Shown: positions 1-64,000 of the stretch, in pieces | How positions within the stretch are numbered: the first letter of the stretch is position 1 | How the letters are laid out: each line of letters begins with the position of its first letter | Origin: Candidatus Moraniibacteriota bacterium | GTDB taxonomy: Bacteria; Patescibacteriota; Minisyncoccia; Moranbacterales; UBA1568 | Assembly: GCA_018499985.2 (NCBI GenBank) | Contig: JAHBAT020000003.1 | Span: forward strand, 5,622 to 69,621 | Direction: 5' to 3' | Length of the DNA: 64,000 nucleotides | Position numbers and translations under genes: made by a program | Notes under the pieces: generated by a model | What the model saw: only the letters and a program-made list of their open reading frames with translations | Told to the model about the DNA's origin: nothing | Databases searched by the model: none

Positions 1-347
1 GTAATCAAAATATCTGCCATATTAATATGACTCCTGATAAACGGTAGAGTGATATAGTCCAAAACACATCCAAAGGTTATTCTTTCAAAAATGTTCGCTA
101 CACCAGCTACCAAAAGTATACTAAAGATGACTCGTAGGGAGAAATGTTGACTTTTAAAAAGAAAAAAGCCAATCAACACAAAGAGGAATAATCCTAAAAA
201 TAAGAATCCTTTTGAATACTCAAAGAAACCAAAGCCTATTTTGGTATTACAGAAAAACTCACCCTGCAAGAAAATACGGATACCGATAAGAAAACAAAAA
301 AGGAAAAAGGACCCTATAAATAGAAGCCCTTTTTGATACAAACTCAT
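1..347 (-). CDS. lspA: Signal peptidase II (LspA)-like membrane protein, truncated by the window edge
   Basis: Manual translation from ATG 347 gives a hydrophobic ORF with FCNTKIGFG, ANIFERITFGCVLDYI and HINMADILI, matching LspA N..D/ER...G.V.D and N.AD motifs; not in the ORF track because it runs off the edge. Confidence 0.75.
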   Translation of the reverse strand, partial: MSLYQKGLLFIGSFFLFCFLIGIRIFLQGEFFCNTKIGFGFFEYSKGFLFLGLFLFVLIGFFLFKSQHFSLRVIFSILLVAGVANIFERITFGCVLDYITLPFIRSHINMADILI

Positions 348-350
348 AAC

Positions 351-704
351 TTAGGCAGCCTTTACAACAGTTCTTGCCTGAGGGTAAATACGCAATCTTT
401 CTTCACTAATCATTTCACCGGTCTCTTCACAAACTCCGTAGCTTCCTGTCTCTAGTTTTTCGAGAGCATCCAGTACATCCTTGAGTTGAGACTCTAGATT
501 TGCCTCCAAAGCAATATCATCTACATACTGCTCTACTTCAGACGCCTGCTCATCTTCATCAGATCCCATGTCTTGAAACTGGGTTGTGTAACTTCCTTCT
601 GTATCATTGGCTTTCGTAAATCTGAGCAGCTCCTGAGAGAGTCTTTGTTTTTCTTCTAAGAGTTTTTCTTTTACTTCTCCCAAAAATTCATTGCTATATG
701 TCAT
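351..704 (-). CDS. TraR/DksA family transcription factor
   Basis: Coiled coil with acidic tip DEDEQA and C-terminal GSYGVCEETGEMISEERLRIYPQART; start trimmed to ATG 704 (MTYSNE). Confidence 0.85.
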   Translation of the reverse strand: MTYSNEFLGEVKEKLLEEKQRLSQELLRFTKANDTEGSYTTQFQDMGSDEDEQASEVEQYVDDIALEANLESQLKDVLDALEKLETGSYGVCEETGEMISEERLRIYPQARTVVKAA

Positions 705-752
705 AGTATTATTATCAATTACCTCTAGTATAGGATAAATCAAGACTTTTGT

Positions 753-1145
753 CTAAATAAAGATGCTTTCAATGTGCTTAACAAAAGCTTTTTTTTCAGT
801 TTCATTATAGAGAACACTGACAGCATCAAACTGATACGGTTTATTTTCCAGTCTTTTTTGTTTTAAATATACTTGCGCTATTTTACTGAGTTTATGCAGT
901 TTTTGCTTATTGATATTCGCCTCAGGCAAAACTGTCATATCCCCTAAAAATCTTCTTGTTTTCACTTCTACAAATATAATTCTTTCTCTAAAACAAGCTA
1001 CTATATCAATCTCGCCCAAACGCACCCCTCGTGTATTTGAGAAGTTTCTTTCCAAGATTTTATAGCCCTTCTTTTGTAAGAAGCGACAGGCAATTTCTTC
1101 ACCGTAGACACCTATTTTTAAGTTTTTTGGCTTATTTTGAGCCAT
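753..1145 (-). CDS. yraN: YraN/UPF0102 family PD-(D/E)XK nuclease-like protein
   Basis: GVYGEEIACRFLQKKGYKILERNF, GEIDIV, IFVEVKTR and QFDAVSV motifs; likely start ATG 1145. Confidence 0.9.
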   Translation of the reverse strand: MAQNKPKNLKIGVYGEEIACRFLQKKGYKILERNFSNTRGVRLGEIDIVACFRERIIFVEVKTRRFLGDMTVLPEANINKQKLHKLSKIAQVYLKQKRLENKPYQFDAVSVLYNETEKKAFVKHIESIFI

Positions 1146-1163
1146 AAAAAGGAATTTTGGTAT

Positions 1164-1680
1164 AAAAAAAACCCTTACGGGGAGATGTTGGTGCCGGGCG
1201 CACACGAGGCCCGATATAAATAATATTGGCTGTGGCGCCCAGCTTGCATGTGCCAACAGATCTGGCGGTTATTGTACTCCGGGTGAGAGAGCGCAAGATA
1301 ACACATACCATGTCTGTATTTTGTGCAAATGCGTATTCATAGTTGTCCTAACTTTTCAACTACTTTTTTCCTTTTCACCATTCTCTGGGACGAACCCTTT
1401 AGAGATTTTTTTGAAAGAACAATTTTTTGATTTTTTTATTTGTTTTTCTCCTCATTTTTATTATGTTACAAGGAGTGGATATCACTTTGTGATTCCTTTT
1501 TTTATTTTTGTTTTAGGTCTCCGTGTTAGGACGGAGCGGCTCCATACATTGATGTAGCGCTTGAACAGTGAAAGGCAGCCTCCTTACAATCCTTTGATGT
1601 GATTCTAAAGGATTGCCTTTCACCATTCACTCTAAACTGAGAAATGGTTGGGAAATTTTTAAGGTTCAACACTCACTTAC
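1164..1680 (-). ncRNA. Candidate ~500-nt structured non-coding or leader transcript
   Basis: Lies between a consensus promoter (1687-1715) and a hairpin+T8 terminator (1164-1182); several long stems whose non-WC pairs are G-U only on the - strand. Confidence 0.45.
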
Positions 1681-1686
1681 AAATCA

Positions 1687-1715
1687 ATTATAGCAGAAAA
1701 AATAGCTCGAGTCAA
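1687..1715 (-). promoter_or_regulatory. Sigma70-type promoter TTGACT-17-TATAAT with extended -10 TG
   Basis: Reverse complement reads TTGACT CGAGCTATTTTTTCTGC TATAAT. Confidence 0.8.
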
Positions 1716-1851
1716 TCCATATCCTTCTCTTTTCTTTTTACTAAAGCTTTTTTTATTTTTTGCATGCACATATATACTTTTTCTCTATAAGAGACAAAAA
1801 AAGAAAGTAAATTACTTTCTTTTTTTCTTTATTTTTGTTTTAAATAAGGCT

Positions 1852-2952
1852 TTATTTTACACCTGCATCAAATGTTTTACGTGCCACTTCTTTGCTATTG
1901 CCAATATAAAGTAATTTATTTTGAATAATATAATCAAATGAATACATTTTTTCTGGAGCAACATTTGCATAACGCACAGGAAAATTATTGTAGGTACCTG
2001 TACCAAAAGTAACTGCTACCGGCAACGTCGTATCCGCTGAATACAGAAGCGGCGCAAATATCTGAGGCAAGGTGCTCTCTATTGTGGCGATTACTTCATT
2101 TGGTTTTTCTATCTCTTCTTTAAACTTAAGGGCGAGACCCATACGCATTTGTCCATTGTCATTATAAAGGACAATATTGAAGTCTTCATCAAGAGATGAG
2201 AGGAAGGCTTCTGGTACTTTAAGATCTACCAAAAACACAAAACGGCTAAATGCTAGCGGTATATTATTTTCATCAGTCACCTGAAAAGAGATTGGCTCCG
2301 CTACACTTGCCTCTTGTATTTTTAGGGCACTCTCCTGTATTTGGGCCGTTACACTCTCTTTTGTGGCTGTTTCTGTGCTCAGAGAAAGGTAGTTTGCACG
2401 ATCAACAGAAAACGGATTAGTGGCTAAAGGTGGCACTACTGGCACTTCTGTTTGTTTTTCTTCCACTGGTACTTCTAACGCCTCTTTTTCAGCAATAGCT
2501 GTATCTTTTACCTTTTCTAAATAGAAATATACTCCCATGATGAGGGCGAGTGCGACTCCTATAATCGAGCCTATAATTACTACTTTTGAAGAGTGCTCTT
2601 TCTTTTCATATGAGTTGCCATCGGCCTCTCTTGGGGCTAGAGGAGGCATTGGGGCTGGTTCAAGTGAATTCTGTGCTGAAGCAAAGTCAGGACTTACAGC
2701 ATTCGGAACAGCTACCGTGTCCATTTCCCCTGTTTCTAAGGGTAAATTTGATGGTACCGTACTATTGCTCTGCACAAAAGGGTTTGATACTGGATTTTCT
2801 TGGTGAGGCAATTCTTTTCCTTGTGATGCCTGAGCGGTACTTTGACCCAAAGCTGATGGGGCCTTTTCTCCCATGATTCTTACTTGTGAAAGAATATCTG
2901 GGGTAATAGTTCCGCTTGAAGGTGTTTCTTTTTGTTTATCAAAAAATGACAT
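1852..2952 (-). CDS. Hypothetical single-pass membrane protein with a low-complexity N-terminus
   Basis: 366-aa ORF with one TM segment VVIIGSIIGVALALIMGVYFYL. Confidence 0.75.
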   Translation of the reverse strand: MSFFDKQKETPSSGTITPDILSQVRIMGEKAPSALGQSTAQASQGKELPHQENPVSNPFVQSNSTVPSNLPLETGEMDTVAVPNAVSPDFASAQNSLEPAPMPPLAPREADGNSYEKKEHSSKVVIIGSIIGVALALIMGVYFYLEKVKDTAIAEKEALEVPVEEKQTEVPVVPPLATNPFSVDRANYLSLSTETATKESVTAQIQESALKIQEASVAEPISFQVTDENNIPLAFSRFVFLVDLKVPEAFLSSLDEDFNIVLYNDNGQMRMGLALKFKEEIEKPNEVIATIESTLPQIFAPLLYSADTTLPVAVTFGTGTYNNFPVRYANVAPEKMYSFDYIIQNKLLYIGNSKEVARKTFDAGVK

Positions 2953-2976
2953 ATTTGTTTCGCTCTATTCTAAGTA

Positions 2977-3000
2977 AAAAGGGAGCTCATGCTCCCTTTT
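2977..3000 (-). terminator. Intrinsic terminator after pnp
   Basis: AAAAGGGAGC-TCAT-GCTCCCTTTT inverted repeat. Confidence 0.75.
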
Positions 3001-3028
3001 AGTATACTCTATTTTGAAGAAGAAACAA

Positions 3029-5131
3029 TTACGCTTTTTCTTTTAGTGCTTTCATAGAAAGATTAATTCTTCCCTGTGAGTCAATCTCTTTCACGAGCAC
3101 CCTTACTCGATCACCTACCGCTACAATATCCTCTACCTTTTCCACTCTTTCATGGGCAAGCTCAGAAATATGAATCAAACCCTCTTGATTTGGTAGCACC
3201 TCAGCAAAAGCTCCGAAAGCCATAATTTTTGTGATACGAGCATCAAAAATTTCACCTGCTTTGGCTTCTCTTGTGATACCTTCAATCCAAGCCACTGCCT
3301 TGGCTCCGCCCTCACCGTCTGGAGCAGTAATAAAGACTGATCCATCGTCCTCGATATCAATAGCGACACCGGTTTCGTCAATAATTTGGTTGATCATCTT
3401 GCCACCAGGCCCAATCACATCACGAATCTTTTCTGGATTAATGTGAAGAGTGATAATTCGTGGAGCAAATGGTGACAAGTCTTTACGTGGAGCCTCTATT
3501 GCCTCCATCATTTTGCCCATGATAAACATTCTCCCTTCTTTTGCCTGACGAATAGCCTCCTTGAGCATACTTGGAGTTAGTCCATCAATTTTCACATCCA
3601 TCTGCATAGCAGTAATACCCTCTGTTGTTCCAGCTACCTTGAAGTCCATATCACCATAGTGATCCTCAAGTCCCTGAATATCAGAAAGCACTTTAAATTC
3701 ACCAGCTTCTCCAGTAATAACACCCATGGCAATACCTGCTACTGGACGCTTAATTGGTACACCGGCATCCATAAGAGACAGGGTAGAGCCACATGTAGAA
3801 GCCATCGAGGAAGATCCATTTGACTCCAAAACCTCAGATACTAAGAGGATAGTGTATGGGAAATCCTCTTTACTTGGCAAAACTGGCACCAAAGCCTTTT
3901 CCGCTAACGCTCCGTGGCCTATTTCACGACGACCTGGTCCTCGCATTGGACGCACTTCTCCCACAGAATACGGGGGAAAATTATAGAAGTGCATATAGCG
4001 CTTCTTCATATCTACTTCCATAGTATCAACTACCATTTCATCACCAGGCGCACCGAGAGTAGTAACCGTCAAAGCCTGTGTTTCTCCGCGGGTAAAGAGT
4101 CCCGTCCCATGTGTTCTCGGAAGGAGTCCTACCTTTGTAGTAATAGTACGAATTTCATGCAAACCTCTACCGTCAGGGCGAGCATCATGCTTCAAAATCT
4201 TCTCATGCACCACTTCGTCAGCAAATTCATCGCTTACCAAAGCCAAGATTTCATTAAGATTCTTTTCTTCCGCAAACTGTTCGCTCGCACGCTTACGAAG
4301 CTCTTCATTGATTTCGGAAACCTTTGATTCCATGGCCTTTTTTGGAAGAAGATACAGCGCCTCACCCAATCCAAGCTCTTCACACCAAGTACGGATAGCT
4401 GTTTCAAATTCATGACTCCCTACCAAAAGAGCTGCCTCACGCTTTGGCTTACCTACTTCTTTTTGGATACCGCTGATAAAGTCTGTGATTTTCTGGATAG
4501 CTTCAAAAGCAAACTCAAAAGCCTCCCCCATTTGCTCTTCTGTTATTTCTTGCGCTCCTGCTTCAATCATGTTGATTTTATCGTGCGTACCAGAAACCAA
4601 AAGATCAAGTTTACTTCCTCCACGCTCGGCTTTCTTCGGGTTAAGGATAAAGCCTTCTTCGGTCAATCCTACACGTACTGCAGCAATTGGACCGGCCCAA
4701 GGTATATCAGAGAGAGTCAGTGCGGCTGAAGCAGCAATCATAGCTACTAAGTCAGTATCATTTTCACCATCAAAAGAAAGTACCGTGGTAATCACTTGCA
4801 CCTCATTGCGCATACGACTATTAAACAGCGGCCGCACCGTACGATCTACTGCACGACCAGAAAGGACTGAGTCATCTGATGGACGACCTTCACGTTTGAT
4901 AAAACGTGAGCCCTTAATTTTTCCAGCGGCATAGTAGCGTTCTTCGAAATCAACCATCAAAGGGAAATAGCCTGTGATACGAGACATTTCCTTACTCATG
5001 ACAGCTGTAGCCAAAACTACGGTGTCACCATAACGCACCGTCACTGAGCCATTGGCTTGTTTAGCCAAAGTACCTGTTTCGATAGTGAGCTCCCGCCCGC
5101 CTAAAGAAAGGGTAAAACTTTTCTCTTGCAT
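3029..5131 (-). CDS. pnp: Polyribonucleotide nucleotidyltransferase (PNPase)
   Basis: Two RNase PH domains (RREIGHG, SNGSSSMAS, DHYGDMDFKVAGT) plus KH and S1 domains; start trimmed to ATG 5131. Confidence 0.98.
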   Translation of the reverse strand: MQEKSFTLSLGGRELTIETGTLAKQANGSVTVRYGDTVVLATAVMSKEMSRITGYFPLMVDFEERYYAAGKIKGSRFIKREGRPSDDSVLSGRAVDRTVRPLFNSRMRNEVQVITTVLSFDGENDTDLVAMIAASAALTLSDIPWAGPIAAVRVGLTEEGFILNPKKAERGGSKLDLLVSGTHDKINMIEAGAQEITEEQMGEAFEFAFEAIQKITDFISGIQKEVGKPKREAALLVGSHEFETAIRTWCEELGLGEALYLLPKKAMESKVSEINEELRKRASEQFAEEKNLNEILALVSDEFADEVVHEKILKHDARPDGRGLHEIRTITTKVGLLPRTHGTGLFTRGETQALTVTTLGAPGDEMVVDTMEVDMKKRYMHFYNFPPYSVGEVRPMRGPGRREIGHGALAEKALVPVLPSKEDFPYTILLVSEVLESNGSSSMASTCGSTLSLMDAGVPIKRPVAGIAMGVITGEAGEFKVLSDIQGLEDHYGDMDFKVAGTTEGITAMQMDVKIDGLTPSMLKEAIRQAKEGRMFIMGKMMEAIEAPRKDLSPFAPRIITLHINPEKIRDVIGPGGKMINQIIDETGVAIDIEDDGSVFITAPDGEGGAKAVAWIEGITREAKAGEIFDARITKIMAFGAFAEVLPNQEGLIHISELAHERVEKVEDIVAVGDRVRVLVKEIDSQGRINLSMKALKEKA

Positions 5132-5293
5132 ACTTTTTCTACTCAAATGAGCAGTCTATACACACACGTCTTAACCTATTGATAAGCATAGGATGAGACG
5201 TGTAGTTACAAACTGTCCACTGAGCTTATAATGAATTACTCTTCTACTCTGTCAAATATACTCTCAACTGTCAAAAGTCTCTCATTTTATACA

Positions 5294-5791
5294 CTAAATG
5301 AGAAACTTTCTTTTATCACTTGATAAATTGAAAAAATCATCTGCTACTTCTAGAAGCTTTTGGCTTGATGACTCAGCAAAAGCCACTACTTCTACACGGC
5401 AAGCAAAGGTATTTTGAATGTATTCAGCCAAAGATACGTAATCTCCGTCACCAGAGACAAGTACAATAACATCTACCTTTTGAGCCATTTTGATAGCATC
5501 TACTGCTATTCCGACATCCCAATCACCCTTCTTAGAGCCGTCTGGAAAAATCTGAAGATCTTTGGTCTTCACTTCATAACCTGCTTTTTCTAAGGCCTCA
5601 AAAAATTTATCTTCTGTTGCTTCTGCCGTACTAATACCATAAGCAATTGCTCGAATAAGCTTACGTTCAGCCACGCTTGCACTGAGTACGTTCTTGAAAT
5701 TCACTCGCTTATTATAGAGTACTCGAGCGCTATAGTAGAGATTAGAAATATCCACAAGCACTCCTACTCTTTGATCTAAAAATTTTGCCAT
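5294..5791 (-). CDS. NYN domain protein (LabA/DUF88, PIN-like fold)
   Basis: VDISNLY, KGDWDVGIAVD, LVSGDGDY motifs. Confidence 0.9.
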   Translation of the reverse strand: MAKFLDQRVGVLVDISNLYYSARVLYNKRVNFKNVLSASVAERKLIRAIAYGISTAEATEDKFFEALEKAGYEVKTKDLQIFPDGSKKGDWDVGIAVDAIKMAQKVDVIVLVSGDGDYVSLAEYIQNTFACRVEVVAFAESSSQKLLEVADDFFNLSSDKRKFLI

Positions 5792-5872
5792 AGTATAAAA
5801 AATTATTGCCCTATAAAATACCTCCGTTTAAAAAAGATAAGCCCGGAATAAAGCTCCGGGCTTACAACTAAC

Positions 5873-6139
5873 CTATTTGAGTCCAAGTTTTTTGGTAATT
5901 TCTTTGTACGCTTTTTCGTTGGTAGACTTGAGGTATGTCAACAACTTCTTGCGCTTAGCTACCATCTTTAGAAGCCCTCGACGTGAATGAAAATCCTTAC
6001 TGTTCTTTTTCAAATGAATGGTCAACTTGCGAATTTGCTCAGTAAAAAGAGCAATTTGATAGGCTGATGAGCCAGTATCTTTATCGTGAAGCTTAACTTC
6101 TTTAGTAACCTTTTCCTTTTGTTTGTTGGTCAGCGCCAT
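5873..6139 (-). CDS. rpsO: 30S ribosomal protein S15
   Basis: DTGSSAYQIA, KDFHSRRGLLKMVAKRKKLL. Confidence 0.98.
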   Translation of the reverse strand: MALTNKQKEKVTKEVKLHDKDTGSSAYQIALFTEQIRKLTIHLKKNSKDFHSRRGLLKMVAKRKKLLTYLKSTNEKAYKEITKKLGLK

Positions 6140-6149
6140 ATAACATGTG

Positions 6150-6193
6150 TCAGCAAGCTATTCGTTACTCAAAAGAGGAACCAGTAGCTGCTC
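6150..6193 (-). promoter_or_regulatory. Structured 5' leader of rpsO, possible S15 autoregulatory element
   Basis: AGCAGCTA...TAGCTTGCT stem with an inner hairpin just upstream of the start codon; S15 leaders are known in many phyla. Confidence 0.4.
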
Positions 6194-6277
6194 AATATAA
6201 AAATTAACAAAACTTACTATAGCACATTTTTGATTTTTAGCAAATCTTGGTCTGAAGTAAGGGATGTGTTTTATCCC

Positions 6278-6727
6278 CTACTCCAGATGTCCAAGCCAGA
6301 AATGCCATACCCTGAGAAGATCTTCTGTACCATGACGACCTTTTTCCAAGAGCTCTCCCTCGGAAATAAACCCGTACGGATTATACTCCTCTCCACCATG
6401 AGAGCCCACAAAAGGTACTCTTGGTAATTCCAGAAGGGTGGCCTGGTAAAGAAAAACTGATGTTATTTGATGCCTTTCAGCAAAAACATACTTACCTATA
6501 TAGAGAGGTGCTGTCGTCACTATAACCCCGTGAGCATCCACCTCCTCCACATACAAACGCCTTATCGCATCTTCATGACGCTCTCCGGCATTCATGGTTT
6601 CCAAAGGAATGGAAAGGTCTCCGGCATTTTTACTGACCACCCCCCTCTTCATCACCAGCTCTTCTATTGCATAGAACTCCCTCTCTTTATTCAGGAGGAA
6701 GAGGCCTACGCCATTTATCTTCCGCAT
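6278..6727 (-). CDS. NUDIX-fold hydrolase with a divergent Nudix box
   Basis: GVGLFLLN...LSIPLETMNAGERHEDAIRRLYVEEV; own promoter (TTGACA-17-TAGAGT) and SD GAGGAGG. Confidence 0.65.
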   Translation of the reverse strand: MRKINGVGLFLLNKEREFYAIEELVMKRGVVSKNAGDLSIPLETMNAGERHEDAIRRLYVEEVDAHGVIVTTAPLYIGKYVFAERHQITSVFLYQATLLELPRVPFVGSHGGEEYNPYGFISEGELLEKGRHGTEDLLRVWHFWLGHLE

Positions 6728-6789
6728 CTCATCCTCCTCTGATTTGGACCAGATAACTCTAGCTGTTCTTTTTCAAACTGTCAAAAAGG

Positions 6790-9246
6790 CTAAGATTGAA
6801 GAAAAGTAAAGTCCGCTACACTGTCACCTGCTTGAGGTTTCATCACTCGAACACCTTGGGTTACTCGCCCAAGAAGCGGTACGCTTTTCATCGGAATGCG
6901 GATAATAGTACCCTTGTGAGAAGTCATGATCAAATCTCCTTCAAGACTTTCTCCGTGAGTTACCAAGGCACCTACCAAATCACCGGTCTTTGGAGTCACC
7001 TTCATTGTTTTCATACCACTGCCGCCACGCTTCTGAACCTTAAACTGCTTAAGTCCAGTGCGTTTACCGTATCCATTCTGTGAAAGTACGAGTAACTCCT
7101 GATCTTTGGCGTCTTTAGAAATAATATCCATGGCCACCACGCAATCCTTAGCATCTTTGAGTTTAATACCCCTGACACCGAGAGCACTTCTTCCCATCGG
7201 ACGCACATCACTTTCCTTAAAACGAATAGCTTGTCCGTCTGCTGTCGTCATTACCACATCGTCCGTACCTGTGGTTGGACTTACCCAAGAAAGCACGTCT
7301 CCTTTATCAAGATTAATAGCTATAAGCCCGCTACGGCGCACATTGTCAAAATCTTCAATTTTTGTTTTTTTGATGGTGCCGTTTTTTGTCGCCATGAAGA
7401 GGAATTTGTAGTCTCCATTTACAGCGTAAGAAATTACTGCTGTAATTTTTTCTTCCTGTGACATCTGAAGGAAGTTCACAATAGCCTGACCCCTTGCGGT
7501 GCGTGAAGACTCGGGGATTTCGTAAGCCTTTGTCTGAAATACTTTTCCGCTATCCGTAAAGAACATGAGATTATCGTGCGTATTAATAGAAAGCACCTTA
7601 GCAATACGATCTTCTTCCTTAGTAGTAGCGCCAATGACACCCTTACCACCACGCTTCTGGACACGATAGACATCAGGATTCATACGCTTGATATATCCAT
7701 CGACTGTCAAAGTAATGATAGCGTCTTCATTTGGAATAAGGTCTTCTTGCTTAAACTCTCCAATAGCACCTTTTACTACTTTTGTACGACGCTCATCTCC
7801 AAAGCGCTCGCCGAGTTCTTGAAGTTCACTTTTTACCAAACCAAGAATCTTACTGCGATGCTTCAAAAGATCTTCCAAGTAAGCAATCAATTTAAGCTTT
7901 TCAGCCAATTCATCTTCAATTTTTTTACGCTCAAGACCAGAAAGGGTCTGCAAACGCATTTCCAAAATAGCGGTTGTTTGTCTGTCAGAAAGCTTAAACT
8001 TCTTCATCAAGTTTGTATGTGCTTCTTCTTTGTTGGCAGACTTCTTGATAGTGGCAATAATCTCGTCAATATGATCAAGAGCAATCTTCAAGCCTTCGAG
8101 TATATGAGCTCTGTCTTTAGCTTTTCGTAATTCATACTCACTTCGACGAATCACCACCTTCTCTCGATGCACAATATAGTGCTCAAAAATACTCTTTAGC
8201 GTCAGGATTTGCGGTTCGCGTCCATCCACCAATGCCAAGGCGTTCATATTAAAATTCTTCTGTAAATCAGTCATCTGGTACAGTTTATTCAGCACTTTCT
8301 GAGGAAAAGCTTCTTTTTTAAGCTCAATCACAATGCGGACACCGTCTTTATCAGACTCATCACGAAGGTCCTTGATACCCTGAATTTTTTCTTCTTTTAC
8401 GAGATCAGCAATTTTGACAATCAGACTCGCCTTGTTCGTAGCGTAGGTCATTTCTGTTACCACAATCTGAAACTGACCTGCTTTTGCTTCTACAATATCC
8501 ACTTTGGCACGTGCTGTGATTGGCCCTCGTCCAGTAGCGTATGCCTCGCGAATGTCTTTTTGGTTATAGATAATTCCTCCTGTTGGATAGTCGGGACCTT
8601 TTACAAACTGCATCAGATCATCCACCGTAGCATCTGGGTTATCAATCAAATGACAGATTCCATCCACCAGCTCATTTAAGTTGTGCGGTGGAATATTTGT
8701 TGCCATACCCACAGCAATTCCCACCGTACCGTTCAAGAGGAGTTGTGGCAGCTTGGCAGGCAAAACAACTGGCTCTTCGTGCTCACCATCAAAGTTTGGG
8801 ATAAAGTCTACCGTATCCTTATCGATATCTACGAGCATCTCTTCGGCAATAGCCTTAAGCTTGGCTTCTGTATAACGGTAAGCAGCTGCACCATCACCAT
8901 CCATTGAGCCAAAGTTTCCTTGACCCCAAATAAGTGGATAACGCAAAGAAAAGTCTTGCGCCATACGTACCATTGTATCGTATACAGCTATATCACCGTG
9001 CGGGTGATACTTACCAAGTACTTCACCAACTACCGTAGCAGACTTACGGAAACGTGAGGTGGAACGTAGGCCTGTAGACCACATGGAGTAAAGAATTCTT
9101 CTATGTACTGGTTTTAGACCATCACGGACATCAGGCAGTGCTCGAGAAACGATAACGCTCATGGCATAGTCTAAATACGACTGCCTCATCTCTTCGGTCA
9201 AAGAGCGTGCCTCAATTTTTCCTCCGTTGTATATTTCTTCAGACAT
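6790..9246 (-). CDS. gyrA: DNA gyrase subunit A
   Basis: RALPDVRDGLKPVHRR, YHPHGD, AAAYRYTE and GyrA-box QKRGGKG. Confidence 0.98.
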   Translation of the reverse strand: MSEEIYNGGKIEARSLTEEMRQSYLDYAMSVIVSRALPDVRDGLKPVHRRILYSMWSTGLRSTSRFRKSATVVGEVLGKYHPHGDIAVYDTMVRMAQDFSLRYPLIWGQGNFGSMDGDGAAAYRYTEAKLKAIAEEMLVDIDKDTVDFIPNFDGEHEEPVVLPAKLPQLLLNGTVGIAVGMATNIPPHNLNELVDGICHLIDNPDATVDDLMQFVKGPDYPTGGIIYNQKDIREAYATGRGPITARAKVDIVEAKAGQFQIVVTEMTYATNKASLIVKIADLVKEEKIQGIKDLRDESDKDGVRIVIELKKEAFPQKVLNKLYQMTDLQKNFNMNALALVDGREPQILTLKSIFEHYIVHREKVVIRRSEYELRKAKDRAHILEGLKIALDHIDEIIATIKKSANKEEAHTNLMKKFKLSDRQTTAILEMRLQTLSGLERKKIEDELAEKLKLIAYLEDLLKHRSKILGLVKSELQELGERFGDERRTKVVKGAIGEFKQEDLIPNEDAIITLTVDGYIKRMNPDVYRVQKRGGKGVIGATTKEEDRIAKVLSINTHDNLMFFTDSGKVFQTKAYEIPESSRTARGQAIVNFLQMSQEEKITAVISYAVNGDYKFLFMATKNGTIKKTKIEDFDNVRRSGLIAINLDKGDVLSWVSPTTGTDDVVMTTADGQAIRFKESDVRPMGRSALGVRGIKLKDAKDCVVAMDIISKDAKDQELLVLSQNGYGKRTGLKQFKVQKRGGSGMKTMKVTPKTGDLVGALVTHGESLEGDLIMTSHKGTIIRIPMKSVPLLGRVTQGVRVMKPQAGDSVADFTFLQS

Positions 9247-9279
9247 AGTGTATGGGTAACTTACATTTCTTACTTGTTT

Positions 9280-9588
9280 TTATTGTTGAGATTCTGTTTC
9301 TTTTTTGAGAACCTCTTTGAGAGGATCTCCTTCGCCATTTTGATTCTGAATACGGAGCGGAATATCTTTATTCAGAAGTGACTCTAAAGATTGACCTTCT
9401 TCCATCTTGTTTTCGGGTAAAACAATTTTTGTTTTTGTTATTTCAGAAACGCTTTCTTTAAGAGAGAAAAGCCATATGACCAAAATAAAAAACATTGAGG
9501 CGAACAGGCAGATAAAAAGATAGCGCATGCGAACAGATTCTGGTTGCTCACGAATAAACTGAATTTTTTTCTCTAGCCTAGTCAACAT
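9280..9588 (-). CDS. Hypothetical single-TM protein
   Basis: 102-aa ORF tightly packed between neighbours on the same strand. Confidence 0.7.
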   Translation of the reverse strand: MLTRLEKKIQFIREQPESVRMRYLFICLFASMFFILVIWLFSLKESVSEITKTKIVLPENKMEEGQSLESLLNKDIPLRIQNQNGEGDPLKEVLKKETESQQ

Positions 9589-9591
9589 AGC

Positions 9592-10248
9592 TTATGCTCC
9601 TCTTTCAAGGAAAATTACCTCTGCTTTTTTGTCCTCTAAATCCTTCTTCTTAAACGTAAGCTTAGCTTGGGTGACGTCTCCACTGATACCCATAGCTTCA
9701 CAGAAGGCTTTTTTTGTACCAATTTTTGGTAGCGTCAAGCCATTCATAGCATAGTGCATAGGTATGACAATTTTTGGCTCTATTTTATGAATCAAATCCA
9801 CCGCCTCTTCTACTGAAAGAGTATCTTCTCCTCCAATAGGAAGGAAGAGTACGTCTATCTGAGAGAGCTTATCAAACATTTCTGGAGAGGGGCTATGACC
9901 AAGCGCTCCCAAGAAAACTACATGGATATCTTCTGTGTCAAAGGTAAAAAAAGTATTTTGGCCTCTTTCTGCGCCCAAAACACTATCTCTATAGCTCAAA
10001 AATCCCTGAAAAGGAATATTCAGAGCCGAGTACTCGCCTGGAATATCAAGACAAACCGTACTATTTTTAAAATCTTCTAAGATAGCTCTCTGATGGCTCA
10101 ATAAAAGCACATTTGGAACACCTTGTGGTGAACGAAGACCTGCTCCTTTGGGCAATGGGTCCGTCCAAAGGACAACGTCTTCTGTGGCTCGGCCACCTGG
10201 TTTTGTCGTTATTTTAAAGCAAAAATCTCCGTAATACTGAATGATCAT
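9592..10248 (-). CDS. Metallo-beta-lactamase-fold protein (Lactamase_B_3-like) with a degenerate metal motif
   Basis: IQYYGDFCFKI, TDP, IPGEY, IDVLFLPIGG, PKIVIPMHY. Confidence 0.8.
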   Translation of the reverse strand: MIIQYYGDFCFKITTKPGGRATEDVVLWTDPLPKGAGLRSPQGVPNVLLLSHQRAILEDFKNSTVCLDIPGEYSALNIPFQGFLSYRDSVLGAERGQNTFFTFDTEDIHVVFLGALGHSPSPEMFDKLSQIDVLFLPIGGEDTLSVEEAVDLIHKIEPKIVIPMHYAMNGLTLPKIGTKKAFCEAMGISGDVTQAKLTFKKKDLEDKKAEVIFLERGA

Positions 10249-10366
10249 ACCGTAAAAAAAGTTGTTTACTGGGGTAGTTTAGCATAAAAATAGGCTCAAT
10301 GTCTACGCAAAAAAACCCTCTTTTCCTTTAAAAAGGCTTTTTGTTGAACAAAAACACTCTTCACCC

Positions 10367-10395
10367 TTGCCAAAAAAGAGAATTTGGGCTATTCT
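10367..10395 (+). promoter_or_regulatory. Promoter of rpsA followed by a ~180-nt hairpin-rich leader
   Basis: TTGCCA-17-TATTCT. Confidence 0.6.
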
Positions 10396-10583
10396 ATGAG
10401 GGCTTTATATTTTACTTTGCGTAAAGGTATAAAGATGTCTCATGTAATTTCAGTTTAATTACAACTGAATAAAGAAATGCTTTAATTTCTTTTTTAGACC
10501 TTTACTGGCCTAGTTTACCTGAGTCTCCCTTTTTGTGGAGCTTTTTTTATAAATTATTTAATTATTAATCATCACAAATTATT

Positions 10584-11726
10584 ATGACTACTCCTGATAT
10601 TCTCTCTCCTATGGGAGCTCTTCTTGAAAAGCACCTTTTAGAAATTCCTGAGATTGGTGACGTTGTGCCGGGAACAGTTATTCATGTTGCCTCATCTTTT
10701 GCTCTTATTGATCTTGGAGGTCTTGGTACCGGTATTGTTCTTGGTAAAGAAATGCGCGATGGACTCGGCATGGAAGGCAAACTAAAAGTAGGTAGCCAAG
10801 TAAGTGCTACTTTGATGAACTTCGAAAACGAAGATGGCTACATAGAGCTCTCTATTCGCGAAGCTTCTTATGAGAAGTCTTGGGAAGATATCGAAAACAA
10901 GCTTACCTCTCGAGAATCAGTTACCACAAAAATTACTGATGCTAACAAGGGTGGTCTTATGGTAGAAATCAATGGTATTGCAGGATTCTTGCCTGTTTCA
11001 CAGCTAGCAAGCGAGCACTATCCTCGCGTTGAAGATGGTGACAAAAACAAGATTCTTGATCTTCTCAAAAAACTTACCGGCCAAGAGGTAGTTGTGCGTA
11101 TTCTTGATGCTGATCGTGAAAGCGAAAAACTTATCGTGAGTGAAAAGGCTGCTCAAAGTGAAAAAGAGCGTGAACTTATCAACCTTTTCCAAATTGGAGA
11201 CATCGTGGAAGGTGAAGTAAGTGGCGTTGTAGATTTTGGAGCTTTCGTAAAATTTGCACCAAAGACAGATGCCCAAGGCAAGACTTCTCACGAAAAACTC
11301 GAGGGACTTGTTCATATCTCTGAGCTTGCCTGGCAACTCATTGATGATCCTCGTGAAATGATTAAAACTGGGGATACCGTTCAGGCTAAAATTATCGGCA
11401 TTGAAGAAACTCGTATTTCACTTTCTATGAAGGCTCTCAAGGAAGATCCTTGGACAACTGTTGATCAGAAGTATAAGACTGGTGATATCGTAGAAGGAAA
11501 AGTTGATAAAATTAATCATTTTGGAGCTTTTGTTTATCTTGATGAAGATATTCACGGACTTGCTCACGTCAGCGAATTTCAAGAGGTCTACCCTGGTCGC
11601 AAGATCGAAGAAGTTTTCCAGGAGGGTCAATCCTACAGCTGGAAAATTCTTTCTATCGAAGCCAAGACTCATCGCATGGGACTTCTCCCGGTAAAAGACG
11701 GTGCAGCAAAAGAAATCACTGCTTAA
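10584..11726 (+). CDS. rpsA: 30S ribosomal protein S1 (four S1 domains)
   Basis: Repeated S1 motifs (GFLPVSQL, DFGAFV, GLVHISEL, HFGAFV). Confidence 0.92.
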   Translation: MTTPDILSPMGALLEKHLLEIPEIGDVVPGTVIHVASSFALIDLGGLGTGIVLGKEMRDGLGMEGKLKVGSQVSATLMNFENEDGYIELSIREASYEKSWEDIENKLTSRESVTTKITDANKGGLMVEINGIAGFLPVSQLASEHYPRVEDGDKNKILDLLKKLTGQEVVVRILDADRESEKLIVSEKAAQSEKERELINLFQIGDIVEGEVSGVVDFGAFVKFAPKTDAQGKTSHEKLEGLVHISELAWQLIDDPREMIKTGDTVQAKIIGIEETRISLSMKALKEDPWTTVDQKYKTGDIVEGKVDKINHFGAFVYLDEDIHGLAHVSEFQEVYPGRKIEEVFQEGQSYSWKILSIEAKTHRMGLLPVKDGAAKEITA

Positions 11727-11731
11727 ATCAA

Positions 11732-11761
11732 AAAACATCCTGAGTCTTCTCAGGATGTTTT
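11732..11761 (+). terminator. Intrinsic terminator after rpsA
   Basis: AAAAACATCCTGAG-TCTT-CTCAGGATGTTTT. Confidence 0.8.
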
Positions 11762-11782
11762 CTTAAACAAGTTCAGTCCTTT

Positions 11783-12340
11783 ATGAAAAATGTTTTTATT
11801 ATTTCTGGCCCTTCTGGATCCGGCCAAGATAGCATCATTGAAAATCTAGCCCTAGAACTCCCTCTCAAGCGAGTCATCACTACTACCACTCGACCAAAAA
11901 GATCTACTGAATCAGAAGGCAATCCCTATCACTTCGTTTCTCTTGAAACATTTGACGCCATGCGTCAGGAAAATCTTTTTTTGGAATGCGCTCAAACCTA
12001 CAATGGTGAATGGTACGGTGTAACCAAGAAAGAGCTCTTAGAAACAACCTCTAACCATAAAATAGTCATCTGGAAAGTGGATCATAAAGGCGTTGCCAAG
12101 ATAAAAAGTCTTTTTCCTGAAATCATCGCCTTTTTCATAGAGGTTCCTCCGGAAATACTCCGAAAAAGACTCGAAGCAAGAGATAATCCATCTTCAGCAT
12201 ACCTTGAAGACCGTATGCGCTACACAGAAGATTGGCAAGTAAATAGACACCTCTATGACTACTGCATCAAAAATGAAAACGGCAAACTCAAAGAAGCCGT
12301 CCATCAAATTAAAGAAATTATCCAAAAAAATCTTTCCTAA
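11783..12340 (+). CDS. gmk: Guanylate kinase
   Basis: ISGPSGSGQD P-loop, TTTTRPKR..E..G.PYHFVS, WYGVT. Confidence 0.93.
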   Translation: MKNVFIISGPSGSGQDSIIENLALELPLKRVITTTTRPKRSTESEGNPYHFVSLETFDAMRQENLFLECAQTYNGEWYGVTKKELLETTSNHKIVIWKVDHKGVAKIKSLFPEIIAFFIEVPPEILRKRLEARDNPSSAYLEDRMRYTEDWQVNRHLYDYCIKNENGKLKEAVHQIKEIIQKNLS

Positions 12341-13310
12341 AAGGGAGCGCCTACACTCTTTTGAGAAAAAAATTCTGGATTTTTCTCACAAAGAAAAACT
12401 GTGGCAGCCGAAAGAATCTCTTTTGTTGGCCGTTTCTGGTGGCCCAGATAGTATTGGCCTTCTCTTTGTTATGCTTACCTTAGCCAAAAAAGAAGATCTT
12501 ATTCTTTCTCTTGCGCATATTGATCACAATATACGAGAAAAAGAGTCCCTCAAAGACGCTCTTTTTGTGGAGAATCTAGCCAAAAAATACTCTCTCCCTT
12601 TCTACAAAACTACTCTTCCGAAGAAAAAATCTCCTTCCGAAGAAAATCTTCGCACTCTTCGCTATGCCTTTTTAGAAAAACTTCAGTCTCTCCACTCCTT
12701 TGACCATATTGTCCTTGGACACCATGCCGATGATCAGGCTGAAACATTTTTACTTCGTCTTCTTAGGGGATCTGGCTTAGATGGGCTCAAAAGCATGCAG
12801 CCTCGTAATGGTCTCTATATTCGCCCCCTTCTCTCTGTTTGGAAAAAGGATATCCTTACATATCTTAAGGAAAAGAGCATTCCGTACAGAGTCGATAAAA
12901 CCAATAAAGAAAATCTCTACTTTAGAAATAAAGTCCGCAATCAACTCATCCCGTATCTTGAAAAAAACTATCAACCCAATATAAAGACCCTTCTTGTTCA
13001 AACCACTGAACTTCTAAGGGAGAGTACCGCTCCTCAAATCACTATTCCGTCCGTAGGCATCCTTTGTACCAAGGATGGCCTTACTTTTTCTCTTGCTTCA
13101 TTCCAAGCGCTGGCCCAAGAAGAGAAATCTCTTTTCCTGCGAAAAATACTTGCCACATTTCTTCCTCAGCCCGTTTCTCGAAAACTCTTACTCGAAATAC
13201 TAAAAACGCTTGAAAGCACTAAAAACAAAACTCAACTGATGACATTTCATGGCTTGAAACTAAGCAAAAAAGGTGTTACAGTGACCCTACAGAAAAATCT
13301 TTCTGATTAA
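12255..13310 (+). CDS. tilS: tRNA(Ile)-lysidine synthetase (start codon uncertain)
   Basis: AVSGGPDS PP-loop, R.LRY, GHHADDQAET, IRPLL, RNKVR. Confidence 0.93.
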   Translation: MTTASKMKTANSKKPSIKLKKLSKKIFPKRERLHSFEKKILDFSHKEKLWQPKESLLLAVSGGPDSIGLLFVMLTLAKKEDLILSLAHIDHNIREKESLKDALFVENLAKKYSLPFYKTTLPKKKSPSEENLRTLRYAFLEKLQSLHSFDHIVLGHHADDQAETFLLRLLRGSGLDGLKSMQPRNGLYIRPLLSVWKKDILTYLKEKSIPYRVDKTNKENLYFRNKVRNQLIPYLEKNYQPNIKTLLVQTTELLRESTAPQITIPSVGILCTKDGLTFSLASFQALAQEEKSLFLRKILATFLPQPVSRKLLLEILKTLESTKNKTQLMTFHGLKLSKKGVTVTLQKNLSD

Positions 13311-13325
13311 TTTTTTACACTCTCT

Positions 13326-15149
13326 ATGGATAAATACATCAAAAATCTCACCCCTTATTTTTTCCTTTTTCTGCTCCTTTTTGGGATTATCGTTCTTTAT
13401 CAAGGACCATCAACAAAAGTAAAAGATGTCTCTTTAAATGAGCTTGTCGGTCAGATTAATGAAGGCAAGGTAGCCTCAATAACCGTAGAACAAAATGTCT
13501 TAGATATCACCCTTCAAGACAAAACCAAACAAAAAGCCTCTAAAGAAAGTGAGGCCTCTCTTTCTGAAACTCTCACAAACTACGGTGTCGTCACAGAAAA
13601 ACTCAACGCCGTAAATGTCACCGTCAAAGAACCTTCTGGATTTTCATTTTGGGCAGCCACTCTCCTTCCTTTTCTTTTGCCTTTTTTTCTGATCGCTCTT
13701 TTTCTTTGGTTTATGCTCAAGCAGGCAGGCAAAGGCAATTCCCAAGCCCTCTCTTTTGGTATGAGCAAGGCTCGCCTTCTTGACCCCGAAGACAAAAAGA
13801 AGCGTATTACTTTTAAGGATATTGCTGGTTCAATGGAAGCCAAGAAGGAGCTTGAGGAAGTCGTTGATTTTCTCAAGCAACCAAAGAAGTTTCTTGATAT
13901 GGGAGCAAAAATTCCTAAGGGTGTACTTCTTCTTGGATCTCCAGGAACCGGTAAAACTCTTATGGCAAAAGCTGTAGCTGGTGAAGCGGGAGTTCCCTTT
14001 TTCAATATCAGTGGTTCAGAATTTGTGGAAATGTTTGTAGGTGTTGGAGCAAGTCGTGTGCGTGATCTTTTTAAACAGGCCAAGAAAAGTGCTCCAGCTA
14101 TTGTTTTTATCGATGAAATTGATGCTGTTGGCCGTCATCGTGGAGCTGGTCTTGGCGGAGGACACGATGAAAGAGAGCAGACACTCAATCAAATCCTCGT
14201 AGAAATGGATGGTTTTGAAACAGAAACAAGCGTGATTGTCATTGCAGCTACTAATCGTCCAGATGTTCTTGATCCTGCCCTTCTTCGTCCAGGCCGCTTC
14301 GATAGACGTGTTACTATGGATCTGCCTGATATCAACGACCGAGAACAAATTCTTATTATTCACAGTAAGAACAAGCCCCTCGAAGAAAATATCAATCTTC
14401 GCACCATTGCTGAAAGAACTCCAGGATTTTCAGGTGCCGATCTAGCCAACCTCTTGAATGAAGCAGCTATCCTTGCTACCCGAAGAGAAAAAACTATTAT
14501 TGGCATAGATGAGCTCACTGAATCTATTGAAAAAGTAATTCTTGGACCAGAGCGTCGTAGCCGTGTAATTAATCCAGAAGAGAAGAAAATCGTAGCCTAC
14601 CATGAAGCTGGGCATGCTCTTGTCGGAGCGAGTCTTCCTCTTGCTGATCCTGTTCAAAAGGTTTCTATTATCTCTCGTGGAAGTGCTGGTGGCTACACTC
14701 TAGCTGTGCCAGCAGAAGACAAAACACTTCATTCAAGAGAATATTATTACGATGAGCTCGCTATGCTTCTTGGGGGATACGCTAGTGAAAAACTTATATT
14801 TTCCGATATCACCACTGGTCCATCTAACGACCTTGAACGCGCCACGCAAATGGCTCGCAATATGGTTACTCGTTATGGTATGAGCCGTCTTGGTGCCCGT
14901 ACATTTGGCAAAAAAGAGGAGCTCGTCTTTCTTGGACGTGAAATGCATGAAGAAAAAAACTACTCCGAAAAAACAGCTGAGGCAATCGATAACGAAGTTT
15001 CACGACTTATTGATGAAGCTTTCAAACGAGCTACCGACATCCTTATCCAAAGAAAGTCTACCCTTACCCTTCTTGCTGAAACTCTCTTAGAAAAAGAAAC
15101 TATTGAAAAGGCCGAATTTGATAAGCTTGTCAGTATACAAACTGTTTAG
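13326..15149 (+). CDS. ftsH: ATP-dependent zinc metalloprotease FtsH
   Basis: Two TM segments, [33 protein letters not shown]. Confidence 0.98.
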
Positions 15150-15162
15150 CACTGCTTGATTC

Positions 15163-15191
15163 TTGATTTAAAGGACGTCCTTTGGTATGCT
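15163..15191 (+). promoter_or_regulatory. Promoter of the tRNA-Val locus with a 14-bp palindrome in the spacer
   Basis: TTGATT-17-TATGCT; AAAGGACGTCCTTT at 15170-15183. Confidence 0.55.
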
Positions 15192-15281
15192 AGTTCATGA
15201 ACTCTTTGTTCAAATATTTAGCTCCAAAGGATTTCCTTTATAAACAAAGGCTCTGGCTCAAATAATAAGAGCGCTACATTG

Positions 15282-15415
15282 ATCCGGCACCACACTGAAT
15301 TCTATGCATGACTAAGAGTCTGTAGCTCAGCTGGTTAGAGCGCTACATTGACATTGTAGAGGTCCCCAGTTCGAATCTGGGCAGACTCACAAATGTTTTC
15401 AGTGTGGTGCTGGAT
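15282..15415. repeat. 18-bp inverted repeat enclosing tRNA-Val(GAC)
   Basis: ATCCGGCACCACACTGAA (15282-15299) versus TTCAGTGTGGTGCTGGAT (15398-15415); one G-U pair. Confidence 0.85.
15316..15389 (+). tRNA. tRNA-Val(GAC)
   Basis: Cloverleaf: GAGTCTG/CAGACTC acceptor, CTACA-TTGACAT-TGTAG anticodon arm, TTCGAAT T-loop. Confidence 0.95.
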
Positions 15416-15470
15416 AGAAGTCTCCTCTTTTTGATTAGAAACTTACTCAGTTTTACTCAGCGGATAGATA

Positions 15471-15496
15471 AAAAGACTCCCTTTTGGGAGTCTTTT
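15471..15496. terminator. Bidirectional intrinsic terminator
   Basis: AAAAGACTCCC-TTTT-GGGAGTCTTTT. Confidence 0.8.
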
Positions 15497-15501
15497 ACAT
15501 T

Positions 15502-16572
15502 TTAAGTTGGGGGAAGTGAATATTTATATGGAGGTGGTGAAGGCGTACCGCCTGTAGTCGTATTAACCTGGTTTAGTCTATCATTTACTATTCCTGCAGC
15601 TGGACCCACTACAGACTGCACCTTATTGATTTCACCGCTGATTTGACGATCAACATTGATAATCTCTCTTCGGATTTTATTTTGAATATCTCCTACACCC
15701 TTTTGTACCAAGTTTGATACCGTACGATTAACCACTGATACCACGACTCCGGAAAGGAACTCTCCTGGATTATCAGCGCCCACAATTATCTTATTACCCA
15801 AAGTAGTAACATCATTCACAAGACTCTCGATAGAGCCTGCTGGAGTAATGATATTACCATCCTTATCAGTGCCCGGTAAGAATCCAGAAGACTGTGCTTT
15901 AATCTCTTGTTCTCTGAGCGTCCTTTCGTATTCTGCATTATATGTACCCTCTGCAAGCAAAGCTATACCTATAGGATTATTGGCGCTGTTATTAAAAAGA
16001 CATCCGATTGCCTTTGTGCCAGCATTACCGGCTTGAATAGCTAGCCTTGGATCATTACCACCAGTACTACACTCTGCAAAATTATTTGCTTGAACATTTT
16101 TACGAGCAGCGACAGTATCTCGAACAATTTTCTCTAAGTAAGCATCATAACTCCCTCCTTTGTTTAGACCACTCACTTCACCATTGGCAACGTAGTTAGC
16201 ACTTGCCCCCTTTCCGCGGAGTGTTTGTGTCAAAAGATCCCCCACTACTGCCTGCTCTGCATTTTGCTCTGCTGTTTTAGTGAGGAGCTCACGAAAATCT
16301 GTAATAATTTTTGGCTGAGAACCATCCCCTCCTACAAATTGCATCACCTGAGTATTGAGAAGTTGCACAGCGGCTACTTTTAAAGTTCCAAGCAATGCAC
16401 CTTCAATGGTACGTGAGATATTTTCCATAGTCTGCTTCATAATAGAAGCAGCGATAGCTTCACCCCAAGCTCCAGCATGAACAGGTGTAGCCGGAAGAGC
16501 AAAGAGCCCTAAAGCTAAAACTAGTACTACCTGTGTTCGTAAAAATTTTTCTTTTACTTTTTTCAGTATCAT
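15502..16572 (-). CDS. Hypothetical secreted helical protein
   Basis: Signal peptide ending PVHA; 356 aa. Confidence 0.75.
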   Translation of the reverse strand: MILKKVKEKFLRTQVVLVLALGLFALPATPVHAGAWGEAIAASIMKQTMENISRTIEGALLGTLKVAAVQLLNTQVMQFVGGDGSQPKIITDFRELLTKTAEQNAEQAVVGDLLTQTLRGKGASANYVANGEVSGLNKGGSYDAYLEKIVRDTVAARKNVQANNFAECSTGGNDPRLAIQAGNAGTKAIGCLFNNSANNPIGIALLAEGTYNAEYERTLREQEIKAQSSGFLPGTDKDGNIITPAGSIESLVNDVTTLGNKIIVGADNPGEFLSGVVVSVVNRTVSNLVQKGVGDIQNKIRREIINVDRQISGEINKVQSVVGPAAGIVNDRLNQVNTTTGGTPSPPPYKYSLPPT

Positions 16573-16575
16573 AGA

Positions 16576-17553
16576 CTAAAGTTCAAGAGGAATAGTATCT
16601 ATTTCATATTTTTTGAGAGCGCCTTGTACATCATCCACAAACTGAGCCGTAACACCCAAAAGAGCCTGCATACGAGAAAGCGCCGCTATCTGCCCAATCG
16701 GATCATCTCCATCTGTTTTGATATCTTTCTTAAGCGAAGCTGCGTACAATCCCATCTTGAGTGCTTTTACATGAATATCAAGCATGGCCTCTGGCACTTC
16801 TACTTTTTTACTTTCATCCAGTATTTTTTGCCCTCTTTCTGCCAAAGCATTTGTAGCTTCCACATTACCATTTGCGAGTCCAAGGATCGCCTGACTTGAA
16901 AGACTATTCATTACTCCCCCAAACTGATCCTCTGTATTAAATTGTGAAGGAGAGTTATTAGCTACAATATATGACATCACTGTAAGGTACTCCAAAACAT
17001 CTTTTTTTTCTTGAGACTTTCTTTCTTTTTCTTTCAAGTTTTTTGAAGGTGCTTTTTTAATTTTAATCTCCTTCATATCAACCTCTGGAAGAATAACCTC
17101 TGTATTGTTACCACTCATAGCCTGTTCAACAGCACTATTGATTTGATCAAAAGTTACCTCTTTATTGTCATCTGTAACACCAGAAAGAACTCCTGCTATT
17201 TGAACAGAGACTTTGTTTGTAAGATTATCTTCCGGTGCACTTGATACACTCTCTTTCGCCTTATCTTCAATCTTTACTATTCTATCTCCAGGAGCCGGAA
17301 CCAAAGGATTGTAACCACTTTCGATTTCTACACCATCTGAATATCCGTCTCCATCTGTATCTGCCTTGTTGGCATCAGTACCGTAGAGCTTTTCTTCCTG
17401 AAGAGAAAGATTATCCTGATCAGCATCTACAAAAATATTTTTACCACTTGTTTGAGATTCTCCACGGACAGCATAAAAAGTACACCCGAAAAAGAGAACT
17501 AGAAACAAAAGAAAAGTTTTTCGCTCTTTAAATAAAGAAAATATAAATGACAT
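16576..17553 (-). CDS. Membrane-anchored protein with TSP3-like Ca-binding DxDxDG repeats
   Basis: DADQDNLS..EE..YGTD...ADTDGDGYSDGVEI..GYNP; start trimmed to ATG 17553. Confidence 0.75.
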   Translation of the reverse strand: MSFIFSLFKERKTFLLFLVLFFGCTFYAVRGESQTSGKNIFVDADQDNLSLQEEKLYGTDANKADTDGDGYSDGVEIESGYNPLVPAPGDRIVKIEDKAKESVSSAPEDNLTNKVSVQIAGVLSGVTDDNKEVTFDQINSAVEQAMSGNNTEVILPEVDMKEIKIKKAPSKNLKEKERKSQEKKDVLEYLTVMSYIVANNSPSQFNTEDQFGGVMNSLSSQAILGLANGNVEATNALAERGQKILDESKKVEVPEAMLDIHVKALKMGLYAASLKKDIKTDGDDPIGQIAALSRMQALLGVTAQFVDDVQGALKKYEIDTIPLEL

Positions 17554-17647
17554 ATTTTTTGTTTTTTCTATTATATCACTCGTAGCTACATCTTTCAAAA
17601 TATTTTCTCTACCCGCAATATTACCAATATTTATTATGCAATATAAA

Positions 17648-18997
17648 TTATTTATTGTCAAGTACTAATGTATTCACACTTCCCAAGGCTAAGAAGATCC
17701 AAAAAAGGAAAATTCCCTGCGGAAGAGTAAAGAAATAATGATCTCCTAAAGCCAGGATTAGGATAAATACTATCATCAACTGTGATCCACATCTCTGTTT
17801 CACGTGAAACATTTTTTTTGAAGAGGAGAAGAGTACACCTAAAAAAAGATACGTGTAGACAAGAAGCCCAAAAATACCCAACTCCCCCAAAACTATCAGA
17901 AGGCCGCTATGGACAGGTTGCATGACCCATGGATTCATTGAGGCTTTTAAAGATAGCTCTTGGTAGAAATAACTTGTTCCGATACCATTTCCAAAAAATG
18001 TCACTGCGTTTGTCTTGGCATATTCAATAAGGGAAAATTCTCTTTCATTAAAACTTTTTTGATTCAAAAAAATAATTATTCCAAAAATAACTATGGCCAG
18101 AATCAGATGTTTCACGTGAAACATATTTCTGTATTTCTCTTTTGTTTCACGTGAAACACTAAGTAAATAAAGGATTCCCCCTAAAATTAGGGCCACTTTT
18201 GAAAATGTTAGAAATAAAGCGATGCTTATGAAAAAGATTCCTAATTGTTTCACGTGAAACATACTAGTAAGTCTACTCCATTTTGTTTCACGTGAAACAA
18301 AAAAGTCTCTGAAAAGAAATGCCATTGTTAAAGTAAGCAATAGAAAAGCCGCCAAAACATTTGGATGAGGAAAAAGACCATAAGCTCGCAGTATTTTATC
18401 ACCAAAAAAGTTTATTGTAGCAATATTTTGAGATCCAATCTGCAAATGACTTTCACCCAAAAAATATAAATACACATCTCTCTGGGCAAAAAATTGCAAA
18501 ATCGCAATAAAAGCATTAAATAGGGCCGAAATATACAGACTCTCTAAAAATAACTGGAAATAATTAGTAAATTTCCATGTTTCACGTGAAACAATCTTAT
18601 TTTCTTGTTTCACGTGAAACAAGAAAAGAGTGATTATTCCATAATAAAGAATAATTGCTTCAAAATAAAAAAGAGTATGCCTAAGAGAAAGGGTTTTATC
18701 AGGAGAAAAAATAATTGAGAGTAGACTCAAAATCAAAACAGTTAGGGGAGCAAGTATCTGTATTCTGTTTTGTTTCACGTGAAACATTTCCCGTATACTT
18801 GACAATAGTATACTTTCATTGTATATTATTATGAAAAGTATGACGAGGAATGCTATATCGAATGCGTAGATCGATATATCTAAATATTCACTATAAAAAA
18901 GGCTTCCGAGAACATTCGGGATCAAAACATACTGCACATTCAAGAGAAAGCTTATCCCTAAGAAAATCAGGCTGATTTTTTTGAAAAAAATACTCAC
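17648..18997 (-). CDS. O-antigen ligase (Wzy_C)-family polytopic membrane protein containing eight parS sites
   Basis: LRAYGLFPHPNVLAAF, LFLTFSK, FFGNGIG, QPVHSGLLIVLGELGIFG, GDHYF; repeated MFHVKQ and VSRET peptides. Confidence 0.85.
   Translation of the reverse strand: MSIFFKKISLIFLGISFLLNVQYVLIPNVLGSLFYSEYLDISIYAFDIAFLVILFIIIYNESILLSSIREMFHVKQNRIQILAPLTVLILSLLSIIFSPDKTLSLRHTLFYFEAIILYYGIITLFLFHVKQENKIVSRETWKFTNYFQLFLESLYISALFNAFIAILQFFAQRDVYLYFLGESHLQIGSQNIATINFFGDKILRAYGLFPHPNVLAAFLLLTLTMAFLFRDFFVSRETKWSRLTSMFHVKQLGIFFISIALFLTFSKVALILGGILYLLSVSRETKEKYRNMFHVKHLILAIVIFGIIIFLNQKSFNEREFSLIEYAKTNAVTFFGNGIGTSYFYQELSLKASMNPWVMQPVHSGLLIVLGELGIFGLLVYTYLFLGVLFSSSKKMFHVKQRCGSQLMIVFILILALGDHYFFTLPQGIFLFWIFLALGSVNTLVLDNK
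17796..18786. promoter_or_regulatory. parS: parS cluster: 8 perfect TGTTTCACGTGAAACA palindromes
   Basis: Sites start at 17796, 18108, 18143, 18246, 18284, 18578, 18606 and 18771; exact match to the widely conserved ParB/Spo0J-binding consensus; ~21 kb from oriC. Confidence 0.93.
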
Positions 18998-19102
18998 AGG
19001 TGTATAGTTATTAGCTTAATCTTACGCTTATCAAAGGCCAAAAACAAGCATTGACTAAAAAAGTATATTACCGGATAATAAGGTGTACCAAATTATAGAA
19101 GA

Positions 19103-19175
19103 GGGCCTTTAGCTCATCTGGTAGAGCGCTCCCATGGCATGGGAGAGGTGAGCGGTTCGAGTCCGCTAAGGTCCA
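19103..19175 (+). tRNA. tRNA-Ala(GGC)
   Basis: GGGCCTT/AAGGTCC acceptor with G3:U70; CTCCC-ATGGCAT-GGGAG. Confidence 0.95.
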
Positions 19176-19232
19176 CACTGATTGTGTATACGTCTGTATA
19201 AGTATATATTTTTCTTTATTAGAGCCATAAAT

Positions 19233-19304
19233 GCCTCCATAGCTCAATGGATAGAGCTGCTCCGTCCTAAGGAGAAAATCTGGGTTCGATTCCTGGTGGG
19301 GGCA
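19233..19304 (+). tRNA. tRNA-Arg(CCT)
   Basis: GCCTCCA/TGGGGGC acceptor; CTCC-GTCCTAA-GGAG; TTCGATT T-loop. Confidence 0.9.
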
Positions 19305-19375
19305 CACCAAACATCCCTTGGCATCTTGTACAAAAGGTGCTAGACTGCTTCGTTACTCTCTAGCATACAACTCCC

Positions 19376-19708
19376 ATGTCACTTCGTATTACCAAAGTCA
19401 ATGATCTCTTGCGAGATTTGATTTCTGAAGCCCTTGTATCAGAGGTTTCCTTTAAGCAGGGTGTTTTTGCGACTGTTACAAAGATTCGTACTTCCAAAGA
19501 TCTTCGTCAGGCCTTTTTTTCTGTCAGCATATTTCCTGAATCAGAGACTCACTATGTCGAAGAAACTCTTAAAAAAGAACTTTCCCAAATAGAGAAGTTT
19601 GTTCATGGTCGTCTCTATATGAAACCTCTTCCCCGTTTGAAATTTGAAGTAGACAGTACAGCACTTAATGCTGATGCTGTAGAAAAAATACTCTTCTCTC
19701 TTTCCTAA
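19376..19708 (+). CDS. rbfA: Ribosome-binding factor A
   Basis: RITKVNDLL...TVTKIRTSKDLRQA...P.L.FEVD. Confidence 0.88.
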   Translation: MSLRITKVNDLLRDLISEALVSEVSFKQGVFATVTKIRTSKDLRQAFFSVSIFPESETHYVEETLKKELSQIEKFVHGRLYMKPLPRLKFEVDSTALNADAVEKILFSLS

Positions 19709-19711
19709 GCT

Positions 19712-20671
19712 ATGCAGAAGTTTGATTCTCAGTTTAAAACGCTTGAGTACATTGTCGCTAAAGCTGAAAATATCCTCCTGGTAGCTCACACCCGGCCCGA
19801 TCCTGACACAGTCGGTTCAAACAGTGCTTTTCATGAGCACTTAGTTGCTCTGGGAAAAAACGTTACTATCGCTTGCTACGATGAATTTCCGCAAGTTCTC
19901 TTGCCACTTGGTGAAAAAAAATTTGTTCATCCAGAAACCCTGGACCTCAAACCTTTTGACGCTGTTTTTGCTCTAGACAGTGTTGACAGGGGATTCCATC
20001 TTTTTCGAGAGAAGCTTAGCGATGATCAAGTTGTTGTGCTCATGGACCATCATCCAGACATAGAACTTCTCGGGGATGTGGTCATTATTGATGCAGATTA
20101 CTCATCTACAAGTGAGCTCCTCTATCTTTATTTCAAGCAAACTGGAGCAAGAATCACCAAGCGTATGGCTACATACTTACTTGCGGGTCTCGTTTTTGAT
20201 ACCGGGGGATTTAAGCACTCTAAAGTGACTCCCGCAGTGATGGAAATGGCCTCTACTCTGATGCAAAAGGGCGCCCCTCTCGATAAAGTCTCTCAGATAA
20301 TTTTTGCTCATCGCAATATCGCTGCTCTTCGTCTATGGGGAAAGGCTATAGAAAAAGCTCGTCTTTATCCAGAAAATGGCATGCTTGTAACTGCTGTCAC
20401 CCAAGAAGAGATTCTCGAGTGCGAAGCTTCAGCTGAAGACATCTATCAAGTCACATCTATTCTCAGTACCGTCCCTGATGCCAAATTTGCCCTTGTGCTC
20501 TCTGAAAGAGACGCTTCTACTGTACGTGGTAGCTTACGCTCCATGGATCACCATGGAGTCGATGTTTCTCAAATTGCCCATGCCTTTGGTGGGGGAGGCC
20601 ACGTGCTTGCGAGTGGCTTTGAAATACCTGGTAAAATAGTTGATACTGGTGAAGGCTTCCTTATTATGTAA
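19712..20671 (+). CDS. nrnA: DHH/DHHA1 phosphoesterase (NrnA-like oligoribonuclease)
   Basis: HTRPDPD, MDHH, DTGGF, GSLRS, FGGGGH.LASG. Confidence 0.88.
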   Translation: MQKFDSQFKTLEYIVAKAENILLVAHTRPDPDTVGSNSAFHEHLVALGKNVTIACYDEFPQVLLPLGEKKFVHPETLDLKPFDAVFALDSVDRGFHLFREKLSDDQVVVLMDHHPDIELLGDVVIIDADYSSTSELLYLYFKQTGARITKRMATYLLAGLVFDTGGFKHSKVTPAVMEMASTLMQKGAPLDKVSQIIFAHRNIAALRLWGKAIEKARLYPENGMLVTAVTQEEILECEASAEDIYQVTSILSTVPDAKFALVLSERDASTVRGSLRSMDHHGVDVSQIAHAFGGGGHVLASGFEIPGKIVDTGEGFLIM

Positions 20672-20676
20672 TCGCT

Positions 20677-21243
20677 ATGCAACAAGAAAAACTTGCTGCT
20701 CTTCATAAAAAATTTGATCAAATAAATACCTCTGGCCTCAAAAAAACAGCCACTCAGGCTGTTTTTGGTCATGGCAATGCTTTGTCTGATATTATTTTCA
20801 TCGGAGAAGCTCCTGGTAAAAGTGAGGATATTTCCGGCAAACCTTTTGTAGGAGCCTCTGGAAAGTTTCTTGATGAAATGCTTACAAGCATCAAACTTTC
20901 ACGAGAGGATGTGTATATTACCAATATCGTGAAATACCGTCCTCCTGAAAACAGAGACCCCTCCAAAGATGAAATAGCCGCTTGCAAAGCCTGGCTTCAT
21001 GCTGAGCTACAATTAATCCAGCCAAAACTCGTCATCACTCTCGGACGCTATGCTCTCAATCACTTTATTCCAGATGTCAAAATAGGGGAAGTTCATGGAA
21101 AATCTTTTACAAAAAATATTCCTGGTCTTGGAGAACAAACTTTTTTTGCCCTCTATCACCCAGCAGCCGCACTCTACAATGGCAATATGCGAGAAACTTT
21201 ACTCAAAGATTTCAAAAAAATAACAAGACTTCTGAAAAAATAA
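20677..21243 (+). CDS. Uracil-DNA glycosylase, family 4
   Basis: FIGEAPG, PFVG.SG, YITNIVKYRPPENRDP, YHPAA. Confidence 0.93.
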   Translation: MQQEKLAALHKKFDQINTSGLKKTATQAVFGHGNALSDIIFIGEAPGKSEDISGKPFVGASGKFLDEMLTSIKLSREDVYITNIVKYRPPENRDPSKDEIAACKAWLHAELQLIQPKLVITLGRYALNHFIPDVKIGEVHGKSFTKNIPGLGEQTFFALYHPAAALYNGNMRETLLKDFKKITRLLKK

Positions 21244-21276
21244 CAAAACTCCCTCTTTATCTAGGGAGTTTCTTTG

Positions 21277-21357
21277 TACCGAGGGTGGGACTCGAACCCA
21301 CACGGCTTGCGCCTGGGGATTTTAAGTCCCCTATGTCTACCATTCCATCACCCCGGC
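21277..21357 (-). tRNA. tRNA-Leu(TAA)
   Basis: GGGGA-CTTAAAA-TCCCC anticodon arm with a long variable arm. Confidence 0.95.
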
Positions 21358-21382
21358 ATATTTCTATTATACATCTTTACTG

Positions 21383-21453
21383 AGGTCGCGTCCGGACTTG
21401 AACCGGAGTAAAGGGTTTTGCAGACCCGTGCCTAACCGCTCGGCCACGCGACC
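21383..21453 (-). tRNA. tRNA-Cys(GCA)
   Basis: GGTCGCG/CGCGACC acceptor, U73, GGGT-CTGCAAA-ACCC. Confidence 0.95.
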
Positions 21454-21466
21454 ATCTAACGCTGTT

Positions 21467-21543
21467 ATTTTGCAGATTTACCAGCCTCTGGCTGGCCTCT
21501 GCCACCGCCAGAGGCGGTCAAGTAACCACTCGGCCATCGGACC
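21467..21543 (-). pseudogene. Degenerate 5' part of a second tRNA-Cys interrupted by two short hairpins
   Basis: GGTCCGATGGCCGAGTGGTTA...[ACCGCCTCTGGCGGT][CCAGCCAGAGGCTGG]...ATCTGCAAAA; no T-arm. Confidence 0.6.
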
Positions 21544-21635
21544 AAACTTCACTATCACTTAAAAAGGGTACCAAATAGGGGGGTGCGAGTCAATAAACAA
21601 AACTCCACTCAAGATAGAGTGGAGTTCTTTTTTTA

Positions 21636-22184
21636 TTATTGTATTACCTTAGCACTCAGATTCTGACGTCCAAAAGCAAAGGCCTGACTTTTTGTTTTTA
21701 CATAAATATCAAAGTGATTACCCTTGATAGCTCCACCACGGTCCTCACAACGATACTCTCCCATTCCTTCGATACTAATCTTGGTACCAAAAGGAAATTC
21801 TCTCGGACAAGCAAGGGTACGCTTTTCGGTCACCATAAGACCTGAAGCGGTCATCCCATCGCTTTTACCACATTCATCAGCCGCTGCAGTATAAGCAGAA
21901 GCATTGATAGTAAAAGATTCGGTAGGAAGACTTGCCCAAAGGCTTGCCTGCTTAGTTTTCCATTTGAGAAGGATCTTATCTTCAATTGATAGCTCTTTTT
22001 GTTCAATCTGAGTATCAATTTGTTTATTCTTGAGGCTCCACTCGAGAAGATATGGGTCCTGAGAATAGTTATAACTCTGTATAAGTGGTAATTCTACGTT
22101 TTCAGCAGCCACTGTACCGATATTGGTAACAAATAGGCCGATTCCGAGTACTGCTACGAAAAGAAGCTCTTTTCGATAAGACAT
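21636..22184 (-). CDS. 3D-domain cell-wall protein (MltA/Sps-like) with a signal peptide
   Basis: NASAYT, TASG, LACP..FPFGTKI, EDRGGAIKGNHFDIY. Confidence 0.9.
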   Translation of the reverse strand: MSYRKELLFVAVLGIGLFVTNIGTVAAENVELPLIQSYNYSQDPYLLEWSLKNKQIDTQIEQKELSIEDKILLKWKTKQASLWASLPTESFTINASAYTAAADECGKSDGMTASGLMVTEKRTLACPREFPFGTKISIEGMGEYRCEDRGGAIKGNHFDIYVKTKSQAFAFGRQNLSAKVIQ

Positions 22185-22360
22185 AAATTGCTCTTACTGG
22201 TAATCCGCACATCCCTTGGGACTGACGGGCTGAGTAGGTCTGTACTTATCTCAACCCGGTATACTAGCATATTTCACAATTTTTGTCAATAGAAAATAGG
22301 GAATAATTAGCTTATATAAAGCAAAAAGTACCTTATAAAAAGGTACTTTTTAGTGCTTTT

Positions 22361-22580
22361 GAGCGGATAAGGGGACGAACTGCTCCCATTCGACAAGCTC
22401 ATGGTCCGCTCTATAGGGTTTCCACCCTCTAGCCCCTTTGGATTACCCCAATCTGGGAAACAAGTGTTTTTCCTGTCTCGCTCTGGCTTGCCAAGGCGGG
22501 CCGACCCTTTTCCCGTTCGATTCCCTCTACTTACCCAGAAAAAGCAAAAGACCCGGAGAATTCCGAGTCTTTTGGTTTAT
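22361..22580. repeat. tRNA-Gly-derived repeat region with a REP-like hairpin
   Basis: Direct copy of the tRNA 3' end at 22361-22380, CCAT-TCGACAAGCTC-ATGG hairpin, inverted anticodon and T-arm fragments, terminator hairpin near 22546-22572. Confidence 0.6.
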
Positions 22581-22583
22581 GTG

Positions 22584-22655
22584 AGCGGATAAGGGGAATC
22601 GAACCCCTATCTCATCCTTGGCAAGGACGTGTAATAACCATTATACGATATCCGC
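22584..22655 (-). tRNA. tRNA-Gly(GCC)
   Basis: GCGGATA/TATCCGC acceptor, U73, TCC-TTGCCAA-GGA. Confidence 0.95.
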
Positions 22656-22728
22656 TTATCTCTCTTTTCTAAATAACGACTTTCCTAGAATAAATATTTC
22701 TGTTTTACCTGTCAATCTAGCCTTATTG

Positions 22729-22802
22729 TGGGACTGGCTGGACTTGAACCAGCGACCAAGCGGTTATGAGCCGCCTGCTCTAACCAACTGAGCTACAGTC
22801 CC
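22729..22802 (-). tRNA. tRNA with CAT anticodon, probably tRNA-Ile2 (TilS substrate)
   Basis: GGGACTG/CAGTCCC acceptor, GGCGG-CTCATAA-CCGCT; no initiator C1 mismatch; Ile2 versus elongator Met is inference. Confidence 0.85.
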
Positions 22803-22872
22803 TAATTTTTGCTTATAAACAGTGTATAACTTTCTATAAGCACACTTATACAGCCTTTATCCACCTCTACTG

Positions 22873-22944
<72 letters not shown>

Positions 22945-22962
22945 TGAACTATCACACTTCTG

Positions 22963-23036
22963 TGCACGCTCAAGGACTCGAACCTTGGACCCCCTCGGTG
23001 TAAACGAGGTGCTCTAACCAACTGAGCTAAGCGTGC
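22963..23036 (-). tRNA. tRNA-Val(TAC)
   Basis: GCACGCT/AGCGTGC acceptor, CCTCG-TTTACAC-CGAGG. Confidence 0.95.
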
Positions 23037-23054
23037 TTATTGTATTCAATTGTG

Positions 23055-23138
23055 TGCCCAAGAGAGGACTTGAACCTCCACTCCCTTGCGAGAACATGCA
23101 CCTCAAGCATGCGCGTATACCAATTCCGCCACCTGGGC
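23055..23138 (-). tRNA. tRNA-Leu(GAG)
   Basis: GCCCAGG/CTTGGGC acceptor, CATGC-TTGAGGT-GCATG, long variable arm. Confidence 0.95.
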
Positions 23139-23172
23139 CTACGAGAAGAGAGGGGCTCTTCTCATGCAAAAC

Positions 23173-23622
23173 CTATTCTACTATTTTTTCCTCTTCGTTG
23201 GCAACTACTGGAGCTTCTGGAGCCACTTCAGCTACTACTGGCTTTGGCTTACGAGAGTCCTTAAGAGCTACCTCCTTCAACTTACGACTCAGTACCTTCA
23301 CTGACTTATCACGCACGAAGTACAACTTAGCACGACGGGCAGTGGTACGCTTCACAAACTCAATTTTCTCAATCTGAGGCGAGTTTAAAGGGAGAACAAG
23401 CTCTACGCCAACACCAAAAGAAACCTTACGGACCGTAATGGTACGAGAAGCACTCTGGCCACCACGAAGGGCAATTACCATACCCTGAAACATCTGGGTA
23501 CGCTCTTTAGCACCTTCTTTGATTTTACGGTAAACCTTGATCACATCACCAGCCTGAAGCTCTGGGAGCTCAGCAAAGGTGCGACGCTGTTTTTTGTTGA
23601 ATTCGACAAGTTTCTGATTCAT
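23173..23622 (-). CDS. rplS: 50S ribosomal protein L19
   Basis: GDVIKV..KIKEGAKERTQ.FQG, TVRKVSFGVGVE, RRAKLYFVR. Confidence 0.97.
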   Translation of the reverse strand: MNQKLVEFNKKQRRTFAELPELQAGDVIKVYRKIKEGAKERTQMFQGMVIALRGGQSASRTITVRKVSFGVGVELVLPLNSPQIEKIEFVKRTTARRAKLYFVRDKSVKVLSRKLKEVALKDSRKPKPVVAEVAPEAPVVANEEEKIVE

Positions 23623-23740
23623 AGTGTTAGGTATAACTGGGATTTTATAGAGAAAAGGCTTTATTACTGCGTATTAAACAGAAAATATCAGGTCTAAACC
23701 TGATATTACTCCCGCAAATTTGCCGATAAAGAGATGAACC

Positions 23741-24787
23741 TTATGCGACACCTTTGTTTGGTAATAGGCCTTCTAAAGCCTCATAATCATAGCCACTTTC
23801 CGCGAATCCGTCAAGGCTTTTTAGGGCTTCTACAAAATCTTCCGGCAAGTGTGCTTGAAAAAGATATTTTGTACCAAAAAGATCAAAATCCAGTCGAGAA
23901 GCATGGAGCATCTGTCTCTTAATATGAGGATAATCTAAATGGATCTTCTTTGTTCCATAAAGCTGGTCTCCTAAGATAGGGTGACCCAAAGCCTTAAGAT
24001 GAACGCGAATCTGGTGCATACGGCCGGTTTTTGGGTGAAGACTTACCAGAGAAGACTCTTTAAATCTCACTACCTCTTGGTATTCGGTCAGAGCATCTTT
24101 TACGAGAGGGTTTTCTTCGTCATCGTCTTTTTTCTTCACAGGCACTCTTTTGAGGCTATTTTTAGAACGTTTCAAAGAAAAATTGATTGCCCCTGAAGAC
24201 TCTCTCAGATGACCTTCTACCAAGGCTAAGTACTCTTTTTGAATCATCCTTTCCGTAAAGAGGTACTTGAGTTCATCGTATGCGTCATTGGCTCGCGCTA
24301 CCAATACGATGCCCGAGGTATCCTTATCGAGCCTATGGACAATACCTGGACGAGTCTCATCCTCTCCCACATCACGCAAATAAGGATATTTCTGGAGAAG
24401 GTAGTCAGCGAAGGTGTATTCCGTCTCTCGGACACCGCCACCTCCATGCATAGCCAGACCAGCTGGTTTATTGAAAACAAAGAAATACTCATTCTCAAAA
24501 AGAATTTCCGGTAGGGCTGTTTTGCAGACTTTTCTTTCACTCTTCTTTTTTATGGGCTCTGGCAAAAAGGTGAGGATATTGCCGGCACTTAATCTTCGAG
24601 AAGCCTCTACTGGCTGACCATCAAAAAGCACCAGCTTTTGATCAAAAAGATTGAGGAGTTTCTGACGACTTGGATAGACCTCGGCACCTTCCTTCTTACC
24701 CTTTAGGGCGAGCGCCTTTCTCACTATTATGTCTGCGCGCTCTCCTGAGAGTATTTTAGGTACGCGATAGGTATTTTTTGGGGCCAT
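23741..24787 (-). CDS. RluA/RluD family pseudouridine synthase
   Basis: NKPAGL, GIVHRLDKDTSG, TGRMHQIRVH, GHPILGDQLYG; start trimmed to ATG 24787. Confidence 0.93.
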   Translation of the reverse strand: MAPKNTYRVPKILSGERADIIVRKALALKGKKEGAEVYPSRQKLLNLFDQKLVLFDGQPVEASRRLSAGNILTFLPEPIKKKSERKVCKTALPEILFENEYFFVFNKPAGLAMHGGGGVRETEYTFADYLLQKYPYLRDVGEDETRPGIVHRLDKDTSGIVLVARANDAYDELKYLFTERMIQKEYLALVEGHLRESSGAINFSLKRSKNSLKRVPVKKKDDDEENPLVKDALTEYQEVVRFKESSLVSLHPKTGRMHQIRVHLKALGHPILGDQLYGTKKIHLDYPHIKRQMLHASRLDFDLFGTKYLFQAHLPEDFVEALKSLDGFAESGYDYEALEGLLPNKGVA

Positions 24788-24906
24788 GCTTTTATAGGGG
24801 CTCAAAAGAGTTTATTGGTATCTTTCACTTGTGTCACGTTTTCAGGTTTTACGCAAGTTTTTTGGAGGAGAAAAAATTTCTTCTTGTGTAGTCATCTATC
24901 AAAAAT

Positions 24907-24922
24907 ACACTATATATTGTTG
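24907..24922. promoter_or_regulatory. NrdR-box-like operator upstream of sod-nrdA-nrdB
   Basis: ACACTATATATTGTTG fits the consensus acaCwAtATaTwGtg; promoter TTGACA-17-TATTAT at 24979-25007. Confidence 0.65.
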
Positions 24923-25073
24923 TTTTTAATAAAAATTACCAAAAAATAGCTCTAAATTATCTTTTAAATAGGCGTTAGTTGACACACTTTTTTTTGACTC
25001 GTATTATGGAAAAACGGTCTCTTTTTTGGGAGGAAATAGATGCCAAAAATTACCCATAAAATCATACAAAAAT

Positions 25074-25664
25074 ATGTTTGAGTATCCTGTACAAAATTTT
25101 GAGCATCTTCTCGGCCTCCCAGGCATGAGTGACGCCCTTTTGACCAATCATTTTGCACTCTACCAGGGGTATGTGGCCAATACCAATACCCTCCGCAAGC
25201 TCTTGAGCGAAGCTGAGGCTGGCACACCGGCTTTTAATGAGCTTACTCGTCGCTTTGGTTGGGAATGGAATGGCATGCGCCTTCACGAGCTCTACTTTGC
25301 AAATCTTAGTAAAGTTGCCACTACCCTCAGTGAAGGAGCCCTCAAGGAAAAAATTGTCGCTCAGTTTGGTAGCGTAGAAAACTGGCAAAAGGCCTTTCTT
25401 GCTACTGGTGCTATGCGCGGTATTGGATGGGTAATTCTCTGTCTCGATGATGCTAGCGGTGAACTTATGAATGTCTGGATCAATGAACACGATCTTGGTC
25501 ACCTTGCTGGCACTACTCCTCTTGTAGTTATGGATGTTTTTGAACACGCGTTTATGCTCGACTACGGTATCAAACGTGCAGACTACCTAAATGTCTTTAT
25601 GAATGCTCTTAACTGGCCAGTCGCAGAACAACGCTTTCTAGACAGTCAAAACAGAAACGCTTAA
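25074..25664 (+). CDS. Fe/Mn superoxide dismutase family protein
   Basis: NHFALYQGYV, LHELYF, GIGW, DVFEHAFMLDYG; start trimmed to ATG 25074. Confidence 0.9.
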   Translation: MFEYPVQNFEHLLGLPGMSDALLTNHFALYQGYVANTNTLRKLLSEAEAGTPAFNELTRRFGWEWNGMRLHELYFANLSKVATTLSEGALKEKIVAQFGSVENWQKAFLATGAMRGIGWVILCLDDASGELMNVWINEHDLGHLAGTTPLVVMDVFEHAFMLDYGIKRADYLNVFMNALNWPVAEQRFLDSQNRNA

Positions 25665-25703
25665 TTACTAATTCTCTGCCACACCGGCTTCAAAACTAAA
25701 ACT

Positions 25704-28319
25704 ATGGCTATCGAAAAAATTCTTCGTCGTGATGGTGAAATTATGCCTTTTAACAGGGCTCGCATTGAGCATGCTATCACCCTTGCTTGTGATGCTATCG
25801 GAGAAACTGACAAGGCTTTCATACCTGAACTAACCGATCAAATTATTGCTGACCTTGAGCACGTCTACGGTGAAATTTTTGTCAATCGCACACCGAGTGT
25901 AGAAGATGTCCAAGATATCGTAGAGCAAAACCTGGTTAAGACAAACCGCTTTGAACTTGCTAAGTCTTATATTATCTATCGTCAAGAGCGCAAAAAAGAA
26001 CGCGAAGAGAAAATAGAGAAACTGGTAGATGAATTTGAAAAAAATACCCTTCAGGTAACTAAGGCTGACGGCTCTAAAGAGCGCTTTGATATCAAAAAGC
26101 TTCGAGCAGTCTTCAATCGTGCTTCTAAAGAGTACGAAGAAGAGTGTCGCTTTGAAGATCTCATGGAAGCCTTTAAGAAGAATCTTATCGAAGAAATCAA
26201 GACTTCTGATCTTGAAAAATTGCTTGTCAAAACCTGTATTGATCTTGTCACTGTAGAAAATATTGCCTGGCAAAATATTGCTGCTCGCATTCTCCTTGGC
26301 GGTCTCTACAAGCAAGCCATCAAGAATCGCAATCTCAAGCAAGAAGACGTCTACTCTCCGAGCTCTTACAAAGCTCTCTTTGATGAGTATATTGAGCAAG
26401 GTCTTTACTACAAAGACTTCTACACCTACTACACACCTGAAGATATTCTCGAAGCAGGAAAACATCTCTCTAAGAGCACTGACGAGAGCTACGAATACAC
26501 CACTATTGTTTCTTTGATTAAGCGATATCTCCTCAACCCTAACAAGGTAACCAAAGAGCTTCCTCAAGAAATGTATATGTCTATCGCGCTCTTTTTGGCT
26601 ATTCCAGAGACCAAGGAGACTCGGCTAGCGACTGCTCTCAAGATTTACAAACACTGTTCAGAGCAACGCATTTCCTTGCCAACACCAACACTCCTAAACT
26701 CTCGCACCAACTATCATCAGCTTTCTAGCTGCTTCAAGATTAACGTAGATGATGATTTGCGCGGTATCTATCATGCCGTGGAAAATATGGCTCAGATTTC
26801 TAAGTTTGGCGGTGGAGTAGGCGTCTACCTTGGCAATATCCGTGCTCGTGGCAGCATGATACGCGGTGTACGTGGCATGTCTGGCGGAGTCAATCCTTGG
26901 GTAAAAGTCATCAATGATACTGCTGTAGCAGTCAATCAGCTTGGTGCTCGACTTGGAGCTATCTCTATTACTCTCGACTTTTGGCACCTCGACATCTATG
27001 ACTTCCTTGATCTTCAGACTGAGACAGGGGATATTCGCGCTAAGGCCTTTGATGTTTTCCCAGCTGTTTCTATCCCAGATCTTTTTATGAAACGCTTAGA
27101 AGAAGATGGTGATTGGACCCTCTTTGATCCGTATGAAATCAACCATGTTTATGGCAAGAAGCTTCAGGATCATTTCAATGCGGACTTTGAGACACTCTAT
27201 CTTGAGCTCGAAAAGGATGAGCGCATGACTATGAAGAAAACAGTGAAGGCCAAAGAGCTTTTCAAAAAGTTCTTGAAGACTACTGTAGAAACCGGTATGC
27301 CTTATGTTTTCTACCGCGATACTGTCAATCGTCTCAATCCAAATAAGCATGCTGGTAATATCTACTCTACACAGCTTTGTACAGAGATTTGTCAGAATAC
27401 CTCTTCTTCCAAATTCGTAGAAGAAACTATTGAAGATGGTAAGATTCTTATCAAGTATGAACCAGGTGATCTCGTCGTGTGTAACCTCGCCTCTATTAAT
27501 ATCGCTGCTGTAAACGACGAACCTACCATCAAAGATGTTTTCCCAACACTGCTTCGTGTTCTTGATAACGTCATCACCCTAAACTACTACCCGATTAAAG
27601 AAGCTGAGCGCACGGCTATGCGTTATCGTAGCATCGGTATTGGCTATCTTGGGCTGGCTGAATATCTCGCGGTCAACAAAATCGCCTATGATACCGAGGC
27701 AGCTCGTACAGAAGTTGATCGTCTCTTTGAGCGCTATGCCTTCCATACATACCGAGCCTCTGTAGACCTAGCTAAAGAGCGTGGTCACTACGAGCTCTTC
27801 CCGGGCAGCGAATATTCACAGGGCATTATCCTTGGACGCACAGAAGATTGGTATACCTCAAACACCTCTTTTGGAGCTGACTGGAGTAAACTCTTTGCTG
27901 ATATGAAGACCCATGGTACTCGCTTTGGCTATCACACTGCGCCAGCACCAAACACTTCGACTGCTGGTGTCGTAGGCACCACTGCTGCGCTTCTTCCTAT
28001 CTACAAACGCTACTTCGTAGAAACTAATCTTTCAGCTCCTACACTCCGCGTTGCTCCAAAGCTCTCTAAAGAGAACTTTTGGTTCTACAAAGAGTACATC
28101 CACATGGATATGAACGATGTTATTAGCCTTATCGGGGTAGTCTACAAGTGGGTTGATCAGTCTATCAGTTTTGAATGGATGATTGATCCTTCAAAAGTTA
28201 GTCCAGCCCAACTCTACCAGTACTACGTAAAAGCCTGGGGGGATGGCATCAAGACGGTCTACTATGTCCGTAGCTTGTCAGGAGAAATCAAAGAAGACTG
28301 CGTTAGCTGTAGTGGTTAA
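25704..28319 (+). CDS. nrdA: Class I ribonucleotide reductase alpha subunit with two ATP-cone domains
   Basis: PTPTLLN, QLSSCF, GGGVG, STQLCTEI, VCNLASIN, VYYVRS, C-terminal CVSCSG. Confidence 0.96.
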   Translation: MAIEKILRRDGEIMPFNRARIEHAITLACDAIGETDKAFIPELTDQIIADLEHVYGEIFVNRTPSVEDVQDIVEQNLVKTNRFELAKSYIIYRQERKKEREEKIEKLVDEFEKNTLQVTKADGSKERFDIKKLRAVFNRASKEYEEECRFEDLMEAFKKNLIEEIKTSDLEKLLVKTCIDLVTVENIAWQNIAARILLGGLYKQAIKNRNLKQEDVYSPSSYKALFDEYIEQGLYYKDFYTYYTPEDILEAGKHLSKSTDESYEYTTIVSLIKRYLLNPNKVTKELPQEMYMSIALFLAIPETKETRLATALKIYKHCSEQRISLPTPTLLNSRTNYHQLSSCFKINVDDDLRGIYHAVENMAQISKFGGGVGVYLGNIRARGSMIRGVRGMSGGVNPWVKVINDTAVAVNQLGARLGAISITLDFWHLDIYDFLDLQTETGDIRAKAFDVFPAVSIPDLFMKRLEEDGDWTLFDPYEINHVYGKKLQDHFNADFETLYLELEKDERMTMKKTVKAKELFKKFLKTTVETGMPYVFYRDTVNRLNPNKHAGNIYSTQLCTEICQNTSSSKFVEETIEDGKILIKYEPGDLVVCNLASINIAAVNDEPTIKDVFPTLLRVLDNVITLNYYPIKEAERTAMRYRSIGIGYLGLAEYLAVNKIAYDTEAARTEVDRLFERYAFHTYRASVDLAKERGHYELFPGSEYSQGIILGRTEDWYTSNTSFGADWSKLFADMKTHGTRFGYHTAPAPNTSTAGVVGTTAALLPIYKRYFVETNLSAPTLRVAPKLSKENFWFYKEYIHMDMNDVISLIGVVYKWVDQSISFEWMIDPSKVSPAQLYQYYVKAWGDGIKTVYYVRSLSGEIKEDCVSCSG

Positions 28320-28333
28320 AAAAATACAAACTT

Positions 28334-29374
28334 ATGTCAACAATCAGTAAAAATCCGCTCTTTAATCCCAATGGTAATGACGCTGTAGAGGCTCGTACTA
28401 TTATTAAGGGTTCTACTACCGGGCTCTTCAACCTCAATGCTACCAAATACAGCTGGGCCAAAAGTCTCTACCAAGTCATGGTAGGTAACTTCTGGGTACC
28501 AGAAAAAGTTTCTGGACTCAAAGATGATGCTAGAGCCTTCCATAGCGATCTCTCTCCAGAGGAGCAGCGCGCGTATAAGGGGAGTCTCTCATTTCTCATC
28601 TTCCTCGACTCTATCCAGACCGTAAATCTTCCCCACTTTGCTGACTACATCACCTCTCCAGAAGTAAACCTTATTCTCTCAATCCAGGCTTATCAGGAAG
28701 CTATTCACTCTCAATCTTACGCCACTATCCTTGAGTCTGTGGTAGAGAGCAAAGAGCGCGAAGAAATCTACTATTTCTGGCAAAATGATAAGACTCTTCT
28801 TGAAAGAAACAAGTACATTGGACAAATCTATCAAGATTTTATCGATGATCCAAATGACAAAACCTTTTTCCGTGGTATTGTCGCCAACTTTCTCCTAGAG
28901 TCAATCTACTTCTACAATGGCTTTGCTTTCTTTGACACTCTTGTGGATCGCATGAAGATGCTCGCTACTGGCCGTATGATTGCCTATATTCGCCGCGATG
29001 AAGTCACTCATATCACCATCTTTGCCAATATTATTCGTGAAATCAAAAATGAGTTTCCGGAAATATTTGATGAAGCCCTTATTCGCGAGATGACCTCTGA
29101 GGCAGTGCGTCAAGAAATTGAATGGAGTACCCACATCCTCGGCAACCGTATTCCAGGCATCAATGGTGAGACTACCGAGGGGTACACCAAGTGGCTGGCC
29201 AATAAGCGCCTTGCTATGCTTGGTCTCGATCCGCTTTATCCAGAAGCTATCGAAAATCCCTACAAGCATCTCGACAGACTCCAAGATGTCAACAGTGATA
29301 AAGGGAACTTTTTTGAGACTACTGTCGTCAACTACACCCAATCAACAAGCCTCAATGGCAGCTGGGAATTCTAA
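28334..29374 (+). CDS. nrdB: Class Ia ribonucleotide reductase beta subunit
   Basis: NFWVPE, FLDSIQ, QEAIHSQSY, ESIYFYNGF, RRDEVTH, NFFE..VVNY. Confidence 0.95.
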   Translation: MSTISKNPLFNPNGNDAVEARTIIKGSTTGLFNLNATKYSWAKSLYQVMVGNFWVPEKVSGLKDDARAFHSDLSPEEQRAYKGSLSFLIFLDSIQTVNLPHFADYITSPEVNLILSIQAYQEAIHSQSYATILESVVESKEREEIYYFWQNDKTLLERNKYIGQIYQDFIDDPNDKTFFRGIVANFLLESIYFYNGFAFFDTLVDRMKMLATGRMIAYIRRDEVTHITIFANIIREIKNEFPEIFDEALIREMTSEAVRQEIEWSTHILGNRIPGINGETTEGYTKWLANKRLAMLGLDPLYPEAIENPYKHLDRLQDVNSDKGNFFETTVVNYTQSTSLNGSWEF

Positions 29375-29466
29375 AAAATTTCCACTAAAGCCCTCATCTA
29401 AAAAGCCTCTTCTTTTTTCAAAGCAAGAGGCTTTTTGTGATATACTACAAATACTGATACAAAAAT

Positions 29467-30843
29467 ATGTCTATAAAAAAATCTCTTCTTCTCGCTGCCC
29501 TTCTTTTTCAATTTGGTGCATCTTCTGCTTTAGCTGAAACCTTTCTTATTATTGAGCATGGTGAGTGCGCCAAAGCTACTACAGAAGGCGGCTGGGGAGG
29601 ATCTTGTGAAGCGCTTTTTCTTGATGGCGATGTAACAAGTATTAGTGAATTTTTTGGTGGTTCAAATGGCTGCGACAATGACGCGGAGAAGCCTGTGGGG
29701 CTCTGTGGTAATTCAGGAAGTGTCGACGGTGGTTTACGAGAAGCCTGCTGTGTTCCAAAATCCTCTACCGCCAAAGGGAAAGTTGTTGGTCAATTTATGG
29801 AAGAGGCTGCTACCTGTACCTTGCCAATAGCCTCTGGAGGAGGTGTCGGGGGCACCTGTCAGTCAAGCAATTGTGACTCAAATACCCAAGACTACATAGG
29901 TATTTGTGAAGGTAGTGTAACTGATGACTACTGTTGTGCACCAAAGGGACAAGTCGTACCCCCCTCTGTTTCCGGAACAGTGGTAGGCGATACTGATGGA
30001 GTCGGAAATCATGGTGGTGATTCAGCTGGCATTGGAAATGTTGGCAACATCAATGTTGGCACAAACTATACTCCTCTGGAAAATGTACCTTTTATTCAAG
30101 GGACAACTCTTTCTGAGTACTTGCGTGGAGTTTATATTCTCGGACTTGTCTTAGTTGTTATTGGAGCTGTTTTTATGCTTGTTATTGGCGGCTTTCAATA
30201 CCTCACGAGCGCTGGTAACACCTCTGCCCTTAGCTCAGCCAAACACACTATCGAAGGGGCTCTCTTTGGGCTTTTCCTGGCTCTTGTAGCCTATCTTATC
30301 CTCTATGTGATCAATCCCGACCTCGTAAACCTAAAAATATCCAGCTTTCAACCTCTCGCTCTACAAGCAAATCCTGCTAGTGGTGGTGGAAGCGGAGGAG
30401 GAGCTGGGGGTGGGGGAGCCACTGGTAGTACAAGGCCTTGTGCGGGAGGGCTCATAGCTATTCCCTCCGCTCTTGGACAAAGACTTACATCAAGTTCTAC
30501 CAACCAAATATGTAAAGATATTGCCGACCGCCTTGTACAACTCAAGCAACGCACTGGTATAAATATCTATGTCACCTCATCTGTACGATCAGGAGGAGCG
30601 CTCAGCGGATGTCATGTGTCAGGCAATGCTGACTCTGGAAACTGTGCTGATATTGGCATCAATACTTCTTTGCCTTTGCATGATCCTCGCTGGGATGCTC
30701 TCTGTACAGCTGTAGGTAGTACGCCTGGACTACAGCTTGTAAATGAAGCCTCAAACAGTGCTGCCTGTACTCGAGTGTCTCCTTTCAGACAATATTCAAC
30801 CAGCAATGGCGCTCATTTTCATGTAAAGTTTATTGGGCCTTAA
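29467..30843 (+). CDS. CPR-type pilin-like protein with a Cys-rich N-terminal region and a C-terminal peptidase M15-like domain
   Basis: Signal peptide; two-TM module (IGGFQYLTSAGN...AK..I..A..G...AL.AYLILYVINPDL); Gly linker; VTSSVR...CH...NCADI...HFHV. Confidence 0.7.
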   Translation: MSIKKSLLLAALLFQFGASSALAETFLIIEHGECAKATTEGGWGGSCEALFLDGDVTSISEFFGGSNGCDNDAEKPVGLCGNSGSVDGGLREACCVPKSSTAKGKVVGQFMEEAATCTLPIASGGGVGGTCQSSNCDSNTQDYIGICEGSVTDDYCCAPKGQVVPPSVSGTVVGDTDGVGNHGGDSAGIGNVGNINVGTNYTPLENVPFIQGTTLSEYLRGVYILGLVLVVIGAVFMLVIGGFQYLTSAGNTSALSSAKHTIEGALFGLFLALVAYLILYVINPDLVNLKISSFQPLALQANPASGGGSGGGAGGGGATGSTRPCAGGLIAIPSALGQRLTSSSTNQICKDIADRLVQLKQRTGINIYVTSSVRSGGALSGCHVSGNADSGNCADIGINTSLPLHDPRWDALCTAVGSTPGLQLVNEASNSAACTRVSPFRQYSTSNGAHFHVKFIGP

Positions 30844-30855
30844 TAAATCTGTGTC

Positions 30856-31998
30856 ATGAAAAAGCTTTTTTACTCTTCTCTCGCACTTTTTCTTTTGGTC
30901 ATTATTTTTCTTTTGGCCTACAACTTTGCATTTAAAACAAATATCAATGATGCTACTTCACCCGAGGTCAAAAAAGAAGACCCTGATACAAGCTCTTCTG
31001 GCTTCGGAAAAGAAACACCTATCAATCCGGCTAGTTCCGTAGAAAATCCTATCAATGAAAACCTTCTTACCGCCACGATTGCCAATGACGGGAATATCTA
31101 CTATTACTCCCTTGATGATAAAGCCTTCAAGAAGGCAAATCTCGAAGGAAAGGACAAGGTCACTCTCTTAAGTAACCTTCCTGCCAAGGTACTCCGCGTT
31201 GTCTGGTCACCCAAAAATGATTCTGCCCTTGTTCTCCTAGAAAACTCACCCTATCCGCGCTGGCACCTGGCAGTATTCTCAACCAAAACACTCTCGCCTC
31301 TCAAGCCAGAGATTACTCGGGCGACCTGGAACAATCTTGGTGACAAAATCTACTATCTTTTCAAAAATGCTTCTGGCGACTCTTCTCTCAATAAATCCAA
31401 TCCAGACGGTAGCGACTGGAAAGAGATAGCCGGGGTCGACAAAAAAGAATATTTCCTTGAAGCTGTCCCTCAGTCTAATACCGTTTCTCTCTGGAATAAG
31501 CCAAATGCTCTAGAAGAATCTCTTTTTACTACCTTTGACTCTGAAACAAAAAAGAGCACCCCTATATTCAAAGGGCGCTTTGGCGGGGACTACCTCTGGT
31601 CACCTAATGGTGAAAAAGTACTCGTAAGCTCAAGCGCTCAAAAAGGCACTCCTCTCACACTTGGCATCATCAATAAATCTGGTGGTCAATTTCAGGCTCT
31701 CACCATCCCTACCTTCATATCAAAAGTGGTCTGGTCAAAGGATAATAACCGCTTATTTTATGCTCTTCCTGGAGGGCTCGATAACGCCACACTGCCAAAT
31801 GACTACTATGCCAAAAATCTCGCTTCTCAAGATACTTTTTGGCAGATTGATCTTACTACAGGCAAAAGTACCCGCATTCTTGAACTTTCAGATATCAATC
31901 AGTCTTTTGATAGCACCGATCTTAGACTTTCACCAAAAGAAGATATTCTTTTCTTCACTGACCGCCAAACAGGACGTCTTTACAAAATAGACCTTTAG
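30856..31998 (+). CDS. Membrane-anchored TolB-like beta-propeller protein
   Basis: N-terminal TM segment; repeated WSP/WSK motifs. Confidence 0.75.
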   Translation: MKKLFYSSLALFLLVIIFLLAYNFAFKTNINDATSPEVKKEDPDTSSSGFGKETPINPASSVENPINENLLTATIANDGNIYYYSLDDKAFKKANLEGKDKVTLLSNLPAKVLRVVWSPKNDSALVLLENSPYPRWHLAVFSTKTLSPLKPEITRATWNNLGDKIYYLFKNASGDSSLNKSNPDGSDWKEIAGVDKKEYFLEAVPQSNTVSLWNKPNALEESLFTTFDSETKKSTPIFKGRFGGDYLWSPNGEKVLVSSSAQKGTPLTLGIINKSGGQFQALTIPTFISKVVWSKDNNRLFYALPGGLDNATLPNDYYAKNLASQDTFWQIDLTTGKSTRILELSDINQSFDSTDLRLSPKEDILFFTDRQTGRLYKIDL

Positions 31999-31999
31999 A

Positions 32000-33217
32000 C
32001 TAAGCCCCCTCCCCCTGTCTCATACTATAGGCATACGTCAGGTACGCCTGTGTCCAAAACAAAAAAGCAAGATCATTCCTAAAATAGGGTGTATCAAATA
32101 GCCCGTACAAGAAAAAACTCACCCAAAGTGCCACAAGCACAAGGGCTTCTTTGTTTTTATCAAGATTATCTCGCCTCATTCTCTGCCAAAAAATAAAACC
32201 TAATCTACCAAAGATAGTACCTATACCCAAAAGCCCAAGCAATCCTGCCTGAAGCCAAACAGCAAGTATAAAATTATGTGGCTGTGGCACAGCCCATTCA
32301 AGGTACGGAGGAAACTTTTCTTGATATTTTAAATATACCTCTTGAAAATTTCCTATACCAACTCCATTTATTGGATGGTCCTTAGCTATAGTCAGAGCTG
32401 ATTGCCAAATCATAAGACGAGAATGTACAGAAGACCGTCCATTTTGACTGAAAATATCCTTCCATTTTGGCTCATCCTTTTCCGAAAACACAAAAAGACT
32501 TATAGCCACAGCAATTAGGGCAATGATACTTAAAAATCTTTTTAAGGAAAGCTGTTTTTTTCGTAGAAAAGTGCTGAGAAAAAAAGTCATGCTCACAGCA
32601 CCTGCTCCTAAAAGAGCAATCCAAGCATTGTACGAATGTGTTTGATAGAGTACGAAAGCGCTTATACCTACTAGAAAAAGAACTCCTTTTCTTTGCCATC
32701 CAGATCCTTTGTATAGCAAGAAGGAGCCAATGAAGATAGCTGGCGTTACCAAATAGGCCAGAAAATTTGGCGACGTATACGGAAAGGCGAGACGCTCGTC
32801 ATAGGTAAGATACCCTCGGAAATAGCCGAGGAGAGCTATCAGCGAAATCAGAGAGCTCCCCAAAAACCAACCTCTCCACATGGCCACCCTCTTATCAAAA
32901 GAAAAAAGACTTAGTGCCAAAAAGAAATAGAGCACTGGAAAGAAAAACCATGATTTTAGCATGCCTAATTCAGTATATCCCCATGAATTAAGCAGTGTAG
33001 AAAAAAGAGCGCCTGCCAAAAAAATAAAACTGCCAAAAAGAATACCCTTATCTATTTTCTTCATTTCTGACTTCACTTTTTCTTTCAAAAGAATTCCAAG
33101 GGTCAGCAAAAAGATAATTTCCAACCCATACAGGGGCATTCCTCCAATCACAATTTTTTCTAGAGCCAAGAATTGAAAAAAAATAATACACGGAAAGATT
33201 TTATCGAAAGTAATCAT
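32000..33217 (-). CDS. O-antigen ligase family protein
   Basis: RLAFPYTSPNFLA, SRLMIWQSA, HPINGVGIGNF, PQPHNFILAVW. Confidence 0.88.
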   Translation of the reverse strand: MITFDKIFPCIIFFQFLALEKIVIGGMPLYGLEIIFLLTLGILLKEKVKSEMKKIDKGILFGSFIFLAGALFSTLLNSWGYTELGMLKSWFFFPVLYFFLALSLFSFDKRVAMWRGWFLGSSLISLIALLGYFRGYLTYDERLAFPYTSPNFLAYLVTPAIFIGSFLLYKGSGWQRKGVLFLVGISAFVLYQTHSYNAWIALLGAGAVSMTFFLSTFLRKKQLSLKRFLSIIALIAVAISLFVFSEKDEPKWKDIFSQNGRSSVHSRLMIWQSALTIAKDHPINGVGIGNFQEVYLKYQEKFPPYLEWAVPQPHNFILAVWLQAGLLGLLGIGTIFGRLGFIFWQRMRRDNLDKNKEALVLVALWVSFFLYGLFDTPYFRNDLAFLFWTQAYLTYAYSMRQGEGA

Positions 33218-33221
33218 ACTT

Positions 33222-34478
33222 TTACGTTTTTATGTCACTTTTCACAAAACAGGCAGCTATTATCAAAAGAAAAACTGGTAAAACGTGCACAGAGAAAATT
33301 GGCGCCTCAAAAAATCCATGCACAAGGAAATACACCAAGGCTATATGTAGAGCCAAATAAAATGGGTCTTTACTCAATTTCCATTTTTGAAAACTTTCGA
33401 AGAGGGCTCCAAATACAGCTATCAGGAAAAGACTTAGTCCGACAAGTCCAAGCTCTGCCGCTATATCGAGATACAGGTTGTGCGCATAGATTGGCTCCCT
33501 CGATAGAGCTTCAGGCTTTACCCAAAGTGGGTAATTACCTACACCGACACCCAAAAATGGTCGCTCTCTGATAGCTTCCAGAGCTGTATAAGCCAACTGT
33601 ACCCTCTCGCTACGGGAGCCATCACCTGAAGTAAAACTTGAAATAAAACGATTGCCTACAGGAGAAACAAGAGCAAAAAGGGAGATACTGCTTGCTGCTA
33701 TTATCCATAAAGCTATTTTTTGTTTTTTCTCAAAAAAGAATATGAGTAGCAAAAACCATAAAAAGCTCGCTGCAATTGCCACATAACCACCTCGGGAAAA
33801 TGAAAGAAGTAAACCTAAAAATAAAAGCAACGATACCAAACGAGACCAACCAAAAAAATTCTTTTTCCAATAAAGACATGTAAAAGGGATAGCCATGGCA
33901 ACATAATAGCTGAAAATATGCGGGTCTGGAAAAAAACCAGTGGCACGAAAATACGTTTTTCCTAAAATATTCACCAATAAGCTCGGGTATGTCGCTACTG
34001 AAGCAGCAAAATTACTTCCAAGAAAAAATGGCAGCAGCTTCTCTGTCCAAAAAAGTAGCACCACTCCAGGATCTACTACTAACTGTAAAAGACTCTGTAA
34101 AATAGCAACCGAAGAAATACCGACCGCCCCACCAACATACCAGCGAAAAATCCTTTTAAAAGTAGTTTCCTTTTGTCCAATGAGAACAATGAATAAAAGG
34201 AGAAAATTTATTAAGAAAAAGATTTTTCTATATGACCAGCCTGGATCAATAGCCCAAACAAAAGAAAGGGTACTCCAAAAAAACCAGCCAAGAAAGGCAA
34301 ATGTCGACAAAGATAAACTTATAAAGAAACTCTTTTTCAACAAAACCTGTCCCATAAAAAAGAAAAAAAGGGCTATTATAACAATTCGTATAATAGGCAA
34401 GTCTACAGATGCTATTGGATTTAAAGCAAAGTTAAGAGGAAGGAGGAGATAGAAATAGCTAAGCAAAGCAAGTATCAT
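33222..34478 (-). CDS. O-antigen ligase family protein
   Basis: RATGFFPDPH, LSFSRGG, RPFLGVGVGNY, YAHNLYLDIAAELG. Confidence 0.9.
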   Translation of the reverse strand: MILALLSYFYLLLPLNFALNPIASVDLPIIRIVIIALFFFFMGQVLLKKSFFISLSLSTFAFLGWFFWSTLSFVWAIDPGWSYRKIFFLINFLLLFIVLIGQKETTFKRIFRWYVGGAVGISSVAILQSLLQLVVDPGVVLLFWTEKLLPFFLGSNFAASVATYPSLLVNILGKTYFRATGFFPDPHIFSYYVAMAIPFTCLYWKKNFFGWSRLVSLLLFLGLLLSFSRGGYVAIAASFLWFLLLIFFFEKKQKIALWIIAASSISLFALVSPVGNRFISSFTSGDGSRSERVQLAYTALEAIRERPFLGVGVGNYPLWVKPEALSREPIYAHNLYLDIAAELGLVGLSLFLIAVFGALFESFQKWKLSKDPFYLALHIALVYFLVHGFFEAPIFSVHVLPVFLLIIAACFVKSDIKT

Positions 34479-34480
34479 AC

Positions 34481-35260
34481 CTATGAGAGAAATAAATGAA
34501 GTAATTTCAGTATTTTTTGTTCATACCATGGACGAAACTTTTCAAAATAGTATATCTGAGACTCTCTATAGTGTTTTTTTTGCTGTTTCTTGGAGGAATG
34601 ACTCTTGCCTCCAAAGTGCACAATTGAAAACAGGGGTTCCTGCTCTATATTTCTTCCTGCCAGACGAGCTCTTTCGCAAAAATCAACATCCTCGTAATAA
34701 AGAAAATATTTTTCATCAAATCCCTTAAGTTCTGCCCAAAGAGCCTTTTGAAAAAAAAGAGCTCCTCCGCTTAACCATCCTACCGGCTTTCTTCCAAGGG
34801 AAAGTATGGGGGGGAGGTGATTGAAAAAAAGCTGTAGTAAGGTGATTTTTCGTCCACATCCAAAACGCTCTTCTTGACCATCCTTATCCAAAAGACGGAG
34901 TCCAATAACTGCATTTTTTTCTTTTATTTTTCCTTGAAGTACCTGAAGCTGACTCTTTGGCCAAAGGGTATCCGGATTTATAAGGCCTATCCACTTGCCA
35001 GAAGCCGCTTGAACACCCTGATTTACTCCAGATCCAAAACCCTTATTACTCGTATTTTGCAGGGTGATACAAGAAAACTCTTGGCCGAGTTTTTCGATTA
35101 AATCTCTCTCTTCTTTATCATTATTAACAATAATTATCTCAAATATCTCTTTTTCTTCCTGAGAAATCAAGCTTTTTAAAGCACTTTCTAAATAATGAGC
35201 ACTCTTATAGTTTACGTAGATGATTGAGAAAAAGGGGTGATTTTTTGGCATAAAATTCAC
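34481..35260 (-). CDS. Glycosyltransferase family 2
   Basis: SIIYVNY, NKGFG, LINPD, GFDEKYFLYYEDVDFC. Confidence 0.9.
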   Translation of the reverse strand: MNFMPKNHPFFSIIYVNYKSAHYLESALKSLISQEEKEIFEIIIVNNDKEERDLIEKLGQEFSCITLQNTSNKGFGSGVNQGVQAASGKWIGLINPDTLWPKSQLQVLQGKIKEKNAVIGLRLLDKDGQEERFGCGRKITLLQLFFNHLPPILSLGRKPVGWLSGGALFFQKALWAELKGFDEKYFLYYEDVDFCERARLAGRNIEQEPLFSIVHFGGKSHSSKKQQKKHYRESQIYYFEKFRPWYEQKILKLLHLFLS

Positions 35261-36089
35261 TGTGCGCTCGAGAAACCTCTTCTGCCAGGGGCTTACCCAT
35301 AAATAAATCTAGTCGGTTCTTTTGTCTTCGTAGTATACCATAAATGGCTTGATAAAAAGAAAATATGCCTTTTGGATGCTTAGAAAAAAAGAGGAGGCCA
35401 GAAAAAACCAAGTGGTACACTTTTTGTGGATTATGGACACTCTCTTCGCTATGTAGCACCTTTGCCTCTGGAACAACATAAAGATCAAAGCCTTTATTTA
35501 AGGCGCGTTTGCTATAGTCAGCATCTTCATAGTACAAAAAAAAGTCCTCATCTAGAAAACCAATCTCTTTAATAGCTCGTATCGGAAGAAATAGGGCGCA
35601 GCCTGTCAAAAATTGTGTTTTAAATGCTTTTTCTTGATCTCTTTTTTGTCTCAAGTGTTCTACTCGCATCTTCCAGTAGTTTATTCTTCCCCCTTCAAAC
35701 CAAATCTTTTTGTTATTAAAAATAGTTGGACTGAACAAAGCTCGATCTCCTAAAGTTTCAGCATTTCTTACCAGAATCCTAAGACTTTCTCTTGAGGCAA
35801 GTGCATCATAGTTAAACAGCCAGATAAAGTCAGCTTTTTGTTCTAGAGCAAAACGCATACCAGCGTTCATTCCATAGGCGAATCCTCCATTTTTCGGAAG
35901 GCTGATAAAATGAAACTGGGGGAAGTTTTTCTTGGCTAAATCAAAAGAATGGTCTTGTGAAGCATTGTCTACTACTACCACTTCTTTTTCTCTATAATCA
36001 AGACTTTGGAGTGATTCTAGTGTTTGATGAAGGCATTTTTCGCCATTATAATTCAAAACCACTATCACTACCTTTGGTTCCGTGCTCAT
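35205..36089 (-). CDS. Glycosyltransferase family 2
   Basis: VVLNYN, VVDNAS, NGGFAYGMN, FLDEDFFLYYEDADY. Confidence 0.92.
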   Translation of the reverse strand: MSTEPKVVIVVLNYNGEKCLHQTLESLQSLDYREKEVVVVDNASQDHSFDLAKKNFPQFHFISLPKNGGFAYGMNAGMRFALEQKADFIWLFNYDALASRESLRILVRNAETLGDRALFSPTIFNNKKIWFEGGRINYWKMRVEHLRQKRDQEKAFKTQFLTGCALFLPIRAIKEIGFLDEDFFLYYEDADYSKRALNKGFDLYVVPEAKVLHSEESVHNPQKVYHLVFSGLLFFSKHPKGIFSFYQAIYGILRRQKNRLDLFMGKPLAEEVSRAHSEFYAKKSPLFLNHLRKL

Positions 36090-36092
36090 ATT

Positions 36093-37547
36093 TTATGATA
36101 TTGGACCATCTGTAAGGACAGGATCCGTATCTTTGTTAGAAAAGATCATACGAATTTCTCGATATGTCACCACCCTTGTAAGCCAAAGTCCTATTAGATA
36201 AGCTACAACACCTGCTACGCCTGCCACCACAAAAGAGAAATGATCAAAAATATACATTGCACCGCCCATCAAAAGCGTAGCGATAGAAATCGGTACAATC
36301 GGCCTAAATGATGGCCTAAAATGCACCTCTCGAAAAGCGAGCAGACTCAAAAGTACTACCACTAAAAATTCCGTCGCCAAAGAAACAAGGGCTGCTCCTA
36401 TATATGAGTACCTTGGGATAAAAATAAAGTTGATACCAATATTAAAAACAGCTGCTACCATAAGAGCTTTCATAAGCTTTTTTTGAGCATTACTCACTAT
36501 GAGAAGCATGGTAAAGTAGTGACCAAAAAAGATACATCCTAGAGCAAAAGCCAGGATACGAAGTACTCGAGCTGACTCTTCAAAGCCATTGCCGCTGATA
36601 ATGGTAATAATTTCTGGAGCAAGTACCCACGTACCTACCACCAGAGGAAATACGATAAGTAAGAAAACTTTAAATGTTTTGTCTACAATGTCTTCAAATA
36701 GGGGTCTGTCTGTAAAAAGTGTCCGTGAAAGAAGAGGGAGAATAAGTCCAGCCAGCATAGCTGGAAAAAATATGAGGTTTTCCATAATCTTGTAGGCAAC
36801 ATTATAGATACCTACATCAGCACTTGTTTTTAGGACAGAAAGGATGATTGTATCGAGTTTAAAATAAGCAAATGTAATCATGGCCGTTGCTGCCAAAGGA
36901 GCTGACTCCCGAAGAAAACCCTTCCAGTAAGCTGGGTCCCAATCCAGTCTAAATCGCACAAAGGCACGACTAAGAAAAAAGACAATAATGGCATTAAAGG
37001 AGAGCGAGGCCAAAAGAGTACTAGCAATCGCCAAAAAGCCTAAATTATTTTTAACAATAAGCGTCACAAGAACTACTTGTAAGAACTTTCCGAAAAACTC
37101 AACCATGGCAACCCGGTCCATGGCAAGATTTTTTTGAAATATTCCATTTAAAAGAAGTGAAGCCGAAGAAAAAAAGACAGCTACGGCAGCAAAAAGAATT
37201 CCTATTTTTAAATCATTCTCATAATTAAAAAAGAAGAGTGCTAATGGCGCCAAAACAATAATTGCTGAGGAAGAGAGGAGGCGAAGTGTAAATATTTTAC
37301 CAAAAATACTCTTTTCGTCAGCGCCTTCTCGAGAAATTTCACGTACAGTAACTTGAGCCAGACCTAGATCAACAAGAGCAGAAAAAAAGGCAAAAAAGGC
37401 TAGGATGGTCGCATACTTTCCGAAGCCGTCCGGCCCAAGATACTCAGTAATAAGGCGAATTGAGTACAGCGAAAGAACTACTGTTGAAAAAACCTTAAAA
37501 AGAGAGTTGAAAACAACATTGTAAGCAATCTTGCGTGCTACTGGCAT
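36093..37547 (-). CDS. Wzx-type polysaccharide flippase
   Basis: YLGPDGFGKY, DLGL, DTIILS, VGIYNVAYKI, IGAA; polytopic. Confidence 0.9.
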   Translation of the reverse strand: MPVARKIAYNVVFNSLFKVFSTVVLSLYSIRLITEYLGPDGFGKYATILAFFAFFSALVDLGLAQVTVREISREGADEKSIFGKIFTLRLLSSSAIIVLAPLALFFFNYENDLKIGILFAAVAVFFSSASLLLNGIFQKNLAMDRVAMVEFFGKFLQVVLVTLIVKNNLGFLAIASTLLASLSFNAIIVFFLSRAFVRFRLDWDPAYWKGFLRESAPLAATAMITFAYFKLDTIILSVLKTSADVGIYNVAYKIMENLIFFPAMLAGLILPLLSRTLFTDRPLFEDIVDKTFKVFLLIVFPLVVGTWVLAPEIITIISGNGFEESARVLRILAFALGCIFFGHYFTMLLIVSNAQKKLMKALMVAAVFNIGINFIFIPRYSYIGAALVSLATEFLVVVLLSLLAFREVHFRPSFRPIVPISIATLLMGGAMYIFDHFSFVVAGVAGVVAYLIGLWLTRVVTYREIRMIFSNKDTDPVLTDGPIS

Positions 37548-37576
37548 ATTCTTTTAGTTTAACTTGAAAAAGGGCC

Positions 37577-38029
37577 TTAGTTAGCCCTCTTAACAACGAT
37601 TCTTCTGTCTGTACCAAACCCAGTACTTTCTGTAGTGACAGCTTCTTTTGCAAGAGTGTCATGTACAATCTTTCGCTCATGGGCATTCATAGCTCTCAGT
37701 ACTACAGACTCGCCGCCCTCCATGACCTTTTTTGCTGCCTCCAAAGCCTCCTGCTCAAGGATTTTTTCCTTTTCTTTCCAGTAACCATTGACATCAACGT
37801 AGATATTTACTCCCTCTTCATCTTTAGCTTCCTTTCTCAAGCAAAGACGGATAAGGTGCTGCAAGGCTAGTATATGTGTCCCTCCCTGACCTATAAGCAA
37901 TCCGCCATCATCAGTAGTTATAGACACTTGATAGCGATTTTCATCCTTTTCTACTGTCACTGACCCAGAAAAAGAGGCTTTTTCTAGAAAATTTTCTACT
38001 AACTTTTGGATATATTCTTCGTTCATCAT
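37577..38029 (-). CDS. Jag/KhpB-like RNA-binding protein (KH + R3H)
   Basis: LLIGQGG, VDVNGY, MNAHERKIVH, S.G.G..RRIVV; lies downstream of yidC. Confidence 0.88.
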   Translation of the reverse strand: MMNEEYIQKLVENFLEKASFSGSVTVEKDENRYQVSITTDDGGLLIGQGGTHILALQHLIRLCLRKEAKDEEGVNIYVDVNGYWKEKEKILEQEALEAAKKVMEGGESVVLRAMNAHERKIVHDTLAKEAVTTESTGFGTDRRIVVKRAN

Positions 38030-38766
38030 ACTTTTTTATCTTTTTCAGACTTTGAGAGGACTACTCTTTGCTGGACAAAGGCAAATACTGTAGAAACAAA
38101 CCAATAAAGCGATAGTGCTGCTGGAAAGGTAAAGCCAATAAAAAGCGTCATACCTGGACCAACATAAAGCATCTGCCTACTCATTATAGCAGTAAAATCA
38201 GGTTCTTTGGCGGACCAATCAATCTTTTTATCCATTCCTTGAGTAGACATCATTTCCTTCATTTGGAAATAAAGTACTACAGCAGAAAGAATAGCAAGCA
38301 CATAGCTTGGCTTTGAAAGATCAACTAGTGAGAAAAAGAGGTGATTTACTACACCTGGATTGGCCACAAAACTATAAAGATCGGCACCATGAAGAGTAAA
38401 GTGTGACTTTGAAATATTGATAATCACCTGGTAAAAAGCCAGCAAAAAAACAAGCGGTAAAAGCATTGGGAGACATCCCGCAAATGGGTTTACCTTTTCT
38501 GTTTTGTATAGTTCCAAAAGAGCCTTTGTTTGCTCCTCTTTTTTATCCTTGTATTTAGCTTGTAATTCCTTTATTTTTGGCTGAATCAGCTGCATTTTTC
38601 GTTGAGACTCTATCTGTTTCTGAGAGAGGGGGATCATCAGAAACTTCAAGAGAAGCGTTGTTACTATAATAGCTAAGCCAAAATCAGCTCCTGGAAGGGT
38701 ATTGTAGAAAAAAATGAGTGAATTATAGATAGGCTGATAAATAACAACGTGAAAAATTTCTAACAT
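38026..38766 (-). CDS. yidC: Membrane protein insertase YidC (short form)
   Basis: FGLAII, QPKIKELQ.KYK, NPFAGCLP, PAALSLYW. Confidence 0.93.
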   Translation of the reverse strand: MLEIFHVVIYQPIYNSLIFFYNTLPGADFGLAIIVTTLLLKFLMIPLSQKQIESQRKMQLIQPKIKELQAKYKDKKEEQTKALLELYKTEKVNPFAGCLPMLLPLVFLLAFYQVIINISKSHFTLHGADLYSFVANPGVVNHLFFSLVDLSKPSYVLAILSAVVLYFQMKEMMSTQGMDKKIDWSAKEPDFTAIMSRQMLYVGPGMTLFIGFTFPAALSLYWFVSTVFAFVQQRVVLSKSEKDKKV

Positions 38767-38772
38767 AGTTTT

Positions 38773-39102
38773 TTAGCTAACAGAATCATTTATTTTTTTA
38801 AGAAAGGCCTCTAGCGTGCTTTTTTCAATCTTCTGAACCGCTTCAGTCGTAAAAAAAACAATATCCTTACCCTTAAAATTATACTCCTCTTTTAAATAAA
38901 GAGCACTTATTCTTCGACGTAAACGATTGCGCATAACAGCCCTTTTAACGTGCTTTTTACTAAAAGAGAAGGCTAGACGATCATTCAACTGATCATTTTG
39001 TACCAATTTACAGCCAAATGGTTTAAAAAAAAGAGGTTTTCCGGAACGAAAAACCCTTGTAAAATCTTCTTTTTTCCTTAATCTAAAGGATTTTTTGAGC
39101 AT
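38773..39102 (-). CDS. rnpA: Ribonuclease P protein component
   Basis: RLRKKEDF..VF, SKKH..AVMRNRLRR; synteny rpmH-rnpA-yidC. Confidence 0.9.
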   Translation of the reverse strand: MLKKSFRLRKKEDFTRVFRSGKPLFFKPFGCKLVQNDQLNDRLAFSFSKKHVKRAVMRNRLRRRISALYLKEEYNFKGKDIVFFTTEAVQKIEKSTLEAFLKKINDSVS

Positions 39103-39110
39103 AAATTCTC

Positions 39111-39248
39111 CTAGACAGCAGTAAGCTTTGCGCGTCCTTTGCGGCGACGAGAAAGCAAGACATTACGTCCTCCTGGAGTGCTTGCGCGCTTTAGAAAGCC
39201 GTGACGACGAGCTCTCTTGCGAGTTTTTGGCTGGTATGTTCTTTTCAT
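39111..39248 (-). CDS. rpmH: 50S ribosomal protein L34
   Basis: Manual translation [45 protein letters not shown] (below the ORF-track cutoff). Confidence 0.97.
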
Positions 39249-39332
39249 ATATGAATATGGTTGCTAGTGCAAAATGTCTCTAGATTGTAGCAGAAAAGCC
39301 AGAAAAGTCAACTACCCTGAGACTTTTTTTAC

Positions 39333-39401
39333 TTATCCACAGGTTGTGCACCAAACATTGCTTTAAAAAGGCTCGTATTTCAGTTATCCACATGCTATAA
39401 T
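39333..39401 (+). promoter_or_regulatory. DnaA boxes overlapping the dnaA promoter
   Basis: TTATCCACA at 39333 and 39384; TGCTATAAT at 39393-39401. Confidence 0.85.
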
Positions 39402-39428
39402 TTTAGTCACCTGATACGAAAATACCCT

Positions 39429-40871
39429 ATGACTCACGATGACCTCTGGAAGGCTGTCCTTGGCCAAATTGAACTTTCCCTTTCGAAAGCCAACTTTATT
39501 ACCTGGTTTAAAAACACCAACCTTTTAGAGGTCAGTGATGGCAAGGCCCTTATTGGTGTGCCGAATGGTTTTGCTAAAGAATGGCTAGAAAACAAGTATA
39601 ATACCCATATTTTAAAAGCCCTTCGGACCCTTGATCCTTCAATTCAAAGCATCCGTTGCACTATTTCTCTCTCTGATCCACACACAAACCAGCAGCCCAA
39701 ACCTATTAGCCGTTCTATTGACGCTGCCATTCCTCGGAACGAAAACACTGAGACGGCCAATAGTTTTGTACGAAAAAAGCTCATAGAAAAACCTTCATTT
39801 TCATCTGAAGGTACTTCTGTCTCTCTTCAAAAAGAGGTTTTTCATGAGAGCAGCCTTAATTCTCGCTATACTTTTGAAAATTACATTGTTGCGGAGAACA
39901 ATGAACTTGCTCACGCCGCCTGCCACGCCGTCTCTCAAAACCTTGGTATGCTTTACAACCCTCTCTTTATTTATGGTGGCGTAGGCTTAGGAAAAACCCA
40001 TCTTTTACAGTCTATTGGCAATGAAGTAATGCGCAATCATCCCGAAAAACGCATTAAATACATTACCTCTGAGCGTTTTACCACAGAACTTGTTGATTCT
40101 ATTAAAAATCAAAAAATTGACATCTTTAAAGAATATTATCAGCAAATGGACCTCCTTATTATAGATGATGTTCAATTTCTTTCTGGGAGAGAAAAAACTC
40201 AAAATGAGTTTTTTCATATTTTTAACGCTCTCTACCAAATAAACAAGCAGATTGTTATCTCTAGCGATCGTCCACCTAAAGCTATTGGTACTCTTGAAGA
40301 ACGTCTCCGTTCTCGCTTTGAGGGTGGAATGATTACAGATATCAGTCAACCAAGCCTTGAAACTCGTATTGCTATTCTTAGTTCAAAAGTTCAAGAAAAA
40401 GGTCTTTCTATCGATGAGGACGCCCTTCGTTTTATAGCTCAAAATATCAACCAAAATGTTCGCGAACTTGAAGGTGCTCTCAATCGCGTAATTGCTTATT
40501 GTGATTTTCGTAAAATACCTGCCAACTTAGCTAATACAGAAAAAATTCTTGTTGAACTCCTTGAAAAAAACCGTAAAAATATCAGTACTGAGAGTGTTTT
40601 TAGCACTATTTGTGAGTATTACTCTGTAGAACATGAAGATTTAATTAAAAAAGGGCGTAAAAAGGAAATTTCTCATCCTCGTCAGGTTCTTATGTACATC
40701 TTAAGACAAGAACTCTCTACCCCATTTTCTACTATTGGCGACATGCTTGGAGGAAGAGATCATACCACTGTACTTCATGCTTTTGAAAAAATAAACAAAG
40801 AAAAAGAAACTTCTCCTAAGATAAAAGAGGAATTAAACCAAATCAAAGAGCGCCTTTATTATATTTCTTAG
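39429..40871 (+). CDS. dnaA: Chromosomal replication initiator DnaA
   Basis: YNPLFIYGGVGLGKTHL, LIIDDVQF, RL.SRF, RELEGAL, GGRDHTTV. Confidence 0.99.
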   Translation: MTHDDLWKAVLGQIELSLSKANFITWFKNTNLLEVSDGKALIGVPNGFAKEWLENKYNTHILKALRTLDPSIQSIRCTISLSDPHTNQQPKPISRSIDAAIPRNENTETANSFVRKKLIEKPSFSSEGTSVSLQKEVFHESSLNSRYTFENYIVAENNELAHAACHAVSQNLGMLYNPLFIYGGVGLGKTHLLQSIGNEVMRNHPEKRIKYITSERFTTELVDSIKNQKIDIFKEYYQQMDLLIIDDVQFLSGREKTQNEFFHIFNALYQINKQIVISSDRPPKAIGTLEERLRSRFEGGMITDISQPSLETRIAILSSKVQEKGLSIDEDALRFIAQNINQNVRELEGALNRVIAYCDFRKIPANLANTEKILVELLEKNRKNISTESVFSTICEYYSVEHEDLIKKGRKKEISHPRQVLMYILRQELSTPFSTIGDMLGGRDHTTVLHAFEKINKEKETSPKIKEELNQIKERLYYIS

Positions 40872-41111
40872 TGTATAAGTCTGTATAAAGTTCAAAATAG
40901 AGAGGATAACCTCTGGAAAAGATGCGGATAAAAATAAACACAAACAAACCTTCTCATTGTCTAATATATTTTTAATCCTTTATCCGTATATTAGCCACCC
41001 TATAAAAAGAGTTCTTGCTTCACTTTAAATCCTTTTATTAAGCTATAAAATTGACTTATCCAGTTATCCACAGCCCTAATATATAATAACTATTCTTTTT
41101 AAAAAATATAT
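40872..41111. other. oriC: Replication origin oriC (dnaA-dnaN intergenic)
   Basis: Multiple DnaA-box-like 9-mers; perfect TTATCCACA at 41064 followed by GCCC and TAA/TAT-rich DnaA-trio-like sequence; the + strand appears to shift from C-rich to G-rich across this region (by eye). Confidence 0.85.
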
Positions 41112-42266
41112 ATGAAACTCATTTGCACACAAGAAAATCTCACCCAAGCCCTCAATGCTCTTGATCGAGTAGTGGGAAAACAAAGCTCTTTGCCAATACT
41201 CAGTAACTTTCTTTTTGAGTCAGAAAATGGAAGGTTAAAAATATCTGCTACAAATCTAGAGATAGGTATTATAGTTTTTGTAGGAGCAAAAATTGAAAAA
41301 GAAGGTAAGTTTGCCGTGCCAGCACGTATACTCTCTCAGTTTGTACAGAATTTACCCCAAGGAGAGGTTTTGGAGCTTGAACTAAAGGATGGGCAGCTTT
41401 TACTAAAGAGTGGTAGTTCAGATATGAAAATAAAGGTTTTGGATGGTAAGGATTTTCCTATTATCCCTACATTTAAAAAAGAATACCCAGTTATTTTATT
41501 AGCTCAACCAATTAAACAGGCGCTTTCGAGACTTCTTTTTTGTGCAAGTAATAATGAATCCCGTATAGAGCTAACAGGCGCTCAGTTCCTTTTTGAAGAA
41601 AAGCAGCTTTCTATCGCAGCAACAGATAGTTTTCGTCTTGCTGAAGAGGTTTTGAAATACAATCAAGCTAAAGAGAGTATTTTAAATGGAGAAGAAAGTA
41701 AGAGTCTTATTATTCCAATTAACACACTACAAGAAATATCAAGATCCATAACACCTGAAGTAGAAGAGCTGAAAGTAGCAATTGAAGAACATCAGCTTTT
41801 TTTTGAAATTGATAATGTGCAAATTGTTTCACGTATTATTAACGGGCGTTTCCCTGATTATAAACAAATTATCCCAAAAGAGTTTCTTTTAAGGGTAGCT
41901 TTAGAGAAAGAGGCTCTTATTCGCTCACTAAAGATAGCAAGTACTCTTTCAGCTTATAATACTGGTGAAATTGCTCTTATCTTCAATCCAGAAGAAGAAA
42001 ACTGTACAGTAATCTCTAAATCACAAGAAATTGGAGAAAATAGCAGTGTCTTAATGGGAGATTTTTTGAAAGGAGCAGGCCCACTGACACTTATTTTTAA
42101 TCCGCGGTATCTTTTAGAGGGATTGAGCGCCTTTTCTTCAAAGAAGATAGTTTTTTCTGCTAATACCTCATCAAGCCCAGCTACTTTTGAGGCGTTAGAG
42201 GAAAATGAAGAAAACAAAGCGGAATACGTCTATGTGATGATGCCTATTCGTAAGGAGTATGCGTAA
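41112..42266 (+). CDS. dnaN: DNA polymerase III beta clamp
   Basis: LPILSN, ATNLEI, ATDSFRLA, GRFPDY, FNPRYL, YVMMPIR. Confidence 0.97.
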   Translation: MKLICTQENLTQALNALDRVVGKQSSLPILSNFLFESENGRLKISATNLEIGIIVFVGAKIEKEGKFAVPARILSQFVQNLPQGEVLELELKDGQLLLKSGSSDMKIKVLDGKDFPIIPTFKKEYPVILLAQPIKQALSRLLFCASNNESRIELTGAQFLFEEKQLSIAATDSFRLAEEVLKYNQAKESILNGEESKSLIIPINTLQEISRSITPEVEELKVAIEEHQLFFEIDNVQIVSRIINGRFPDYKQIIPKEFLLRVALEKEALIRSLKIASTLSAYNTGEIALIFNPEEENCTVISKSQEIGENSSVLMGDFLKGAGPLTLIFNPRYLLEGLSAFSSKKIVFSANTSSSPATFEALEENEENKAEYVYVMMPIRKEYA

Positions 42267-42564
42267 TCTAGAAGATCTTCTTGCTCAAAAGAAAAAACCA
42301 CAAAAAAAGAAAGAACTTGATGAAAAAACAATTTTTTTTGTTTTTTTAAAGGTGATTCAAGAGCTTTACGGCACAAGAGGAGAAGAAAGCTTGAGACCAC
42401 TAAGAGTTTTTGAAAAAAAGATCTATGTACGACCAGAATCTTCATTGTGGGCAAATGAGATTTTTCTACAGAAAGAAAAGTTACTAAAAAATACAAACCT
42501 TCTTTTGGAAGGAGAGTATCTAGAGGATATTATTCTGACACAAAGAGACTTTGAGAAGTCTTAA
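42259..42564 (+). CDS. DciA/DUF721 family protein
   Basis: KIYVRPESSLWANEIFLQKEKLL..N; position immediately after dnaN. Confidence 0.7.
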   Translation: MRNLEDLLAQKKKPQKKKELDEKTIFFVFLKVIQELYGTRGEESLRPLRVFEKKIYVRPESSLWANEIFLQKEKLLKNTNLLLEGEYLEDIILTQRDFEKS

Positions 42565-45143
42565 AAACTCACACTAACATCTTTACTGTCAGTAGTGGTG
42601 TTGCCGTTATCATCTTCAAGCTCGGCCTTAATGGTGATAGTGCGGTTATTTTTTGAGTTTGGAATATCGTAATCTGTAGAGTAGGGCTTACTAGTGACAC
42701 TTTTGATAGTGTCCCCATCCACTGAATAGGTGACTTTTTTAATACCGTACGGAGCATCAGTTTTGACACTCAGTTTGAGGGTAGAAGAGTTTGTAGAAGA
42801 AGGAATATCAAGCTTTAAGTCGGGTTCAAAATTGTCAAAATCACCCTTCTCACATTCTTTGGTAGGTACATTTCCTGAAGAGGATTTATCTTTATTATCT
42901 GATTTTTCGTACCATTTCTTAACACTTTCCTCCCAGTTTTTGTATTGCCCATCACTCTCGGGCTTATCTGGAATTGGTCCACGTGGATCGCGACGGTCAA
43001 TGTAGTGGAGGATATCATGAACACTAACAAAGTCTTTCTTTTTTACTTTATCGTCAGGGCAGTATTTATTCGCTAAACAATAAGTATCTTTTCCTGGAAT
43101 TTCACAAACTTTGAGGTCTTTTTCTTCATCAAGCTTTCCAGAAAGCATCGGCTTATCTGTTTTGTTTTCACCTTCTCCGATCTCATCTTCTGGTTTATAT
43201 TCAGGAAACTTCTCAATAGAATAATTTGAAAGAGCCTTATCCATGAATTTTCTCCAAATAGGCGCTGCTACATTGACACCATCAGCGCCTTCCTTCATGG
43301 GACTATTGTCGTTATTACCAGCCCAGACACCAACAGCAAGATTTGGAGTATAGCCCATAGTCCAGCCATCACGAAACTCATTGGTGGTGCCGGTTTTGGC
43401 TGCTACCTGACGATTAGAGAAGGCTAGGGGAGAATTCTCTCCAAATACCCATGCACGATTCTCGTTATTAGAAAGGATAGAATCGAGCATAGCAACGTAT
43501 TTCTCCTCCACAACTCTCTCACCAGGCTTTTCTTGATATTCTTCAAGGATATTACCGCTCGCATCTTCAATTTTTAGGATAGAGGTTTTTTCATGACGCA
43601 CTCCACCAGTAGCAAGGGTGCTGTAGGCATTTACATGATCAAGGAGCTGTACTTCGCCTCCTCCCAAAACAAGGGAAAGGCCGACTCTGTCAGGATCATT
43701 TAGACCTTGAATACCAAGATCTTTAGCAAGCTTGATAGAATCTTTAACACCCACGAGGTACAGTGTTTTAACAGCGGGGATGTTTAATGAGCCACCAAGG
43801 GCTTTTTTCATACTGATAGGCCCATTAAACTCACCATTGTAGTTGAGTGGCTTGTAGACCTTGCCATCATTGGTATCAAACTCTGTCTCGGTGTCATAGA
43901 GCATGGTTTCTGGGAGGTAACCTTTGGTAAAGGCGGTGAGATAGACATACGGCTTAAAGGATGAGCCCGGCTGTCTATTTCTTATGGCTACATTGACCTG
44001 ACCATCAATAGAGGTATCAAAGTAATCTTTTGAGCCAACCATAGCCAAAATCTGTCCATTTTTTGGATCCATAGCTACAAGTGCGGCATTGGAAGCTTTC
44101 CATGTGCCGTTGTTTTTTGAGCCCTCTCGCACTGCTTCCTCAGCTGCTTGTTGTTTATCCCAATCAAGAGTGGTAATCACTTTGTACCCCCCTTGTTCTA
44201 TAGACTGATCGCCGTACTTCTCTTGGAGATAATCCTTGATATACATGACAAAGTGAGGGGCTGCAATAATGTCTTTTTGAGGGAGAATTTTTTTTAAGGT
44301 ATCGGTCTCTATAGCTTGCTTGGCTTGCTCATCGGTAATATAGCCAAGTTTGGCCATTTGTTTTAAGGCGTACTCTTTGCGAGCAGTGAGGCGTTCTGGA
44401 CGGCTTCCGTAGGGTGAATAGTAGGCGGTACCCCGTGGTAATGAAGCAAGAAGAGCGGCTTCATCAAGAGTGAGTTCTTTGGCTGACTTACCAAAGTAGG
44501 TGCGACTCGCCGCTTCGATACCATAGGCATTTTGACCATAAGGGATCTCATTTAAGTACATGGCGAGTATCTCATCCTTAGTGAAAAGAGTTTCTATTTC
44601 AATAGAAAGAATAGCTTCTTTTATCTTACGAGTAACAGTACGTTCATTGGAAAGGAGGGAGTTTTTGACAAACTGTTGAGTGATAGTAGAGCCGCCCTGG
44701 GCTGCATCAAGGGTGATGATGTCTTTGAGGGCAGCCCGAAGAATAGCTGTGGGCTTAAGGCCAAAATGGTGATAAAAATCCTGATCTTCGAGAGAGATTG
44801 TGGCAAAGCGCACAATTTCAGGTATTTGATCAAAAGGAATAACGGTACGCTTTTCTTCGCCGTGCAATTCATAAAGAAGGTGATTGCCGGTACGATCGTA
44901 AATTTTGGTTGATTCCGCAACAAATCGTTTATTGATATTACCTGCCTCTGGAAGGTCTTTGGCAAAGTAGAGAAACGTCCCAATTAAAATAAGGGTAAAC
45001 GTAGCAAAAAGGCCAATAAAAATACGTAAAAGAAGCTTCTTGTGTCTCTCTATCCAAGAAGGAAGCTTAAAGGAAAATGTTTTTTTGGATGAGACGGATT
45101 CTTCGCTAAAATGAACCCGACGTTTTCTTTTAAATAGAGCCAT
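42561..45143 (-). CDS. Class A penicillin-binding protein (PBP1A family)
   Basis: EDQDFYHHFG, QGGSTITQQ, RKIKE, RQPGSSFKP, SLN, KTGT; C-terminal Ig-like domain. Confidence 0.95.
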   Translation of the reverse strand: MALFKRKRRVHFSEESVSSKKTFSFKLPSWIERHKKLLLRIFIGLFATFTLILIGTFLYFAKDLPEAGNINKRFVAESTKIYDRTGNHLLYELHGEEKRTVIPFDQIPEIVRFATISLEDQDFYHHFGLKPTAILRAALKDIITLDAAQGGSTITQQFVKNSLLSNERTVTRKIKEAILSIEIETLFTKDEILAMYLNEIPYGQNAYGIEAASRTYFGKSAKELTLDEAALLASLPRGTAYYSPYGSRPERLTARKEYALKQMAKLGYITDEQAKQAIETDTLKKILPQKDIIAAPHFVMYIKDYLQEKYGDQSIEQGGYKVITTLDWDKQQAAEEAVREGSKNNGTWKASNAALVAMDPKNGQILAMVGSKDYFDTSIDGQVNVAIRNRQPGSSFKPYVYLTAFTKGYLPETMLYDTETEFDTNDGKVYKPLNYNGEFNGPISMKKALGGSLNIPAVKTLYLVGVKDSIKLAKDLGIQGLNDPDRVGLSLVLGGGEVQLLDHVNAYSTLATGGVRHEKTSILKIEDASGNILEEYQEKPGERVVEEKYVAMLDSILSNNENRAWVFGENSPLAFSNRQVAAKTGTTNEFRDGWTMGYTPNLAVGVWAGNNDNSPMKEGADGVNVAAPIWRKFMDKALSNYSIEKFPEYKPEDEIGEGENKTDKPMLSGKLDEEKDLKVCEIPGKDTYCLANKYCPDDKVKKKDFVSVHDILHYIDRRDPRGPIPDKPESDGQYKNWEESVKKWYEKSDNKDKSSSGNVPTKECEKGDFDNFEPDLKLDIPSSTNSSTLKLSVKTDAPYGIKKVTYSVDGDTIKSVTSKPYSTDYDIPNSKNNRTITIKAELEDDNGNTTTDSKDVSVSF

Positions 45144-45205
45144 AAAAGGGTGTTTTATACCCTGTATTATAGCATAAAAATAACAAGTTGTTTCTTGGGA
45201 ATTTC

Positions 45206-46189
45206 CTACAATAAAGGAAAGAGGTGCTTAAGGAGAATCAAAGAGACATCGATGCCGTCGCCCTCAACAAGTGGTTTTTCGTGCATATTGTAGTAGGGGT
45301 TGGGATTGACCTCAAGAATAACATAGGGAGTGTTTGGAGAGGCAAGATCATTGGTAATAAGGTCTAGCCCACCATAGGTAAGCCCAAGGGATTCAACAGC
45401 TTTGACGCAGGTCTTTTTGAGCTCGTTACTCATACTTGCGGTGCGTTCAATACAACGCCCACCATCAGACATATTGAGGTTGTTACGTAATTTAAAGAAA
45501 AAGTCTTTTGGCAGAACTGTCTTTAGGGTGTATCCAGCTTTGGCAAGGGTTTCTTTTGCTACAGCGTCAAGTTTTATTTCAAAACCATGGCGCCGAGTCT
45601 TATTGAAAGAGTGAATAAGGTCTTGAATAGTGTGTAGACCATCGCCCACAATGCCAGCAGGTATTTTTTCTACACAAGAAAGTACCTCGCCATTAAAAAC
45701 AAGGACTCGGTATTCATTCCCGATAAACATTTCTTCAACAAGAATTTTGATATCTTCCCGGTACCCGTAGGCGCCAAGAGCGTGATTAATGGCTTCTTCT
45801 AAACCATCCTCAGAGAGGATGTTCCAGGTTACTCCTTTAGCAAGAGATCCATCGACAGGCTTGCTAATAAGCGGATAAGTGAGTTTTTTTTCTCTTACTT
45901 CGCGAAGACCATCTTCAAAAGAATGTGTGACCACGCCTTTTGGGGTGCGAATACCAACAGATTCAAGAACAAATTTGGTAATAGATTTATTTTTAGTAAG
46001 ATTGCACATGCTTCGAAAAAGAGGTACCTTTCCATAGCAAAAAATAGTTTTGCCTTTATGGGTTATTTTTACGATAGGCACTTTTTCGTGCTGGATAAGT
46101 TCGGCATGAAGTCCAAGAGAGAGGGTTTTTTTGAGAAAAGACTTATAAGCACCATGTTTTACTTTATCGATATACTGTTCAATATTCAT
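45206..46189 (-). CDS. ATP-grasp ligase (cyanophycin synthetase/GshF-like domain)
   Basis: KPVDGSLAKGV, VEEMFIGNEYRVLV, GDG..TI..LI, NMSDGG, GLDLI, LEVNPNP; start trimmed to ATG 46189. Confidence 0.82.
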   Translation of the reverse strand: MNIEQYIDKVKHGAYKSFLKKTLSLGLHAELIQHEKVPIVKITHKGKTIFCYGKVPLFRSMCNLTKNKSITKFVLESVGIRTPKGVVTHSFEDGLREVREKKLTYPLISKPVDGSLAKGVTWNILSEDGLEEAINHALGAYGYREDIKILVEEMFIGNEYRVLVFNGEVLSCVEKIPAGIVGDGLHTIQDLIHSFNKTRRHGFEIKLDAVAKETLAKAGYTLKTVLPKDFFFKLRNNLNMSDGGRCIERTASMSNELKKTCVKAVESLGLTYGGLDLITNDLASPNTPYVILEVNPNPYYNMHEKPLVEGDGIDVSLILLKHLFPLL

Positions 46190-46235
46190 TATGATTTTTT
46201 GAAAAAAAGAAAAAGGGCAATTTTTTGAGAGAGAT

Positions 46236-47630
46236 CTATTTTGAAACGTCAACAAGGAATTTGAGAAGATTTTTTCTCCCAATAATAGATTTATAATCAA
46301 GACGAGAGCGATCAATAAGGGTCGGCCGAATAGGGGTGCGAGTACCATCAAGGAGCATTTCTAGCTGAATCTTTACTCGGTATGTGGTGCCGTGTGAAGA
46401 ATGGATTGGTACAGTACTGACAGCATCAGGAATGTTCTCAAAGAGCTCCCAGCGCTCTTCTTTAGTAAGGTTTTTGAGTTTCTCCCAGTCAGCTTGAAGG
46501 GCTCGATATGCGCGTACCGTCTCTCCGAAACCAAGTGCTTCAGCTACCTCAAAATCAATAGATGATGAATCGGCCCCAGTATCTATCTTGGCTTCAAGAG
46601 TAATTTCTTTGTTATCTTTACCAAAAAAAGTTACCTTTTCAATTACACCAATCATTTTTTTACCAGAGATTTCTTCAATTTCATCTTCAATTTCTCCTCC
46701 AAAAAGATTCATGCCAACACGAATACCGCGATCGGTTGTTTTGATTTTGATACCTTTGACACGATCAAGTCGCTCACGAAGACCCGAGAGATTGGCGAGC
46801 TGGATAGAGAGTCCTGGTCGAGCATTGAGTTCAATAATGACTGGACCACGCTCACGATCAAGGGCGATGTCTGCTCCAAGAAAACCGAGACCAGAAATTT
46901 TCTGGGCCTCGACAGCAATACGAAGAGTCTCCTTCCAGTAGGGAAGCTTGATACCAGAAAGCACAAGGTTGGTATCTGGTACGTATTCGATAATATTACC
47001 TTTGCCCATAATAGCGCTTGTGGTAGTGCCAGTAGCGAGGTCGATACCTACCCCGATAGCACCTTGCTGGAGATTGGCCTTGCCATCAGATGCACGCGTA
47101 GGGAGGCGTAGCATGGCCATTACAGGCACTGAGTTAAAGACAATAACGCGAATATCAGGGATACCTTTGTAGCTGTAGGGCTTAAAAAGTTTCAGAAGGG
47201 TAAGACGCTCTTCAAAAAAGGCGGTATCAGGAAGATTACTCAATGAAAAAGAGCCATCGAGAATATTTTTAATATGAATTTTGAGATCTTCTATAGTAAT
47301 GAGTGAACCATCGGCCTTTACCCAGGCATCATCGCGGCCTCGCTTGCGTGCATAGACAACAAGGATACCGCCTCCACCAAATCCACGATTAGGTTTGAGG
47401 GCAAATCCGCCAGGGAGCGTTGACCAATCAAAGGCGTCTAGTTCCTCATAGTTTTTTATTTTACCAAGCAATTTTGGTACGGAGAGATTTTGTTTGCGAA
47501 GAATGCGCTTGCAAAGGAGTTTGTCATCCGCAATACGCATGGCCTTTTTACGGTTGAGTGGACGCACGTAATCAAGGTTACGCGCATTCATACCAAGAAG
47601 CTTTTGACTTTTGAGAAAGAGTTCAAACAT
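46236..47630 (-). CDS. Alpha-L-glutamate ligase-like ATP-grasp fused to a RimK-associated aspartyl-type protease domain
   Basis: LGMNARN, DDKL, KPNRGFGGGGI, GIPDIRV, AMLRLPT..SDGKANL.QGA, IELNARPGL.IQ; C-terminal IGVIEKV...AKIDTGADSSSID...IIGR. Confidence 0.85.
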   Translation of the reverse strand: MFELFLKSQKLLGMNARNLDYVRPLNRKKAMRIADDKLLCKRILRKQNLSVPKLLGKIKNYEELDAFDWSTLPGGFALKPNRGFGGGGILVVYARKRGRDDAWVKADGSLITIEDLKIHIKNILDGSFSLSNLPDTAFFEERLTLLKLFKPYSYKGIPDIRVIVFNSVPVMAMLRLPTRASDGKANLQQGAIGVGIDLATGTTTSAIMGKGNIIEYVPDTNLVLSGIKLPYWKETLRIAVEAQKISGLGFLGADIALDRERGPVIIELNARPGLSIQLANLSGLRERLDRVKGIKIKTTDRGIRVGMNLFGGEIEDEIEEISGKKMIGVIEKVTFFGKDNKEITLEAKIDTGADSSSIDFEVAEALGFGETVRAYRALQADWEKLKNLTKEERWELFENIPDAVSTVPIHSSHGTTYRVKIQLEMLLDGTRTPIRPTLIDRSRLDYKSIIGRKNLLKFLVDVSK

Positions 47631-47642
47631 ATATGGACAGAA

Positions 47643-48299
47643 CTACAGGTGGGCAATAACCTTGCGGAAACGGATGTATTCCGTAATGCGGAGACCAGAC
47701 CATTTACCAAGAGTAAAGTTGATAATAAAGGTCAAAAGAATCAGCCATGGATGATTGAGAATAAGAATCATAAAGCCATCCCAGCGGATAAGGGAGTATC
47801 CAATGAGAGAAATCAGGAGGGTTTCGCCGGCAAGAAAAGTAGCTGCGCGACTACCTTTTTCAATTTGGGTGGCCACAAACTTTTCAGCCAAGGTAATCAT
47901 GATAAGAAGAGGAAAGATAGAGACAGAAGCAAGGCCAGTACGCTTAAAGTGTGCTCCAATGACAAGAATAAGAAGAATGGCCAGAGCGACAATGGAAATA
48001 GTGATAGCCACGCGTGGAAGATAGAGAAGGCGGAAGCGACGAAGCATGTAGCGAGAAGCCATTCCGACAAGAATAATACTTATAAAAATAGCAATACCAT
48101 ACTTCAAGCCATTTGGATCGAAAGCTAAAAGAGCAAAGGTAATAATAGAGGGCGTGTAAATACCAAAGGCTTTAATTCCAACAACCTGACGAAAAAAAGC
48201 AACAAGCGTGGCTACGACCGGAATCATCAAAAGAAGAGCAAGTGTCTGAAGTGGCACGCCCTGCTCTACTATGTACATAACGAGAGGATGGTAGTTCAT
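47643..48299 (-). CDS. 7TM protein (7TM_transglut-like)
   Basis: LLMIPVVAT..AFFRQVVGIKAFGIYTP, LLYLPR, IFPLLIM...AEKF, GKWSGLRITE..RF. Confidence 0.85.
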   Translation of the reverse strand: MNYHPLVMYIVEQGVPLQTLALLLMIPVVATLVAFFRQVVGIKAFGIYTPSIITFALLAFDPNGLKYGIAIFISIILVGMASRYMLRRFRLLYLPRVAITISIVALAILLILVIGAHFKRTGLASVSIFPLLIMITLAEKFVATQIEKGSRAATFLAGETLLISLIGYSLIRWDGFMILILNHPWLILLTFIINFTLGKWSGLRITEYIRFRKVIAHL

Positions 48300-48321
48300 A
48301 GGTCAAAATAGGTTTAAAAAC

Positions 48322-48816
48322 TTAATTGATATTTTCAATAATTTCCCGTCGTCGTCTTTGGGCGTGACAAAGCGCGATAGCAAGTGCATCTGCTGTATCG
48401 TCTGGTTTGGGGATTTCTTTGAGTTTCAGAAGCGCTTTTACCATTTGCTGTACCTGAGTCTTGTCCGCGCGGCCATAGTTAGTGAGGGCCTGTTTCACTT
48501 GAAGCGGCGTGTAACCGAATATACTAACACTATTTTCCTCAAGTGTCAAGAGTATAGCTCCTCTTGCCTGTGCTACAGAAATGACCGTTTTTTGGTTCTT
48601 GAAAAAGAAGAGTTCTTCTACGCCAGCTTCACTCGGTCTGTAGGTTTCAAGAATTTCCTTGATATCGCGAGAAATCTCTAAGAGGCGCTGACTCAAGGGC
48701 ATTTCTTTGGGTGTACTTATGTGCCCGGAAGCAACGATAGTGGGCGCGCCCGTTTTTATATCAATGACTCCCCAGCCCACCGTAGCGGTGCCGGGATCTA
48801 TACCAAGGATACGCAT
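48322..48816 (-). CDS. ruvC: Holliday junction resolvase RuvC
   Basis: ILGIDPG, VEELFF, QARG, YTPLQVK, DD.ADALAIA. Confidence 0.97.
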   Translation of the reverse strand: MRILGIDPGTATVGWGVIDIKTGAPTIVASGHISTPKEMPLSQRLLEISRDIKEILETYRPSEAGVEELFFFKNQKTVISVAQARGAILLTLEENSVSIFGYTPLQVKQALTNYGRADKTQVQQMVKALLKLKEIPKPDDTADALAIALCHAQRRRREIIENIN

Positions 48817-48836
48817 AATGCTGACAAAACCAATAA

Positions 48837-49358
48837 TTACAGACCCAGACGATCTCTTTTAGCTAGGCGCATAATTTCATCTTTCAGGCCATTGGGGTCA
48901 CCTACCTGGCGGAAACTAATACGTTCGTTTTCAGAAGCAGTCTGTAGCAAGAGATCGCCAAAGTTGAGAACGGTCGGTATAATGCCGTTGACACTGGTGC
49001 TAATATCTTGGATACGTGAATAGTGAACTTCACTAATGGTGCGAATAAAAAGACCCTTTTGTTCAATATTAAGAATTCTTTCATCGGTGATAATCCAAAC
49101 ATCAAAGTAGTAGTCAATCCAAAGCATAAAGCTATAGAGCCACATGAAAAGAAAGAAAGAGTTTTGGATAAATACCAGTACTTTTTTACCCCCAGCATCA
49201 GTGGCTTCTGGAAAAAGAATAAGGAAAAAAGAGATACCTCCAAAAATAATAACAAAAATAACTAAAAGGAGAAAAAAATGTGACGCCAGATTGAACCAGT
49301 GACGATGAACGACATGGAGCACTTGTTCGTTTTCTTTTTGTCCAGGAAAAGTAAGCAT
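48837..49358 (-). CDS. Membrane protein with a bacterial PH domain
   Basis: Two TM segments followed by WIITDERI...GLF.R...RIQDI...NFGDL..QTA. Confidence 0.8.
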   Translation of the reverse strand: MLTFPGQKENEQVLHVVHRHWFNLASHFFLLLVIFVIIFGGISFFLILFPEATDAGGKKVLVFIQNSFFLFMWLYSFMLWIDYYFDVWIITDERILNIEQKGLFIRTISEVHYSRIQDISTSVNGIIPTVLNFGDLLLQTASENERISFRQVGDPNGLKDEIMRLAKRDRLGL

Positions 49359-49363
49359 ATTTT

Positions 49364-49585
49364 TTAGAAAGAAGTAGGAATACCGAGTTCAGAAAATGGG
49401 AGACTAAAGAAGAGGATAGCATTAATAAAAAGGAGAATAGCTGCTACAGAGAGAAAGAAAGTTACTCCAAACAAAGCTTTTTTGCGATCGAGTGAATAGC
49501 GAAGGATATGAAAAACAACAAAAAGCGCTGCAAAAATATAGCAGAGAAAAAGAAGTGTATAGAAAAGTCCAAAAAGTGATTGCAT
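49364..49585 (-). CDS. Small two-TM hypothetical protein
   Basis: Hydrophobic ORF within the operon ruvB-X-PH-ruvC. Confidence 0.65.
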   Translation of the reverse strand: MQSLFGLFYTLLFLCYIFAALFVVFHILRYSLDRKKALFGVTFFLSVAAILLFINAILFFSLPFSELGIPTSF

Positions 49586-49624
49586 AGATGAATAGATATC
49601 ATCTATAGTGTAGCGCATTTTTGT

Positions 49625-50638
49625 CTAGCCAAGAAGTTTTTCTGCCTGCTCATCTGGCATAGGAATACCGAGGTGATCGTAGCCTTCTTTGGTCACTATA
49701 CGGCCACGCGGAGTACGTGTAAGAAATCCTATTTGAATAAGATACGGTTCGTAGACATCTTCAATGGTTTGGAGCTCTTCTCCGGTTACCGCTGCTAAAG
49801 ATTGAATACCAGCGGGTCCACCTTTGAATTTTTTGATAAGAGTCTCAAGCATCAATCTGTCAGTGGGCTCAAGACCAAGATGATCAATTTCGTAGAGCGC
49901 AAGAGCCTCTTTGGCAAGATCAGCTGTAATAATCTCATTGTCATGAATCTGGGCAAAATCACGCACACGTTTTAGGATACGATTGGCAACACGAGGAGTC
50001 TGTCTACTAGAAAGCGCAATTACTCGCGCACCGCCTTCGTCGGTCTCTATACCAAGGATACGGGCTGAGCGACTGACAATTTTTTCGATATCTTGGCTAT
50101 TGTAAAATTCGAGACGATGGGTAGAGCCAAAGCGGTTGCGTAGAGGGTTCGAAAGTGAGCCAAGGCGAGTAGTAGCTCCAATAAGAGTAAAGTGCGGAAG
50201 ATCAAGTTGGATGGTGCGAGCAGCAGGCCCTTTGCCGATGATGATATCAAGCTTGTAGTCTTCCATCGCCGGATAGAGAACTTCCTCGATGAGTTTGTTG
50301 AGACGATGAATTTCATCGATAAAGAGGACGTCGCCATCTTCAAGGTTGGTGAGAATCGAACCTAGATCACCGACTTTTTCGATGGCTGGCCCAGAAGTTA
50401 CTTTGATATTCACACCCATTTCTTTGGCAATGATATGAGCGAGGGTAGTTTTACCAAGACCAGCGGACCCATAGAGGAGAACGTGGTCAATATTTTCACC
50501 GCGCTTCTTGGCTGCCTGGATAAAGATACCTAGATTTTTTTTGATTTTATCTTGACCAATATATTCAGAAAAACTCTGAGGACGAAGGGTATTATCGAGA
50601 CTTTGCTCTTCAAATTCTTGAGGCGCGGTGGTGAGCAT
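49625..50638 (-). CDS. ruvB: Holliday junction DNA helicase RuvB
   Basis: [40 protein letters not shown]...RTPRGR; start trimmed to ATG 50638. Confidence 0.97.
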
Positions 50639-50703
50639 AGGGGTATTTGGAGGCTTAAATAAAAGAAAAATATACAAAATCAGTAAATATAGTATATCAG
50701 GAC

Positions 50704-50732
50704 TTGACAGGAATTCCAAACTCTGCTAATAT
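50704..50732 (+). promoter_or_regulatory. Sigma70-type promoter TTGACA-17-TAATAT with extended -10 TG
   Basis: Direct sequence match; points into an interval with no ORF. Confidence 0.8.
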
Positions 50733-50738
50733 ACTCCT

Positions 50739-50967
50739 TCAACTTGAAAAAGGTTGAAGATATTCAAAAACGTTCCTTTTTATCTGTAGGCAATTTGGGA
50801 ACTTCTATCTTTTGTTCTCAAAATCGGGACTTGTTGCCAAGATCTGGGTAGGGGGGTTTCGGCTCTGCTATTCCTCGACACCTGTCCTTTCTTCGGGCTC
50901 CTATGCTTGAGGATTTGTCTGCAGTTTAAAATGAAGGTTACAAAAACTCCTCTTACGAGGAGTTTTT
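50739..50967 (+). ncRNA. Candidate multi-stem ncRNA of unknown family
   Basis: Bracketed by a promoter and a terminator; closing stem 50784-93/50915-24 encloses three arms with many G-U pairs valid only on the + strand. Confidence 0.6.
50942..50967. terminator. Bidirectional intrinsic terminator
   Basis: AAAAACTCCTC-TTAC-GAGGAGTTTTT. Confidence 0.85.
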
Positions 50968-50970
50968 ATT

Positions 50971-52722
50971 TTATTCTTTAGAGGACGCTTCCTTAAAAGA
51001 AGGATCACTGAGGATGTCTTCGTAGAGATCTTCTAGAGCTTCATCTCTACCGGTAGTGCGCCAGACCTCTTGGAACGTAGTAATACCTTCAACTACTTTG
51101 AGGATACCATCCTGATTCATAGTGAGCATGCCTTCTTTGATGGCTGCTTCACGAATTTCATTCTCAGTAGCAAAGTTGTCAATAATTTTGGCAATACCAT
51201 CTGTCACAGGAAAGATCTCGAAGATTCCTTGGCGACCACGATACCCAGAAAAGTGACATTCAGCACAACCGACTGGCTTGTAGAGGGTTTCTATAGTTTT
51301 TGGTACATGAATACCTGTATTAAGAGGAATAGTAGCAAGAATTTTTTGAAGGGCGGCTATGGTTTTTGGCGCAGGAGTGTAAGCCTCACGACATTTTTTA
51401 CAAAGAACACGAACAAGACGTTGGCCAATAAAAATATTGACAGCACTTCCAATAAGAGAACCTTTGATACCAAGCTCACCGAGACGTACGATGGAGGCTG
51501 GAGCATCATTGGTGTGAAGGGTAGTGAACACGAGGTGTCCTGTAAGTGCTGCGTTTACTGCTACTTCAGCCGTTTCTTCATCTCGTATTTCTCCCACAAG
51601 AATAACATCAGGATCCTGACGGACAATAGCGCGTAGGGCTTGGCCAAAACCATATGAGTCGTCATTGTTTACAGCGGTCTGCACAACCCCAGGAAGAATG
51701 TATTCGATAGGATCTTCCACGGTAATAATTTTGACTGAAGACTCATTAATCTCACGAATCAAGCTGTAGAGCGTGGTAGTTTTACCGGAGCCTGTTGGCC
51801 CGGTATTCACAATCATACCGTGAGGTTTTTTGATTTGACGCTTAATTTCGAGAAGAGCTTCGCCTCGAAGACCCAGCGTTTCAAGTGGTACATCTGCTTC
51901 AGAACTATTAAGAAGACGCATGTTGATGGTCTCACCCTGGTTGGTAGGGATGATGCTGACACGGATATCGATACGCTCATCATCTTTCATAATAAAAAAG
52001 CTACCATCTTGAGCCCTGGCAGTGGCATTGAGCTTCATCTTGGCAAGCATTTTTACACGAGAAAGAGTAAGGTGATAGACATCTGATGGGATATGAGCGA
52101 TGTCTTCTAAGAGTCCATCGATACGGTAACGTAGGCGGACTTCGCCAGCCTCCGGTTCGATATGTATATCACTGGTATGAAGATGGTTGGCTCCAGCCAA
52201 AATAATCTCGAGCACCTTGGTAGTCGGAAGATTAGCAAGATTATTTTTAAGCGAAAGAAGGTCATCAAACTCTTTACCAAAAGTGGCAAGGTCTTCCTTT
52301 GAAAGACTCACCTTCATTTGATCAAGGTGTTCGATGAAGGGTTTTTTAGTATACTCTTCCCAAGCGCGTTCTAGAGAAGCGCTTGATATAAGATAGAATT
52401 TTATTTCTTGCTCACGCTCTTTGGCATAGGTGAGGAGTTTTTCTTTGATGGAGGCATCGGTTTGAGTTAGTCCGATACGGTAGATGCCGCGCTCTTTTTG
52501 AAAAAGGACAGAGAGGGTTTCTCTGGCAAGGTCTTCCGGAAACGAGCGGACATGATCTCCATCAACCGGAAAAAGAGAGAGGTCGATATAAGGGAGGCCT
52601 TGAGAGTGAGCGAGACGCTCGACCTCGCTTTCGCGAGAAGAAATATCGATTTTTTGCAAAAAATCACCGACACCTTCTTTTGTGCTATCAGCGGATTCTG
52701 ATTGTCTAACTACTTTGACCAT
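50971..52722 (-). CDS. GspE/PilB family type IV pilus assembly ATPase
   Basis: SDIHIEP, AQDG, TGPTGSGKTTTLY, TVEDPIEY, RQDPDVILVGEIRD, LTGHLV.TTLHTND, CxxC pairs. Confidence 0.93.
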   Translation of the reverse strand: MVKVVRQSESADSTKEGVGDFLQKIDISSRESEVERLAHSQGLPYIDLSLFPVDGDHVRSFPEDLARETLSVLFQKERGIYRIGLTQTDASIKEKLLTYAKEREQEIKFYLISSASLERAWEEYTKKPFIEHLDQMKVSLSKEDLATFGKEFDDLLSLKNNLANLPTTKVLEIILAGANHLHTSDIHIEPEAGEVRLRYRIDGLLEDIAHIPSDVYHLTLSRVKMLAKMKLNATARAQDGSFFIMKDDERIDIRVSIIPTNQGETINMRLLNSSEADVPLETLGLRGEALLEIKRQIKKPHGMIVNTGPTGSGKTTTLYSLIREINESSVKIITVEDPIEYILPGVVQTAVNNDDSYGFGQALRAIVRQDPDVILVGEIRDEETAEVAVNAALTGHLVFTTLHTNDAPASIVRLGELGIKGSLIGSAVNIFIGQRLVRVLCKKCREAYTPAPKTIAALQKILATIPLNTGIHVPKTIETLYKPVGCAECHFSGYRGRQGIFEIFPVTDGIAKIIDNFATENEIREAAIKEGMLTMNQDGILKVVEGITTFQEVWRTTGRDEALEDLYEDILSDPSFKEASSKE

Positions 52723-52904
52723 ACCCGGTAGTACTACTTCAACATTTTTTGCAAAATATTTTTAGGAGTAGGGTTATTTTTATTTATTTTAAAATCAATT
52801 CAATACAACAAACCTAAATCCTTAGTTGAAGTTGTCCCACCGGGCATAGGTTTGTTTTCTTTCATTGTAGCGCGGGACTACAGAGAGGACAAACCAAAGA
52901 AGAT

Positions 52905-54044
52905 TTAGAGTAATGCGACTTCAAGTTTTTCGAAAAGAATTTGCTCAGCTTCTTCAAGACTACCTGCAGGCAAAAGAAGAAGAATGGTATCTCCTAGGAG
53001 GGTATGATTAGGTAAGCGTTCTAGTAAAACCTCAAAAGCCTCTCGGGAAGCACTCTTGATGAGAACTCTCACGGTAGAAGTATTCTCCGGAGAAAGGAGG
53101 GCAAAGAATTTTGCCTGAGAAGAATTAGCTTTAATTTTTTCAAGGATAAGCGGCAAGTCATCTATCTCTGCACGAGCATGGACGATATCTTCTGTAGTTA
53201 CCAAAGACCACACCAGGTCAAGTTTAGGAGCTGATTTGATTTGAGCCATCGCTTTGCCCCAAAGTTTGATAAGGTGAAGGGGCTGGGTTTTGTAGAGTGA
53301 GCGAATGATGCGTTGTTGATCAGCACCCATTTGCATCAAGACAGAGGCGAGCTGAAGAGACTTGGGAGTAGTATTTTTTCTTTGAAAACTGTCTGTAGCA
53401 GCTATGATGCCTGTTAGGAGAGGGAGTGCCATCACGTCTGGCAGAGCTCCGGTTTTAGAAGCCAGGAAGAGATCGGCTACTATTTCAGCTAATGAAGAAG
53501 CTTTGAGATCAATAGCATTGAACTGTCCAAAATTTTCATTAGCGGGTTGATTATCTATATTGACCACTGGCATTTCATAAAAAATATCGGGGTCATTTTC
53601 ATAGATTTTGCCACAGCGCTCTTTGTCAGATGCGCCGAGGACAATAGCAAGGTCAAAAATGAATTGAGCTGGGATAAAAGAAAAATCACGAGGATCAATA
53701 GTGCCTTTTTCTGGAGTAAGATAGATGCGAAATTCTTTCGGTAGTCGTTCCGAAGTGATATTGACGATGTTATTGTACTCAGTATTGAAAGCTAGTACGA
53801 AATCACGCGAAGCAGTAATAGACTCCCTGATATTGGTAGGTCTCTCAAGAATAGAAAGACTTTCTAAGTCTCTTAAGAGGGTGTCTCCAGCGAGAGTGGC
53901 CTTCTTGCCAATTTTTTCAAAGAAAAGAGCCAAAGCCACAGCTGTAGATACAGCATCAAGTGAGGCATGCGGCGTGACGATAATAAGGGGATGAGAGGCT
54001 TTTTGGAGGAGCTCTTCAAATTGTTGGGCAAGATTTAGGGACAT
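52905..54044 (-). CDS. DHH-family (NrnA-like) protein with degenerate catalytic motifs
   Basis: SLDAVSTA, NIDNQPANENFG, LLTGIIAATDSF, LWGKA. Confidence 0.7.
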   Translation of the reverse strand: MSLNLAQQFEELLQKASHPLIIVTPHASLDAVSTAVALALFFEKIGKKATLAGDTLLRDLESLSILERPTNIRESITASRDFVLAFNTEYNNIVNITSERLPKEFRIYLTPEKGTIDPRDFSFIPAQFIFDLAIVLGASDKERCGKIYENDPDIFYEMPVVNIDNQPANENFGQFNAIDLKASSLAEIVADLFLASKTGALPDVMALPLLTGIIAATDSFQRKNTTPKSLQLASVLMQMGADQQRIIRSLYKTQPLHLIKLWGKAMAQIKSAPKLDLVWSLVTTEDIVHARAEIDDLPLILEKIKANSSQAKFFALLSPENTSTVRVLIKSASREAFEVLLERLPNHTLLGDTILLLLPAGSLEEAEQILFEKLEVALL

Positions 54045-54157
54045 GGCAGAAATAATGGAATAAGATGAATAATCAAAAATAGCAAGGAAAAAGCCTTACG
54101 TCAAGGGAAAAAATGTAAACCCTCGCCAAATCCCATGACACAGGCTAGGATAAAAAT

Positions 54158-54598
54158 ATGGAAAATCTACAGACTACATATAATAACGACGAAACAAAAG
54201 ATTTTGGCCGAAAATTAGCCAAAACTCTTCACCCGAGCATAGCCCTGTGTCTCTCGGGAGATCTCGGTGCTGGGAAGACTACCCTCTCACAGGGGATTCT
54301 TGAAGGCTTGGGTGCACTTCCTCCTTACACGAGTCCAACATTTGTCATTATGAAGGAATATGTACTTAGAGAAGCTACAGAGACAGGTATTAAGCGCATC
54401 TACCATGTAGATGCTTATCGAATAGAATCTAAAGATATTGAGCACCTTGGTTTTGAAGAATGGTGCAGCGATCCGAGCGGGCTTGTAATTTTGGAGTGGC
54501 CAGAGCGGATAGCTGAGCTGCTGCCACAAAAAAGAATAGACATTACTTTGACGCAAAAGGGGGAAATGGAAAGAGAAATAGTAGTCACAAAGAAATAG
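54158..54598 (+). CDS. tsaE: tRNA t6A biosynthesis ATPase TsaE
   Basis: LSGDLGAGKTT, SPTF, YHVDAYRI, ILEWPE. Confidence 0.95.
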   Translation: MENLQTTYNNDETKDFGRKLAKTLHPSIALCLSGDLGAGKTTLSQGILEGLGALPPYTSPTFVIMKEYVLREATETGIKRIYHVDAYRIESKDIEHLGFEEWCSDPSGLVILEWPERIAELLPQKRIDITLTQKGEMEREIVVTKK

Positions 54599-54670
54599 AC
54601 TTAACTATAAAAAGAGCCGCCCGAATCGTAGTTACGATGGGCGGCTTTTTTGTGGGCACGTTGGCCCGGA

Positions 54671-54874
54671 TTATTTCTTCTTGCTTTTCTTCGGGATGAG
54701 GCTCCGAAACATATGCCGGATGGCATAGAGGCAGACCCCAATCATGACGAGAGAAACAGCAACGGAGCTGTTGATCTTCATCACAATGAAGAAAGTGATG
54801 GCGATCTTGACCCAGAGGGGAAATCCCCAGAAGGTCTTCCAAAGCCATGTAAGAAATTTTTTAAAGGACTGCAT
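54671..54874 (-). CDS. Small membrane protein
   Basis: 67 aa with two hydrophobic segments and a basic tail; SD AAGGGGGA and upstream TTGACT-17-TATAAT. Confidence 0.6.
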   Translation of the reverse strand: MQSFKKFLTWLWKTFWGFPLWVKIAITFFIVMKINSSVAVSLVMIGVCLYAIRHMFRSLIPKKSKKK

Positions 54875-55104
54875 GATATTCCCCCTTGGAATTTTGTGAC
54901 GATGATAGGATTACCACCTTGACTTTATATTATACACCTTTTTACTATAAAAGTCAATATTAAAAAGGCTTATCTAAAGCGTCCACATGCAAATAAACGC
55001 TTTAGATAAAACTTTTAATGCTCTATGAAAATCCGAAAAAAATCAGAGTCTCAATTGAGGGCAGAAGCGAATATAATAAAACGCTTCTGCCAAGGTGCGT
55101 GGAA

Positions 55105-55203
55105 TTAGCTTTCCCGCGGCTTCTTGGGAGGTTTTTTCTTTTCCTCCTCCTTTACCGTAAACGGTTTGCCGCGACCTACGGATCCACTGTTGGATGCTGC
55201 CAT
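55105..55203 (-). CDS. Putative 32-aa Lys-rich microprotein
   Basis: MAASNSGSVGRGKPFTVKEEEKKKPPKKPRES; SD GAGGGAG; hairpin after the stop codon. Confidence 0.4.
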   Translation of the reverse strand: MAASNSGSVGRGKPFTVKEEEKKKPPKKPRES

Positions 55204-55366
55204 ATTTCTTACTCCCTCTTAAGAATCCACTACATGGTGTAATGAATTCAGTTGAGGGGAGAAGCATACAGAGATGCTTTCCCGGAAGTGACTATTGGTT
55301 CGGGTTGTCACGTTCCCCGGAGCTTCTATTCTGTTGCCAGGTCGAAACTCAAACACCCCGCCCATA

Positions 55367-55474
55367 CTAGAGAAGATCTCGTAGTATGATCCACAGTCCG
55401 AGGACTGTGGATGCTACCTTTATCGCACCATAGGCGCGACACAGATAGCGACAGATACGACGAAGGCGCATCAT
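55367..55474 (-). CDS. Putative 35-aa basic/hydrophobic microprotein
   Basis: MMRLRRICRYLCRAYGAIKVASTVLGLWIILRDLL; TG-G-TATACT extended -10 about 20 nt upstream. Confidence 0.3.
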   Translation of the reverse strand: MMRLRRICRYLCRAYGAIKVASTVLGLWIILRDLL

Positions 55475-55637
55475 TTTTTTCTAAGCGGTACAGTATACCA
55501 CTAGATAGACACTGACTTTTTATGTGGAATAGGCCTCCTTTTCTAAAGAACAAATCCTCTATAAGCCTTCAATCAATTTGAAAACTTAATAGAGGGCAGA
55601 AGTGAATACGATGAGACGTTTCTGCCAAGTTTAGGAG

Positions 55638-55895
55638 CTAGGGCTCTATGCCCTGGTCCCAGATATCCTCGGGATCCTTTTCGATACTTTCGATTTGGAC
55701 CTCCGAAAATATTTTGTAGGTGGTGAATGACTGGAACATCGGGTAGTCACTCGTGAGCCTTACCTGAGCATCTCGAGTGATACGCTCTCTCGTCCAAGTC
55801 AGCGCTTCTTCGGGAGAAGCAAACTCTTTATCAAAGAGTCCGTACTCGAATCCACCAAAGAATACGTCTGCCTTTTTTGAAATAACTAGATACAT
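55638..55895 (-). CDS. Small hypothetical protein
   Basis: Start ATG 55895 with SD CAGGGGG; promoter TTGACT-17-TATACT at 55953-55981. Confidence 0.6.
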   Translation of the reverse strand: MYLVISKKADVFFGGFEYGLFDKEFASPEEALTWTRERITRDAQVRLTSDYPMFQSFTTYKIFSEVQIESIEKDPEDIWDQGIEP

Positions 55896-56106
55896 GGTAA
55901 CCCCCTGTTTGTGGAAAGAATTTTTGTGAGTCATTTCGTAACTCAACAGCACAGTATACCCTTTCTGTGACAAAGAGTCAATAATAGTGTCTAGTATATA
56001 TTTAAAATATATCTATAAAAAACTTTAAATAAAGCATAAATATTATAATATATAATATTCATCAAAAATATTGACTAAATATAGAAAAGAGAATATAATA
56101 AAGCTT

Positions 56107-56841
56107 ATGAACACAGAAGAAGCACTCAAAACTCTCGGGCTTAATGATAAACAAGTAGCTGTCTATCTTGCTCTTTTACAGCTAGGTCAATCTACTGCTT
56201 ATCGAGTAGCTACGAAGAGTGGTCTCAAAAAACCTACTACGTACGTGATACTTGATGAGTTAATAGAAAAGGGTTTAGTGTTCAGGGTGCCTCAGATGAA
56301 GACACAGCACTATGTTGCTAGGACCCCTGAAGAAGCCTTTGCTCGAGCTTCGCATGAACTTTCTCAAGCAAGGGCTCTTCTGCCTGAGATTTTGGCTATG
56401 GCCAAAGGCAAGAAAAATAAAGTCAGCGCCTTATATTTTGAAGGCGTAGAAGGCATGAAACAGATGCTTGAATATAGATTTAAGGAACATGCAGGCGAGG
56501 AAATGCTTGGTTTTTGGGCTACGGATAAGAATGCTTCACCAGAACTGACAGAATATTTTAAGGAAGAATATCCCAAAAAAATGCAGCGTCACAGTATTCG
56601 GATGAGAGGCTTGGCTCCGGCCGATGAACAGCTGGAGATTTATCGAAAGACCGACCAAGCCTATGGGAGAAATATCAAACAAATTTCTACGAAAGATTAC
56701 TCATCAGAAGTAGCTATTACAGTGACGGGTGATTTAGTTCGAATCGAGGATTATAAAAATCTACAGGGAATGGCTATAGAAAATGAGGATGTAGCCAGAG
56801 CACTTCGACAGATATTTGAAATGGTGTGGCGTAAGTACTAG
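56107..56841 (+). CDS. TrmB-family HTH transcriptional regulator
   Basis: LKTLGL...VYLALLQLG...VA.KSGLKKPTTY.IL..L..KGLV, YFEG.EG, F...W; start ATG 56107. Confidence 0.88.
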   Translation: MNTEEALKTLGLNDKQVAVYLALLQLGQSTAYRVATKSGLKKPTTYVILDELIEKGLVFRVPQMKTQHYVARTPEEAFARASHELSQARALLPEILAMAKGKKNKVSALYFEGVEGMKQMLEYRFKEHAGEEMLGFWATDKNASPELTEYFKEEYPKKMQRHSIRMRGLAPADEQLEIYRKTDQAYGRNIKQISTKDYSSEVAITVTGDLVRIEDYKNLQGMAIENEDVARALRQIFEMVWRKY

Positions 56842-56878
56842 TTTTGTTTTATTAAAGCCAAAAGAGTATAATACAGGT

Positions 56879-59488
56879 ATGAAAAACAAGCCAAAAACAG
56901 TTATATTGCTTGATGGAAACGCTATTCTTCATCGTGCTTATCATGGCTTACCACCACTTACAACCAAGACGGGCGAAACCGTACATGCGGTCTATGGCTT
57001 CGCTTTGACGTTATTTTCTGTCATTGAAAAATTTAATCCAGAAAACATCATAGCTACCTTTGATCTTCCGGGCGGAACTTTTCGTGATGAGCTTTATGAA
57101 GAATATAAGTCTCATCGTGAAGCAGCTCCGGATGACCTCTATTCTCAGATTCCAATTATCAAGGAAATGGTAGAGGCTTTTGGTATCCCTATTTATGAAA
57201 AGGAAGGTTTTGAGGCAGATGATTTGGTAGGCACGCTTTCAGTTCAGGCTAAGAGTAAGGGCTATGATGTGATTATTGTGACTGGAGATACCGATACTCT
57301 ACAGCTCGTAGATGAACAGGTGAAGGTATTTACGATGCGAAAGAGCATCAAAGATACTGTGCTTTATGGCCCAGCTGAGGTAGAGGCTAAGTATGGTTTT
57401 CTTCCATCGCAACTGATTGAGTACAAGGGTTTGGCTGGAGACAGTTCGGATAATATTCCAGGCGTAAAGGGGGTGGGTGCCAAGACGGCTACAGCGATGA
57501 TTCAAAAGTACGGCAATATCGAAAGTATCTATAGTCACCTTGGCGATTTTAAGGGGAAGCTTTTGGAAAACCTTGAGCGAGACAAGGAGCAAGCTTTCCT
57601 TTCTCGCATTCTTGGAACTATCAAAACAGATGTGGATATAAAGCTTGATGAAGAGGCGATGAAAATTCATGACTATGACCGTCCTCGTGCAGAGACCTTC
57701 CTTCGTGAGTATGAGTTCTATAGTCTCCTTAAGCGTCTTCCAGGAGAAATCGCTATCAGTCATGAGGAAGAGGTAAAAAAAGTGACCAAAAAAAGAAAAG
57801 TCAAAAATATCAAGACAGCCGACGAGGCTTTGATACTCGAAGATTTTTCTGGAACCAAAATTGCTTGTGAGATTGAGACAAGCGAAGACTCTTTGTTTGG
57901 TCCAAGTTTAGTGGCACTAGAAATGTGCACCGAAAAAAAGGAGGTGTATCGAATAGAGATAAATACTGAGACAAAATCTTCTCTCCAAAAATTCTTTGCC
58001 GATACTACTATCCAAACAGGCTGGTATGATCTCAAGCGCGCTCTGCATGCTTTAGGGAAAGAAGAGATAGTGATTACTAACGGAGTCTTCGATATTACTC
58101 TTGCCCTCTATATGGTGGAGGTCTCTACAGATGGCACTCTCGTAGGAGCTGGCGAAGCGGTACTACATGAAACAAAAGAAAGTAAGAGTGAGCTTGTAGC
58201 AGAGCTTTGGAAAAACCTGGAGAGTAAACTTGATGAAGTGAGCAGTAATCAAGATAAGACAAAAAGCATCCGCACGGTTTTTGATGGTATAGAAATGCCG
58301 CTTATCAAGGTGCTTTATGTCATGGAAAAGCGCGGAATTATTCTTAATCAGAAAAGCTTTGCGAGTATGTCTGCTCGTCTGAGTACAGCGCTAGAGGACC
58401 TTGCAAAACAAATCTACATGCTTGCCGGAAAGGAGTTTAATATCAACTCTCCAAAGCAGCTCGCCGAAGTTCTTTTTGTGGATCTCAAGATCCCAACAGA
58501 CTTTATTAAGAAAAATAAAACGGGCATTTCTACTGCCTCAAGTGAACTGCAAAAGCTTGGAGAATACCCAATCGCCGCTAAGATTGAATCGTATAGAGAA
58601 CTTTTTAAATTGAAGTCTACATATCTTGATGCTTTGCCAACGCTAACTGATAGTGATTCGCGTTTACATACTACGTATCAGCAAACTATCGCAGCCACCG
58701 GAAGACTTTCCTCTATTAATCCTAATCTTCAAAATATCCCTGCCAGAAGTGAGTGGAGCGAAGAAATCCGCCGAGCCTTTGAAGCTACGCCAGGCTATAC
58801 CTTGGTGGGAGCAGACTATTCTCAGATAGAGTTGCGTATCATGGCGCACCTCAGTCAGGACAAGGCGCTGCTCGAGTCATACAGAAAGAATGAAGATGTG
58901 CACACTATTACTGCGGCTACCGTCTACAAGGTGGCTCCAGAAGAAGTAACCTATGATATGCGTCGTCAGGCTAAGGTGTTTAATTTTGGTATCATGTATG
59001 GCATGGGTGCCTTTGGACTTGCGGCTGCAGCCTCTATCACCCAGGCAGAAGCCAAGGAGTTTATCGATACATACTTCAAGACATTTTCAGGAGTACGTAC
59101 GTATATTGATCAAGCCCTGAAGACTGCCAAAGAAACAGGTTATGTAGAGACAGAGCTTGGTCGCCGCCGTCATGTCCCAGAAATTCAGAGTAGTAACAAT
59201 CAAGTGATGAAAGCCGGAGAGCGTATGGCAGTGAATATGCCTATTCAGGGACTTGAAGCAGATATAGTGAAACTGGCTATGCTCAAGACGATGGATCTCG
59301 TAGAAGAATTCCCTGAAGGAGAGGTGTATCCAGTACTTCAGGTACATGATGAGCTCATCTTTGAGGTCAAGGAAGAAAAAGCAGAGGTGTTTGCTTCACG
59401 ACTGAAAGAAGTGCTCGAGAGCGTGTATACTATCAGTGTGCCACTGACAGTAGAAGTGAGTATAGGAAAAAATTGGGGAGAAATTTAA
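56879..59488 (+). CDS. polA: DNA polymerase I
   Basis: LLDGN..HRAYH, FEADD, GDSSDNIPGVKGVG.KTA, TGRLSS..PNLQNIP, ADYSQIELR, QVHDEL; start ATG 56879. Confidence 0.98.
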   Translation: MKNKPKTVILLDGNAILHRAYHGLPPLTTKTGETVHAVYGFALTLFSVIEKFNPENIIATFDLPGGTFRDELYEEYKSHREAAPDDLYSQIPIIKEMVEAFGIPIYEKEGFEADDLVGTLSVQAKSKGYDVIIVTGDTDTLQLVDEQVKVFTMRKSIKDTVLYGPAEVEAKYGFLPSQLIEYKGLAGDSSDNIPGVKGVGAKTATAMIQKYGNIESIYSHLGDFKGKLLENLERDKEQAFLSRILGTIKTDVDIKLDEEAMKIHDYDRPRAETFLREYEFYSLLKRLPGEIAISHEEEVKKVTKKRKVKNIKTADEALILEDFSGTKIACEIETSEDSLFGPSLVALEMCTEKKEVYRIEINTETKSSLQKFFADTTIQTGWYDLKRALHALGKEEIVITNGVFDITLALYMVEVSTDGTLVGAGEAVLHETKESKSELVAELWKNLESKLDEVSSNQDKTKSIRTVFDGIEMPLIKVLYVMEKRGIILNQKSFASMSARLSTALEDLAKQIYMLAGKEFNINSPKQLAEVLFVDLKIPTDFIKKNKTGISTASSELQKLGEYPIAAKIESYRELFKLKSTYLDALPTLTDSDSRLHTTYQQTIAATGRLSSINPNLQNIPARSEWSEEIRRAFEATPGYTLVGADYSQIELRIMAHLSQDKALLESYRKNEDVHTITAATVYKVAPEEVTYDMRRQAKVFNFGIMYGMGAFGLAAAASITQAEAKEFIDTYFKTFSGVRTYIDQALKTAKETGYVETELGRRRHVPEIQSSNNQVMKAGERMAVNMPIQGLEADIVKLAMLKTMDLVEEFPEGEVYPVLQVHDELIFEVKEEKAEVFASRLKEVLESVYTISVPLTVEVSIGKNWGEI

Positions 59489-59509
59489 TAAAGAGAAAAG
59501 ACTTGTAAT

Positions 59510-60001
59510 ATGGAGAGGTTAGATTTTTTTAACGCACCAGTACCAAAAAAGGAGAGCCTAGAAAATCATTTGGATATATACTCAGAAATAAATCTTGTTC
59601 AAAGAGAGGGCTTAGAAGATGCGGATGAGGCTAGGGAGTTTATAGCGGAGTGCTTGAAAAACAATATCAATCCAATCATAACCATACCAGAAGAGTTTGC
59701 AGAAGAAGTTATGAAATACGGTATTCATTTTGTACCTAAACAGGATATAAAAACTGGGAGAAAGTTTTCTTTTATAGCTGGAACTATTGGAATAGGGCCG
59801 TATCTGCCGGAAGGCCAGTCTCGCTATATTATGGAAATTGATCCAAAAAATATTCAGATAGAGCCAAGGATTACCGGAAAGCAAAGGCGTTTTTATGGAG
59901 TAGTGGGATTTGTCGGTGGTGTTCCAGCGGAGTCATTTAAGCCACTCGGAAAGTTTTCGCAAATAGAGTGGGATGAATATAAAAAAAGAACCCTCAACTA
60001 G
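59510..60001 (+). CDS. Hypothetical protein
   Basis: 163-aa ORF directly after polA, ending at a hairpin. Confidence 0.6.
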   Translation: MERLDFFNAPVPKKESLENHLDIYSEINLVQREGLEDADEAREFIAECLKNNINPIITIPEEFAEEVMKYGIHFVPKQDIKTGRKFSFIAGTIGIGPYLPEGQSRYIMEIDPKNIQIEPRITGKQRRFYGVVGFVGGVPAESFKPLGKFSQIEWDEYKKRTLN

Positions 60002-60058
60002 CAGGTTTGCTAGCGAGGGTTCTCGAAAGGTGTTTGTGCCTCGAGCGAGGTCGAGGGC
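59988..60058. repeat. Hairpin plus REP-like element between convergent genes
   Basis: GAACCCTC..CTAGCA-GGTT-TGCTAG.GAGGGTTC and GTGCCTCGAGCGAGGTCGAGGGC. Confidence 0.5.
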
Positions 60059-60059
60059 T

Positions 60060-60455
60060 TTATACGGGTTCATTGTCATAGCCGAGGCCAAAGACTTCAA
60101 GGGCAGACTGATGTCCATTCCACTTGAAAAGAACGATGTTGTTTTCGTCGCCCCGGATAAGGACGTCGTTTCCCTTGGAGAGTTGGTCGATAGCTTCGGA
60201 GAAGTTGTCGAAATGCTCAACAAGATTGAGCAGCTCAGGGGGGAGAGGATCGATTTTATGGCCGCTGACCACAAGTTGATCCTTGAAATCGATAGCTATG
60301 CCAGAGCGACCCAGAGAGGTCGCGCCGCCAAAAGCAATACGATCCCAGCGATGGCCTTCCTGGTAAAGTCGAAAGACTTCAGAAAGATCATCGGTGTCCA
60401 TACGGAAGGTCTGCCGGACACTTCCTTTGGTGACAGTGATGAATCGTACTATCAT
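60060..60455 (-). CDS. Hypothetical protein
   Basis: Own promoter TTGACA-17-TATACT (60489-60517) and SD AGGGA; preferred over the overlapping + strand ORF. Confidence 0.6.
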   Translation of the reverse strand: MIVRFITVTKGSVRQTFRMDTDDLSEVFRLYQEGHRWDRIAFGGATSLGRSGIAIDFKDQLVVSGHKIDPLPPELLNLVEHFDNFSEAIDQLSKGNDVLIRGDENNIVLFKWNGHQSALEVFGLGYDNEPV

Positions 60456-60539
60456 TGTTAAGGTTCCCTGTTTTAAGTCGTAATATCGAGTATAGCATAA
60501 ATATTATATTTTGTCAATACAGGAAAAGAGACTTTTTAT

Positions 60540-61391
60540 ATGCCCGAATTACCCGAAGTTCAGACTGTTGTGACGCAATTAGGCCAAAAAGTTGTCGGCA
60601 AGAAAATTGTCGATTTTTGGAGTGGTTGGCCAAAAAAGGTTATGCCCGGGATGCGAGAGTTTAGGGAGGGTGTTTGTGGGGCGTCTATTATCAGTGCTAA
60701 ACGCTATGGTAAGCATATTGTGATGGAGCTTGATAATGATTTTGCTATAGTGGTACACCTCAAGATGACAGGACATTTTCTCTACAAAACACCCAAGACC
60801 AAGAACGACCCCATCTTTACAGAGGACCGAGTCAATGGATATATCCATCATATTTTTACTTTTTCAGATAAGACGACACTTGAGTTCTCTGATATGAGAA
60901 AGTTTGGCTGGCTAGCTTTGATTAAGAAAGGAGCAGTAGAAGAATTGCCAGCTATCCAGGCTCTTGGGATAGACGCTCTTTCTCCGCGTCTTACAGAAGA
61001 TATGTTTCGTACTCTTCTTAGTGCTCGTAAAACAAAAGTTGTAGGACCAGTACTCCTTGAGCAAAATCTTATTGCTGGGATAGGAAATATCTATCGAAGT
61101 GAAGCGCTTTTTTTGGCGGGTATTTTGCCAACGCGAAAAATTTTAAAAATCACTCAAGTTGAATTTAAAGAGTTGCTTCGAGCTGTGAAGAAGGTGCTTC
61201 GTGAAGCGGTGCGGCTACAGGGTACTACGGACGGAGACTTTCGTGATTTGGATGGGCAGCCCGGCAGGTTTAAGAAGGCCTTGTATGTCTATAGAAGAAC
61301 AGATGAGCCTTGTAAGAAATGTGGTACAATTATCAAAAGAGCCAAGATGGCACAGCGCAGTGTTTTTTTCTGCCCTACCTGCCAACGCTAA
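60540..61391 (+). CDS. mutM: Formamidopyrimidine-DNA glycosylase
   Basis: MPELPEV, HLKMTG, D.RKFG, AGIGNIYRSE, C-terminal CxxC...CPxCQ zinc finger. Confidence 0.96.
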   Translation: MPELPEVQTVVTQLGQKVVGKKIVDFWSGWPKKVMPGMREFREGVCGASIISAKRYGKHIVMELDNDFAIVVHLKMTGHFLYKTPKTKNDPIFTEDRVNGYIHHIFTFSDKTTLEFSDMRKFGWLALIKKGAVEELPAIQALGIDALSPRLTEDMFRTLLSARKTKVVGPVLLEQNLIAGIGNIYRSEALFLAGILPTRKILKITQVEFKELLRAVKKVLREAVRLQGTTDGDFRDLDGQPGRFKKALYVYRRTDEPCKKCGTIIKRAKMAQRSVFFCPTCQR

Positions 61392-61416
61392 TTTATTTTT
61401 TGAGGTATATCTTAGT

Positions 61417-62538
61417 ATGACAAATAAGCAAAAGATTATTATTGCAGTGGTAGTAGTCGCTGTTGCCTTAGGAGGATTCCTTTTCTTCCGTAAGAGCAGT
61501 ACCATGCCGCTTTCTCTGAATAATAAAAATCAATCAGAAACAAAAGTAGTACCACTAAACGACGGTAATGTAAGTCCTATTTCAGGCTTGCCTTGTGAAA
61601 ACTGGAATCGCCGCGCTATCGCCGTGATGCAACCAGGTGATGTGACTGCTCGCCCAGCCGCTGGATTTAGTGAGGCTGATATGGTAATTGAAATGCCAGT
61701 AATTACTGCTTCTATCACTCGTCTTATGGGAGTGTATATCTGTAATACTCCAAAAGAGGTCGGCTCTATGCGTAGTGCTCGCCATGACTTTATCAGTCTG
61801 GCAAAGGGGCTTGGCGCAGTCTTTGTTTCATGGGGTCGCTCAGAATCACACTCTGAGTCAGATCCAGTAGGACTTGCAAAGGGTATTATGGACCGTGGTG
61901 AAATTGAAAACATCAACTGTAATGGTGACGCTGGTAAATCAGCTAATGCCTGTACCGACAATCCTTGTTTTCGTAAAGAAGGTATGGATCGTGGGGTAGA
62001 TAGTGGGTATGGCGACCCAGCTAAGTTTGTCGCTTGTGCCAAGGAGTTTGGATACAATATGGAAAATAAGTTTGTGGGTTACAAGCATCAGGCCGAAGCT
62101 CCTATGGAAAACCGTGCTAAAGGCGGTCATTTGCGAGTAGCTTTTGCAGGTCCATTTGCTGCTGAGTATGACTATGATCAGGCGACCAATGTGTATAAGC
62201 GTATCTGGGGCAATACAGAGGACATTGACCGTAACACTAATCAGCGTGTCGCTCCAAAAAACGTAGTGGTGCTCATTGCTGAATCAGAGCAAATTGAGGG
62301 ACAGTACAATAATATGCAGCTTGGTGACCCATGGTACGACCGTACCGATAGCGGTGATGCCTACTACTACATGAATGGTCAGGAAGTAAAGGGTAAATGG
62401 AAGAAAGACAAGAGTAGTATCGATAGCAAGCTTACCTTTTACGATGCTAATGGTGAAGAAATACTCTTTGTTCCAGGGCAGATTTGGGTAGAAGTACTTG
62501 AGCCAGGTCAGACTCTTAAGTGGGAGCCAGTGATGTAA
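61417..62538 (+). CDS. DUF3048 family membrane-anchored protein
   Basis: SPISGL, RAIAVM, ADMVIEMPV...ITR, GSMRSAR, PKNVVV, PGQIWVE; start ATG 61417. Confidence 0.8.
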   Translation: MTNKQKIIIAVVVVAVALGGFLFFRKSSTMPLSLNNKNQSETKVVPLNDGNVSPISGLPCENWNRRAIAVMQPGDVTARPAAGFSEADMVIEMPVITASITRLMGVYICNTPKEVGSMRSARHDFISLAKGLGAVFVSWGRSESHSESDPVGLAKGIMDRGEIENINCNGDAGKSANACTDNPCFRKEGMDRGVDSGYGDPAKFVACAKEFGYNMENKFVGYKHQAEAPMENRAKGGHLRVAFAGPFAAEYDYDQATNVYKRIWGNTEDIDRNTNQRVAPKNVVVLIAESEQIEGQYNNMQLGDPWYDRTDSGDAYYYMNGQEVKGKWKKDKSSIDSKLTFYDANGEEILFVPGQIWVEVLEPGQTLKWEPVM

Positions 62539-62606
62539 GAATAAAAGTTTATATAAAGCCCATCGCTTTGGCGGTGGGTTTTTGTTATACTGAATGAGAA
62601 ATACCT

Positions 62607-63560
62607 ATGATAGCACTTGTTACTGGTCCAGACCTTTACCTTCTTTTGAAGCAAAAACGCGCCTTAAAAAGCGCTTTTTTGAGTGAAAATAGAGCGTCTC
62701 AGATTGTTGAGTTTGATTTTTCAGATGATGCAAGTAGTAGGCGTTTGAAGGCTGTCTTTGAAGCAAGTGAAGTAGATCTTTTTTCTCAGGCGAAGTGCCT
62801 TATTTTAAATCAGCCCTCTTTACTTATAGAGACAGCTCGCACAGAGTTACTGAAAGAAATTGAAGAAAAGAAAGATGCTCTAGACTGGATTCTTGTTGAA
62901 GAGGGTAATCTCAAAAAAACAGAGCTTTATACCAAGGCCTTGCTCGCTCTTCCAGGCATAAAAATCTATCAGTGTGATGTCCCGAGCGATGATGCGAGGA
63001 GAAAAATTTTTCAAACTATTCTTAGGGAGAATGGAAGAGTTTCGTTTGCGAGAGAAGCAGAGAAGGTTTTTTTTGAGCGAGTGGGCAAGGATACGGCTAA
63101 GTTGTATACCGAACTAGAGAAGATACTTACCTACAAAGAGGTGGGTGAGGTAACTCTTTCGGAAGTAGAGTTACTTCTGGAACCTGCGCTTGAAGATACC
63201 GCTTTTCTTGCTCTTGATGCACTTTCCAGAGGAGACAAGAAACAGGCGGCTCTCCTTTTTCGTAACGCCCTTCTTTGGAAGAAAGATGCTTTACCAATTT
63301 TAGGTCTTTGTGTTTGGCAGATTCGTCAACTAATTTTTCTTCGCGAGGCTTATGATCAGGGTATTCGTCAAGAAAGAATGCTTGCTGAGGCAAGCGGAGT
63401 CTCGCCTTTCGTGACAAGTAAACTCGCCCGTGTTTTAGGTGAGTTTCCGCTGGCGCGCCTTAAGCAAGCTCATGAAGTGATTCGAGGATTTGATACCGAT
63501 ATCAAGAGAGGCTTGATTGATCAGGGGACAGCTGTCGATTTGCTGGCCTGGAAAATATAA
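62607..63560 (+). CDS. holA: DNA polymerase III delta subunit
   Basis: GPDLYL, DLFS, ELEKILTY, F..LDAL, SPFV..K, D..IKRG; lies next to rpsT. Confidence 0.85.
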   Translation: MIALVTGPDLYLLLKQKRALKSAFLSENRASQIVEFDFSDDASSRRLKAVFEASEVDLFSQAKCLILNQPSLLIETARTELLKEIEEKKDALDWILVEEGNLKKTELYTKALLALPGIKIYQCDVPSDDARRKIFQTILRENGRVSFAREAEKVFFERVGKDTAKLYTELEKILTYKEVGEVTLSEVELLLEPALEDTAFLALDALSRGDKKQAALLFRNALLWKKDALPILGLCVWQIRQLIFLREAYDQGIRQERMLAEASGVSPFVTSKLARVLGEFPLARLKQAHEVIRGFDTDIKRGLIDQGTAVDLLAWKI

Positions 63561-63608
63561 GGGGTAATAAAAAATCTCCCAGGAGGGAGATTTTTTTGAA
63601 AGTAATTT

Positions 63609-63878
63609 TTATTTACTTGCTGCCTTTTTGATCAGGGCGTTTAAGCGAGACTTTTTGCGAGCAGCAGTATTTTTCTTGATGATTTTTTTCTGGACTGCTT
63701 TGTCGAGAGCTTTTTGGGCTTTTTGCATAAGCTCCTTACTTATCTTGGTGTCACCAGCCTTAGCCGCTTCACGAGTCTTTTTGATGACGCTTTTGACAGC
63801 TCCCTTTACGATTTTGTTGGTGATAGTGCGGCTTTCTGAAGCGCGCATGTATTTCTTGGCAGAGTTTTTGATTGGCAT
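63609..63878 (-). CDS. rpsT: 30S ribosomal protein S20
   Basis: MPIKNSAKK..R, LDKAV.K.IIKKNTAARKKSRL. Confidence 0.96.
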   Translation of the reverse strand: MPIKNSAKKYMRASESRTITNKIVKGAVKSVIKKTREAAKAGDTKISKELMQKAQKALDKAVQKKIIKKNTAARKKSRLNALIKKAASK

Positions 63879-64000
63879 ATTGTATGCATTGTATGGCTGT
63901 TAAGAGGCTTAGATAAAGGCCTCTTATTGACCTTTGAATTATAGAGAGATTCACCCAGTGAAATACAGCTTGGCTGTCGTTGACTTTCATCAACATTTCA

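Follow-up and report, generated by a model that had tools for sequence, protein, structure and literature searches.

The eight perfect copies of the 16-bp palindrome TGTTTCACGTGAAACA that occur within 991 bp of the 64,000-nucleotide stretch of DNA analyzed here (the window) very probably constitute the ParB centromere of the chromosome, written over a WaaL/Wzy_C-like gene that is both functional and tolerant. The features that bear on this reading are as follows.

15502..17661, minus strand: two genes downstream of the host gene and on the same strand, the first of 361 aa with a TSP3 repeat, the second of 356 aa
17648..18997, minus strand: host gene, GTG start, 449 aa, predicted WaaL/Wzy_C (O-antigen-ligase-like) polytopic membrane protein
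17796..17811, unstranded: parS site 1, perfect TGTTTCACGTGAAACA, MFHVKQ, residues 396–401, predicted cytoplasmic loop L10
18108..18123, unstranded: parS site 2, MFHVKH, residues 292–297, edge of predicted cytoplasmic loop L8
18143..18158, unstranded: parS site 3, SVSRET, residues 280–285, predicted loop L8
18246..18261, unstranded: parS site 4, MFHVKQ, residues 246–251, predicted loop L6
18284..18299, unstranded: parS site 5, FVSRET, residues 233–238, predicted loop L6
18578..18593, unstranded: parS site 6, IVSRET, residues 135–140, predicted loop L4
18606..18621, unstranded: parS site 7, LFHVKQ, residues 126–131, predicted loop L4
18771..18786, unstranded: parS site 8, MFHVKQ, residues 71–76, predicted loop L2
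19103..19305, plus strand: tRNA-Ala(GGC) and tRNA-Arg(CCT), the other boundary of the slot, with rbfA next
39333..42266, plus strand: origin region, with DnaA boxes, dnaA, an ORF of dnaN size and the GC-skew minimum

The repeated 16-mer matches exactly the parS consensus palindrome TGTTNCACGTGNAACA, with eight perfect copies where 0.02 would be expected by chance and none of 100 shuffled sequences reaching eight copies. The initial annotation had reported these eight copies as canonical parS, and our window search with mismatch tolerance returned them at the same positions, with the same start-to-start distances in the close pairs (35, 38, and 28 bp) and no additional match with up to two mismatches in the rest of the window. 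The genome-wide scan that it had proposed was run over 24 contigs (891,858 bases, 98.6% complete by marker genes; genome G000), and revealed nothing beyond the same eight copies at up to two mismatches, such that no equally dense sites occur elsewhere. In the X3 contig pieces, which derive from another study's sequencing run, all eight sites are covered without a single difference. Both the T/A and the C/G variants of the 16-mer are published parS sequences that appear in the ParB literature.

All eight sites lie inside the minus-strand host ORF, which shares its final 14 bases with the beginning of the following gene, and the two downstream genes, which are syntenic neighbors in every relative checked, probably form one operon with it. 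A scan of this neighborhood for promoters and terminators is uninformative, as the 12 promoter-like sites hardly differ from the 11.6 due to chance and no terminator appeared. The 449-aa frame stays open in DNA of ~37% G+C, and its translation agrees with the earlier claim that only two open frames are used, with five sites read as (M/L)FHVK(Q/H), three as xVSRET, and none in the frame that reads TGA. The claim that the sites fall in hydrophilic loops between helices likewise holds, as the window-averaged hydropathy of the parS-coded residues is –0.16, compared to 0.91 elsewhere in the protein, and all eight peptides fall within five predicted cytoplasmic loops (L2, L4, L6, L8, and L10) of a model with twelve predicted helices (AF2, pTM 0.80, mean pLDDT only 71.6). 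The cytoplasmic side of these loops is predicted from helix counting and the positive-inside rule, together with the topology of WaaL. Site-free paralogs of relatives (G006p and G020p) differ from the host protein in lacking the parS-coded peptides in the inner loops.

The family motifs RAYGLFPHPN and QPVH are present in the ORF, as had been noted. The likeness to WaaL/Wzy_C (PF04932; 7tpg) lies in the fold, in the Pfam matches of orthologs, and in Arg and His residues of the predicted outer loops: the top PDB fold match is WaaL (7tpg_B, E 1.7e-4, probability 1.00, TM 0.50/0.55), followed by the SEDS proteins FtsW and RodA; the orthologs in G044 (assigned by synteny and protein match) and G012 (by protein match) score 37.6 and 41.6 bits against Wzy_C, above the cut-off of 31.7; and R204, H211, R319, and H363, at positions predicted to be in outer loops, are invariant among 23 sequences and are candidate counterparts of the catalytic Arg and His of WaaL. 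The difference lies in an identity to 7tpg_B of 12% over the structural alignment, and in the Pfam score of the G000 protein itself, which is below the cut-off (19.7 bits, E 7.7e-4). The alignment holds 21 invariant columns, clustered in predicted outer loops, none of which coincides with a parS-coded residue. Judged by sequence and predicted fold, the host ORF is a real, selected WaaL/Wzy_C-like gene, with a putative ligase or polymerase activity on an undecaprenyl-linked glycan.

In a comparison with the nearest relative, G056, the host gene has a dN/dS of 0.19, with synonymous sites saturated (pS 0.65). Within the parS sites, 125 of 128 bases are identical, compared to 772 of 1219 elsewhere in the gene, and the copy positions match one for one between the two genomes. 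The initial annotation had suggested examining synonymous constraint, and such constraint is seen, with 42 of 43 third codon positions identical within the sites compared to 182 of 406 outside them. As the 16-mer is read in two frames in G000 and in three in relatives, the conserved entity is the DNA and not a peptide, and selection on the parS sites acts at the DNA level. A repeat at the protein level was also considered, and was ruled out by the same translation of one 16-mer in two to three frames. The host protein as a whole is 59% identical between G000 and G056, whereas three of the four neighbors compared are 88–97% identical and the 355-aa neighbor is 71% identical.

The array is close to the replication origin. 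As dnaA (39429..40871), the perfect DnaA boxes (39333, 39384, and 41064), and the turning point of the cumulative GC skew (~40–42 kb) are co-located, the distance from array to origin is ~20.6 kb, in agreement with the ~21 kb claimed previously; a 384-aa ORF at 41112..42266 has the size of dnaN. In relatives with array and origin on one contig, the distance is 11 kb (G024), 29 kb (G011), and 37 kb (G054), and the array is thus origin-proximal in all four genomes where this is measurable, including G000. We note that a single DnaA box with one mismatch lies beside the array, at 17783, the perfect boxes being located at dnaA.

The arrangement is widely conserved, as seen when the initial annotation's question of whether the host gene persists across the clade was followed up. 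The palindrome TGTTYCACGTGRAACA is present in 42 of 50 genomes of the genus, in 1–18 copies each, and any one genome has perfect, uniform sites, either all T/A or all C/G. Arrays are present at 30 of 35 loci examined in the genus, 25 of which lie wholly within one open frame (ORFs of 402–729 aa), while three of the others have no frame at all and two have a stop or a split; relatives hold up to 18 sites in ~1.5 kb. The slot order, ftsH, two genes, array, rbfA, and DHH, is the same in all seven relatives checked for synteny, that of G056 being truncated toward rbfA, where its contig ends. At the level of the order, sites occur in 104 of 121 genomes, with up to 17 in each. Among 30 further public loci with at least four sites, the frame is open in 28, and all 29 of the TGA-capable sites avoid the stop frame, a count that presupposes an open ORF.

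The three arrays without a frame (G006, G024, and G002) occupy the same slot, with 9–16 sites and 22–72 stops in every frame, and the distribution of coding and non-coding arrays over a tree of seven genomes requires at least two changes of state. A tblastn search of these three arrays for relics of the gene, using 21 ortholog proteins with the parS residues masked, gave only short matches outside the arrays, which probably stem from the tRNA-flank part of stop-to-stop frames; these arrays may be either decayed genes or replacements. In a blastn comparison of G006 with G054, repeats dominated the matches. In the sister family, arrays of 5–17 sites lie in 0.6–4 kb of non-coding DNA, adjoining dnaA in both loci checked. 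The array thus outlives the gene, with slot and sites kept where the ORF is absent. The initial annotation had explained the overprinting by the compactness of the genome, but this is an insufficient cause, as the sister-family genomes, which are equally small, and three genomes of the genus itself keep non-coding arrays.

The partner proteins are found in part. The search for smc and parAB proposed earlier yielded an SMC-like protein in G000, but neither parA nor parB: searches of its assembly for ParB, HTH_ParB, TIGR00180, and ParA-type AAA_31 returned no match, and ParB_N none even at an E-value of 10. The initial annotation had held that a genome without parB would refute its reading, and although the assembly formally corresponds to this situation, it is best explained by a gap. 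Contig C6 of G000 ends inside a HAD-hydrolase gene, and in G056 this gene is followed by glmS, uppP, folD, parA, and parB, none of which was matched in G000 by tblastn with the five G056 sequences. As C6 breaks off where the syntenic block of G056 begins, parAB of G000 likely lies in an assembly gap beyond this contig. G003 and G006 are likewise without ParB and without FolD. G056 and G044, which share the site type of G000, both encode a ParB with the domains ParB_N, HTH_ParB, and ParB_C; ParA was identified in G056, and in G044 a 276-aa ORF, a candidate parA, occupies the corresponding place next to parB. ParB_N occurs in 19 of 24 relatives within the genus, and in G022 the array and parAB are 132 kb apart on one contig.

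Taking these data into account, the eight palindromes would act as a single dense loading platform for ParB, ~20 kb from oriC. We infer from the sequence that ParB binds at the array, with dimers that would sit on every 16-bp site, form closed CTP clamps, and spread; the resulting partition complex would be moved by ParA and would load SMC. The same stretch of DNA would serve as centromere and as protein code, a dual use made possible by the location of the sites in codons of predicted cytoplasmic loops, in frames that avoid TGA. The central claim of the initial annotation, that parS is overprinted on loops of an O-antigen-ligase-like gene, is supported by the open frame, the dN/dS of 0.19, and the WaaL fold match. 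Its further suggestions are that ParB loading may be coupled to surface-glycan expression, or that transertion may tether the centromere.

It is rather doubtful that the overlap is itself functional, beyond mere tolerance, for which two forms can be envisaged. In the first, co-translational insertion of the twelve-helix protein would anchor the ParB–parS complex, and hence the origin region, to the membrane, which, if true, would matter in ultra-small cells that are not known to have polar anchors. In the second, the selected reading frame would protect the dense repeat array: 136 of 139 close neighbor spacings in coding arrays are not multiples of 3, and thus a deletion between neighboring sites would frameshift a gene under purifying selection. 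However, related genomes share their spacing classes by descent, such that there are few independent spacing events, and both forms are further opposed by the ORF-less arrays, of 9–16 sites in three genomes of the genus and 5–17 in the sister family.

We also consider it unlikely that the sites are mainly an operator, through which ParB or a ParB-like CTP switch would silence or time the glycan enzyme and its operon, segregation being secondary or absent. The sites do lie inside a transcription unit, in which the host stop overlaps the start of the next gene, parA and parB were not found in the G000 assembly, and ParB-family proteins that act as transcription switches have a precedent in VirB. 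However, three genomes retain their arrays in this slot although the ORF is gone, and the sister family has arrays in non-coding DNA, adjoining dnaA in the two loci checked, so that no glycan gene is left there to regulate. Furthermore, 8–18 sites far exceed the needs of an operator, and proximity to the origin is kept in all four measurable genomes.

It is very unlikely that the ORF is defunct or decaying, and the locus a non-coding centromere that has yet to fill with stops, even though the protein evolves faster than its neighbors (59% identity, compared to 88–97% for three of four and 71% for the 355-aa protein), the frame is lost in three relatives and carries a stop or split in two more, and the G000 protein falls short of the Pfam cut-off. 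This reading is at odds with the low dN/dS (0.19) at saturated synonymous sites, the openness of a 449-aa frame at ~37% G+C, the 25 of 30 arrays in open frames of 402–729 aa, the 21 invariant columns clustered in predicted outer loops, and the avoidance of the stop frame by all 29 sites capable of reading TGA among the 30 additional public loci (again conditional on an open ORF). Finally, it is exceedingly improbable that the gene was invaded by a repeat of selfish or structural nature (a MITE/REP-like element, or a motif related to restriction) that merely resembles parS: copies that are all perfect and, within a genome, uniformly of T/A or C/G type, can resemble the spread of one element, but there are no copies elsewhere in the genome, no conserved flank is apparent past the 16 bases, the syntenic position is fixed, each copy in G000 has its counterpart at the matching position in G056, and both variants are published parS sequences.

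The centromere reading has several consequences. Our literature search found no paper that links parS and ParB to Patescibacteria, parS sites to the candidate phyla radiation, or ParB to Moranbacteria, and the parS/ParB studies among the matches listed concern model bacteria and plasmids. A 2020 review names the cause of variation in parS number and the driver of clustering as open questions (PMC7333895). With a single array of 5–18 identical sites per ~1-Mb genome, this lineage would provide an extreme natural data set for both, in which the same type of array is known as non-coding DNA (adjoining dnaA in two loci checked) and as a gene overprint. Since the TGA-reading frame is closed to the T/A variant, the genetic code visibly constrains site-by-site transitions between the T/A and C/G variants, and the locus offers a clean example of one DNA stretch under two simultaneous kinds of selection. 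In practice, the array would make the origin region easy to recognize in metagenome-derived genomes of the Moranbacteria-like type, and FHVK, VSRET, VPRGT, and CSTWN repeats in these proteins should not be taken for protein motifs during annotation.

Single parS sites can fall inside genes in model bacteria. Chromosomes carry from 1 parS site up to 20–23 near the origin (PMC7333895), with 22 in M. xanthus (PMC3899335) and 10 in P. aeruginosa, four of them close to oriC (PMC4368675). The array described here resembles such origin-proximal clusters in the 16-bp palindrome, in its multiple sites, and in its proximity to the origin, and the ParA, ParB, and SMC partners of chromosomal ParABS are present in the Moranbacteria-like clade. 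It differs in its far higher density, with all genomic sites in one cluster, in the placement of the whole array in the loop codons of one conserved gene, in two or three frames, and in its distance from parAB (132 kb in G022). The plasmid centromeres F sopC and R1 parC also pack many binding sites into ~1 kb to form one loading platform, and the present array would work in a similar way. Unlike those tandem repeats, which are plasmid-borne, non-coding, and served by ParB/ParR types of their own, it consists of canonical chromosomal parS sites at irregular spacings and lies within coding sequence.

Searching the window for the perfect parS palindrome TGTTTCACGTGAAACA recovered eight copies, at the same positions as read in the initial annotation, where 0.02 copies are expected by chance and none of 100 shuffled sequences reached eight. 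All of them fall within 991 bp and inside a single open reading frame, in the following arrangement.

17648..18997, minus strand: host gene, a 449-aa WaaL/Wzy_C-like open reading frame
17796, 18108, 18143, 18246, 18284, 18578, 18606 and 18771: starts of the eight parS sites
17783-17791: one-mismatch DnaA box, TGATCCACA, 5 bp ahead of the first parS site
21276-23138, minus strand: seven-tRNA cluster (Leu, Cys, Gly, Met, Phe, Val, Leu)
39429..40871: dnaA, in the origin region
39333, 39384 and 41064: perfect DnaA boxes beside dnaA

As the initial annotation had stated, there is no ninth match in the 64-kb window, even with two mismatches allowed, and at the same tolerance the whole assembly of the source genome, G000 (891,858 bases in 24 contigs, 98.6% complete, with the window at C16:5622-69621), holds no match outside the array. 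All eight sites are covered again, with no differences, by contig pieces from a different study's run, such that the array is not an artefact of a single assembly. The positions of dnaA, the DnaA boxes and the turning point of the cumulative GC skew (~40-42 kb) place the array 20.6 kb from the origin, close to the ~21 kb first estimated, and the coordinates indicate that the host gene is directed away from the origin and is thus likely co-oriented with replication. We note that TGATCCACA is the sole box-like match near the array and by itself is not above chance, and that the host gene has tRNA-Ala and tRNA-Arg genes immediately upstream of it.

Translation gives (M/L)FHVK(Q/H) at five of the eight sites and xVSRET at the other three, with none in the frame that gives TGA, in line with the initial annotation. 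A repeat maintained at the protein level is ruled out, because the same 16-mer is translated in two frames in G000 and in three frames in its relatives. In the closest relative, G056, all eight site positions are retained, with 125/128 site bases identical vs 772/1219 in the rest of the gene, and third codon positions identical at 42/43 inside the sites vs 182/406 outside. Synonymous constraint at the sites, raised in the initial annotation, is evident when only identical amino acids are considered (35/36 third positions identical inside the sites, compared to 120/230 outside), and selection at the parS sites thus targets the DNA.

The initial annotation also allowed for the host gene being a pseudogene. 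Against G056 (59% protein identity), dN/dS is 0.19, with synonymous sites saturated (pS 0.65), which points to purifying selection, albeit weaker than on the neighboring genes, for which the corresponding values, with one neighbor excluded for faulty coordinates, are 0.015-0.14. The Pfam Wzy_C match of the G000 protein is below threshold (E 7.7e-4, 19.7 bits vs a cut-off of 31.7), and the orthologs in G044 and G012 exceed the cut-off, at 37.6 and 41.6 bits. An AlphaFold2 model built with 23 relatives (pTM 0.80, mean pLDDT 71.6) finds its top PDB match in 7tpg_B, an O-antigen ligase (WaaL; E 1.7e-4, TM 0.50/0.55), followed by the SEDS proteins FtsW and RodA. Twenty-one columns of the 23-sequence alignment are invariant, including R204, Y206, H211, P212, N213, E318, R319, W357, Q360, P361 and H363, and the same motifs recur in a parS-free paralog found in relatives (G006p and G020p). 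On this sequence and model evidence, we consider the host to be a real WaaL-like gene.

The claim that the sites lie in hydrophilic loops between transmembrane helices is borne out by window-averaged hydropathy (-0.16 for parS-coded residues vs 0.91 elsewhere in the protein) and by the model, in which five of the six low-confidence stretches adjoin or overlap parS peptides. Taking the model's twelve long helices as membrane spans and setting the N-terminus inside, all eight peptides are within or at the edge of five predicted inner loops, which hold 35 of the 48 parS-coded residues, compared to none in outer loops. The invariant motif columns fall in predicted outer loops or the first residues of adjoining helices, with the sole exception of E372 in the tenth helix. 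This sidedness is a prediction from helix counting, the positive-inside rule (17 K+R in 86 inner-loop residues vs 7 in 128 outer-loop residues) and the termini of WaaL, which we take to be both inside.

Across the genus, TGTTYCACGTGRAACA occurs in 42/50 genomes, with 1-18 sites each. The commonest variant is TGTTCCACGTGGAACA, with no stop in any of the three frames, and the T/A form is used by G000, G056 and G044. Nearly all sites within a genome are of one variant, with the exception of G056 (L031/L034) and G052 (L032), whose mixed arrays suggest gradual conversion half-site by half-site (C to T and G to A), confined to places where the reading frame allows the change. We examined the coding status of 35 loci, five of which are site-free paralogs and 30 of which are arrays, of 6-18 sites over 0.8-1.6 kb. 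At 25/30 loci, a single open frame of 402-729 aa contains the entire array; of the remainder, G021 has one TGA, the frame of G059 is split, and in G006, G024 and G002 the longest frame over the sites is at most 87 aa. T/A arrays are limited to the two stop-free frames (5/3 in G000, 4/3 in G056, 8/6 in G044), and C/G arrays use all three, often as a repeated triplet, MFHVEH / NVPRGT / CSTWNI. These triplets are ordered (frames 1, 2, 0; orthologs in L040, L041, L050, L052, L054, L057 and others) and spaced by 34-58 bp, nearly always with remainder 1 on division by 3, which could reflect either descent or constraint. Close spacings leave remainders of 1/2/0 modulo 3 in 122/14/3 cases in coding arrays vs 11/5/9 in non-coding arrays, the counts being drawn from related, and hence not independent, genomes.

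The arrangement is conserved in the clade, with the same slot (ftsH, two genes, array, tRNAs or rbfA, DHH protein) found in all seven relatives checked, three of them non-coding cases and one (G056) truncated towards rbfA by the end of its contig. In the slots of G006, G024 and G002, every frame contains 22-72 stops. A midpoint-rooted tree of four concatenated neighbor proteins from seven genomes, which omits G056 because its contig begins at the array, places non-coding G006 as sister to coding G054 (100/99), and non-coding G024 and G002 jointly as sister to coding G044 (91/93), requiring at least two changes of state. We interpret the pattern as probable gene loss, at least twice, in which the array was retained.

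In the order as a whole, TGTTNCACGTGNAACA is present in 104/121 sampled genomes, at a maximum of 17 copies per genome. In one sister family, eight loci (L068-L075) carry 5-17 perfect T/A sites within non-coding stretches of 0.6-2 kb, with no neighbor genes in common with the window; none of these arrays lies inside an open reading frame of at least 100 aa, and at one locus 2/7 sites fall in a 542-aa frame. At both loci checked with Pfam, the array occupies a large non-coding stretch directly beside dnaA, followed in L068 by dnaN (e.g. L068:3327-7388), and ORF sizes suggest the same for the other six; based on the two checked loci, the sister-family arrays are probably located in oriC or beside it. 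Querying public genomes with the protein alignment, a route biased towards coding arrays, retrieved 80 loci (titled Candidatus Moraniibacteriota, Moranbacteria, Parcubacteria group etc.), with at least one strict site in 38 and four or more in 30, of which 28 have all sites within the ORF. Many public assemblies of the lineage are titled "uncultured Bdellovibrionales" (e.g. L076-L078, L080-L082), which is probably wrong, as their nearest named relatives are Moraniibacteriota/Moranbacteria.

Of the segregation machinery, the eight parS and an SMC-like protein are present in G000, and parA and parB are without a match in the assembly: searches with ParB_N, HTH_ParB, TIGR00180 and the ParA-type AAA_31 were negative, as were ParB_N at E 10 and a relative's full-length ParB at E 1. 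ParB_N is found in 19/24 genus relatives (34/41 genomes overall, including G000), ParB with all three domains (ParB_N, HTH_ParB, ParB_C) in G056 and G044, which both have T/A arrays, and ParA in G056. The gene order in G056 (L028 = G056:C6:1-14000) is HAD hydrolase, glmS, uppP, folD, one ORF, parA and parB. Contig C6 of G000 stops within the HAD-hydrolase ortholog (L161:4467-4790; 90% identical protein, frame open at the end), and tblastn found none of glmS, uppP, folD, parA or parB in G000. Neither ParB nor FolD was found in G003 and G006, parB is divided over two contig ends in G013, and folD sits at a contig end in G018. Because the contig breaks at the start of a block that is often missing or fragmented in relatives, an assembly gap is the most likely location of parAB, and marker-based completeness hides this recurrent hole. 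parB is not adjacent to the array (132 kb apart on one contig in G022). The SMC-like protein (770 aa; G000:C11:32658-34970, L160:659-2971) is the only clear one in G000 and is short; SMC_N spans its whole length, with no hinge family at E ≤0.001. The 874-aa GlmS of G056 (L028:9405-12026; GATase, two SIS domains) ends in an RNase_T exonuclease domain, and looks like an unusual fusion.

Taking these data together, the reading first proposed, a chromosomal ParB centromere overprinted on a tolerant gene, is likely correct. Its further suggestions, that ParB loading might be coupled to surface-glycan expression or that the centromere might be tethered to the membrane, are conjectural. Because three genomes keep the array with no gene around it, and the array of the sister family is non-coding, selection appears to act primarily on the centromere, with the gene as its tolerant host. 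Compaction of the genome, as envisaged in the initial annotation, does not by itself account for the overlap. The array would act as the single chromosomal centromere, a dense ParB loading platform ~20 kb from oriC, overprinted on the parts of a WaaL-like gene that encode its predicted cytoplasmic loops, while purifying selection on that gene continues. The overprint is limited by the genetic code, which bars the T/A variant from the TGA-reading frame, and in-frame indels would preserve the spacing classes in coding arrays. ParB-CTP clamps would spread from the array, engage ParA and load SMC, a mechanism that is established for ParABS, as outlined in PMC7333895.

In the literature, supplementary files aside, we found no report on parS in Patescibacteria, CPR or Moranbacteria. 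The system shares with ordinary chromosomal ParABS its site, origin-proximal position and, in the clade, its partner proteins, but differs in the density of the array (8 sites in 991 bp here and up to 18 in ~1.5 kb in relatives), in having no parS elsewhere in the genome here, in the distance of the array from parAB, and in its systematic embedding, in several frames, in one conserved gene. Functionally, the array resembles the repeat-built centromeres of plasmids, and the parS overprint is a variant on the known ParABS system type.

Follow-up and report, generated by a model that had tools for sequence, protein, structure and literature searches.

The interval between ruvB and a gene for a pilus-type ATPase raises the question of what is transcribed there and how the product might act. 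The first-pass annotation of the window (the whole 64,000-nt stretch of DNA analysed) had pointed to a near-consensus promoter, TTGACA-17-TAATAT, firing away from ruvB into about 230 nt without an ORF and ending at a strong terminator, and each of these features held up: a promoter scan gave 10 of 12 consensus matches and a TG that makes the −10 an extended one, the two longest ORFs on the + strand from promoter to terminator encode only 35 and 32 aa, and a terminator scan of the + strand recovered the hairpin (Table 1). At 50704-50970 (+), a consensus sigma-70 promoter of the extended −10 type is followed by about 230 nt that lack a real ORF and then by an intrinsic terminator. Here, we show that 50739-50970 (+), the start being approximate, is a separately transcribed gene for a structured non-coding RNA, laid out as a short leader, a long closing helix (an outer helix plus P1), a four-way junction core at 50784-50924 and the terminator.

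Signals of the RNA gene

The promoter is of a rare quality. Perfect TTGACA-N14-TGnTAnnnT sites number only 15 in the genome, and among them that of the RNA is the only one without an ORF of at least 70 aa within 300 nt. A perfect TTGACA-17-TAnnnT precedes the RNA in 39 of 41 loci of the order, and distant members of the family are preceded by the same promoter. A terminator follows the RNA in 26 of 41 loci of the order by a rule of our own. In the window, the − strand at the terminator site folds into the same hairpin with 13 bp, and the element can end both the RNA (+) and pilB (−).

None of the RNA sequencing runs on record contains the stretch. One 227-nt contig, from a library labelled metatranscriptomic, spans 50777-50940 plus the terminator of a relative and weakly hints at a discrete transcript; the same library contains nothing on ruvB or pilB and is rated "probably DNA".

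Table 1. Positions of the RNA elements, promoters, terminator and flanking genes in the window
Feature	Position	Strand	Details
RuvB	49625-50641	−	Left flank
ruvB promoter-like site	50691-50719	−	−35 TTGGAA 50719-50714; −10 TATACT 50696-50691; 9/12 matches, TG present
RNA-gene promoter	50704-50732	+	−35 TTGACA 50704-50709; 17-nt spacer; TG 50724-50725; −10 TAATAT 50727-50732
5′ leader hairpin CUUCAACUU...AGGUUGAAG	50737-50759	+	MFE fold; kept only in the two closest relatives
Outer closing helix	50769-50780 with 50928-50939	+	MFE fold; covariation helix 1, all 6 pairs change on both sides
P1, CUGUAGGCAA with UUGUCUGCAG	50784-50793 with 50915-50924	+	Covariation helix 2
P2 hairpin	50794-50822	+	Loop UUCUAUCUUUU 50803-50813; covariation helices 3 and 4
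P3 arm	50826-50888	+	Covariation helix 5
P3 base GGGAC/GUCCU	50826-50830 with 50884-50888	+	Covaries by inspection: GGGAC/GUCCU, GGGAGC/GCUCUC, GGUGUC/GACGCU
P3 internal loop CCAAGAUCU	50837-50845 opposite 50875-50878	+	UCGA on the opposite side
P3 distal stems	50846-50857 with 50862-50874	+	
P3 UUCG tip	50858-50861	+	
P4 hairpin UCUUCGGGC/GCUUGAGGA	50890-50913	+	Loop UCCUAU 50899-50904; covariation helix 6
Intrinsic terminator hairpin	50942-50967	both	A run before, T run after; 11-bp stem plus T run (+ strand scan)
T2SSE/PilB-type ATPase	50971-52722	−	Right flank

Fold, covariation and conserved core

The minimum free energy (MFE) fold of 50730-50970 (+) has −85.1 kcal/mol (z = −7.35; 0 of 200 shuffles as good), against −53.3 kcal/mol (z = −2.22) for the − strand of the same region. 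It reproduces every element that had been drawn by eye, namely the 5′ hairpin and P1 to P4, and it holds 14 G-U pairs, 13 of them in the core, where about ten had been counted. The outer closing helix was absent from that earlier list of elements.

Covariation backs the predicted four-way junction of P1 to P4. In 39 relatives, 95.9% of cells are paired, compared with 41 to 47% in slid controls, 26 of 39 pairs have changed on both sides, and 0 of 500 shuffles reach the observed values. By helix, P1 is paired in 100% of cells, with 3 of 8 pairs changed on both sides; the main stem of P2 has 5 of 6 pairs so changed; P3 is paired in 98.1% (5 of 11 changed on both sides); and P4 is paired in 84.9%, with both sides changed in all 6 pairs. 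Because several pairs are G-U in most sequences, the strand is fixed as +, as the first-pass annotation had argued and as the two fold scores and the covariation also support. Two of its pairings in P3 fared less well. TGTTG/CGACA shows no covariation; in a second order, the homologous P3 helix is shifted by 3 nt along the 3′ strand and covaries there (GC 25, AU 4, GU 2, n = 31). For GGGUAG/CUAUUC, the relatives pair GGGUAG with CUAU(A)CC, leaving one bulged base. The 5′ leader hairpin is not part of the conserved core, since it is kept in L010 and L011 only.

What is constant across the family is an inner closing helix, CUGUAGRC/GYCUACAG, an elongated P3 arm and a pyrimidine-rich 3′ strand, and the P3 arm carries a large asymmetric internal loop with YYMAGAU opposite CCUCGR. 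The CUGUAGRC/GYCUACAG helix is common to both orders and to families f21, f51, f55, f57, f63, f74, f80 and f82; CCUCG is invariant, and the two U residues directly 3′ of the 5′ strand of P1 are nearly so. P2 and P4 are lineage-specific side arms. CUAUCUUU of P2 is invariant across 39 sequences of the order, and the P2 loop has a different sequence in lineages outside it. The tip of P3 is freely variable and accommodates insertions of about 70 to 100 nt in L048 and L049.

Two further readings of these elements were considered and set aside. A K-turn with tandem G.A pairs in the internal loop conflicts with the A after CCUCG, which is G in part of the sequences, and with the A of AGAU, which is U in about 8 of 32 rod-form sequences. 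A pseudoknot between the P2 loop (AUCU) and the internal loop (AGAU) would join an invariant loop to a partner that varies without compensation, and the rod form of the RNA lacks P2.

Distribution and comparison with catalogued RNAs

The first-pass annotation had proposed searching Patescibacteria genomes for homologues and comparing the RNA with Rfam. The former search yielded covarying relatives: with a covariance model, 143 of 151 genomes of the order proved to carry the RNA, nearly all of them with one match. A second order has a shorter rod form without P2 and P4 in 32 of 41 genomes. This form measures about 125 nt, has two internal loops (about 10 by 5 and 9 by 4 nt) with nothing but short weak helices between them, and keeps pyrimidine-rich single strands, with CUUUU/CUUCUC as junction strands; the core of the family as a whole comes to about 125 to 170 nt. 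A wider model, R2, finds the RNA in 23 of 151 genomes sampled across the phylum, so that the wider family is either not universal there or too diverged for the models. The motif CUGUAG...CUACAG was counted in 60 ruvB-upstream regions, with 7 matches, two of which (L099 and L102) are probably due to chance. Model R1 gave no match in five genomes that lack a RuvB match, a result that carries no weight because R1 misses most distant members too. Within the sequences searched, the family appears confined to Patescibacteria.

Its spread over the order, the second order and the phylum sample gives the RNA the look of a housekeeping gene. Patescibacteria (CPR) account for a large part of bacterial diversity and have tiny genomes from which parts once thought universal, SRP among them, have been lost. 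It is very unlikely that cells with genomes of about 0.9 Mb could dispense with this RNA gene, which has a top-class promoter, a covarying 140- to 170-nt fold and invariant loops and is retained across orders. It could also serve as a marker gene for these lineages, and the four-way and rod forms of one core make it a compact target for structure work.

The RNA matches none of 4227 Rfam families. Rfam 15 gave no match at the gathering score in the window and none overlapping the RNA in 25 further members; at E ≤ 10, the 451-nt region 50600-51050 returned only terminator-driven noise (Phe_leader, rnk_pseudo and the like). The family is thus new with respect to Rfam, and it was not found in the literature searched either. 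A detached piece of rRNA was rejected, as no rRNA model matched the region at E ≤ 10. The first-pass suggestion of an undescribed structured RNA or a highly diverged housekeeping RNA is supported, and RNase P RNA, tmRNA and 5S rRNA have their own places elsewhere in the genome: RNase P RNA at C3:70-498 (full length, although its 71 bits fall short of the 100-bit cut-off), tmRNA at C6:24339-24741 and 5S rRNA at C8:18452-18558. As far as the accounts of them drawn on here go, raiA/ModT, OLE, ROOL and GOLLD are comparable as lineage-restricted, conserved, covarying RNAs found before their function; the present RNA is unrelated to them in sequence and fold, has no Rfam match and is smaller, with its core of about 125 to 170 nt.

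A highly diverged SRP (4.5S) RNA is suggested by the rod-like core, by an asymmetric internal loop in the distal half that is longer on its 5′ side, and by the silence of the SRP models RF00169 and RF01854 in the genome (RF00169 also in all 61 relatives, 0/61). It is nevertheless very unlikely, because the genome has neither Ffh nor FtsY. The M domain of Ffh (PF02978) is absent from the genome and from all 151 genomes of the phylum sample, the genome has no SRP54-type GTPase (PF00448) and no ORF carrying DTAGR, and the matches to this GTPase in the 61 relatives are weak and nearly all confined to the P-loop end of the profile. The structure argues in the same direction: the apical loop is UUCG rather than a GNAR tetraloop, the tip is dispensable and tolerates the 70- to 100-nt insertions, and the positions that would have to form the symmetric loop are paired in a covarying Watson-Crick helix. 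For Parcubacteria, published work has described the loss of both ffh and ffs (PMC4508563).

A slim chance is left to a mixed group of other identities. Y RNAs, which work with Ro60/Rsr and include bacterial YrlA, have a long terminal stem with a sequence-conserved helix, pyrimidine-rich internal loops and variable modules, and the long conserved stem and pyrimidine-rich loops of our RNA resemble them; however, no TROVE/Ro protein (PF05731), whose gene would usually be nearby, was found in the genome, the neighbours being RuvB and PilB, and there is no Rfam Y RNA or YrlA match and no tRNA-like module. A riboswitch or cis-acting leader would lie in the 5′ UTR of a same-strand gene, whereas in the window the terminator comes directly after the RNA and the next gene is convergent, and just 4 of 45 loci show an ORF on the same strand downstream of the RNA. 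As a small-protein gene, the locus would have to make do with internal ORFs of at most 35 aa and with 1-nt indels between close relatives. The long inverted repeats recall the ends of a mobile-element relic (MITE), but each genome has one copy.

The ruvB neighbourhood and candidate functions

We infer that the − strand site at 50691-50719 serves as the ruvB promoter, back-to-back with and overlapping the promoter of the RNA. Immediately upstream of the RNA −35, the order has a conserved block (+ strand consensus AtT.TA.CAc) that reads as a putative extended −10 when taken on the strand of ruvB. The RNA and ruvB point away from each other in 39 of 45 loci of the order and in 5 of 5 of family f39; at most 81 nt separate the start of ruvB from the RNA −35 in 21 of 37 loci. 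The neighbours are RuvB, PilB, bPH, RuvC, TsaE and ATP-grasp proteins; no RNA-binding gene linked to the locus was found among them, and neighbouring ORFs of 84 and 379 aa belong to no Pfam family.

Such a conserved pairing, with an overlap of two promoters preserved at the nucleotide level, would be expected of a cis element for ruvB, in which transcription from the strong divergent promoter is what matters, through promoter occlusion, supercoiling coupling or an antisense effect on the ruvB leader, and the RNA product is secondary. We consider this quite unlikely. An effect of the promoter needs no covarying 140- to 170-nt structure with invariant loops, and the promoter geometry places the transcription starts at about 50684 (ruvB) and about 50740 (RNA), diverging, such that within the window the two transcripts would not overlap. 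There are also loci where the RNA stands apart from ruvB: in the three genomes of family f55, the two lie on different contigs, and in G206 the RNA adjoins pilB and no RuvB was found at E ≤ 1e-40. Since the RNA is found without ruvB beside it, it probably acts in trans. RNA polymerase bound at one of the overlapping promoters should, judging from their geometry, exclude polymerase from the other, which would explain why the gene pair stays together.

We favor, at a probability of about one half, an abundant protein-binding RNA that would act in trans, either as a subunit of a ribonucleoprotein (RNP) or as a regulator that sequesters a protein, and that would be recognized through its invariant inner closing helix, its junction and its internal loop. 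Some unpaired bases and one helix are invariant, next to helices that covary freely and a tip that tolerates change, as is usual for a macromolecular recognition surface. The closing helix of 20 to 30 bp would hold the ends together and may be a processing stalk, for example for RNase III, which the genome encodes.

A rival explanation has RNA polymerase as the partner. A highly diverged 6S-type RNA that binds the sigma-70 holoenzyme as a mimic of an open promoter is a minority prospect, worth keeping in view. The loosely paired region between P1 and the distal P3 stems would be the central bubble, P2 and P4 the hairpins of its two strands, and the template for product RNA would run from the UU immediately after the 5′ strand of P1 back into that strand; the near invariance of the UU is consistent with such a start. 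Like 6S RNA (SsrS, RF00013), ours is a stand-alone, single-copy, strongly promoted RNA of about 170 to 230 nt, with its 5′ and 3′ ends paired in a long closing stem and an elongated, rod-like core with internal loops; in the rod form, two such loops split only by short weak helices lie between P1 and the distal stems. The role also seems vacant in that RF00013 finds no 6S RNA in the genome, which is weak evidence because the model matched only 5 of 14 control genomes. Unlike in 6S RNA, however, the sequence of the closing helix is kept across orders, and strong sequence conservation of a helix is not known as a 6S trait. None of the 6S models of Rfam scores on the 451-nt region (E ≤ 10) or on any of 20 diverse members (E ≤ 1). 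As described in the part of PMC8876501 on which we draw, supplemented by general knowledge, 6S RNA forms a rod whose helical arms flank a large central bubble in which both strands are unpaired. In place of a large two-sided bubble, the consensus here has a four-way junction or, in the rod form, two internal loops that are small and asymmetric (sizes as given above). The first-pass view that the RNA is not a simple 6S rod stands, with no 6S match at the locus and a four-way junction in the order.

Returning to the protein-binding RNA, we speculate, tentatively and as one possibility, that it is a subunit or regulator of a housekeeping machine specific to Patescibacteria, in which SRP has been lost and no 6S RNA is recognizable, being either a non-canonical RNA-polymerase-binding RNA, which would do the job of 6S with a different architecture, or the scaffold of a new RNP. 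Both versions would place the recognition surface in the invariant CUGUAGRC/GYCUACAG helix and the YYMAGAU/CCUCGR loop. With the partner identified, either a new RNP would come to light or it would become clear how these cells make up for the lack of a regulator such as 6S.

Arguing against recognition by a protein, a fully Watson-Crick helix is a poor target for sequence-specific protein contacts, and alternative pairing or RNA-RNA targeting could account for the invariant P1 instead. Loops as rich in pyrimidines as these (CUAUCUUUU, CUCCU) would also fit a small RNA that works by base pairing. Such an RNA would act in trans: its exposed pyrimidine-rich elements, be it the P2 loop CUAUCUUUU, the CUCCU loop of P4 or, in the rod form, the CUUUU/CUUCUC junction strands, would anneal to mRNA regions that are purine-rich and resemble Shine-Dalgarno sequences. 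The stand-alone gene with its Rho-independent terminator, the invariance of the P2 loop across the order and the persistence of pyrimidine-rich single strands in the rod form are all in keeping with this mode of action. We regard it as rather unlikely all the same: the P2 loop sequence is not kept outside the order, the rod form has neither P2 nor P4, and what stays constant throughout the family is a helix plus an internal loop rather than a seed. In the genome, exact complements of the loops and of the invariant elements are about as frequent as expected by chance and lie at no telling location, and an elaborate covarying architecture is unusual for small RNAs of the seed type.

The tmRNA of this genome shares the 9-mer CUAUCUUUU with the P2 loop, which we take to be a coincidence in an AU-rich stretch.

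An independently promoted RNA

Between ruvB and the pilus ATPase gene lies a real, independently promoted structured RNA. The first-pass annotation had proposed a stand-alone + strand unit here, and its outline is upheld: a promoter and a terminator (see table) bound some 230 nt in which no + strand ORF exceeds 35 aa, the next longest being 32 aa. With an A run to one side and a T run to the other, the terminator is able to end both the RNA (+) and pilB (-).

Features of the locus, its surroundings and the genome (G000, the window's genome; C, contig)
Feature	Position	Strand	Basis and remarks
RuvB gene	49625-50641	-	Pfam
-10-like TATACT of the ruvB strand	50696-50691	-	promoter scan, window
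RNA promoter	TTGACA 50704-50709, 17 nt, TG, TAATAT 50727-50732	+	promoter scan
Outer closing helix	50769-50780 with 50928-50939	+	MFE; additional to the first-pass elements
RNA terminator hairpin	50942-50967	+	terminator scan
T2SSE/PilB-type ATPase gene	50971-52722	-	Pfam
ATP-grasp cluster by ruvC	45206-48299	-	two ATP-grasp proteins (one Zn_protease-fused) and a 7TM_transglut protein
RNase P RNA	G000:C3:70-498	-	RF00010, full length, 71 bits (gathering score 100 bits)

The + strand folds at -85.1 kcal/mol (z = -7.35 against shuffles, none of 200 as good), versus -53.3 kcal/mol (z = -2.22) for the - strand. This fold has 14 G-U pairs and contains every element first drawn by eye: the 5' hairpin, the inner closing helix P1, the side hairpins P2 and P4 and the long arm P3. 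RNAalifold, run on 39 aligned sequences (A1), gives a consensus with the outer helix, P1, P2, P4 and the distal stems of P3. In this consensus 95.9% of cells are paired; sliding the partners by 1-3 columns leaves 41-47%. Covarying homologues, sought in relatives, were found: both partners vary in 26 of the 39 pairs, and the observed values were reached by 0 of 500 shuffles. A number of pairs are G-U in the majority of sequences (e.g., 36, 34, 38 and 36 of 39), which fixes the RNA strand as +, as the first pass had argued. The P3 base helix was dropped by the aligner, and its covariation is visible by eye. The proposed UGUUG/CGACA pairing in P3 is not supported, showing no covariation. The homologous helix in a second order, that of family f39, pairs 3 nt further along and covaries (GC in 25, AU in 4 and GU in 2 of 31), and both registers give 2-3 pairs in the window's own order.

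None of the runs recorded as RNA contains the stretch. In a library labelled metatranscriptomic and rated "probably DNA," a single 227-nt contig covers 50777-50940 with 7 differences and continues into a relative's terminator, and ruvB and pilB are uncovered in that run; this contig faintly hints at a discrete, abundant transcript.

Comparison with known RNAs

At gathering score, Rfam 15 reports only tRNAs in the window and no family for the RNA, and matches at E<=10 are terminator-driven noise. Neither the five rod-form loci of the second order yielded an Rfam match, nor did any match overlap the RNA in 20 diverse members. The tRNA genes number ten, at 21277-23138 (-) and 15316-19304 (+), with seven clustered on the - strand. 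No published description of an RNA beside ruvB in CPR was found in the literature searched, nor did term look-up find one in the main text of a 2026 language-model preprint or of Weinberg et al. 2017. As measured against Rfam and the searchable literature, the class is new; the initial interpretation of an undescribed structured RNA is supported, and we put the probability that the gene is real and of a new family at about 95%.

The genome (892 kb, 98.6% complete) encodes RNase P RNA, tmRNA and 5S rRNA elsewhere; this lineage has a diverged RNase P RNA. RNA model searches of the genome found no 6S RNA and no small or large SRP RNA, so that the first-pass question of whether housekeeping RNAs lie elsewhere is answered yes for RNase P RNA and tmRNA, with no 6S or SRP RNA detected. 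That the RNA is itself 6S-like seems unlikely. The SRP_SPB profile (Ffh M domain) is absent from this genome and from the phylum sample (0/151), the SRP54 domain was not found in the genome, and no ORF there carries the SRP-protein motif DTAGR. A search of 61 relatives for SRP54 gave weak matches only, nearly all confined to the profile's P-loop end. According to two papers, ffh and ffs are both undetected in Parcubacteria (Nelson and Stegen 2015, PMC4508563) and many CPR lack two SRP subunits (Moreira et al. 2021, PMC8080830); the failure to detect an M domain, an SRP54-type GTPase or an SRP RNA agrees with this published Parcubacteria loss, which in our sample extends to 151/151 genomes. Since the SRP proteins are missing and their loss is in print, the chance that this is an SRP RNA is close to negligible. 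A Y RNA identity is argued against by the genome encoding no TROVE/Ro protein, and the prospect of something other than the alternatives discussed here is slim.

Distribution and constant parts

Among 61 genomes belonging to the genus and order, BLAST with a 236-nt query matched 46, and a profile found full-length copies in 44/44 loci fetched. The covariance model R1 places the RNA in 143/151 of the order's genomes (74/76 genera), with a single match in nearly all; tandem copies spaced by about 200 nt or less occur in two genomes (G164:C19:22609-23153 and G158:C99:80-394). Across the 151-genome phylum sample (Patescibacteria), R1 matched 7, limited to the order itself and f39, and it matched 32 of 41 genomes in the order of f39, where copies are rods of about 125 nt that lack P2 and P4 and keep P1, the loop and CCUCGAC. 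A wider model, R2, built on alignment A5, matched 23/151 in f1, f4, f13-f15, f21, f39 (6/6), f40, f51, f55 (3), f57, f63 (2), f74, f80 and f82; the other 128 may lack the RNA or carry one too diverged.

A pattern of the constant parts matched at least 120 stretches in a species-genome collection, for the whole of which about 130 chance matches are estimated. Of the 80 matches examined, R1 confirmed 64, titled Candidatus Moranbacteria/Moraniibacteriota, Yanofskybacteria, Azambacteria, Andersenbacteria, Parcubacteria, Paceibacterota, Minisyncoccota, Patescibacteria group, "bacterium"/"uncultured bacterium" and, in some cases, "TPA_asm uncultured Saccharibacteria/Bdellovibrionales." Among the matches listed, the top R1 scores, in the range of the order, carry mostly Moranbacteria titles. 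The 16 unconfirmed include some with titles of other phyla (such as Streptomyces and Bacteroidaceae) and one "uncultured bacterium," and neither the matches listed nor the R1 and R2 searches confirmed a member outside Patescibacteria. Several MAG records titled "uncultured Bdellovibrionales" or "Candidatus Saccharibacteria" (L152, L154, L158, L160, L161, L165 and others) hold high-scoring copies; the taxon automatically assigned to these records is probably erroneous or too coarse.

The unpaired or special positions that never vary within the order are CUAUCUUU (P2 loop), CCUCG, and the A and G of the CCAAGAU loop. P3 does not have a functional loop in its UUCG tip, because in L048 (2423-2691) and L049 (2338-2579) insertions of about 70-100 nt replace it with an extra hairpin; in L040 about 17 nt are inserted at the base of P3. 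Constant throughout the family are the inner closing helix, an internal loop of asymmetric shape and a 3' strand rich in pyrimidines; P2, P4 and the tip of P3 are either dispensable or specific to particular lineages. The tmRNA (G000:C6:24339-24741, -) contains at positions 308-316 the 9-mer CUAUCUUUU, identical to the invariant P2 loop, probably by coincidence in an AU-rich stretch.

Linkage to ruvB and possible mode of action

RuvB is the upstream ORF, on the opposite strand, in 39/45 loci of the order (three of the other six have no upstream ORF, the fetched stretch ending at or near the contig end), PilB lies downstream and convergent in 32/45, and the rod form is divergent from ruvB in 5/5. 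A perfect TTGACA, exactly 17 nt and TAnnnT recur in 39 of 41 loci (consensus TTGACAAAaaAa.AAAG.taTGCTA..aT). The block directly upstream of the -35 is also conserved (+ strand AtT.TA.CAc) and reads as a putative extended -10 on the ruvB strand. Measured from the RNA -35, the estimated start of ruvB is at most 81 nt away in 21/37 loci and 56-81 nt away in 19/37, a geometry in which two polymerases would not occupy both promoters simultaneously. Such overlap could, alone, hold the pair together. The linkage is not obligatory: f55 copies lie on different contigs from ruvB, the distance is 0.8-2 kb in f51, f57, f63 (G312) and f82, and in the genome G206 the RNA adjoins pilB and a search for RuvB at E<=1e-40 gave no match. 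A cis role for ruvB is clearly improbable, and a base-pairing sRNA is rather unlikely.

Our tentative suggestion, held at somewhat below even odds, is that the RNA binds a protein, which would recognize the inner closing helix, internal loop and pyrimidine-rich 3' strand. The RNA would act in trans and be abundant, and its long closing helix may serve as a stalk for processing; RNase III is encoded in the genome.

Elsewhere in the phylum, 11 of 60 ruvB-upstream regions of other families have a strong divergent promoter, 9 of these with a structured region at z < -3 (mononucleotide shuffles), and R1 without filters matches 7/60 at E<0.01. The window's genome has 15 perfect TTGACA-N14-TGnTAnnnT sites, and the RNA promoter is the only one with no ORF of >=70 aa within 300 nt.
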